Sequence record: DRR723986_7325
Length of the DNA stretch: 35,704 nt
Strand: one strand, 5' to 3'
The notes below the pieces were generated by a model. The model worked only from the letters and a program-made list of their open reading frames with translations. It was not told where the DNA came from and did not search any database. Of this stretch, positions 1-35,704 are shown piece by piece (positions within the stretch are counted from its first letter, which is position 1; every line of letters starts with the position of its first letter). The position numbers were made by a program, and so were the translations under genes.

Positions 1-1
1 C

Positions 2-844
2 CTGAACCTGCTCTTCAATCTCGCGGTGCCGATCGCATTGGCAACCATCGCGCAGATGATGATCATCATGGTCAACGACATCGACCTGTCGGTCGGGACG
101 TTCGTCAGCTTCGTCGCCTGTGTTACGGCAACCTTCCTGAACGATGCGCCGCTCGTCGGTGCGGCTATCCTGCTCGCATCGATCTTCGCCTATGCGGCCA
201 TCGGCGCGCTCATTCACATTCGCCAGCTTCCGGCAATCGTGGTCACGCTCGGCATGTCATTCGTCTGGGGAGGCCTGGCGGTTCTGCTGCTGCCATCGCC
301 GGGCGGTGCGGCACCGGCATGGATCCGAACGGTGATGACCGTCAAACCGCCACTGGTGCCGATGGCGGTGGTGGCCTGCATCCTCATCGCCGGTCTGACG
401 CATCTTTTGATCATGCGGTCCTCGACGGGCACGCTGTTGCGCGCAGTCGGCGGCAACGCCCAGGCGGTCGCCCGCTCCGGCTGGTCGGTCACGAAACTGA
501 AGGCAGGCGCCTATGCGCTTGCCGGCTTCTTCGGTGTCCTGGCCGGTATCTGCCTCGTCGGACTGACAACGTCGGCCGATGCCAATATTGCGCTGCGCTA
601 CACGTTGCTCTCCATCGCCGGAGTGATCCTGGGGGGAGGAGAGTTCACGGGCGGCCGGGTTTCGCCTGTTGGTGCGGTTCTCGGTGCGTTGACACTCGCG
701 CTCGCCGGAAGCTTCCTCTCGTTCATGCGCCTGTCGCCGGACTGGCAGATCGGCGCCCAGGGCGCGATCCTCATCCTTGTGCTGGCGGTGCGGCTGATCT
801 TTTCGCGCCGCAGCCGGAAATGGAAGGGAGCCGAAAATGGATAA
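2..844 (+). CDS. Sugar ABC transporter permease (RbsC/BPD_transp_2 family), 5' end outside the window
   Basis: Frame open from base 2 (LNLLFNLAVP...); hydrophobic helices, IDLSVG motif, 'AVGGNAQAVARSG' loop, 'SIAGVILGG' motif. Confidence 0.9.
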   Translation: MNLLFNLAVPIALATIAQMMIIMVNDIDLSVGTFVSFVACVTATFLNDAPLVGAAILLASIFAYAAIGALIHIRQLPAIVVTLGMSFVWGGLAVLLLPSPGGAAPAWIRTVMTVKPPLVPMAVVACILIAGLTHLLIMRSSTGTLLRAVGGNAQAVARSGWSVTKLKAGAYALAGFFGVLAGICLVGLTTSADANIALRYTLLSIAGVILGGGEFTGGRVSPVGAVLGALTLALAGSFLSFMRLSPDWQIGAQGAILILVLAVRLIFSRRSRKWKGAENG

Positions 845-1799
845 CTCCCGTCTTTCGACAGTTCTCGCCATCCCCAGAAGACCCTGGTTCTGGGCATTCG
901 CGGCCAGTGCCATCGCCTATTTCGCAACCCTTTCGCTGACGGAAGGGCGCGGCGGAGGGGAGCTTCTTTCCGCGGCGCTGACCTTTGCCTCCTTCTCGGC
1001 CATTGTCGGGCTTGGCCAGATGTTCGTCATTACGCTGGGGCCGGGCAATGTCGATCTGTCTATCCCTGCGACCATGACCCTGGCCGGCACGCTGTCGCTC
1101 AAGTTCATGGATGGCGCTGCAAATCTCATCTTGCCGGGGCTCGCCGTTGCGCTTGCAGTCGGTATCGGCGCGGGCACATTCAATTACCTTCTGATCCGGC
1201 TTTTGCGGATCCCGCCAATCATTGCGACCCTTTCAGCGTCGTTCCTTTATCAGTCGCTGGCGATCTGGTGGAATCGCGGCCTCAGAATCAAACCGCCCGA
1301 GGCGCTCGCGGATTTTTCGACCGGTGCCATCGCCGGCCTGCCAAACCTGACGATCATCGGCGTGTTGATTGCGCTGTTGAGCTGGGTGGTTCTGGAACGC
1401 TCGATCTTCGGACGCTGGGTGTCCGCATTCGGGCAGAACACGCGCGCGGCCCGACTAAGCGGGATCCCGGTGGAGACGGTCCGCGCGGTCACCTATATCG
1501 CGTCCGCCGTCCTGGCCGCGTTCACCGGATACCTTCTGGCGAGCTTTTCAGGAGGTGCCGCGCTGAACATGGGCACGGAATATCTCCTGATTTCCATCGC
1601 CGTCGTCGTGATCGGAGGCTGCTCCATTGCAGGCGGCAATTCGAATGTCCCGGGCATCTGGGGTGGGGCGCTGCTGATGTTCCTGGTCGTTTCGATGTTG
1701 AATTCCTACGGCTTCGGAGCAGGCGTGCGCCTGATCATGACCGGCGCCATCATCATTGGCATCGTCGCTGCCGCATCCGGAAAGGGCAGACCCACATGA
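837..1799 (+). CDS. Sugar ABC transporter permease
   Basis: VDLSIP, 'AFGQNTRAARLSG' and 'SIAVVVIGG' motifs; overlaps previous gene by 8 nt. Confidence 0.92.
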   Translation: MDNSRLSTVLAIPRRPWFWAFAASAIAYFATLSLTEGRGGGELLSAALTFASFSAIVGLGQMFVITLGPGNVDLSIPATMTLAGTLSLKFMDGAANLILPGLAVALAVGIGAGTFNYLLIRLLRIPPIIATLSASFLYQSLAIWWNRGLRIKPPEALADFSTGAIAGLPNLTIIGVLIALLSWVVLERSIFGRWVSAFGQNTRAARLSGIPVETVRAVTYIASAVLAAFTGYLLASFSGGAALNMGTEYLLISIAVVVIGGCSIAGGNSNVPGIWGGALLMFLVVSMLNSYGFGAGVRLIMTGAIIIGIVAAASGKGRPT

Positions 1800-2707
1800 A
1801 CAGTTTCTCTTCTCCCTATCAGATCGACGATCCCCGGTTCAGGAACCTGATCCAGAAGAACGCCAGGCTGCGCCAACTTGCGACCGGCTTTGAATGGACC
1901 GAAGGGCCCGTCTGGTTTGCCGATCACCAGCACCTGTTTTTTTCCGATATTCCCGCAAACCGGATGATGCGGCTGACACTCGATGGCCAGGTCAGCACCT
2001 TCCGCCAGCCTTCGGATTATTCCAACGGCAACACCCGGGATCGTCAGGGCAGGCTGGTGTCCTGTCAGCACGGAACCCGTTCCGTTACCCGGACCGAGTT
2101 GGACGGCACCCGCACCGTGATTGCAGACAGCTACCAGGGAAAACGTCTCAATTCACCGAATGACGTGATCGTCCAGTCGACCGGTGCGATCTGGTTCTCC
2201 GATCCGACCTACGGCATCCTGAGCGATTATGAAGGCTACACGGCAGAGCCGGAGCAGGTGGCCCGCAATGTCTTCCGCGTTGATCCGGCGACGGGCGAGG
2301 TCGAGGCAATGATCACCGACTTCACCCAGCCGAACGGTCTGGCCTTTTCAGCGGACGAGAGCGTTCTCTACGTAGCGGAATCCGGCTCCAGTCATGATGC
2401 CGGGGTTCCCTCCGTCATCCGCTCCTTCAAACTGGACGACACCGGCAGGATCTTGTCGGACGATGTTTTTGCCACGATTGACCGGGGCCTTCCCGATGGA
2501 ATGCGGGTTGATATCGCCGGCAATCTTTGGAGTTCGGCGTCCGACGGCATTCACTGTTTCCACCCCGACGGGACCCGGCTCGGGAAGATCCTGGTGCCGG
2601 AAGTCGTCTCCAACCTGTGTTTCGGTGGTGTGCGCGGCAACCGGTTGCTGATCACCGCAACCACGTCCGTTTATGAGATTGCGGTCAACGCAAGATCGGT
2701 GATCTGA
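1796..2707 (+). CDS. SMP-30/gluconolactonase family lactonase
   Basis: Start re-set to ATG 1796 (ATGA overlap with the upstream stop); motifs WTEGPVW, FSDIP, LNSPND, PNGLAFS, PDGMRVD, SNLCFGG. Confidence 0.93.
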   Translation: MNSFSSPYQIDDPRFRNLIQKNARLRQLATGFEWTEGPVWFADHQHLFFSDIPANRMMRLTLDGQVSTFRQPSDYSNGNTRDRQGRLVSCQHGTRSVTRTELDGTRTVIADSYQGKRLNSPNDVIVQSTGAIWFSDPTYGILSDYEGYTAEPEQVARNVFRVDPATGEVEAMITDFTQPNGLAFSADESVLYVAESGSSHDAGVPSVIRSFKLDDTGRILSDDVFATIDRGLPDGMRVDIAGNLWSSASDGIHCFHPDGTRLGKILVPEVVSNLCFGGVRGNRLLITATTSVYEIAVNARSVI

Positions 2708-2762
2708 GAAGATCGCCGCACAGAAGCCTTGAGAAATCTTCAACTGGCAGACCCGATCGTTA

Positions 2763-3800
2763 CTACAAGGTCACGATGGCCTTGATCAAGGCTTCCCTGT
2801 CTGTCGCCAACTCCTTGATCTTCGCCGGAAGGTCCTCGAGGCGCACGGTCAGCGTGCACAGCGCGTCCGTGTCTATCCGGTCTGAGCGAATTGCCGACAT
2901 GACGGTCTCGAAGTCTTCTCTAGTGGCGTTTCTGCTGCCGATGATCTGGGTTTCGCGCTTGTGAAACTCCGGGTCGCTGAAGCTGATGGTTTCCTTCACG
3001 ACGCTCACCAGCACATAGCGGCTGCCATGCGCAAGAAGAGGAAAGCCCGCTTCGATGGCGGCCGCATTGCCTGTTGCATCGAAAATCACGTCGAAGCCGT
3101 CTTGCAGCGGACCTGACAGAATGTCGGTTCCGACGAGATGCGTGTTCTTGAAGCCAAATTTTTCCGTCGCCTGGGCCAGCCGTGTTTGGCTCATGTCCAG
3201 AAGATGGACTTCGGCTCCCGAAAGCCGGGCAAAGAGAGCTGTGCCGATGCCGATGGGACCGGCCCCGGTGACCAGAACCCTGTCATCGGCAGATAGCGCC
3301 GCCCGGCGAACGGCATGGGCCCCGATTGCAAGAAACTCCACCATCGCCGCCTGAAGTTCCGTCAAGCCGGTCGCCGGATAGAGATTTTGCTGGGGGACGG
3401 CGATGCGGGAACACATTCCACCATCCCGGTGAACACCGAGAACCTCGATGCTGCTGCAGCAGTTCGGTTTGCCCTTCATGCAGGCCCGGCAGGCGTTGCA
3501 CGAAAGATACGGGTTGACCACCACCAGTTCCCCGGCAGTCCACGGGCCGACACTTTCCGCGACCCTGCCGCTAAGCTCATGACCGATGACACGCGGGTAG
3601 TTCAGGAAAGGGTGCTTGCCTTCCAGAATATGGTAGTCGGTGCCGCAAATGCCGACGGCCTCGATGTCCACAAGCACCCAGCCGTCCGGCGCGTCTTCGG
3701 GCAGAGCCCGCGTTTCGAGCCTGAAAACACCCGGTTCGATGACGGTACCGCATTCCATTGATCGGGCCACTGCCGGTGATTTGGTTTTTTCAATATTCAT
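2763..3800 (-). CDS. lgoD: Zinc-dependent MDR dehydrogenase, L-galactonate 5-dehydrogenase-like (LgoD/YjjN)
   Basis: GICGTD, GHE, structural Zn CxxCxxC-x7-C, GAGPIG; C-terminal FSDPEFHKRETQIIGSRNAT matches the YjjN/LgoD subfamily as recalled; lgoR-like gene nearby. Confidence 0.82.
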   Translation of the reverse strand: MNIEKTKSPAVARSMECGTVIEPGVFRLETRALPEDAPDGWVLVDIEAVGICGTDYHILEGKHPFLNYPRVIGHELSGRVAESVGPWTAGELVVVNPYLSCNACRACMKGKPNCCSSIEVLGVHRDGGMCSRIAVPQQNLYPATGLTELQAAMVEFLAIGAHAVRRAALSADDRVLVTGAGPIGIGTALFARLSGAEVHLLDMSQTRLAQATEKFGFKNTHLVGTDILSGPLQDGFDVIFDATGNAAAIEAGFPLLAHGSRYVLVSVVKETISFSDPEFHKRETQIIGSRNATREDFETVMSAIRSDRIDTDALCTLTVRLEDLPAKIKELATDREALIKAIVTL

Positions 3801-4588
3801 TGAACGGCTTTCCGGCTCCTGGGAGCCCAGTCGTGAGGAAGGTCGCCCTTGATGATAAGGCTGAGAACATCATCCTTGGTTACGTCTTCAATCCGGTGCG
3901 AGCCGACTTTACGGCCCTTGTTCATCACTATGACACGATCGCAGAGTTCGAACACGTCATGCATGTCGTGGCTCACCAGGAGGATGCCTATTCCTTCTTC
4001 GCGCAATTGTCTGATCAAGGCACCGACCATGGCCGTTTCCGAAGGGCCGAGAGCGGCTGTCGGCTCGTCCATGATCAGGATCTTGACGTCAAAATAGATC
4101 GCTCTGGCAATGGCAACAACCTGACGCTGACCGCCCGAGAGGCTCGACACCGGATCGTTCAGGTTCTTGAAGTTCGGGTTGAGCCTTTTCAGAACGCGGA
4201 CCGCCTCGGCCATCATCCGGCTGTCGTCCAGATTTCCGAACCTTGTTTTCAGTTCCCGGCCGAGAAACAGGTTGGCGGGAGCGTTCAGATGATCAGCAAG
4301 GGCAAGCGTCTGGTAGATGGTTTCGATGCCCAGATCGCGGGCGTCGTGGGGCGATTGAATGTCGGCGATTTCGCCATTGACGCGGATTGTCCCCTCATTA
4401 GGGATCATGGCCCCGGACAGGATGCGCATCAGACACGATTTGCCGGCGCCGTTGTGGCCGAGAACGCCAACGACTTCACCTGGATAAAGCTCCAGAGAAA
4501 CACCATTCACCGCCCTGATGCCGCCAAAGTGCTTTTCGATTGCCTCCATCTGCACCAGCGGTGCCGCGGATTGTGCATCTGGTTTCAT
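3797..4588 (-). CDS. Sugar ABC transporter ATP-binding protein (single domain)
   Basis: Walker A GHNGAGKS, signature LSGGQRQ, Walker B ILIMDEPT, SH switch; ATGA overlap with lgoD. Confidence 0.95.
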   Translation of the reverse strand: MKPDAQSAAPLVQMEAIEKHFGGIRAVNGVSLELYPGEVVGVLGHNGAGKSCLMRILSGAMIPNEGTIRVNGEIADIQSPHDARDLGIETIYQTLALADHLNAPANLFLGRELKTRFGNLDDSRMMAEAVRVLKRLNPNFKNLNDPVSSLSGGQRQVVAIARAIYFDVKILIMDEPTAALGPSETAMVGALIRQLREEGIGILLVSHDMHDVFELCDRVIVMNKGRKVGSHRIEDVTKDDVLSLIIKGDLPHDWAPRSRKAVQ

Positions 4589-4618
4589 ATTCCGTGTCCC
4601 GATCGACGATTGAATAGA

Positions 4619-4648
4619 CCGGAAGCCTTTGAGCAGAAAGGCTTCCGG
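4619..4648 (-). terminator. Intercistronic stem-loop after the substrate-binding protein gene (mRNA stabiliser or weak terminator)
   Basis: Perfect 12-bp stem CCGGAAGCCTTT-gagcag-AAAGGCTTCCGG; only a weak U-tract. Confidence 0.6.
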
Positions 4649-4663
4649 CCGCGTTGTGGTGCG

Positions 4664-5605
4664 TTAGTAAAGGACGTTCTGAACGCTCGGATGATCGATG
4701 TTGTCCTTGGTCGCCAGGACAACGCCGGTGTCGATGAAGTTCGGCACCTGTTCACCGTTCAAGAGCTTCAGAATGGTCTGAACGCCGATCTCGCCCATCT
4801 GGAACGAGCCTTGAACGGCAGTCGCGGCCAAAGTTCCATCGCGGACGAAATCCTGAAGGTCTGTGTTGCCGTCAAAGCCGATCGCCGTGACCTTGCCCGC
4901 CTTTCCGGCTTGTGCCAGTGCCCGGCCCATGCCGATGGCCGTCGGTTCATTGGCGCCAAAAATACCGACAAGATCCGGATTTGCCGCCAGAACGTCGGTG
5001 GTCTGGTTCAAGGCGGTGGCCATCTGCGACTGGGAGTAATAGGGGCCGACGATCTCGATCTTGGACTGATCCTCGATCCGCTTGACGAAGCAGCCGACGC
5101 GGCCAAGTTCGGAGCCAACACCCGCGACATAGGACATCACGGCAACTTTGCCCTCTGTCCCGACTTCCGAAATCATCTTGTCGGCAACCAGTTGACCGGC
5201 AGCGCAGTTATCGGTCGACAGGAATGACTGGTAAAATTCCTTGCCATTGTCGGCGAGGCCGGAGTCGATGATGACGACGGGAATTTCGGATTCATACGCT
5301 TTCTTCACCGCCGGGATCAGGGCTTCCGGATCGGATGGTGCCAGGACAATTCCAGATACGCCGCGGTTGATGGCGTTCTCGACAAGGCTGACTTGATCGG
5401 CAACGGCCGATTCCGACGCCGGACCGTTGAAGGTCATCGTGTGGTCCGACTGGCCTTCGATGGCTGCGCTGGCGCCCTTGTTCACGTTCTGCCAGAAGTT
5501 GGAATTCGTCGTCTTGACGATGACTGCAATTTCTTCGGCCTGCGCGGCTGCTGCGGAAAGCGCAAGGGCACTTGCCATCATCGCTGTTGTCAAAAGCTTC
5601 TTCAT
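4664..5605 (-). CDS. Sugar ABC transporter periplasmic substrate-binding protein (RbsB-like)
   Basis: Signal peptide MKKLLTTAM...AQA; NSNFWQ, STDN, GFD, VQ motifs; GGAGGAG SD upstream. Confidence 0.95.
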   Translation of the reverse strand: MKKLLTTAMMASALALSAAAAQAEEIAVIVKTTNSNFWQNVNKGASAAIEGQSDHTMTFNGPASESAVADQVSLVENAINRGVSGIVLAPSDPEALIPAVKKAYESEIPVVIIDSGLADNGKEFYQSFLSTDNCAAGQLVADKMISEVGTEGKVAVMSYVAGVGSELGRVGCFVKRIEDQSKIEIVGPYYSQSQMATALNQTTDVLAANPDLVGIFGANEPTAIGMGRALAQAGKAGKVTAIGFDGNTDLQDFVRDGTLAATAVQGSFQMGEIGVQTILKLLNGEQVPNFIDTGVVLATKDNIDHPSVQNVLY

Positions 5606-5651
5606 TTCATTCTCCTCCGTCTGAAGTTGCTCTGGAAATCGTCCGGCTTTC

Positions 5652-6674
5652 TCAGCGCCGGTTTCTGATCTGATCGACGTAGACCGCCAGAATGACGATG
5701 ACCCCGATCACGATTTGCTGGATGAATGCGGACACGCCGGCCATGTTGAGGCCGTTCCGCAAAACGCCGATGATGGCGGCGCCGATCATCGTTCCGGAAA
5801 TATTGCCGACGCCGCCCATGAGCGAAGCCCCGCCGATGACGGCCGCGGCGATCGCGTCGAGTTCGTACATAACGCCTTCGTTCGGCTGAACCGTCACGAG
5901 ACGGGACATCAGGACGTTGCCCGCGAGCCCTGCAAGAGCTCCCGAAAGGACGTAGGCAAAGATCTTGGTGCGATCGACCAGGACACCGGAGAGACGCGCG
6001 GCTTCCTCGTTCGAGCCTGTGGCATAGATATGCCGGCCGATCTGGCGACGCCTGAGAAGGTAGGCTGCGGCAAGCGCGACAACCGCGAGCAGAATGACCG
6101 GATAGGGAATTCCGGGGAAGACGACTTTCGGGAAGATGCCGCCGGTTTTCTCCACGATGCGGAATAAGGAGCCATTGCCCAGAAGACCGAAACTTTCGCC
6201 CAGGCGCGAAATCGGTGCTGCGCCCGTCAGCTGGAGGGCAACGCCGCGGGCGATCAGCATCATGCCGAGCGTTGCCACGAACGGGGTGATCCGCATTTTG
6301 GTAATGACGAAGCCGTTGACGAAACCGCAAGCGGCGCCGGCCATCACGCCGATCGCCATGGCGGGGCCGACCGGCACGCCTGCCTTGATACTCAATCCGG
6401 TGATGGTTCCCGAAAGGGCAAGTACGGAGCCGACGCTCAGGTCGATGCCGCCGGTAATGATCACCATCGTCATCCCGATGCCCAGCAAGCCGATGACGGA
6501 CGTCTGCAGCAGCACCGTCAGGCCGTTGTTGATGGAGAAAAAGGCCGCGTTTCCGAAGGAGAACGCGAAGATCAGCAGGGCAAGGGTCAGGAGCGCCGAT
6601 AACTTGTGAAAGGAACCGGCAGACAGTTTGAAGGTCCAGGAAGCAGGCTCTGCGCCTCGATCAAGATCCGCCAT
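5652..6674 (-). CDS. Sugar ABC transporter permease
   Basis: GGIDLSVGS, GSNEEAARLSG, YELDAIAAAVIGG; GGGAGG SD upstream. Confidence 0.95.
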   Translation of the reverse strand: MADLDRGAEPASWTFKLSAGSFHKLSALLTLALLIFAFSFGNAAFFSINNGLTVLLQTSVIGLLGIGMTMVIITGGIDLSVGSVLALSGTITGLSIKAGVPVGPAMAIGVMAGAACGFVNGFVITKMRITPFVATLGMMLIARGVALQLTGAAPISRLGESFGLLGNGSLFRIVEKTGGIFPKVVFPGIPYPVILLAVVALAAAYLLRRRQIGRHIYATGSNEEAARLSGVLVDRTKIFAYVLSGALAGLAGNVLMSRLVTVQPNEGVMYELDAIAAAVIGGASLMGGVGNISGTMIGAAIIGVLRNGLNMAGVSAFIQQIVIGVIVILAVYVDQIRNRR

Positions 6675-6812
6675 AAATCCTCCCGGGCCGGATATTGAAT
6701 AAAATTATTAAAAACAATATGAGGTCAGGTAATGTGGCGCGTCAACAGTTTTTTATTTTTTAATACAAACAATCGGAATTGTTCAGCGTTTTGGATATGT
6801 TAGGTTGCTGCC

Positions 6813-7715
6813 ATGGCAAGAACGGACGAACGATTCAGGCGCGCATACAACAGGTTGCTGGACATCTGCAGCGCCATGGCGATTGGCGACGAGTTGCCCG
6901 CCGAGACCGCGCTTGCGGACAAGATGGAAGTCAGCAGAACCATCGTTCGCACCGCATTGCAAAAGCTGGACAGCGACAATCTCATTCGCTTGGAAGGTCG
7001 TACCAAGACGCTGATCCGGAAACCGCAGGCGGAGCACCGCCTGGTTCCTGCCGAAAGCTCCCTGTCCACGGAGGAACTGGAGCACAGGTTCTTTGAATGG
7101 ATCCTGCGTTTCGACGTTCCGGCGGGGACGTCGCTCAATGTGGCGCAACTGTCGCGGCAATTCGGTGTTCCCGTCCACAACCTTCAGGAATTTCTGGCCG
7201 GACTGAGCCGTCTCGGTCTTGTGGAGCGCCGTCCAAGAGGAGGCTGGTCGCTCCTTGGGTTCACGTCGGAATTTGCGGTTGAACTGTCAGAGTTTCGAAT
7301 GGTGCTCGAGCTGAATGCTGTGCGGCAGCTGCTGACCCTTCCGCCCGAGCACGAGATCTGGAAAAAGCTCAAGGCCTTGAAGCGCGAACATGAGGACTTG
7401 AAATCGGTCCTTGAGGAGCGGTATCACGACTTTTCCCTGCTGGACGAAAAGTTTCATTCGGCAGTCAACAGCGTGGTCAAAAACCGGTTTGTTCTCGAGG
7501 CACAGAAGCTCATCAAGCTGATCTTCAACTACCACTACATGTGGGACAAACGCGACGAGCTGGAACGCAATGCGGCCGCGATCGAGGAGCATCTCGAATG
7601 GATCGACGCGATGCTCGACAAGGACGGCGCAAGGTCGGAAGCCGCAGCGCTAAAGCATCTGCGGAGATCGAAGGAAACGCTTCTGCAGTCGCTGCGGGTT
7701 CACAAGTTCGCCTGA
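6813..7715 (+). CDS. lgoR: GntR-family regulator with two HTH domains plus FCD (LgoR/YjjM-like)
   Basis: 300 aa; first HTH 'LPAETALADKMEVSRTIVR', second HTH, FCD 'LDEKFH', 'IFNYHYMWD...RNAAAIEEH' as in YjjM/LgoR; divergent from the ABC-lgoD operon. Confidence 0.82.
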   Translation: MARTDERFRRAYNRLLDICSAMAIGDELPAETALADKMEVSRTIVRTALQKLDSDNLIRLEGRTKTLIRKPQAEHRLVPAESSLSTEELEHRFFEWILRFDVPAGTSLNVAQLSRQFGVPVHNLQEFLAGLSRLGLVERRPRGGWSLLGFTSEFAVELSEFRMVLELNAVRQLLTLPPEHEIWKKLKALKREHEDLKSVLEERYHDFSLLDEKFHSAVNSVVKNRFVLEAQKLIKLIFNYHYMWDKRDELERNAAAIEEHLEWIDAMLDKDGARSEAAALKHLRRSKETLLQSLRVHKFA

Positions 7716-8701
7716 AGGCCCTCTTGCGCAGGGGTGCCAAACACTCTTGAAAAGCTGGCAGGCGGTGCTTCGGCGAGGCAGTCGAGATTGCGCTTCAGGG
7801 ATGAGGCCTTCGATGTGCCGAGCAGAACAGAGGCGACACCGGGATAGCTGTGGGCGAAGTGAAGGGCCGCGCTGGCAAGCGGAAGTCCCAGTGTTTCTGC
7901 CTGTTCCTTGAGCGCGGTCACCTTTGCCAGGATTTCCGCTGGCGCGGGTGCGTAATCGAACCAGGCGCCCTCAACCGGTCCCGTTGCCAGAATTCCGGAA
8001 TTGAAGATCCCGCCGAGAACCAGGCTTGTGCCTTTTTCCCGGCACCGCCCGACGAGTTGGTCTTCGGCTTCCCGGTCGAGCAGGGTCAGGCGTCCTGCAA
8101 GCAGGATGGCGTCCAGGTCGGTCTCATTCAGAAGGTCGAGACAAACCCGGGTTTCATTCACGCCGAGGCCGAAGGCGCGGATTTTTCCCTTGTCTTTCAA
8201 CCTTTGCAACCGGTCGAGCCCGGTCGCCAGCAAGTCCCGCATATGTGTTTCGTTTGAAGCACCATGGGAGTAGGTGCCGATGTCGTGGATGTAGACGATA
8301 TCGACATGGCGCGTCTGCAGCCGCTCGAAACTGCCTTCCAGTGACGCTTCAATGCCGTCACCGGAATAGTCGTAGCGAACAGCGTTCGGAAGTGGGTTGA
8401 AAAAACCGTCGGCCTCCTTCAGGGGAGTTCCAGGCGACAGAACGCGCCCAACCTTGGTGGACAGGACGTAGTCTTCACGCCGCCTGGACTTCAGGAACCG
8501 GCCTAGCCGCTCTTCCGACCGGCCACGGCCATAATGAGGTGCGGTGTCGAAGTACCGGATCCCTGCGTCCCAGGCAGACTGGAGAACTTCGTTTGCCTCT
8601 GGATCCGGCACTACCCGACCCATGTTTCCGATGGCGGAGGCTCCGAAGGAGATATCCGTTACCTGAACACCTGTGTTGCCGATCTGTCTGCGTGCCCTCA
8701 T
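7700..8701 (-). CDS. Aldo/keto reductase, D-threo-aldose 1-dehydrogenase (L-fucose/L-galactose dehydrogenase)-like
   Basis: Catalytic tetrad context FDTAPHYG, STKVGR, YIHD; YDYSGDG and GGIFNSGIL motifs; 16-nt convergent overlap with lgoR. Confidence 0.88.
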   Translation of the reverse strand: MRARRQIGNTGVQVTDISFGASAIGNMGRVVPDPEANEVLQSAWDAGIRYFDTAPHYGRGRSEERLGRFLKSRRREDYVLSTKVGRVLSPGTPLKEADGFFNPLPNAVRYDYSGDGIEASLEGSFERLQTRHVDIVYIHDIGTYSHGASNETHMRDLLATGLDRLQRLKDKGKIRAFGLGVNETRVCLDLLNETDLDAILLAGRLTLLDREAEDQLVGRCREKGTSLVLGGIFNSGILATGPVEGAWFDYAPAPAEILAKVTALKEQAETLGLPLASAALHFAHSYPGVASVLLGTSKASSLKRNLDCLAEAPPASFSRVFGTPAQEGLQANL

Positions 8702-9819
8702 GCGCTTGCTGCCTCGGCACCAGCCGCCACTGCATCCAGCCGGGGCATCTGAAGTGACGCGTCGGCTTTCCGTGCCCAGGACAGGAAAGATGAAATACGT
8801 CGGTCTATCTTTTCCCCGTGGTTCTGTGCGATGTCGGCAAGCTTGTGGTCCAGAAACGGGTTCTTGAACCTGTCGATTGTCGTGGCGGCATAGGCTTCCG
8901 CTTCGTTCTTGCGGCCATGAGCCTCGAAGGCAGGGATGACTTCGCGTCGATAGAGATCTGTAAGGTCGGGGCCATAGTCGGGACTGTCAATCAGTTCCCG
9001 GACAAACTGCAGGGACGAACCGCCTGCAGCCAGCCATCGTGACACCAGGTAGGTGTGTCCAAGGTTCAGGATGAAAAGCTTCAGGGTCTCGACCTGTTCC
9101 AGATCCTCGACCACCTGCACGCATGGGTGCACGCAGGGCAGAATGAGGCCGGGTTGTTTCTCTATTGCCCAAAGCGCATAGGGTTCGGCGACAGCTCCGG
9201 CGGGATCCAGCGGCTCGGAGACGATCCTGTCGACCAGGGAATTCACCCAGGTCACGTTTGAGCGGAGCCAGTCTGCAAATTCAGGCGGGTAAAGAGCTGA
9301 AATGGAAAGGACGAGACCCTTCAGAACATTGCCGTTTTCGGGAATGAGTTCGGCCGGCATGACCTGCACCGGAGCGCCGCCCATGCCGAACCTTTGGAAC
9401 AGGAACCACGTCAGCTTGGCCGGATAGGACATGTCGATGGAAAAGTCGGTGCTCTTGTCTGCCTCACTTGGCCGATAGCCCGCATCAGCGGTGTTGGAGA
9501 GGATAATCCTTGCCTCGCCGGCAACGGCTTTCGCGACCTCGGCCAGGTCTTCCGGCAAGGACAAGGCACGTTTGATGCTGCTGACGGTCTTGCTTGTGTC
9601 CACCAGGGTGCCGTTGTCGATGCCCTTGATCCGGACTTCGTAGCCGGAAGGGTCTGCAAGCGCCTTCAGGCGATGTGCCCGGGACGCGTCGCCACTGGTT
9701 TGAACCACCGTGATCGGTCCGACGTCCTGCCCTTCGGCAATGGCTTCGGAAATGAATAGATCCGCATGCGCTTGCAGGAAGCGGCTGGTCCCGAATTGAA
9801 CGATCGCTGACGTCGACAT
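8698..9819 (-). CDS. uxaB: Mannitol dehydrogenase family, tagaturonate reductase (UxaB)-like
   Basis: QFGTSRF, SNTADAG, SYPAKLT, PAELIPENG, LVDRIV, KLFILNLGHT, RFKNPFLDHKLADIAQN; ATGA overlap with the AKR gene. Confidence 0.78.
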   Translation of the reverse strand: MSTSAIVQFGTSRFLQAHADLFISEAIAEGQDVGPITVVQTSGDASRAHRLKALADPSGYEVRIKGIDNGTLVDTSKTVSSIKRALSLPEDLAEVAKAVAGEARIILSNTADAGYRPSEADKSTDFSIDMSYPAKLTWFLFQRFGMGGAPVQVMPAELIPENGNVLKGLVLSISALYPPEFADWLRSNVTWVNSLVDRIVSEPLDPAGAVAEPYALWAIEKQPGLILPCVHPCVQVVEDLEQVETLKLFILNLGHTYLVSRWLAAGGSSLQFVRELIDSPDYGPDLTDLYRREVIPAFEAHGRKNEAEAYAATTIDRFKNPFLDHKLADIAQNHGEKIDRRISSFLSWARKADASLQMPRLDAVAAGAEAASA

Positions 9820-9930
9820 GGCTCTCTCCCGAATGATTTTATGTTTATTATTATTATGAACATTTTAAATCAAGCAATTTCCGACCGCGGAAAAGATCAG
9901 GCGGTTGTCGGGGGTATAGACATCAGCGGG

Positions 9931-11028
9931 TCAGTTTCCGCTGACCATGAACCTGGAACTGAACGGCAGGCTGGCAGCGCCGATCGCCTTCGGTGCCGGC
10001 ACGATGTTGCCGGCGATTGCCTTGATCTGCGGGGCTGCTGCTTCCAGTTTCCGGCAGATGTCCCGGCAAATGCTTTCAGGCGCATAAGACGACAGGATGA
10101 CTGTTTCGATTTCCACGAATTGGCCAACCCCATGCAGGGAGGCGCGCATCTGGGCAATCAGCCGTTCTTCCCAATCGCTCACCAGAGCACCGTAGTCTGG
10201 CCAGGATCCTGAACGGTCCCAGAGCGGGTCGACTTCCTTGCCCTGTGCCGACAGGTCTCTCTCCAGCGCCGCAATGCCGACATCGAAGCTGACTTCGGAA
10301 TTGCCGTTGTAGATCTGGTGATTGAGGACAAGGCGGCCGTGCAGGTCGGCGCCGAGGTAGAAGAACATATAGTCCGAAAGTGTCTTGGCAGCGCCGAACA
10401 TGCTCTCACCGCTGGCCGCTGCGGTGATGTCGTTCTGGACAAAAACGGCAATGCCGAGCTGTTCCTCGATCTCCGCCTGCAAGGCCTTGAAATAGGCTTC
10501 TTCGTCCATGCCGCCCGACAGTCGGCGGGGCAGGGCAAGACCGACGCCAGCCAGGCGTTCGCGTTCCGCATCCGGCAGCAGCTTAACCGCGCTCGCAATC
10601 GTCTCCAGAAATTCCGAATGGTTGCTGCCATGGGCAAGCTGTGGATTGGGCAAGGTCTTGTGAAAGCGGATCTTGCCGACAAAATCGATGAGAACGATAT
10701 CGGTGTGCCGGTTGCCGACGCTGATCCCGATGGAATAGGCCCCTTCAGGGTTGAGGGTCAGCGGCACGGTTGGCGGGCCGACGCGCCCCTTTTGCGCTTC
10801 CCCCTTCGCCACCAGTCCTTCCTGCTCCAGCGACCTGACGAGTACGGACACGGTCTGCGCCGAAAGGCCCGTCTGTTCGCCGATCTCCAGCCGTGTCGTC
10901 GAGGAGTTCTGCAGAAGCAGCGAAAGCACCAGGCGCTCGTTGTAGCTTCGCACACTGACGGCATTCAGGCCTGACGCACGGTCGGCTATGCGCAGCGGAT
11001 TGGGCGGAGCAAATCTCATGTCAGGCAT
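9931..11028 (-). CDS. ROK family transcriptional regulator (FrcR-like)
   Basis: N-terminal HTH 'NERLVL...TGLSAQTVS...GRVGPP', ROK core 'GVGLALP', 'VQNDITAAASGE'. Confidence 0.9.
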   Translation of the reverse strand: MPDMRFAPPNPLRIADRASGLNAVSVRSYNERLVLSLLLQNSSTTRLEIGEQTGLSAQTVSVLVRSLEQEGLVAKGEAQKGRVGPPTVPLTLNPEGAYSIGISVGNRHTDIVLIDFVGKIRFHKTLPNPQLAHGSNHSEFLETIASAVKLLPDAERERLAGVGLALPRRLSGGMDEEAYFKALQAEIEEQLGIAVFVQNDITAAASGESMFGAAKTLSDYMFFYLGADLHGRLVLNHQIYNGNSEVSFDVGIAALERDLSAQGKEVDPLWDRSGSWPDYGALVSDWEERLIAQMRASLHGVGQFVEIETVILSSYAPESICRDICRKLEAAAPQIKAIAGNIVPAPKAIGAASLPFSSRFMVSGN

Positions 11029-11088
11029 GGAAGGCCCTCCGTTGCCGTGCCGGATAAATTCCTGCCGGCAGCTGTGCGCGCAGCGAAC

Positions 11089-11730
11089 TCATTTCCACCC
11101 GATCGCCTCCACTTCCCGCGCCAGGGCGACACCGAGATTCTCATGTGCCTGAGCATTGATGTGGAACCCGTCCAGCGGATCACAGGTCGAGACGGACCCC
11201 GCGTCGAAGAAATGCACCTCAAGCGAATCCGACATGATCTCGAACTGAAGGGCAAGTTCATGGGACTTCTGCTGGGCGGCCTTGAAGATGTTCTCCCATT
11301 CCTTGATGTCGTCCAGCATCGGCGGCGGCGAGACCACCATGATCTCGGGCACCGTTCCGTCAGGGCCGGGCGAGAGTTCCTTGATGTCGTGGATCAGGCA
11401 GCCGATGCCCATTGCCACTTCCGACGCCGGCTGGCCGAACCGGGCCTTCAGGTCGTTCGTGCCCAGCATTATGATGACAAGGTCCAGAGGAGCATGGCTC
11501 ATGAGGCAGGGTCGCAGATAGGTGCGGCCATTCTTCAGCGCGCCTTCGATGGGGTCGTCATGCACCGTTGTCCGACCACTGAGGCCTTCCTCGATGATGT
11601 GCCAGCCCTTGCCGAGTTCACGCGCAAGCACACCCGGCCACCGCTGCAGCAGAGTGTAGCGATCCAGTGGTGTCCCCCCTGGAATTTGTCCGTGCGTGTT
11701 CGAGTCGCCGTAACACAAGATCGTGCGCAT
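11089..11730 (-). CDS. SGNH/GDSL hydrolase (arylesterase-like)
   Basis: Block I GDSNTHG, block II EGLSGRTT, block III LGTND, block V DGFH. Confidence 0.93.
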   Translation of the reverse strand: MRTILCYGDSNTHGQIPGGTPLDRYTLLQRWPGVLARELGKGWHIIEEGLSGRTTVHDDPIEGALKNGRTYLRPCLMSHAPLDLVIIMLGTNDLKARFGQPASEVAMGIGCLIHDIKELSPGPDGTVPEIMVVSPPPMLDDIKEWENIFKAAQQKSHELALQFEIMSDSLEVHFFDAGSVSTCDPLDGFHINAQAHENLGVALAREVEAIGWK

Positions 11731-11844
11731 GCTGGCAGCGTCCTGATTTAGTTATTGAAAACAGTCGGTTGTCCCGAAGGTTGGCCGAAACCTCTGTTGC
11801 CATACATTGCATCGCTCGCGGGATCTGACAAGCTTTCCAATTAA

Positions 11845-11870
11845 TCATTCAATATGAATAACTATTGACA
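11845..11870 (+). promoter_or_regulatory. Candidate ROK operator (TCATTCA-ATA-TGAATAA) next to a TTGACA -35 box
   Basis: Near-perfect AT-rich inverted repeat 11845-11861; TTGACA at 11865-11870; the -10 is not convincing. Confidence 0.45.
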
Positions 11871-12107
11871 GGCAAGTCCTGCCGTGATTTTTAACGGACC
11901 TGGGAGGAGGTCCCACCCATCGCAGTTGCGTTCACCCGCCGCCGGAATGCGTTTCGGCGAACGGCATCGCCTTGTCTGCCGGCCGGCACCCGTTGTCGCT
12001 GCCGGAACGGCTGACCTGTGCGTAAAGGAAGGCTGTTCGCCGAGGTCAGGCGCTCGGCAGTCTTCCTGCAAGCAGATCAAAGGCCTGACCTTGGAGGAGG
12101 AATTTCG

Positions 12108-13181
12108 ATGACATATTTCAAACCTGCCACGCTGGCGGGCTGTCTGGCGGTCGCCATCTCGTCATACCCTGCATTCGCGGAAGACACGTTTCTGATGGAT
12201 GGCGTTACGGCCAGGGAAGGCGACAATCCGGTTGTCGAAGCGGACAAATACAAGAAGGATTGCCCCTGGACCATCGGCATGAGTCACTTTGGGGTGAACG
12301 CCAATACCTGGACCGTTCAGGTGGCACATGAGTCCGAAGCGGCTGCTGCCAAGAACGACTGCATCACCAAGTTCATCCTGCTCGACGCCGGTTTCGACCA
12401 GAAAAAGCAGGTGGCCGATATCGAGGATCTGGTTGCACAGAACGTCGATGCGATCATCGTTCAGCCTGTAACGTCAACGTCTGCAGATGCGTCGATCGCC
12501 AAGGCCGTGGCGGCCGGCATTCCGGTTGTCCTGCACACCGGCCGTATCGAGAGCGATGCCTATACGACCGAGATCCAGGGCGGCGCCGAACACTTCGGCA
12601 AGGTGATGGGCGACTGGCTCGTCAACGAGGTTGGCACCGACGGCAAGATCTGGGTTCTGCGCGGTCTCGCCGGACACCCGGAAGACACCAACCGTTACAA
12701 CGGCTTGCTGCAGTCTCTTGAAGGCACAAATGTCGAAGTCATCGCCGAGGAACATGGCGACTGGCAGTACGACAAGGCCAAGAACCTGTGTGAGACGCTT
12801 TATCTGAACAACCCGTCTGTCGACGGGATCTGGTCTTCCGGTGCCGACATGACCCGTGCCTGTGTTGACGTGTTCAAGCAGTTCGGCGCTGAAATTCCGC
12901 CGATTTCCGGCGAAGGCAACAACGGCTTTTTCGGTCAGTGGATCCGGGACGGATTTAAATCCGTGTCTGCGGAATACGCGCCTGCCCAGGGGGCAGCCGG
13001 TGTGCGTGCTGCTGTCGCCCTGCTGGAAGGCAAGGAGCTGAAGAAGCACTACGACTACAACCCGGCAGGCTGGGACGTCGACAAGGCCAAGCAATATTAC
13101 CGCGAGGACCTGTCCGCCAACGTCTGGTGGCCAACCGAGCTGCCGGAGGAAAAGCTGCAGGAGCTTTACGGCAAGAAATAG
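12108..13181 (+). CDS. Sugar ABC transporter periplasmic substrate-binding protein
   Basis: Start re-set to ATG 12108 after GGAGGAGG; signal peptide MTYFK...AFA; 'KQVADIEDLVAQNVDAIIVQP' type I periplasmic fold. Confidence 0.93.
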   Translation: MTYFKPATLAGCLAVAISSYPAFAEDTFLMDGVTAREGDNPVVEADKYKKDCPWTIGMSHFGVNANTWTVQVAHESEAAAAKNDCITKFILLDAGFDQKKQVADIEDLVAQNVDAIIVQPVTSTSADASIAKAVAAGIPVVLHTGRIESDAYTTEIQGGAEHFGKVMGDWLVNEVGTDGKIWVLRGLAGHPEDTNRYNGLLQSLEGTNVEVIAEEHGDWQYDKAKNLCETLYLNNPSVDGIWSSGADMTRACVDVFKQFGAEIPPISGEGNNGFFGQWIRDGFKSVSAEYAPAQGAAGVRAAVALLEGKELKKHYDYNPAGWDVDKAKQYYREDLSANVWWPTELPEEKLQELYGKK

Positions 13182-13202
13182 CCTCCTCCCGAGGCCGGAC
13201 GG

Positions 13203-13235
13203 CCAGCCGGTGCTGCAGTTCCGCGCACCGGCTGG
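13203..13235 (+). terminator. Intercistronic stem-loop after the substrate-binding protein gene
   Basis: 11-bp perfect stem CCAGCCGGTGC...GCACCGGCTGG, no U-tract, so more likely a stabiliser. Confidence 0.5.
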
Positions 13236-13279
13236 TCACCGACAGCAAAGATCCAGAATATGATCCGGGGGAGAAGGCA

Positions 13280-14773
<1,494 letters not shown>

Positions 14774-14792
14774 CCCTGCCCACAAGATTGAA

Positions 14793-15761
14793 GTGATCAT
14801 GACACAAGCATTTCTCGCGAGATTGACACAGCCGAAAGGCCGGCAGGGTTTGTGGATGCTGCCCTTGCTGATCGCCATCGCCATAAGCGTTTATCTCGGT
14901 CTTCGCACCGACCAGTTCCTCGGTTCTGAAAACCTCTTCAACCTGATTGCCCAGGCGATGCCGCTGGTCATCACGGCCATTGGCCAGATGTTTGTGGTCG
15001 TAGTGGGCGGCCTCGATCTGTCGGTGGGCTCCCTCATCAGCTTCACGACGGCCATTCTGGCGCTTGATGCGCCGGGCTACGTGACGATACCGGCGGTTTT
15101 CCTGTTCGCCGTATTGGTTGGCCTCAGCAACGGCCTTGTGATCACCCGGCTGAATGTCCACCCGATCATCGCAACGCTGGCAATGCAGTATGTCATTCTG
15201 GGCATCACGCGCATCCTGCGTCCGGTCTCCGGAGGCACCGTGCCCGATATCGTCATCCAGTCGGTCGGCGGCACGTTTCTCGGAGTGCCGATGCCGGTGT
15301 TCTGGGGTGTCGCGGTGGTTCTGGTGGCCTGGAAGTTGCTGCATGGATCGCGCTTCGGCCTGCATCTGTTTGCGATCGGCGGCGGAGTTGCAAACGGCAC
15401 GCCGGATGCTGCGCGAAATTTCGGCGTTCCGGATCGTCGAAACATCCTGCTCGCCTATGTCGCCTGTTCGTGTTTTGCGGCCCTTGCCGGTGTCTTCCTG
15501 GCCGGCCGGATTGTTTCGGGCGATCCCAATGTCGGTCTCTTGTTCGAACTGGATGCGATTACCGCCGTCGCCGTCGGCGGAACACAGCTCTCCGGCGGTA
15601 TAGGCAGCCTGCAGGGCACGGTGATCGGGGCACTGGTCCTGGCGCTCCTGTCCAACGGCATGAACCTCACCAACGTGTCGCCCTTCATCCAGACCGCGAT
15701 CAAGGGCGGTCTCCTGCTCCTGGTCGTGGGGCTCCAGACCCGCAAGAAGATAGGGCTTTGA
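14793..15761 (+). CDS. Sugar ABC transporter permease
   Basis: GGLDLSVGS, FELDAITAVAVGG; start GTG 14793 or ATG 14799. Confidence 0.93.
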   Translation: MIMTQAFLARLTQPKGRQGLWMLPLLIAIAISVYLGLRTDQFLGSENLFNLIAQAMPLVITAIGQMFVVVVGGLDLSVGSLISFTTAILALDAPGYVTIPAVFLFAVLVGLSNGLVITRLNVHPIIATLAMQYVILGITRILRPVSGGTVPDIVIQSVGGTFLGVPMPVFWGVAVVLVAWKLLHGSRFGLHLFAIGGGVANGTPDAARNFGVPDRRNILLAYVACSCFAALAGVFLAGRIVSGDPNVGLLFELDAITAVAVGGTQLSGGIGSLQGTVIGALVLALLSNGMNLTNVSPFIQTAIKGGLLLLVVGLQTRKKIGL

Positions 15762-15763
15762 TC

Positions 15764-16720
15764 ATGTCTGCGATCGTGAAGCATCCTTTCCTGCAGCGCC
15801 TGCTGCGTGTTCCGCCGGCGTACTACGTGTTCGCCATCCTGCTGATCACGCTCTGGATTGCCAGGCCGCACATGCTCAACGCCAATATCATGGGCATCTT
15901 CATTCGCCAGGTGGCACCGCTCGGCGTGCTGGTTCTGGCTCAGTTGCTGGTGATGCGTGTGAAGAGCATCGACCTTTCCGGCGGTGGCATCATCCTGTTG
16001 GTCAACTACTTCATTTCCTCGGGCATCTTTACCGGGGCGTCGATGCCGTTCTTCATCGGGCTAAGTCTGGCAACCGGCACCGCGATCGGTCTCTTCAACG
16101 GCTGGATGATCGGCAAGCGCCGGGTTTCTGCGGTTATCGTCACACTGGCGGTCAGCATCATCCTGGTCGGGTTCGTGCAGTATCTTTCAAGTGGCAAACC
16201 ACCCGGTGACGTGCCGTCCTACCTGAACGACATCTACAACATCAAATGGGGTCCGGCCCCGGTTCCTGTGCTGTTCTGGTTTGCCCTGACCGTGGTGATG
16301 GCGCTGTTTCTCTCAAAGACAGTGTTCGGCAGATATGTCACTTCGGTCGGCGAGAACCCGGAAGCCGCGCATTTTTCAGGGGTACCGGTCGAGCGGACCG
16401 TCATTCTCGCCCACACGCTGGCCGGTTTCATCGCAGCAGTAGCAGCCCTGGTGCAAACCGCCTCCATCGCGGTCGGCAGTGTCCGCGTCGGTCTCGATCT
16501 GCCGATCCTGGCAGTGGCTGCAACCATTCTCGGCGGGGTCGTCTTCGGCCGGGGTGAAGGCGGTGTCTGGGGCCCGTTCTTCGGGGTCCTGTCCTTCGCC
16601 CTCCTGTTCGTGGTGATGACCACTTTCGGCATCGATGACCCGGGCAAGCTCATCGCCCAGGGGCTGATCATCCTGCTCGCCGCCATCTTCTACGGCATCA
16701 GAACGTCCAGATCCAATTGA
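15764..16720 (+). CDS. Sugar ABC transporter permease
   Basis: Start re-set to ATG 15764 (MSAIVKHP), 2 nt after the previous stop; IDLSGGG, VGENPEAAHFSG, VAATILGG. Confidence 0.92.
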   Translation: MSAIVKHPFLQRLLRVPPAYYVFAILLITLWIARPHMLNANIMGIFIRQVAPLGVLVLAQLLVMRVKSIDLSGGGIILLVNYFISSGIFTGASMPFFIGLSLATGTAIGLFNGWMIGKRRVSAVIVTLAVSIILVGFVQYLSSGKPPGDVPSYLNDIYNIKWGPAPVPVLFWFALTVVMALFLSKTVFGRYVTSVGENPEAAHFSGVPVERTVILAHTLAGFIAAVAALVQTASIAVGSVRVGLDLPILAVAATILGGVVFGRGEGGVWGPFFGVLSFALLFVVMTTFGIDDPGKLIAQGLIILLAAIFYGIRTSRSN

Positions 16721-16749
16721 GCCTTTCCGTAAAATTTGAGGAGGAAACA

Positions 16750-17430
16750 ATGGCAAACGAAAAGTCGATACTTTGCTTTGGGGATTCGCTGACCTGGGGC
16801 TGGATCCCCGTTGTGGAAGGCGCCCCGACAATGCGCTACCCGTATGAGCAGCGCTGGACGGGGGCAATGGCCGCCGAGCTGGGCGAAGGGTACCGGATTA
16901 TCGAAGAAGGTCTCAGTGCCCGCACGACGAGCGCCGATGATCCCAACGATCCCCGTCTGAACGGTAGCCAGTACCTGCCGTCGGCCCTTGCCAGCCACCT
17001 GCCGCTGGATCTGGCGATCATCCTTCTGGGAACCAACGACACCAAGCCGTTCTTCAACCGCACGCCCTATGACATTGCCTATGGCATGTCGAAGCTGGTC
17101 GGGCAGGTGCTGACAAGTGGTGGCGGCATCGGCACGCCTTATCCGGCGCCAAAGTGCCTGGTTGTTGCACCGCCACCCCTGACGCCTATGCCGCATCCCT
17201 ATTTCCAGGGCATGTTTGGCGGGGCCCACGAAAAGTCGGCGGCGCTGGCAGAGCAATACCGGAACATGGCCGATTTCATGAAGGTCGATTTCCTCAGCGC
17301 GGCTGACCACATCACCACTGACGGCTGCGACGGCATTCATTTCACTGCCCAGAACAACATCGACCTGGGCGAGGCCATTGCCGGAAAGGTTCGGGAGATC
17401 CTGGACCGGCAGCAGGCCGAAGCGGCTTGA
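16750..17430 (+). CDS. SGNH hydrolase / acyltransferase-perhydrolase, MsAcT-like
   Basis: Start ATG 16750 after GAGGAGG; ILCFGDSLTWGW, EEGLSARTT, DPRLNG, HLPLDL, GTNDTK, VLTSGGGIGTPYPAPK, DGIHF, collinear with M. smegmatis MsAcT as recalled. Confidence 0.92.
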   Translation: MANEKSILCFGDSLTWGWIPVVEGAPTMRYPYEQRWTGAMAAELGEGYRIIEEGLSARTTSADDPNDPRLNGSQYLPSALASHLPLDLAIILLGTNDTKPFFNRTPYDIAYGMSKLVGQVLTSGGGIGTPYPAPKCLVVAPPPLTPMPHPYFQGMFGGAHEKSAALAEQYRNMADFMKVDFLSAADHITTDGCDGIHFTAQNNIDLGEAIAGKVREILDRQQAEAA

Positions 17431-17461
17431 TACTCCTGGTTCAGACCTGACAACTCTCCTT

Positions 17462-17506
17462 GCCGCCCGCCAGTCTAGCCAAAGCATGTGCGGGCGGCTT
17501 GACTTT
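17462..17506 (+). terminator. Probable intrinsic terminator of the ABC-SGNH operon
   Basis: 9-bp stem GCCGCCCGC/GCGGGCGGC (19-nt loop) followed by TTGACTTT. Confidence 0.5.
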
Positions 17507-17534
17507 GCACGAAATTCTTCGCAACTATCCCGTC

Positions 17535-17650
17535 ATGAACAAAGCCGCCGCGACCAGCTACAAACGAGATTTCAGAGCTATCCCCAAAGCGGGAGAGTAG
17601 CCCCCGGCTCGGCTGTCATGCGCCCCGAGCCTCGGGGTAAACACTTGAGA
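17535..17650 (+). promoter_or_regulatory. Putative leader module 1: 21-aa uORF (17535-17600, MNKAAATSYKRDFRAIPKAGE) plus hairpin 17602-17637
   Basis: Translated by hand; stop TAG abuts CCCCG-GCTCGG...CCGAGC-CGGGG hairpin; same layout recurs at 18232-18356. Confidence 0.5.
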
Positions 17651-17782
17651 TGATGCAACAGGAACCGGCCCTGCCGGTCGAAATCATCGAAGCGCACAAA
17701 TCACCACATCTTGAGACTTAACTCCGCCGTCCGGACGTGATCCGTCCATTGGTGCCTGAAGGCACCCGGCAAGGGGGACTTT

Positions 17783-18229
17783 ATGCGCGAACCGACTGAT
17801 TTTGCTTCGAAGCCTGACATCGTCATCGGCACAACCGACTATGAACGGCTGGAAGGCCTCGCTTCCTCGTTTGAAACACGATTGCCAAATGTCACGGAGG
17901 ATCTCCTGACCGAATTAAGCCGGGCCAGACTCGTCCCAGACGGGGCGTTGCCTGCCGATAGTGTGAGAATGGGTTCCGTCGTCCGGTTCCGAACCGACGC
18001 TACGGACGAAAAGACCCTGCAGCTGGTCTTTCCGGGCGACGCGGATATCGCAAACGGCAGGATTTCCATCCTGACACCCATCGGCACCGCCCTCATTGGC
18101 CTTTCCGCGGGTCAGTCGATCGCCTGGTGTGCAAACGACGGACGCCGGCATCGCCTAACCGTCGTGTCGGTCAGCCAGCCGCCGCTCGTCGGTGGAGGTT
18201 CGGAGCTGCAGAGCCCGGATCGCGGTTAG
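17783..18229 (+). CDS. rnk: Nucleoside diphosphate kinase regulator Rnk (GreA/GreB C-terminal domain family)
   Basis: Short N-terminal coiled coil 'DYERL...LLTELSRA', 'VRMGSVVRF', 'LVFPGDAD...ISILTPIGTALIGL..GQSI.W'. Confidence 0.9.
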   Translation: MREPTDFASKPDIVIGTTDYERLEGLASSFETRLPNVTEDLLTELSRARLVPDGALPADSVRMGSVVRFRTDATDEKTLQLVFPGDADIANGRISILTPIGTALIGLSAGQSIAWCANDGRRHRLTVVSVSQPPLVGGGSELQSPDRG

Positions 18230-18231
18230 TC

Positions 18232-18356
18232 ATGACTTCCGGCTCGCCGTTTCACAAACCCCGTTTCCTGGATCACGCAGGCAGTCTTCTCGCAGGAACT
18301 TAGCCCCTGCCGGTCTCTCGCACCCGAGACGGCCGGACAGGGGGAACAGTCTTGAA
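18232..18356 (+). promoter_or_regulatory. Putative leader module 2: 23-aa uORF (18232-18303, MTSGSPFHKPRFLDHAGSLLAGT) plus hairpin 18304-18343
   Basis: Translated by hand; TAG abuts CCCCTG-CCGGTC-TCTCG-cacc-CGAGA-c-GGCCGG-a-CAGGGG hairpin. Confidence 0.5.
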
Positions 18357-18412
18357 GCTGAAACCAGTTCCAACACCGGCCTTCGCCAAAGCGAGGCCGA
18401 AGGAGACACCGC

Positions 18413-18931
18413 ATGCGCGAACCAAAGCAGTTTATCTTCACCAATAAGGACTACGCGACCCTGACCAGAATGGTGTCGCAATGTCCGCGAACCAATACGC
18501 CGTTTGTTTCCCTGCTGCGCCGGAAATTGGCGCAAGCCCACGTAGTGCCCTCATCGGAGATCCCGGTGAACGTCGTCACCATGAACAGCCGCGTGACCTT
18601 CCAGGTGGACGATCATGCACCCGACACGAGGGTGGTCATTCCCGATGAAGCCGACAGTCTTGTCGGCCTGACCTTGCCGATCACGACGGCAACGGGAATG
18701 GCCCTGCTTGGTATGTCGGAAAAGCAGAGCATGGAACTTGCAGGCCTTGGCCGCCAGAGCAGGACGCTGACGGTGATCGGGGTTGCCTACCAACCCGAAG
18801 CCATGGGTGGTGTTCGCAGGGACGTACCGCAAGGTCCGATATCCGCCAGACGGCAAGGCAGGCCTTTTCTGCATCTTGTTCACAGCTCGGATGAAGACGC
18901 AGAGGGCAACCTCGTTCACTTGCACCGGTAA
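18413..18931 (+). CDS. Divergent Rnk-like GreA/GreB family protein
   Basis: AAGGAG SD; 'KDYATL...LLRRKLAQA', 'IPVNVVTMNSRVTF', 'GMALLG', C-terminal 'YQPEA' typical of Rnk. Confidence 0.85.
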   Translation: MREPKQFIFTNKDYATLTRMVSQCPRTNTPFVSLLRRKLAQAHVVPSSEIPVNVVTMNSRVTFQVDDHAPDTRVVIPDEADSLVGLTLPITTATGMALLGMSEKQSMELAGLGRQSRTLTVIGVAYQPEAMGGVRRDVPQGPISARRQGRPFLHLVHSSDEDAEGNLVHLHR

Positions 18932-18942
18932 ATATGCATGAT

Positions 18943-18979
18943 CCGCTGTCGCCCGGCGCCGTATGCCGGGCGACAGCGG
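18943..18979. terminator. Strong hairpin between convergent genes (probable bidirectional terminator)
   Basis: 15-bp perfect stem CCGCTGTCGCCCGGC / GCCGGGCGACAGCGG. Confidence 0.65.
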
Positions 18980-19004
18980 GGAATAGGTTTTGCTCGTCAC
19001 CTTC

Positions 19005-19577
19005 TCAGCTGATTAGCTCTGCCGATGGCGTGCGTTGCCAGGCGAATTGCTCGAAATACGGCTCGATCGGCGTATTGGCCAGCTTGTTGGTGTAATTGCT
19101 CATCACCTTCTGGGAAATGGCAAGCACGACTTCGAGAACCTGTCGGCTGGTGAAACCGGCAGCCAGAAACGCCTCCACCTGCTTGTCGCCGGCCGATCCG
19201 CGCTCGCGAACCATCTGCAGCGTGAACCGGCGAAGCGCCTCAAGCCTGGGCGTCGGCAATGGCGTTTCGTTGCGCAAGGCGTCCGAGACCGCATCATCAA
19301 CGCCCATGCGTTTTGCGATGCCGGTGTGGGAGGGGACGCAGTAGTGGCAATCGTGTTCGACGTTTATCGACTGCCAGACAACTGTCTTTTCCTCGTCCGT
19401 GAAGCTGCTTTCCAGGAAAAGCCGGTGAAGAACCAGATACCCTTCCAGCAGGCCCGGAGCTTCCGCCATGACCGCATGGAGGTTGGGCACGACGCCGAAA
19501 GCAGCCTTTGTTTGTTCGAGCAAGGGTTTGCTGCGATCCGGCGCCGATTGTGCCGTGTGGATTTCAAATTCGGTCAT
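19005..19577 (-). CDS. Carboxymuconolactone decarboxylase / AhpD-like peroxidase family protein
   Basis: 'FGVVPNLHAVMAEAP', E-x11-CHYC-x3-H core (EKTVVWQSINVEHDCHYCVPSH), 'KVMSNYTN'. Confidence 0.9.
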   Translation of the reverse strand: MTEFEIHTAQSAPDRSKPLLEQTKAAFGVVPNLHAVMAEAPGLLEGYLVLHRLFLESSFTDEEKTVVWQSINVEHDCHYCVPSHTGIAKRMGVDDAVSDALRNETPLPTPRLEALRRFTLQMVRERGSAGDKQVEAFLAAGFTSRQVLEVVLAISQKVMSNYTNKLANTPIEPYFEQFAWQRTPSAELIS

Positions 19578-19646
19578 GAAGATTGTCTCTTGTCAGTTTG
19601 AAAGCGGGGGAATGCGCTGCCGTTGGCTCTATGCGCTTCAAAGTGT

Positions 19647-20837
19647 TCAGGCGGAGAGTTCGATGGCCAGCGCGGTGGCTTCGCCGCCGCCGATGCAGAG
19701 CGCTGCAACGCCGCGCTGGGCTCCACGTGCTTTCAAGGCATGAATGAGCGTGACAACCAGACGGGCACCGGTCGCGCCGATCGGGTGGCCGAGCGCGCAG
19801 GCGCCTCCGTTGACGTTCAGCTTCTCGCGCGGAATGCCGATGTCATGTGCGGCAGCCATTGCGACCACCGCGAAGGCTTCGTTGATCTCCCAGAGGTCGA
19901 CGTCATCGGCAGTCCAGCCGGTGCGATCCAGAAGTTTGAGGATCGCCGGGATCGGCGCGGTCGTGTACCAGGCCGGGTCCTGCGAATGGGTCGCGTGGCC
20001 ACGCACGATTGCTAATACCGGCAGTCCGTTGGCTTGCGCGTAGCTCTTGCGGGTCAGAACCAGTGCCGCGGCACCGTCCGCGTTGGCCGAGGCACTGGCA
20101 GCTGTGATGGTGCCGTTATCAGAAAAGGCTGGGCGAAGCCTCGGGATTTTTTCCGGATCGACCCGTCCCGGAATTTCGTCGTCCTCGATAGTGACCGTGC
20201 TTTTGCGGCCTGCGACCTCAAGAGGGACGATTTCATCCCGGAAGGCACCGCCGGTCACCGCCTTTTGCGCACGGACGAGCGTTTCCTGGGCAAAGGCGTC
20301 CTGGTCGGCGCGAGTGAAACCGTATTTTTCAGCGGCCGCTTCTCCGAAAGACCCCATCGGCCGGCCGGCCTCATAGGCATCCTCCAGGCCGTCGCTCATC
20401 ATGTGGTCAAGTACCTCGCTGCTGCCGAACTTTCGACCCGCGCGCATTTGCGGCAACAGGAAGGGTGCGTTCGACATCGATTCCATGCCGCCTGCAACGA
20501 CGATGTCTGCCGATCGGGAAATCAGGAGATCGTGTGCGAGCATGATCGCCTTCATGCCGGAGCCGCAAACCTTGTTGAGTGTGGTTGCGCCCGTGTGGTC
20601 GGAAAGACCGGCTGCACGAGCCGCCTGCCGGGCCGGAGCCTGTCCCTGACCGGCAGGAAGAACGCAGCCCATCAGAACTTCACTGATCGAGTCGCGCCCA
20701 GCTCCCGCATCCTCAAGTGCTGCTCCAATCGCTGCCGCGGCGAGCTTGGGAGCTGCTACGGGGCTCAAGGCCCCCATGAAAGCACCTAGCGGTGTGCGTC
20801 TGGCGGCGCAGATAACGATCGGATCGGGTTCGCTCAT
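19647..20837 (-). CDS. Acetyl-CoA C-acyltransferase (thiolase)
   Basis: NKVCGSG (catalytic Cys), GGMESMS, EINEAFA, GHPIGATG, CIGGG. Confidence 0.96.
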   Translation of the reverse strand: MSEPDPIVICAARRTPLGAFMGALSPVAAPKLAAAAIGAALEDAGAGRDSISEVLMGCVLPAGQGQAPARQAARAAGLSDHTGATTLNKVCGSGMKAIMLAHDLLISRSADIVVAGGMESMSNAPFLLPQMRAGRKFGSSEVLDHMMSDGLEDAYEAGRPMGSFGEAAAEKYGFTRADQDAFAQETLVRAQKAVTGGAFRDEIVPLEVAGRKSTVTIEDDEIPGRVDPEKIPRLRPAFSDNGTITAASASANADGAAALVLTRKSYAQANGLPVLAIVRGHATHSQDPAWYTTAPIPAILKLLDRTGWTADDVDLWEINEAFAVVAMAAAHDIGIPREKLNVNGGACALGHPIGATGARLVVTLIHALKARGAQRGVAALCIGGGEATALAIELSA

Positions 20838-20867
20838 GGGTATCTCCTGGTTGGCGTCCTGAATTAG

Positions 20868-20931
20868 ATTATGATCATAATTTATAAAATCAAGAATAGA
20901 TTTGGATCGTAATCCGAATTACGATTCCAAC
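20868..20931. promoter_or_regulatory. Candidate TetR operators in the divergent promoter
   Basis: Perfect palindrome ATTATGATCATAAT (20868-20881) and related copies ATTTGGATCGTAAT (20900-20913) and ATTACGATTCCAAC (20918-20931). Confidence 0.6.
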
Positions 20932-20948
20932 AGCCAACGGAGGTAGAA

Positions 20949-21521
20949 ATGCGTGTCAGCAGGGAAACGGCAGCCAGAAACCGCGAGAACGTCGTGAAAA
21001 CCGCGAGCAGACAGTTTCGGGAACACGGCTACGACGGGATCGGTATCGCAGGACTGATGAAAGCTGCCGGGCTGACGCAGGGTGGCTTCTACAAGCAATT
21101 TGCCGACAAGGACGCCATCATCACCGAAGCAACACAGCAGGCGCTGGACGAAAATCTCGTCGCCTGGCAATCCGTTGTTGATGGTCACCAGGACGACCCT
21201 TTGAACGCTCTACGACGCTGGTATCTATCCCGGGAACATGTCGACAGGCGTGACGCAGGTTGCGCTTATGCCGCGTTGGCGGCCGAAGCCCCGCGTCACG
21301 GCAAGGATCTTCAGGATGCGTTTTGTGATGCCGTTGAGAAATCCATCACCCTGCTGACCGACACCCGCGCCGAAAGTGCCCAGTCCCGCTGCGAGGCAAT
21401 TCGGCTGATCACCGGCATGGTCGGGGCACTTGTCCTGTCACGGGCTGTCGGGGAGGGGGCGTTAAGCCAGGAAGTTCTCGATTGCGCGATTCTGGAACCA
21501 GCGCCTGGACGCTCGAAATAG
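20949..21521 (+). CDS. TetR/AcrR family transcriptional regulator
   Basis: MRVSRE...FREHGYDGIGIAGLMKAAGLTQGGFYKQF HTH; GGAGGT SD. Confidence 0.95.
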   Translation: MRVSRETAARNRENVVKTASRQFREHGYDGIGIAGLMKAAGLTQGGFYKQFADKDAIITEATQQALDENLVAWQSVVDGHQDDPLNALRRWYLSREHVDRRDAGCAYAALAAEAPRHGKDLQDAFCDAVEKSITLLTDTRAESAQSRCEAIRLITGMVGALVLSRAVGEGALSQEVLDCAILEPAPGRSK

Positions 21522-21656
21522 GCAATGCCCCGGCGTCTCATGCGCCTTTTCACCGTTGTGGTGCTTTGGTCCTGTTTCGCCCTCAAGGGCGGCACGGCAA
21601 TAAGGTGAAACCGGAAATCGGCATGCACGGCCGTTTTGGTGCCAATGAACCTCATG

Positions 21657-22763
21657 TCAAGCATCGGCAAAAACGGTCAATGGAGGACGGCCTGCGGCTT
21701 GAGAAATTGTCTCGTCCCATTTGGCCAGGACGGTTGCCGTGGAAAAGCGGTCCAGCGAAGGTGGGCCGGCCTCGCAAAAAGATCCGCGCAGCTCAGGGTC
21801 GGTAAGGACCCGAGTGATCGCCGTAGCAAGTGCCTCCTTGCTGCCCATCGGCACGAGCAGACCGGTGGTTCCGTCCTGCACGATTTCGCTGGGACCCCAC
21901 GGGCAGTCGACGGACACAACGGCCATCCCGCTCGACATTGCCTCGAGGACGACATTCGCAAAACCTTCGAAGCGCGAACTCAGGGCAAATACGTCGCCGG
22001 GTGATACCCATTCGCCAGGAACTTGCGTGACACCCGCAAGACGAACGGCTTCCTGCAGTCCGAGGTCGGAAATCTGCTTTTCGAGTGCGGACCGCTCCGG
22101 CCCTTCGCCATAGATCGTCAACACCGCATCAGGAACGCGCTCCACAACCTGGGCAAAGCTGGCGATGAGGATATCAAACCCTTTCTGCCGGTCGAGCCGT
22201 CCTACCGCGACCACCCTGCGACCTGCATCGGGCCGCGGCATGGCGCGGGGCAGCGGCGTGACCGGATTTGGAATAACGATGGTTTTTTTGCGAACGCGGG
22301 CGGGTTGTCTTGCACGCGCGCGCTCCGTCATGACGACGACACTGGTCGCTGCAAAGGCCGCCATCGGCCGAGACCAGCGCCAGAAGCGGCTCATTTGCTG
22401 AACATCAAAATTGTTGCGTTCGGATATGATCGTCGGCGTACCGGTACCTGCGGTCGCAAGGACCGTGATGACGTTGATCTTGGTCAGGAAGGAGACGACC
22501 ATATCCGGTCTGATCCTTGCAAAGCGCCTGCGCAGATCCTTTACCCGTTGCATGGTGACAAAATGCCGAGAATTTTTGCCGGTACGGCTTAGTCCTTCGA
22601 CCTGAATCCTGGGGTCATAGGAAAAATAAGAGGTGGAATCGGTCGCATTCAGGGCGATCACATGTACATCGTCGCCAGCGGCAAGGCGGTGGTGCGCCAG
22701 CAGGTTGACGACTTTTTCAGCACCGCCTGCTCCGAGGCCCGCAAGAACAAACACAACACGCAT
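21657..22763 (-). CDS. Glycosyltransferase family 4 (GT-B fold)
   Basis: GGAEKV, ISERN, VIPNPV, VGRLDRQKGFD, E-x7-E motif FEGFANVVLEAM. Confidence 0.94.
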   Translation of the reverse strand: MRVVFVLAGLGAGGAEKVVNLLAHHRLAAGDDVHVIALNATDSTSYFSYDPRIQVEGLSRTGKNSRHFVTMQRVKDLRRRFARIRPDMVVSFLTKINVITVLATAGTGTPTIISERNNFDVQQMSRFWRWSRPMAAFAATSVVVMTERARARQPARVRKKTIVIPNPVTPLPRAMPRPDAGRRVVAVGRLDRQKGFDILIASFAQVVERVPDAVLTIYGEGPERSALEKQISDLGLQEAVRLAGVTQVPGEWVSPGDVFALSSRFEGFANVVLEAMSSGMAVVSVDCPWGPSEIVQDGTTGLLVPMGSKEALATAITRVLTDPELRGSFCEAGPPSLDRFSTATVLAKWDETISQAAGRPPLTVFADA

Positions 22764-22909
22764 TACGGATCCTTTCTCGCTGCGGGGCTGGTGAAGCCTT
22801 TCGATGTCGGATGCCTATTAGTCTCTGATTGTGCGATGTGGCCCGGGCCTCCAGCAACCATCACTTGATGCTCGTCGACGATGACCATACGGGTAAGCTT
22901 TGGCGTCAT
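22763..22909 (-). pseudogene. 48-codon ORF, possible N-terminal remnant of a response-regulator receiver domain
   Basis: GAAGGGAAG SD-like sequence, then MTPKLTRMVIVDEHQVMVAG (beta1-DD-alpha1-like); stop overlaps the GT start (TAATG). Confidence 0.35.
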
Positions 22910-24363
22910 TGTAACGCTTCCCTTCGGATCGGCTTTTAGTGATGATTTGAAGAAAGGAAGACCGTTGGGCAGGTCCTGGTTTGCTTGACGAGGCTTCGGG
23001 TTCCAGAGGTCGCTCCATGCCTCCGCATGCACTCATGCAGGGCGGCGATACCCCGGTGAATGCCCTTGCCGAGGGTCAGTGCCGACGCAGAGCCATCAAG
23101 CCGGGCCTTATCAAGCGTGCCTTCCGCTGCAGTTTTGGTGTGTCCCCTTCCATTCGTCCACGTAATTCTGGCTTGACGTCTTGACGGGAACGTTTCAACG
23201 GATAATTGACCGATAAATTTACTATGTACCTTGCCCATGTCACCCCACCATATTCAATTGGAAACGAAATTTATCCTTGTATGAAGTATCTATATCTATA
23301 GATTTACAGGACGTATTACGCTGAAAGTGGATTTCGCGTGCCCTTGATGAGCTGTAAAAAGAATATCCACCGAGAAATACACTGTAAAAAAATATAGCGT
23401 TGCCACCAACCGTATGGTTGGCATTCTTTATCAATCAGGAAGCAACTTGTTTTGGGATCTTTTTGTGTTGCCTAAGCTTTGTTATTTTCTAAATTGAAAT
23501 AGAACCTTCCATGTTCATGTCGTTTGCTTTTAGGAATATTTCCAAAATCAAATTGCAATAGCTGCCATTCCAAACGTGGTCTTGCGCATTTTTCTACGAG
23601 CACTCTCCATGCTCGCAGATCGGACGATGCCACTTCCCTTACCGTGCTGTCAGGTTGCCCAACCCACTACCTGAAATTGCCGCACAGGAGCGAAGAAAAA
23701 AATGATAGTTGGCCATCCGCCCTATATTAACAAATAATACACCATTAACGCTACGCATGGAAAGCTTTGAATGTCGAAAGTTTTTCCGAGAGGCCTGAGA
23801 CCTTTTAATCGCAAAGTTCGTCAATGCGATTGATCTCCAGGAAGGCAATAATCTTTAGTTTGACAATGCGAAGCTTGCAGTAATTCAAGAATAATTCTTG
23901 ATGTGAATTGGGTGAAGAAAATGATTTACATCAGTTATCACAATACCTAGGTCAATTTATCGAGGCGCTAGACTTTGTCAGGCTTGTGAAACAAGACACG
24001 TACTGAATAGTCAGGTTTCAGAGTGTTCCGGAAAATGTATTCGCAACTCGTTCGTCGAATACAGACAAAGCGGGAAGGCCCTGTTTTTTATCGAAACGTC
24101 ACAGCAGCCAGCTGACACTCCGTTCGGCACGAAATTGCATCCAAGGTTTGCGTTTCAAACTGTCCGACATGCCTTCGGAGTGGACACAAGAAGAAGCTTC
24201 CGAGGTATTGCCTTTTTGAATTCTTCGGGAGGAGAAGACCTCTTGGGGGCACCCTTCAGGCGTTTCTTGCTCCAACGCATCGGATCTTGCGTAGCGTTAT
24301 GAGCGCGAAGAGTTTGTATTGGCGGGAGCCGACATGGGCGTTGACAGGGTGAGAAATTAATAT

Positions 24364-24380
24364 ATGCATAGGCTATGCAT
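24364..24380. promoter_or_regulatory. Candidate MarR autoregulatory operator overlapping the start codon
   Basis: Perfect inverted repeat ATGCATAG-G-CTATGCAT; TTGACA at 24341-24346; no SD before ATG 24375. Confidence 0.6.
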
Positions 24381-24893
24381 TTATTGGACGCCAACAAACT
24401 GGGTGCCCTCGGCACTTTGATCCGCGACCGGACAGATGCGGCGCTGGGAGCATTGTCGCCAAGCGCTGCGGCTGTTCTGTCGATGCTTCACTTCAAGCCC
24501 GGGTTGACGACGAGTGAAATCGCAACAGTCGTCGGCGTCAGTCAACCGACTGCCGTCAGGTTGATAGATGGGCTGGAACGACAGGCGTTGATCAAGCGAG
24601 GCGAGCAGGTAGGGCGTGTCACGCCGCTCAGCCTGACAATGGCCGGTCACGATGAGGCCGAAGCGTTGCAGCTTCGCCGGCTGGCCGCTTTGGATGGTTT
24701 GCTTGGCGCCTTGCCCGAGAAAGACCGGAACCGGTTCGTTTTGCTGCTGGACAGGGTTCTTGAAGAGGCAACGACATCGCGATCCTTTGCCAGAACAACT
24801 TGCCGGCTGTGCGAGCATAACCTGTGCAGCGCCGATGTTTGCCCGATTGGCTGCAAGGCAAGCGAAATCGAGAAAGCGCAGGAGCAGCTATGA
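24375..24893 (+). CDS. MarR family regulator with Cys-rich C-terminal tail
   Basis: wHTH 'TTSEIATVVGVSQPTAVRLIDGLERQALIKR', 'LSLTMAG'; tail CRLCEHNLCSADVCPIGC. Confidence 0.88.
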   Translation: MHLLDANKLGALGTLIRDRTDAALGALSPSAAAVLSMLHFKPGLTTSEIATVVGVSQPTAVRLIDGLERQALIKRGEQVGRVTPLSLTMAGHDEAEALQLRRLAALDGLLGALPEKDRNRFVLLLDRVLEEATTSRSFARTTCRLCEHNLCSADVCPIGCKASEIEKAQEQL

Positions 24894-25510
24894 GCACGTC
24901 AGAAGGAAGCACCTCACCTTTCATCGATCCGGATGCATGGGTTGCGCCCGACGCGACGGTTGCGGGCGATGTCAGGATCTGTGCGGGCAGCAGGATCATG
25001 AATGGTGCCCGGCTGGTGGCGGAAGGCGGCAGCACAATCCGTATCGGCCGAAACTGTATCGTGCTCGAAAACGCCGTGATCCGCGCAACGTCCCGTCACG
25101 ATTGCAAAATCGGAGATCATTGTCTGATCGGCCCGAACACTCATGTTGTCGGCGCGGAAATCGAGGATGAAGTCTTCATCGCAACCGGAGCTGCCGTTTT
25201 CCATGGCGCGCAGGTGGGGCACGGGTCGGAGGTTCGCGTCAACGGCACGGTTCACCTTCGCACGCGGCTGGAACCCGGATCGACCGTTCCGATTGGATGG
25301 GTCGCTGTCGGTGACCCGGCCCGGATCCTTTCGGCAGACCAGCATGAAGCCATCTGGACGATCCAGAAGCCGCTCGACTTTCCGGGGTTTGTCTATGGCG
25401 TCGACAGAAACGCTCCCGACGTGATGAAAACCATCACCCAACGGCTTTCGGAAAGCCTGGGGGAACGCCAGGTAACCGCGGCCGGTGCACCAAGTGTGCC
25501 GGGCTTTTGA
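24890..25510 (+). CDS. Gamma-carbonic-anhydrase-like left-handed beta-helix (hexapeptide repeat) protein
   Basis: Start re-set to ATG 24890 (ATGA overlap); 'PFIDPDAWVAPDATVAGDVRI' and hexapeptide repeats, 'VGDPAR'. Confidence 0.88.
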   Translation: MSTSEGSTSPFIDPDAWVAPDATVAGDVRICAGSRIMNGARLVAEGGSTIRIGRNCIVLENAVIRATSRHDCKIGDHCLIGPNTHVVGAEIEDEVFIATGAAVFHGAQVGHGSEVRVNGTVHLRTRLEPGSTVPIGWVAVGDPARILSADQHEAIWTIQKPLDFPGFVYGVDRNAPDVMKTITQRLSESLGERQVTAAGAPSVPGF

Positions 25511-25593
25511 GCCCAGGAATTACTGATGGGTAGGCCACGACCGGACCGCGCCTGAGTTAACGGCGCGAGCCCGGTGTGCCCGTTGCAATCCGC

Positions 25594-25977
25594 TTATTGA
25601 AACGTCTTCAGGTAGGCGATGACGTTCTCAATTTCCTCGTCCTTGCGCAGCCCGGCGAAGGACATCTTTGTCTTGGGGACGACTTCCTTTGGCTTGTGCA
25701 GATAGGCCGTCAGGGTTTCTTCGTCCCAGACCAGTCCGCCATCAGCCTTTTCGGTCATGCTGGCGGAATATTTATAGCCTTCGACCTGGCCTGCAGGCGC
25801 GCCGACAATCCCGTTCAGCGCCGGGCCAACCTTGTTCTTGGCGCCGTCGCCGACAGCATGGCAGGCCTGGCATTTCTTGAAGATCTTTTCGCCTGCAGCA
25901 GCGTCGCCGTCAGCCCAGGCAGGAGCCGCTGCGAAGAGACCCGCAAGCGTGACAAGGCAGGTGAGTGTCTTTCTCAT
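25594..25977 (-). CDS. cycA: Class I periplasmic cytochrome c (c2/c550)
   Basis: Signal peptide ...AWA; GDAAAGEKIFKKCQACH, KVGPALNG, TKMSFAG (axial Met). Confidence 0.93.
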   Translation of the reverse strand: MRKTLTCLVTLAGLFAAAPAWADGDAAAGEKIFKKCQACHAVGDGAKNKVGPALNGIVGAPAGQVEGYKYSASMTEKADGGLVWDEETLTAYLHKPKEVVPKTKMSFAGLRKDEEIENVIAYLKTFQ

Positions 25978-26050
25978 GATGTTTCCTTTCCTGTTGCCGG
26001 CACATTGCCGACGATACGGCCGGCGGACGGCCGCGGTGGGTTTTCATGGT

Positions 26051-26077
26051 GGCCGGGCAAACCTTGTTTGCCCGGCC
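26051..26077. other. Strong hairpin between hemA and the cytochrome c gene
   Basis: 12-bp perfect stem GGCCGGGCAAAC-CTT-GTTTGCCCGGCC, with no U-tract on either strand. Confidence 0.55.
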
Positions 26078-26167
26078 TGACCGGTCCGTCCCCAGGCCTC
26101 ATTGTCGGACGGACGAGGTCATGGTGAGGGTGCGAGGCCAGAAAGCCGGTGATCGCCTTTCACATCC

Positions 26168-26181
26168 TTGACATCCGTCAA
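26168..26181 (-). promoter_or_regulatory. FNR/NNR-type box upstream of the cytochrome c gene
   Basis: TTGAC-ATCC-GTCAA, symmetric half-sites extended by flanking C/G. Confidence 0.7.
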
Positions 26182-26193
26182 GCGAGCCTCCGG

Positions 26194-27417
26194 CTATTCG
26201 GCGGCAACGGGCTGTCTTGCCAGCTGGCATTGCGACCAAAGCGAATGAAGCGCGCAGACCAGTCGGTCGACATCCCCGGATGTGTGAACCGGCGACGGGG
26301 TAATCCGCAGCCTCTCGGTTCCCTTTGGAACGGTCGGGTAGTTGATCGGCTGGATGTAGATGCCGAATTCCTCCAGGAGCGTGTCCGACAGGAATTTGCA
26401 CTTGGCCGGATTGCCGACGATCACCGGTATGATGTGGCTGGGATTGTCGACATGTGGAATGCCGAGCGTATCGAGACGCCGCCGAACCTTGGCGACGATG
26501 GCCTTGTGGGCATCCCGTTCCACCGAACTTTCCTTCAGATGTCTGATGGACGCCGTTGCGGCCGCCGCGATAGCGGGGGGAAGGGCTGTGGTGAAGATGA
26601 AGCCGCTGGCAAAACTGCGCACGAAATCGCAAAGTTCGGCAGACGCTGCGATATATCCTCCGACAACGCCGAAGGCCTTGCCAAGGGTGCCTTCGATGAC
26701 GGTCAGGCGGTCCATTACACCTTCCTGCTCTGCGATACCGCCACCGCGCGGCCCATAAAGGCCCACGGCATGGACCTCGTCCAGGTAGGTCATGGCGCCA
26801 AATTGGTCTGCAAGATCGCAGATCTGCGAAATCGGCGCGATATCCCCATCCATGGAGTAGACGCTTTCAAAAGCGATCAGCTTCGGCTTTGTCGGGTCGG
26901 CAGCCCGCAATTTGGCTTCCAGGTCTTCGAGGTCGTTGTGTTTCCAGATCACCTTTTCGGCGCGCGAGTGGCGTATTCCCTCGATCATCGAGGCGTGGTT
27001 CAGGCTGTCGGAAAAAACGATGCAGTCGGGGATCTGCGAGGCGAGCGTACCGAGCGCCGCCCAGTTGGAGACGTAACCGGATGTAAACACCAGGGCGGCT
27101 TCCTTGCCATGCAGATCGGCGAGTTCGGCTTCCAGCAGCACGTGATCGTGTGTCGTGCCGGAAATGTTTCTGGTTCCGCCTGCCCCGGCTCCGCAGCGGT
27201 CGACCGCCTCGTGCAGGGCTGCCAGAACCTTCGGATGCTGCCCCATGCCGAGGTAATCGTTCGAGCACCAGATGGCGACATCTTTGGTGCTCTCTCCGCT
27301 GGTCCACTTCGCTTCCGGAAAATTGCCGCGTTTACGCTGAAGGTCGATGAAGACGCGGTAGTTTCCGTCATGCTTCAGGTCTGCAAGACGGCTTTTGAAA
27401 AAGGCTTGATAGTCCAT
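26194..27417 (-). CDS. hemA: 5-aminolevulinate synthase
   Basis: [50 protein letters not shown] Lys in [29 protein letters not shown]. Confidence 0.98.
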
Positions 27418-27475
27418 GACGTCCCCGCTTTCTCAAGTGTCCGGTAGACGCTAGTTGCGGGCCGGGGCAGGCTGA

Positions 27476-27489
27476 ATGACAATAGTCAA
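27476..27489 (-). promoter_or_regulatory. FNR/NNR-type box upstream of hemA
   Basis: Minus strand TTGAC-TATT-GTCAT, centred 65.5 bp from the hemA ATG. Confidence 0.65.
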
Positions 27490-27588
27490 GAAAGGCAAGA
27501 ATCCGTCGATGGTCCGCGCTTGCTATTGTGCAAAGTCACCAGGTCGGGCTAGACGTTCTTCCATATCACTTGAGCAGGACCTTCATCG

Positions 27589-28293
27589 ATGCCGACCGAC
27601 CGCCAGCGGAAAATTGCCCAGAACTCCCTGCTTCTGAAAAGCTTCCCGCAGGAGATCCGAGACATGGTGCTCGGCATGTCGAGCTGGCGGACATATGACC
27701 GCGGTGAGACGTTGTTTCTGCATGGTGAGACAGCCCAGGCAATCCACATCGTCATGGACGGCTGGGTCAAGCTTTACCGGATCGCGCCCAATGGAGGCGA
27801 AGCGGTCGTGAATGTCTTTGCCAAGGGCGAAAGCTTCGGTGAAGCGGTCGCGTTCCGCGGGCTTGCCTATCCGGTTTCGGCGGAAGCGGTAACCGCCTGC
27901 GAAGTGATGCGCATACCCAGCACGGCCATCCTGGAAGCCATGCGCAAGGACCCGGACATTGCCGTGTCGGTTGTGGCATCGACCTTCATTCACCTGCATT
28001 CCCTTGTTTCGCAGCTGGAACAGTTGAAGGCGCAAACCGGACCGCAAAGGGTTGCCGAGTTCTTGCTGGAATTGTGCGAGCAGGAAAGCGGTAGCTGCGA
28101 GGTAACCCTGCCTTACGACAAGTTCTTGATCGCCGGCCGTCTCGGCATGAAGCCGGAAAGCCTGTCGCGGTCTTTTGCGCGGTTGAAATCTGCTGGGGTC
28201 CGCATCAATCGAAATCATGCGGAAATCAAGGATATCGAGCGGCTTCGGGCCTTCTCCGAAGAAGATCCGGTGGATGCCTGGACCAAGGGGTGA
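27589..28293 (+). CDS. nnr: Crp/Fnr family NO-responsive regulator (NNR/DNR type)
   Basis: No N-terminal FNR cysteines; 'YPVSAEA', 'ASTFIHL', 'LPYDKFLIAGRLGMKPESLSR' resemble Paracoccus NNR; E-x2-SR recognition helix; located at the end of norCBQDEF. Confidence 0.9.
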   Translation: MPTDRQRKIAQNSLLLKSFPQEIRDMVLGMSSWRTYDRGETLFLHGETAQAIHIVMDGWVKLYRIAPNGGEAVVNVFAKGESFGEAVAFRGLAYPVSAEAVTACEVMRIPSTAILEAMRKDPDIAVSVVASTFIHLHSLVSQLEQLKAQTGPQRVAEFLLELCEQESGSCEVTLPYDKFLIAGRLGMKPESLSRSFARLKSAGVRINRNHAEIKDIERLRAFSEEDPVDAWTKG

Positions 28294-28856
28294 CCATGAT
28301 GAAACTGGACATTGCCTTGACGGCCATCGACACCGCGAACGCCGCCGACCCCAACCAGGAAGACGGCAAGCCTGCGGCTCTTCTATATGGGCAACGGATG
28401 AGCGAAGAGCTGGAACGGCTCTACCCGCAGGCGACCGATCCGTTGAAGGTCGCGGCCAGGGGCCAGCACATCGAGCGCTGGATCACACCGCGCCAGTCCT
28501 ACCCGGACGGCAAGGCCGGCTATCACGCCTGGCGCCGGGATCAGGCCCGTCACCACGCGGACCGGGTCGGTGAAATCATGGCCAGCGCGGGTTATTCACC
28601 GGAGGAGATCGAGGCGGCGGCGAAGATGCTGCGCAAGGAAGGCCTCAAGCGGGACGCGGACGTGCAGGCGCTGGAAAACGTGATCTGTTTTGTGTTCCTG
28701 AAATGGTATTTCGCGCCATTTGCCGCCAAACACGAGGACAGCAAGGTGCTCGATATCGTGCAGAAAACGGCACGGAAGATGTCGGAGGAGGGACGGGCCC
28801 GGGTGCTTGCCGAATTCGATCTTCCAAAGCAGCTTGCCGAAGCTTTCAGAGACTGA
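28290..28856 (+). CDS. DUF4202 family protein
   Basis: 'AIDTANAADPN', 'LYGQRMS', 'AARGQHIERW', 'GKAGYHAWR', 'QALENVICFVFL', 'KTARKMS'; GTGA overlap with nnr (alternative ATG 28296/28299). Confidence 0.85.
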   Translation: MTMMKLDIALTAIDTANAADPNQEDGKPAALLYGQRMSEELERLYPQATDPLKVAARGQHIERWITPRQSYPDGKAGYHAWRRDQARHHADRVGEIMASAGYSPEEIEAAAKMLRKEGLKRDADVQALENVICFVFLKWYFAPFAAKHEDSKVLDIVQKTARKMSEEGRARVLAEFDLPKQLAEAFRD

Positions 28857-29118
28857 GCCCCGGTGCCACGTAAAGCACCAGCAACAGCAGGCAAAAGAAC
28901 CCGATCACCCAGCTGAAGCCTGACAGCCAGGCAGGCGCCTGCCACAACCCGAGATATCGGGACAGGATGATCCGTGCCTTGATGAAGGCCAGCAGCAACA
29001 GCAGTCCGCCGAACAGAGCCGGACTGAAATGACCCGTTCCGCCTGTAGTCACCAGAACGGTAGCGGCCGACAGGCCCAATAGCGCAATCCACGCAAGCGT
29101 GACGGAGGGAAGGGTCAT
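28846..29118 (-). CDS. norF: NorF, small membrane protein (cytochrome oxidase subunit IV-like)
   Basis: Three hydrophobic segments, 'LAFIKARIILSRYLGL', position after norE. Confidence 0.82.
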   Translation of the reverse strand: MTLPSVTLAWIALLGLSAATVLVTTGGTGHFSPALFGGLLLLLAFIKARIILSRYLGLWQAPAWLSGFSWVIGFFCLLLLVLYVAPGLSL

Positions 29119-29124
29119 CGTTCG

Positions 29125-29703
29125 CTATCCCAGGACATAGATCACCGGAAACAGCAGAACCCAGATGAGATCGACCATATGCCAGAAGGCGGTGCCTGTT
29201 TCGATGGTACGTGGTTCGTCTTTCCAGGCAACCAGACCCAGCACAACGATACCGGCAAGCACATGAGCCGCGTGAAACCCGGTGAGCAGGTAGTAGAAGG
29301 TGAAGAAGGGATGGGTCTCCGTGGAGATCCCTTGCTCTATCTTGACCGCATATTCCTGTATCTTGATGGCGAGGAACAAGCCGCCGAGAGCCATGGCACC
29401 AATCAGGTGCAAACGCGCCGCGGTGCGTTTCATCGCAAGCCGAAGCTCCAGGCTTCTTGCCGCCAGAAAACCACTGGTGATCAGAACGATCGTATTGATG
29501 CCCGCAAGCGCCGGGTCGAGATGAGCTCTTGCGGCAGCAAATCCTGCCGGATCGGAAATTCGCACGCCCATGAAGGCGGCAAGACCGGCACCGAACACCA
29601 GCAGTTCACTGACGATGAGCACCCACATCATCAGTTCTCCGGGCAACTCGTCGAGGATGCCGGCGTCGCCGTCTTGTTCCGGCTTCGGTGACGGAGCGTG
29701 CAT
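29125..29703 (-). CDS. norE: NorE, cytochrome c oxidase subunit III-like protein
   Basis: LPGELMMWVLIVSELLVFG, NTIVLITSG, FYYLLTGFHAAHV, FWHMVDLIW. Confidence 0.92.
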   Translation of the reverse strand: MHAPSPKPEQDGDAGILDELPGELMMWVLIVSELLVFGAGLAAFMGVRISDPAGFAAARAHLDPALAGINTIVLITSGFLAARSLELRLAMKRTAARLHLIGAMALGGLFLAIKIQEYAVKIEQGISTETHPFFTFYYLLTGFHAAHVLAGIVVLGLVAWKDEPRTIETGTAFWHMVDLIWVLLFPVIYVLG

Positions 29704-29711
29704 CAGCGGCT

Positions 29712-31649
29712 CTAGCCTCCGACAATCTGGCGGTAGATCTGCGGCAAGGCCTGTGTCAGCCGATCGGGATGCGGGATCACGGCAAATCCGCCTTGACCAA
29801 ACAGCCGCGGAAACCAGGACTTGGCCGACTTGTCGATGGTGACACCAAAGACGGATTGGCCTGCCCGCCGGGCCTCCCGAACTGCCATCCTGGTGTCTTC
29901 GATGCCGTGCCGCCCCTCGTAGTGATCAAGATCGTTCGGCTTGCCGTCCGTGATCACCAGAAGAAGCTTGCGCTTGCGCGACTGCGCTGCCAGGTCGGCG
30001 GATACATGACGAATGGCTGCGCCCAGACGGGTGTAGAAGCCGGGACGCAGCGTTCCGATCCTATGTTCGACAAGGGCACTCATCGGTTCATGGAACCCCT
30101 TGCAGGACTGCAGGTACACCCGCTGCCGTTTCAGGGATGAAAAGGCAGTGATGGCGAAATCATCGCCGCAGGCGTTCAGACCCCAGGCCAAAGCTGTCAG
30201 GGCTTCCCGTTCGATATCGATCACGGCGCGTCCGGTGACGGCGCTCTCGGTCGAGCGGGAAACGTCGAGCAGGATGGAAACCGCAAGATCACGCGCTTCC
30301 GGACGGGTCTGCAGCCAGATTCGTTCCGAGCCGGTGCCGCCTGCAATCCGTTCGGCTTCAGAGCGCACGGCTGCATCAAGATCCAGTCCGTCGCCTTCCA
30401 GGTGTCCACGTGTTGTCACCCGGCCCGGGCGGAGGGCCTCGAACTGCTTCTTCACCGACCGGATGCGCCGTTTGGCCCGCTCGTCCATGCCGGCAGATCC
30501 CTTTTCAGGATCCGCTTCCGCGGTGCTGGTCAGAACGCAGACGTGGTCTGCCAGATAGCGGCCGCTGCGCGTGTCCCATTCCGGGTAGAGATGCCGTCCG
30601 GATAGTCTTTCGCGGTCCACATCCTCCGGGGCGAGATCAAGATGCAGCTTCAGACGGGTTGCCGGTGCCTTGGAGATTTGCCCAAGGCCGATCTCGTCCT
30701 GATCATCTGCCGCTTTCTTGGCGCTGTCGTGGTCGTCGTCATCGACGCGCCGATTGAGATTGAGAAACTCCGCCCAACTCAGAATGGCTTCAAACTTGTG
30801 GAGGATCAGACTGTCCTTGCGTTCCGCCTGATCTGCCTTGCGTCTGCGGGCGCGCACGGTTTTGCCGGTCGCTTCCTCGGGTGGGCCGTCTGTCTCGCGG
30901 CTGTCGACTTCGTCTCCCGCTGAAAACACGACCTCTCTGAGATCCGGCCAAAGCGGCACAGGCCGGAAAGGGCGGTATCCGCGCGGGGCAGTTATCTCCT
31001 CGAACGAATTCCGTTCAACCCGCTCCTGAAGTTCCAGGACATCGCGGGGAGGAAGCGCGGGGTCTCCCAGCATTTGACGCACAAGCCTGTCGACCCTTGC
31101 TTCCATGTCCGGCAGCGGAGCCTGAGGTCTTGCTGCCAGCACCTGCTGGCAGAGTGCGGCGTAGAGATCCCGCAAGCCGGGAGCGTGTTCGAGCGTATCT
31201 CGAACCATCGTGGAAATCGCCCTGAGCGCTTGCAGATCGGCGCGGAGCGGATCCGTTTCGCCGATATGGGTTGGTGCATGGGCCGCAAGGGCCGTCAGCC
31301 AGACATAGAGTGCTGCATTTGCCTCTCGCAGCGGGAACACCGCAAGGCTGGCCGGCAATCTCAGGATTTCGCCGTCGAAGCTGGTCCGTGTCACGGTTTC
31401 GGCTTCCGTGCCGAGCCGCCTCAGAAATCCGAGGCGATGGCGGGAAACCTCCTGGGCGACCGGACGGAGCTCGACACTGTGAGCTCCGCCCAATCCCCGG
31501 AAAAGGACAGCAAGCCGCCCGCCGACCTCATCGAGGCCGACCGCGGCTCCATGATGCACCTCGGGTGCACCCAGGCGGCTTGCAAACGCGTGCCACAGTT
31601 TCCCGACAGTTTCCTCGGGTTCCCATGGCTCGATGTCGATCTTGCCCAT
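29712..31649 (-). CDS. norD: Nitric oxide reductase activation protein NorD (vWA domain)
   Basis: Start re-set to ATG 31649 (MGKIDIEPWEPEETVGKLWH); YPEWD, MIDAS DVSRS, PGFYTRLGAAIRH, TDGKPNDLDHYEG. Confidence 0.95.
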   Translation of the reverse strand: MGKIDIEPWEPEETVGKLWHAFASRLGAPEVHHGAAVGLDEVGGRLAVLFRGLGGAHSVELRPVAQEVSRHRLGFLRRLGTEAETVTRTSFDGEILRLPASLAVFPLREANAALYVWLTALAAHAPTHIGETDPLRADLQALRAISTMVRDTLEHAPGLRDLYAALCQQVLAARPQAPLPDMEARVDRLVRQMLGDPALPPRDVLELQERVERNSFEEITAPRGYRPFRPVPLWPDLREVVFSAGDEVDSRETDGPPEEATGKTVRARRRKADQAERKDSLILHKFEAILSWAEFLNLNRRVDDDDHDSAKKAADDQDEIGLGQISKAPATRLKLHLDLAPEDVDRERLSGRHLYPEWDTRSGRYLADHVCVLTSTAEADPEKGSAGMDERAKRRIRSVKKQFEALRPGRVTTRGHLEGDGLDLDAAVRSEAERIAGGTGSERIWLQTRPEARDLAVSILLDVSRSTESAVTGRAVIDIEREALTALAWGLNACGDDFAITAFSSLKRQRVYLQSCKGFHEPMSALVEHRIGTLRPGFYTRLGAAIRHVSADLAAQSRKRKLLLVITDGKPNDLDHYEGRHGIEDTRMAVREARRAGQSVFGVTIDKSAKSWFPRLFGQGGFAVIPHPDRLTQALPQIYRQIVGG

Positions 31650-31659
31650 CGGTCTGGCC

Positions 31660-32474
<815 letters not shown>

Positions 32475-32478
<4 letters not shown>

Positions 32479-33845
32479 TCCGCGGGGGCGCCGGCTGCTT
32501 CACCGGGCTGGATGACTTCGCGGCGTGGCATTGCAACTGCGTAGATGAACAGGATGGCGCCGAGGACGAAGGCAGCACCGGCCCCGAAGCGCATCCAGTA
32601 GAACACGGCCAGCTGGTCCTGAACGTCCATGTAGTATTCGCCCATGACACGCTGCAGGTGGGTTTGCACCGTTCCGGCGAACGTCAGCACGAAGGTCATG
32701 AAGGACATGCCACCGGCCATCAGCCAGAAGGACGCCATGTTGAGCACCTGGTTGTAGGGATCCCGGCCGCGCAGAAGCGGCATGGCGTAGGTGATGATCG
32801 CCAGGTTCAGGGAAACATAGGCACCGAAGAAGGCCAGGTGTCCGTGGGCAGCGGTGATCTGCGTGCCGTGGGTGTAGTAGTTCACGCCATGCAGGGTATG
32901 CAGGAAGCCCCAGACACCGGCACCGAAGAAGGCGAGCGTTGCGCAACCGAGCGACCACAGCAGCGCGGCCTTGTTCGGGTGGTCCCGCCGACCCTTCCAG
33001 ACCATCACGAAGGCAAAGGCCATCATGGCGAAGAAGGGGATCACCTCCAGCGAGGAGAAGATCGAGCCGATCCACTGCCAGTATCCGGGTGTCCCGATCC
33101 AGTAGTAATGGTGGCCGGTGCCCAGGATGCCGGAGAACAGTGCGGCGGCAACGATGACATAGAGCCATTTCTCGATGACTTCGCGGTCGACGCCGGTCAG
33201 CTTCAGCATCAGGTAGGCGAGGACCGAGGCCATGATCAGTTCCCAGACACCTTCGACCCACAGGTGCACGACGTTCCACCAGTACTGCTTGTCGAGCGAG
33301 AGGTTGCTTGGATTGTAGAAGCTGAACAGGAACAGGAGCGCCAGGCCCCACAGGCCCAGAAGCAGGATGTTGGTGATCGCGGTTTTCTTGCCCTTCAGCA
33401 CTGTCATGGTGATGTTGAACAGGAAGATGAGGGCGGCAACAACGATGCCCACCTTGACCCATTTGGGCTGTTCGATGAACTCGCGGCCTTCCTTGCCCAG
33501 CAGCCAGTTGCCTTCAAACAGGTTGAAGACATAGGTGAGAACCACACCCAATGTGCCGACCACCAGAATGATGAGCTGCAGATAAGCGAGCTTGGTGGAA
33601 TGGATTTCCCGTTCCGCTTCTTCCGGGATCAGGAAGTAGGCGGAGCCCATGAAGCCGAGCAGCAGCCAGACAATCAGGCTGTTTGTGTGCAGCATCCGCA
33701 CGATGTTGAAGGGAAGCAGCTCCGACAGAAAGTTCGGCGCCACATAGATGTAGCCGGCGAGCAACCCGCCCAGAACCTGGACGGCGAACAGGCCGAGCGC
33801 CACGGCGAAATACGCCAGCGCAACCTTTTGAGATTGGTATTTCAT
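32475..33845 (-). CDS. norB: Nitric oxide reductase large subunit (cNOR)
   Basis: MKYQSQ start, [33 protein letters not shown] metal ligands. Confidence 0.98.
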
Positions 33846-33869
33846 CTTGGGTTTCCTCAGCGTTCAAAA

Positions 33870-34322
33870 TCAGCCGGCGTCGTTCGGCGGCCAGTCCTGG
33901 GCGTCGATCTTGTCTGTCCAGATCAGGAAGTTCGAGAGATCGCGGATCTCTTCGTCCGTCAGGTGGAACTGCGGCATCTGTCGGCGGCCTTCGATGCCGG
34001 AAGGCTGGGATTCCATCCAGCCCTTGAGGGTCTCGAATGCCAGGTCAGGATCGTCCAGCACACCCCAACGGGTCATCACGTTGCCGACTTCGGGGGCGAA
34101 ATACGCACCCTCGCCGAGGATCGTGTGACAGTTGATGCAGGCCTTGTCCTCCCAGACCCGTTTGCCTGCGGCAACGCTTTCGGTCAGCGTTTCCGCATTC
34201 GTCGATGTGCTGGTGATGTAAAGGTGGCTGTGCGCCGACAGCCCCACAAAGATGATGATGAAAAAAAGCGACCCGCCATAGAATATGTTTCGGGCCATGC
34301 TTTTGGTCATGACTTCGCGCAT
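33870..34322 (-). CDS. norC: Nitric oxide reductase cytochrome c subunit
   Basis: ARNIFYGGS membrane anchor, CINCH, GEGAYFAPE, RRQMPQF; AAAGGAG SD. Confidence 0.98.
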   Translation of the reverse strand: MREVMTKSMARNIFYGGSLFFIIIFVGLSAHSHLYITSTSTNAETLTESVAAGKRVWEDKACINCHTILGEGAYFAPEVGNVMTRWGVLDDPDLAFETLKGWMESQPSGIEGRRQMPQFHLTDEEIRDLSNFLIWTDKIDAQDWPPNDAG

Positions 34323-34384
34323 AGCGCGCTCCTTTCCCCGGAGTTGATCCTGCCGGGAGGGTGCCAGCGCGCAGCCGCATTTCC

Positions 34385-34398
34385 TTAACCAAAGTCAA
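34385..34398 (-). promoter_or_regulatory. NNR box of the norC promoter
   Basis: TTAAC-CAAA-GTCAA, centred 69.5 bp from the norC ATG. Confidence 0.8.
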
Positions 34399-34593
34399 GT
34401 GGACCGGAAAGCGGTGCCGAAGACAGTGAAATTCATTGCAATGGGATCGACGCGTTCGCCGATATTGCCGTGAAGTGTATGCTCCCCTGCGACAATTGTG
34501 TCGTTCTACAGGCGGTAAAATCGTAAATATCTCAATAAAGACAAGCGCTTAGAAAGAGCGTGTCTTGCCGGTTTTCCCGACGGACATGGCTGA

Positions 34594-35704
<1,111 letters not shown>

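Follow-up and report, generated by a model that had tools for sequence, protein, structure and literature searches.

A conserved leader peptide and adjoining hairpin upstream of Rnk-family genes in Alphaproteobacteria: a candidate attenuator

Rnk belongs to the factors of the RNA-polymerase secondary channel and is widespread. To our knowledge, its physiological role and its regulation are poorly understood. The window studied here (the whole stretch of DNA that was analysed, 35,704 nucleotides from sequence record DRR723986_7325) carries two Rnk-family genes in a row, and each of them is preceded by a short upstream open reading frame (uORF) that ends directly at a GC-rich hairpin. What is this duplicated layout, and why does it stand before Rnk genes? 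A first-pass annotation, made from the letters alone, had proposed an undescribed attenuator. We compared the layout with its relatives in Alphaproteobacteria. The module recurs before Rnk genes in many of these bacteria, and therefore probably represents a control element, so far undescribed, that senses ribosomes.

Two modules in one window

The gene pair had been assigned to the Rnk/Gre family. Domain and NF004396 matches bear this out and identify the pair as Rnk plus a diverged Rnk paralogue. The first gene, rnk (17783..18229, + strand, stop TAG 18227-18229), encodes 148 aa with an Rnk_N domain and a GreA_GreB C-terminal domain. It matches NF004396 at 149.8 bits, above the family cutoff, and is labelled rnk in Roseibium plasmids 97% identical. 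The second gene (18413..18931, +) encodes a diverged Rnk of 172 aa that shares 35% identity with the first, matches NF004396 at 77 bits, below the cutoff of 109, and is labelled 'nucleoside-diphosphate kinase' or hypothetical in RefSeq. The source replicon is a Roseibium-like plasmid.

Module 1 begins with a promoter-like region (17499..17528, +), in which a -35 box TTGACT (17499-17504) is followed by a -10-like AACTAT (17523-17528). With these positions, transcription would start at the first base of the uORF1 ATG or next to it. A scan for an E. coli-style consensus called no promoter at TTGACT/AACTAT. uORF1 (17535..17600, +) runs from the ATG at 17535 to a TAG at 17598-17600 and has 21 codons, with the tail ...I-P-K-A-G-E-TAG. 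Its 21-aa product is MNKAAATSYKRDFRAIPKAGE. Mesorhizobium keeps this frame and closes it with TAA and TGA. The uORF1 module matches model R1 at 68.1 bits and the covariance model R2 at 63.5 bits. Directly after the stop lies hairpin 1 (17601..17637, +), a GC-rich stem-loop of 37 nt with a CCCCC...GGGG base and without a U tract. Its fold energy is -22.6 kcal/mol (z -1.68) and 13 of 200 shuffles were as good, so that it is not significant alone. An untranslated spacer (17638..17782, +) with more C than G then leads to rnk, and holds a small hairpin (17751-17766; z -0.69 in the shuffle test) and a GGGGG Shine-Dalgarno sequence (SD).

Module 2 follows rnk. The ATG of uORF2 (18232..18303, +) is located 2 nt past the rnk stop, and its 23 codons end in ...H-A-G-S-L-L-A-G-T-TAG (TAG 18301-18303). 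The Mesorhizobium counterpart ends in ...NHAGSLIAG(I/V)-TGA with synonymous changes, and the uORF2 module matches R2 at 34.2 bits. Hairpin 2 (18304..18344, +), again directly after the stop, is a GC-rich stem-loop of 41 nt with a CCCCTG...CAGGGGG base. It folds at -30.9 kcal/mol (z -4.15), which none of 200 shuffles equalled. Another small hairpin (18378..18399, +; -17.0 kcal/mol, z -2.73) stands directly 5' of the AAGGAG SD of the paralogue. Reading of the sequence thus recovered both uORFs and both stop-adjacent hairpins where the first-pass annotation had put them, with hairpin 1 starting at 17601 instead of 17602. It is the comparison with relatives, not the window alone, that places this layout beyond chance.

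Transcription around the modules is seen in RNA contigs from two studies (X6, X7). These contigs leave 17474-17554 uncovered and start at 17555. Such contigs are uninformative on ends or levels, and the gap is no more than a weak hint. The contigs that start at 17555 extend through hairpin 1 into rnk, and contigs also cross module 2 into the paralogue. Therefore, read-through transcripts exist. A 92-kb contig from a further source (X2) is probably library DNA. No terminator-like site was called in the window at hairpin 1 or hairpin 2.

Conservation of the module and its specificity for Rnk-family genes

The first-pass annotation had suggested a comparison of the regions upstream of rnk-like genes. 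In this comparison the uORF frame, the A-G-x-stop tail and the stop-adjacent hairpin proved to be conserved across many Hyphomicrobiales, and the module was also found in at least three other alphaproteobacterial families. Its carriers include S. meliloti 2011 pSymA, an A. tumefaciens plasmid, Mesorhizobium plasmids and a Sphingomonas plasmid. On pSymA (L115), a 21-codon uORF and its hairpin occupy 127,543-127,650, and a second module is located at about 128,211-128,315. The duplicated module is specific to Rnk-family genes, as had been claimed, and all whole-genome model matches fell there. With R2, 8/8 matches at E<0.01 in five complete genomes were located just upstream of Rnk-family genes, as were 4/4 matches at E<=1e-3 in a 151-genome class sample and, by coordinates, 9/9 matches in a 151-genome phylum sample. 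All 73 nhmmer matches in the unique loci were on the same strand as an Rnk-family gene and no more than 330 nt upstream of it.

How often do rnk-like genes carry the module? By nhmmer it was found at 56/90 of them. By an independent rule it was found at 73/90; this rule asked for an ATG with TTGAC 33-38 nt ahead of it, an ORF of 12-35 codons and, at the stop, a hairpin of -15 kcal/mol or lower, and it gave 0/90 on reverse complements and 1/90 on gene bodies. Combined, the two methods place the module at 75 of the 90 rnk-like genes sampled in Hyphomicrobiales, a set of sequences whose shared kinship makes the statistics overstate independence. No module was detectable at the other 15/90, nor in most Rhodobacterales examples. 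A heuristic based on peptide tail plus energy was abandoned for counts as too permissive (78/123 regions vs 28/123 and 33/123 in controls).

The start of the uORF has a fixed place. In all 56 unique type-A modules, TTGAC stands 33-38 nt before the in-frame ATG (35 nt in 36 of them). This fixed distance implies a leaderless uORF, in agreement with the earlier reading of uORF1. The type-A logo has T at -35 (47/56), A at -11 (31/56), T at -7 (37/56) and C at -1 (37/56), and the uORF is 17-23 aa long in 55/56. Module B starts either 2 nt past the rnk stop or overlapping it.

The uORF carries a coding signature. Its frame is open in 75/75 modules, whereas stops occur in 17 and 2 modules in the shifted frames. 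The mean BLOSUM62 score is 0.98 in the uORF frame vs 0.13 and 0.35 in the shifted frames, and single-base codon differences are synonymous in 50% of cases vs 25% and 23%. Changes are mostly located at codon position 3. In addition, Arg and Leu show synonymous first-position changes; the Arg at -6, for example, is encoded by CGG, AGG, CGT and AGA. The coding signature and the conserved frame both argue that the uORF is translated. Its N-terminal half differs freely among relatives, and conservation is confined to the last ~8 residues.

This conserved tail reads ...(P/L)-(I/V/L)-A-G-x-stop, with synonymous variation. Among 72 tails, Gly or Glu occupies position 0 in 71, Ala position -1 in 59, and I/V/L position -2 in 68. 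Two divergent peptide types, FRVCPIAG-x and [RH]AG-x-L-x-AG-x, have in common only the A-G-x-stop end beside the hairpin. Thus the A-G-x-stop ending, first noticed in the window, holds across relatives. Two other features noticed there, the D-x6 before this ending and the amber stop, are present in the window peptides but not general: D-x6 is not conserved, and relatives use TAG in 47, TGA in 19 and TAA in 9 of 75 uORFs. The endings also vary in length (G-stop, G-x-stop, G-x-x-P-stop, and one read-through into the loop), and the stop codon is located 0 to 3 or more codons past the Gly. At locus L041 the Rnk ORF itself ends, in frame, with the motif. The variable residue after Gly and the movable stop are awkward for a strict stall-at-stop-codon model. 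Programmed frameshifting or read-through was considered by inspection and rejected, since a slippery heptamer is lacking, the P-site codon varies, and no downstream frame is conserved.

Codon choice in the tail is strong when compared with the neighbouring Rnk-family genes. The tail Ala is GCR in 59/59 vs a background of 44%, and the tail Gly is GGA in 39/63 vs 13.5%. TAG closes 47/75 uORFs vs 22/138 of the genes, and the base after the stop is C in 64/75 vs 35/138. The preference for GCR, GGA and CGG/AGG codons shows that there is some constraint also at the RNA or tRNA level, not on the peptide alone.

The hairpin stands in a fixed register. From the end of the Gly/Glu codon to the hairpin base there are 6 nt in 68/75 modules and 7 nt in 7/75, displaced stops included, and the stop itself adjoins the hairpin in 60/75. 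Read from these alignments, the register is tied to the Ala-Gly codons, not to the stop codon. The stem covaries, which answers the covariation check proposed earlier: 91% of the cells in the stem alignment are paired and 7/7 inner pairs have double-sided changes. None of 500 shuffles reached the stem score, and slid registers scored far lower. The CCC/GGG pairs at its base hardly vary. When 66 modules were aligned plainly with MAFFT, RNAalifold missed the hairpin, since loops that differ in length had been put out of line; on a homogeneous subset of modules the structure was given by hand instead. As counted from the model alignment, five or more T within the 8 nt that follow the stem occur in only 4/75 hairpins. 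This agrees with the earlier description of the hairpin as U-less and indicates that most of these hairpins are not canonical terminators. Two further elements described in the window had no such reach. An AACAC/AACAG...TTGA tail after the hairpin is present there but not conserved, and the SD-proximal hairpins are present there but have a mean z of -0.83 in relatives, with z<-2 in 10/50 leaders. Pairing of the Arg codon CGG/AGG with the 5' arm was also considered, and no covariation was seen on inspection.

Proposed mechanism and alternatives

We favour, with some confidence, the reading that the module is a leader-peptide attenuator acting in cis: a ribosome that dwells where the uORF ends would mask the hairpin. 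In module A, transcription from its own promoter would give a leaderless mRNA that opens directly with the uORF start codon. Since the start of module B overlaps the rnk stop or follows it by 2 nt, ribosomes coming off rnk would go on to translate this module. The ribosome would then reach the (P/L)-(I/V/L)-A-G tail, usually one more codon, and the stop with its following C, 6-7 nt before the hairpin. There it may dwell, owing to the nascent tail, the poor stop context and the clamp of the hairpin. The footprint of the dwelling ribosome would hold the 5' arm, and the hairpin could not form. If no ribosome is there, or if it comes late or leaves quickly, the hairpin would form and lower expression of the downstream Rnk-family gene. 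It might do so through RNA-polymerase pausing or termination, intrinsic in the few U-tract lineages and Rho-dependent or pause-dependent elsewhere, or through RNA processing at the hairpin. Dwelling would thus mean ON. As its signal the module may sense the capacity for translation termination, how transcription and translation are coupled, or a small ligand that binds the ribosome-nascent chain complex. A masked, pause-type hairpin that links Rnk to termination or coupling is consistent with the 6-7 nt register and the scarcity of U tracts.

Simpler forms of control through base pairing were rejected. In a switch based on SD sequestration, blocking the footprint should free the SD. In silico, the unpaired probability of SD and start was 0.415 in the free leader vs 0.422 with the footprint blocked (n=60), and SD accessibility went up in 4 and down in 4 of 60 leaders. 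Since SD accessibility is unchanged, a simple translational switch is not supported. Pairing of GCRGG with hairpin bases 3-7 reached 5/5 pairs in 9/75 modules and 4/5 in 28/75, and a register slid by -2 was equally good. An A/T association in the same test was confounded by module type.

Translation may matter without any stalling. Ribosomes would shield the leader from Rho or nucleases, and the hairpin would set the proportions of leader, rnk and paralogue by pausing polymerase constitutively, by partial termination or by blocking exonucleases, with no peptide-specific stalling and no signal. The invariant leaderless architecture, the start of module B right at the rnk stop and the T-rich tails of some lineages are what such an arrangement would give, and the spacers are also richer in C than in G (0.35 vs 0.27; C>G in 52/60 leaders, module leaders alone). 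We nevertheless hold this explanation to be unlikely, as it leaves unexplained the conserved tail with its synonymous variation, the preference for certain Ala, Gly and Arg codons, and the C after the stop.

The clear signature of selection at the amino-acid level also allows that the uORFs encode small proteins of ~20 aa that act in trans as partners of Rnk or RNA polymerase, and that the hairpin is an intercistronic stabiliser or processing site. There is a precedent in S. meliloti, where the leaderless attenuator peptide peTrpL was reported to be active in trans (PMC7298713, PMC10117765), and at L041 the motif is part of Rnk itself. However, only the last ~8 residues are conserved while the N-terminal halves are free, the two divergent peptide types agree only in the A-G-x-stop end beside the hairpin, and the 6-7 nt register between Gly and hairpin is kept in 75/75 modules at any stop position. 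A free peptide would not need such a register. Action in trans is therefore quite improbable in our judgement.

A pure RNA or DNA signal with an incidental open frame (a structured RNA, a protein-binding hairpin, an operator palindrome or a repeat element) would suit the skewed codons (all tail Ala codons GCR, most Gly codons GGA), the almost invariant stem base and a Roseibium-Mesorhizobium DNA conservation that is higher in the module than in the genes, but it is very improbable, since the frame is open in every module and closed by three different stop codons, the ATG keeps its distance from the -35 box in 56/56, Arg and Leu codons change synonymously at the first position, stems change sequence yet keep pairing, unlike an operator, whole-genome matches occur only at Rnk-family genes, unlike those of a dispersed repeat, and Rfam holds no match.

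Relation to known leaders and implications

Rfam holds gammaproteobacterial rnk leader families, of Enterobacteria and Pseudomonas types. A cmscan of window positions 16500-19500 at E<=10 returned only three weak snoRNA-type chance matches, and the modules of four relatives (L115, L010, L116, L119) gave nothing at E<=1. We found no description of the module in the literature on rnk leaders, on leaderless genes and uORFs, on arrest peptides and in text passages on the S. meliloti small proteome, and the work on rnk leaders was gammaproteobacterial only. This agrees with the earlier statement that no family had been described.

Leaders of greA (GraL) and rnk have been reported from Gammaproteobacteria and Firmicutes (Naville & Gautheret 2010, PMC2965389; Potrykus 2010, PMC2836576; Dylewski 2019, PMC6829880). 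GreA was reported to regulate itself through its own leader (PMC6829880), and attenuation in cis, possibly with a short RNA as a further product, was proposed for leaders of the greA/rnk type, among which no common feature was found (PMC2965389). These leaders concern the same gene family and control from the 5' leader, and they are a precedent for an attenuator reading. They differ in that they were identified as premature intrinsic terminators with antiterminator folds, with no leader peptide described for them (PMC2965389). In the present modules there is mostly no U tract, a conserved uORF is the main feature, Rfam gives no match, and fold and pairing tests detected no consistent alternative pairing of the antiterminator type.

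The leader peptides TnaC and PepNL/NanCL arrest the ribosome at a stop codon (PMC8450073, PMC8429421, PMC11890864). They share with our modules a short uORF, a conserved C-terminal part before the stop, a whole peptide that would fit inside the exit tunnel, and a proposed downstream control. TnaC and PepNL act on UGA and RF2 according to these accounts, whereas three stop codons and a movable stop are used here; there is no sequence likeness, our modules have a GC hairpin in fixed register, and their arrest is presumed. In TnaC-type Rho-dependent attenuation, Rho would load on a C-rich, G-poor region past the uORF; for the spacers here, the figures on this point are the C and G contents given above, counted in module leaders alone. 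A SecM-type elongation arrest peptide ends in ...GIRAGP (PMC10192921; also PMC10951299), and the module tails likewise have a hydrophobic residue, (R), A and G before the presumed arrest point; the S. meliloti pSymA uORF ends in ...GIRLIAGS. They differ from SecM in that no Pro follows the Gly, the next residue is variable, and the leader is of 20 codons, not a secreted monitor protein. The resemblance to SecM may serve as a lead, not as a sign of membership.

Classical ribosome-mediated attenuators include the coupling attenuators of the pyrBI type. As in classical attenuators, a leader ORF would be translated while the adjacent hairpin is transcribed, and the position of the ribosome would decide folding. 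The leaderless start is shared with S. meliloti trpL/rnTrpL, reported as a leaderless ribosome-mediated attenuator (PMC10117765). Unlike leaders of the trpL/hisL/pheL types, module peptides contain no run of regulatory codons. There is also no evident terminator/antiterminator pair but a conserved peptide tail instead, and the module occurs twice, with translational coupling between the two cistrons. Translational attenuation of the erm/cat type differs in that here the SD is not freed in silico (the 0.415 vs 0.422 above).

What would such a module mean? It is a candidate for a new family of arrest or termination-sensing peptides in Alphaproteobacteria, marked by a leaderless start, ~20 codons and a fixed hairpin register. 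We propose more tentatively, as a conjecture that could well be wrong, that the (I/V/L)-A-G-x-stop tails are a new class of ribosome-arresting peptides, whose dwell a GC-clamp hairpin 6-7 nt downstream would position and which would report the closeness of ribosome and polymerase, a nucleotide-type ligand or the capacity of termination factors, and so set the dose of Rnk-type factors. U-less leader hairpins of this kind escape attenuator screens that are based on terminators. S. meliloti 2011 pSymA and the Agrobacterium plasmids are tractable, as Ribo-seq, maps of transcription start sites and genetics exist for them, and the hypothesis is directly testable there. A conserved leader that is specific to the Rnk family offers a handle on when cells want Rnk. 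If the arrest-peptide reading is true, it would constitute a feedback in which the state of coupling between transcription and translation acts back on the transcription machinery, with two copies in each operon and conservation in model rhizobia.

Two modules at the rnk locus

The boxes, uORFs, hairpins and small hairpins described by the first-pass annotation were all found in the window sequence where it had placed them. The module before the first gene, rnk, consists of a -35 box, TTGACT (17499-17504), a -10-like box, AACTAT (17523-17528), uORF1 (17535-17600) and hairpin 1 (17601-17637). The internal module lies between rnk and its paralogue; uORF2 (18232-18303) follows the rnk stop codon (18227-18229) and is followed by hairpin 2 (18304-18344). 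One small hairpin lies immediately 5' of the Shine-Dalgarno (SD) sequence of each gene. Hairpin 2 alone folds far more stably than its shuffles (z -4.15), and the fold of hairpin 1 alone was not significantly better than shuffles (z -1.68). Since one hairpin has no significant fold of its own, the window by itself proves little.

Pfam and NCBIfam assign Rnk_N and GreA_GreB C-terminal domains to rnk (17783-18229; NF004396, 149.8 bits), and the paralogue (18413-18931) is 35% identical to rnk and scores 77 bits with NF004396, below the cutoff. Plasmids of about 270-540 kb from Roseibium aggregatum, R. algicola and Labrenzia strains match the region 17400-18950 at 96-97% identity, and the locus is also found in genome G001 (97% identity). 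In the matching plasmid records the gene pair is annotated as rnk plus 'nucleoside-diphosphate kinase' or hypothetical. The kinase label, found on the paralogue in several RefSeq plasmid records, looks like a misnaming because the domain content is that of a GreA_GreB-C/Rnk-family protein.

In a distant blastn search against plasmids, two Mesorhizobium plasmids matched over only 60 nt, covering the end of uORF1 and hairpin 1 (83-84% identity), whereas the genes themselves are too diverged for a blastn match. Both plasmids have the pair of rnk and paralogue, and both modules align between Roseibium and Mesorhizobium in the -35/-10 boxes, the ATG, the peptide tail and the hairpin. The uORF stop is TAG, TAA and TGA across the three aligned sequences, and the tail of module 2, HAGSL(L/I)AG, is retained through synonymous changes (GCA/GCG, AGT/AGC, CTT/CTG). 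At the Mesorhizobium loci (L010, L011), the rnk pair is located on large plasmids and flanked by stress-type genes, namely those for a universal stress protein, a CBS-domain protein, a truncated haemoglobin, XRE and LysR regulators and DUF488. On Rhodobacterales plasmids, mechanosensitive-channel genes adjoin rnk.

Occurrence of the module before Rnk-family genes

We gathered Rnk homologues across 401 genomes belonging to the same order; the roughly 95 loci fetched are a sample, and their sequences are kin. A covariance model, R1, was made from a 25-sequence alignment with the hairpin given by hand and was rebuilt on 62 matches as R2. Near-identical Roseibium copies (L001, L002, L009, L012, L102, L107), the re-fetched L101 and L103-L106, and L109-L111 were dropped ahead of the gene counts. 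In five complete genomes, R2 gave eight matches at E<0.01, all just upstream of a Rnk-family gene, one of which is a stand-alone paralogue previously unnoticed; three weaker matches had E values of 0.55-0.72. An HMM from the R2 alignment gave 73 matches (E<0.01), all on the strand of the gene and at most 330 nt upstream of a Rnk-family gene, and no match away from such genes in the de-duplicated loci. The HMM was positive for 56/90 rnk-like, 17/46 paralogue-like and 0/2 greA genes. We also used a model-free rule with three requirements: an ATG preceded by TTGAC at 33-38 nt, an ORF length of 12-35 codons and, at the stop, a hairpin of -15 kcal/mol or lower. It was satisfied by 73 of the 90 rnk-like upstream regions, as against 0/90 reverse complements and 1/90 gene bodies. 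Together, the HMM and the rule place the module at 75/90 rnk-like genes, and several of the remaining rnk-like genes occupy the second position in operons led by a module-bearing gene. Judged from these sequences, the module is genuine, a cis element with strong conservation that is specific to one gene family.

When 151 genomes of the class were sampled, with each family represented once, R2 gave four matches at E<=1e-3, in G001 and three other families. Two of the latter are directly upstream of rnk. In the third (L113, G470:C10, oriented 1500-2070; its family does not belong to the order), about 500 nt separate the module from the Rnk-homologous region downstream of it. A frame with an ATG start begins in between, at about 1771, and may represent either an additional gene or an N-terminal extension of Rnk. 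For the phylum, 151 sampled genomes gave nine matches, in six genomes that are all of the same order, and by coordinates all nine flank Rnk matches in the order-wide list of homologues. Other classes in this sample of genomes gave no R2 match under stricter search filters. Both modules are present on pSymA of S. meliloti 2011, and Sphingomonas bisphenolicum pBAR3 is a carrier. On A. tumefaciens pAspH13-3a (L116), two Rnk-family genes diverge from a shared intergenic region that contains one module for each (469-544, minus strand; 733-811, plus strand). The module of Azospirillum B510 is degenerate, its frame continuing beyond the motif, and the examined plasmids of Cereibacter, Paracoccus, Bradyrhizobium sp. 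195 and S. meliloti LMB1 showed no module ahead of rnk.

Leader peptide, start and hairpin

The uORF frame is open in all 75 unique modules of the anatomy set, and the two shifted frames have stops in 17 and 2 modules. Mean BLOSUM62 is 0.98 in the uORF frame vs 0.13 and 0.35 in the shifted frames, and half of the single-base codon differences are synonymous vs about a quarter, although the compared pairs are not independent. Thus the uORF frame, which the first-pass annotation had proposed to check, shows conservation at the amino-acid level. In the codon table (n=72; position 0 is the Gly codon), position 0 is Gly in 63, Glu in 8 and Asp in 1, -1 is Ala in 59 (GCG 41, GCA 18), -2 is Ile in 47, Val in 11 and Leu in 10, -3 is Pro in 40 and Leu in 23, and -6 is Arg in 41 (CGG 18, AGG 14, CGT 5, AGA 2); +1 is variable and +2 is a stop codon in 62. 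Two peptide types are recognized: ...F-R-V-C-P-I-A-G-x before the first gene, and ...[RH]-A-G-x-L-x-A-G-x mostly before the paralogue, or before rnk in some lineages. Variant endings are G-stop, G-x-x-P-stop and one case reading into the hairpin loop. In L018 (G241:C1, 2026-2104, minus strand), CAG replaces the usual stop and the uORF ends ...PIAESQPPARP-TAG in the loop, a natural stop-displaced variant that retains the 6-nt register. In L041 (G202:C18, about 651-1300, minus strand), the rnk ORF itself continues in frame to an internal-type tail, ...LFGGCLLAGS-stop; a full-length Rnk would then carry the motif at its C-terminus, unless an assembly error has altered the frame.

The uORF stops are TAG 47, TGA 19 and TAA 9, and the next base is C in 64/75; in neighbouring Rnk-family genes, TAG is used in 22/138 and C follows the stop in 35/138. 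The tail Ala never uses GCC/GCT (55% background), the tail Gly uses the rare GGA in 39/63 (13.5% background) and the tail Arg uses CGG or AGG in 32/41 (31% background), with p-values that overstate significance because the sequences are kin. This codon choice, seen in the alignment of all modules (A8), is odd for GC-rich genomes, and some constraint therefore seems to act on the nucleotides or tRNA used too. The bias points to a putative tRNA-specific or RNA-level constraint that no proposed explanation accounts for.

In each of the 56 unique first-gene modules, the in-frame ATG follows TTGAC at a distance of 33-38 nt (35 nt in 36). The start logo has A at -11, T at -7 and C at -1, and 55/56 peptides are 17-23 aa long. 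The predicted start geometry is that of a leaderless mRNA, and the earlier idea that uORF1 is leaderless gained from this fixed spacing. RNA-library contigs from two studies begin at 17555, and 17474-17554 is uncovered; in the two runs, the upstream gene's contig stops at 17452 and 17473, respectively, and a long contig of another run spans the gap. These contigs, which cannot reveal expression levels or true transcript ends, weakly suggest that transcription starts near 17535, as predicted. Contigs extend beyond hairpin 1 to rnk and bridge module 2 to reach the paralogue, so that read-through and co-transcription occur. Internal modules have no TTGAC box, and their start lies 2 nt after the upstream stop or overlaps it, which implies translational coupling.

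The uORF stop abuts the hairpin in 60/75 modules, and the distance from the Gly codon to the hairpin base is 6 nt in 68 modules and 7 nt in 7. The hairpin is 24-48 nt long (median 36) and its base, CCC...GGG, is almost invariant. In the 62-sequence alignment, which is fitted to the model and leans towards structure, 91% of cells are paired, the inner helix has double-sided changes at 7/7 pairs, and the covariation score was matched by 0/500 column shuffles; sliding the 3' partner by one column lowers pairing to 57-66%. An unfitted MAFFT alignment (n=25) gave the same direction, 91.7% vs 56-65% in slid registers. Both conservation and covariation of the stop-adjacent hairpin were thus found across the family. 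The small hairpins beside the SDs were not robust among relatives.

Known leaders and the proposed mode of action

No Rfam family matches the module, in line with the first-pass annotation, which knew of no family of this kind. No description was found in the openly available literature searched. Leader control of greA/rnk by terminator/antiterminator leaders is known in Gammaproteobacteria and Firmicutes (PMC2965389), and greA is autoregulated via its own leader (PMC6829880). The module shares their logic but has neither their sequence nor their fold nor their terminator; its conserved leader peptide is an additional element. Of the systems that depend on a peptide, TnaC and PepNL, whose peptides arrest at a stop codon (PMC8450073, PMC8429421 and PMC11890864), are closest in mode of work to the arrest presumed here. 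The peptide tail is reminiscent of that of SecM. The module is placed with none of these three, because some of their defining features are absent and others are at most predicted for it.

At least five T within 8 nt after the hairpin were found in only 4/75 modules. The T-rich tails of a few lineages may fit transcriptional attenuation in its intrinsic form, and the excess of C over G in the spacer of 52/60 leaders may fit the Rho-dependent form. Blocking a ribosome footprint at the uORF stop gave no predicted change in SD accessibility. Of the attenuator proposed at first pass, the conserved uORF-hairpin element specific to this gene family stands and the mechanism is predicted; the module would be a leader-peptide attenuator in variant form.

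By footprint geometry, a ribosome with the Gly codon in its P site has the hairpin base at its mRNA entry, about 10 nt further downstream. One further step, with the usual stop entering the A site, would require melting of the invariant CCC:GGG clamp; together with the conserved tail and the weak stop context, this clamp would prolong the dwell. A dwelling ribosome would occupy the 5' arm and block the hairpin; only when the ribosome is absent would the hairpin form and downstream expression be reduced. Because the dwelling ribosome would hold the 5' arm in this way, we infer that the module is a ribosome-position sensor. The signal may be termination capacity, how far the first ribosome is from RNA polymerase, or a ligand bound by the ribosome-nascent chain complex. 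If the ribosome-RNA polymerase distance is the signal, it would make sense as an input to a factor of the secondary channel.
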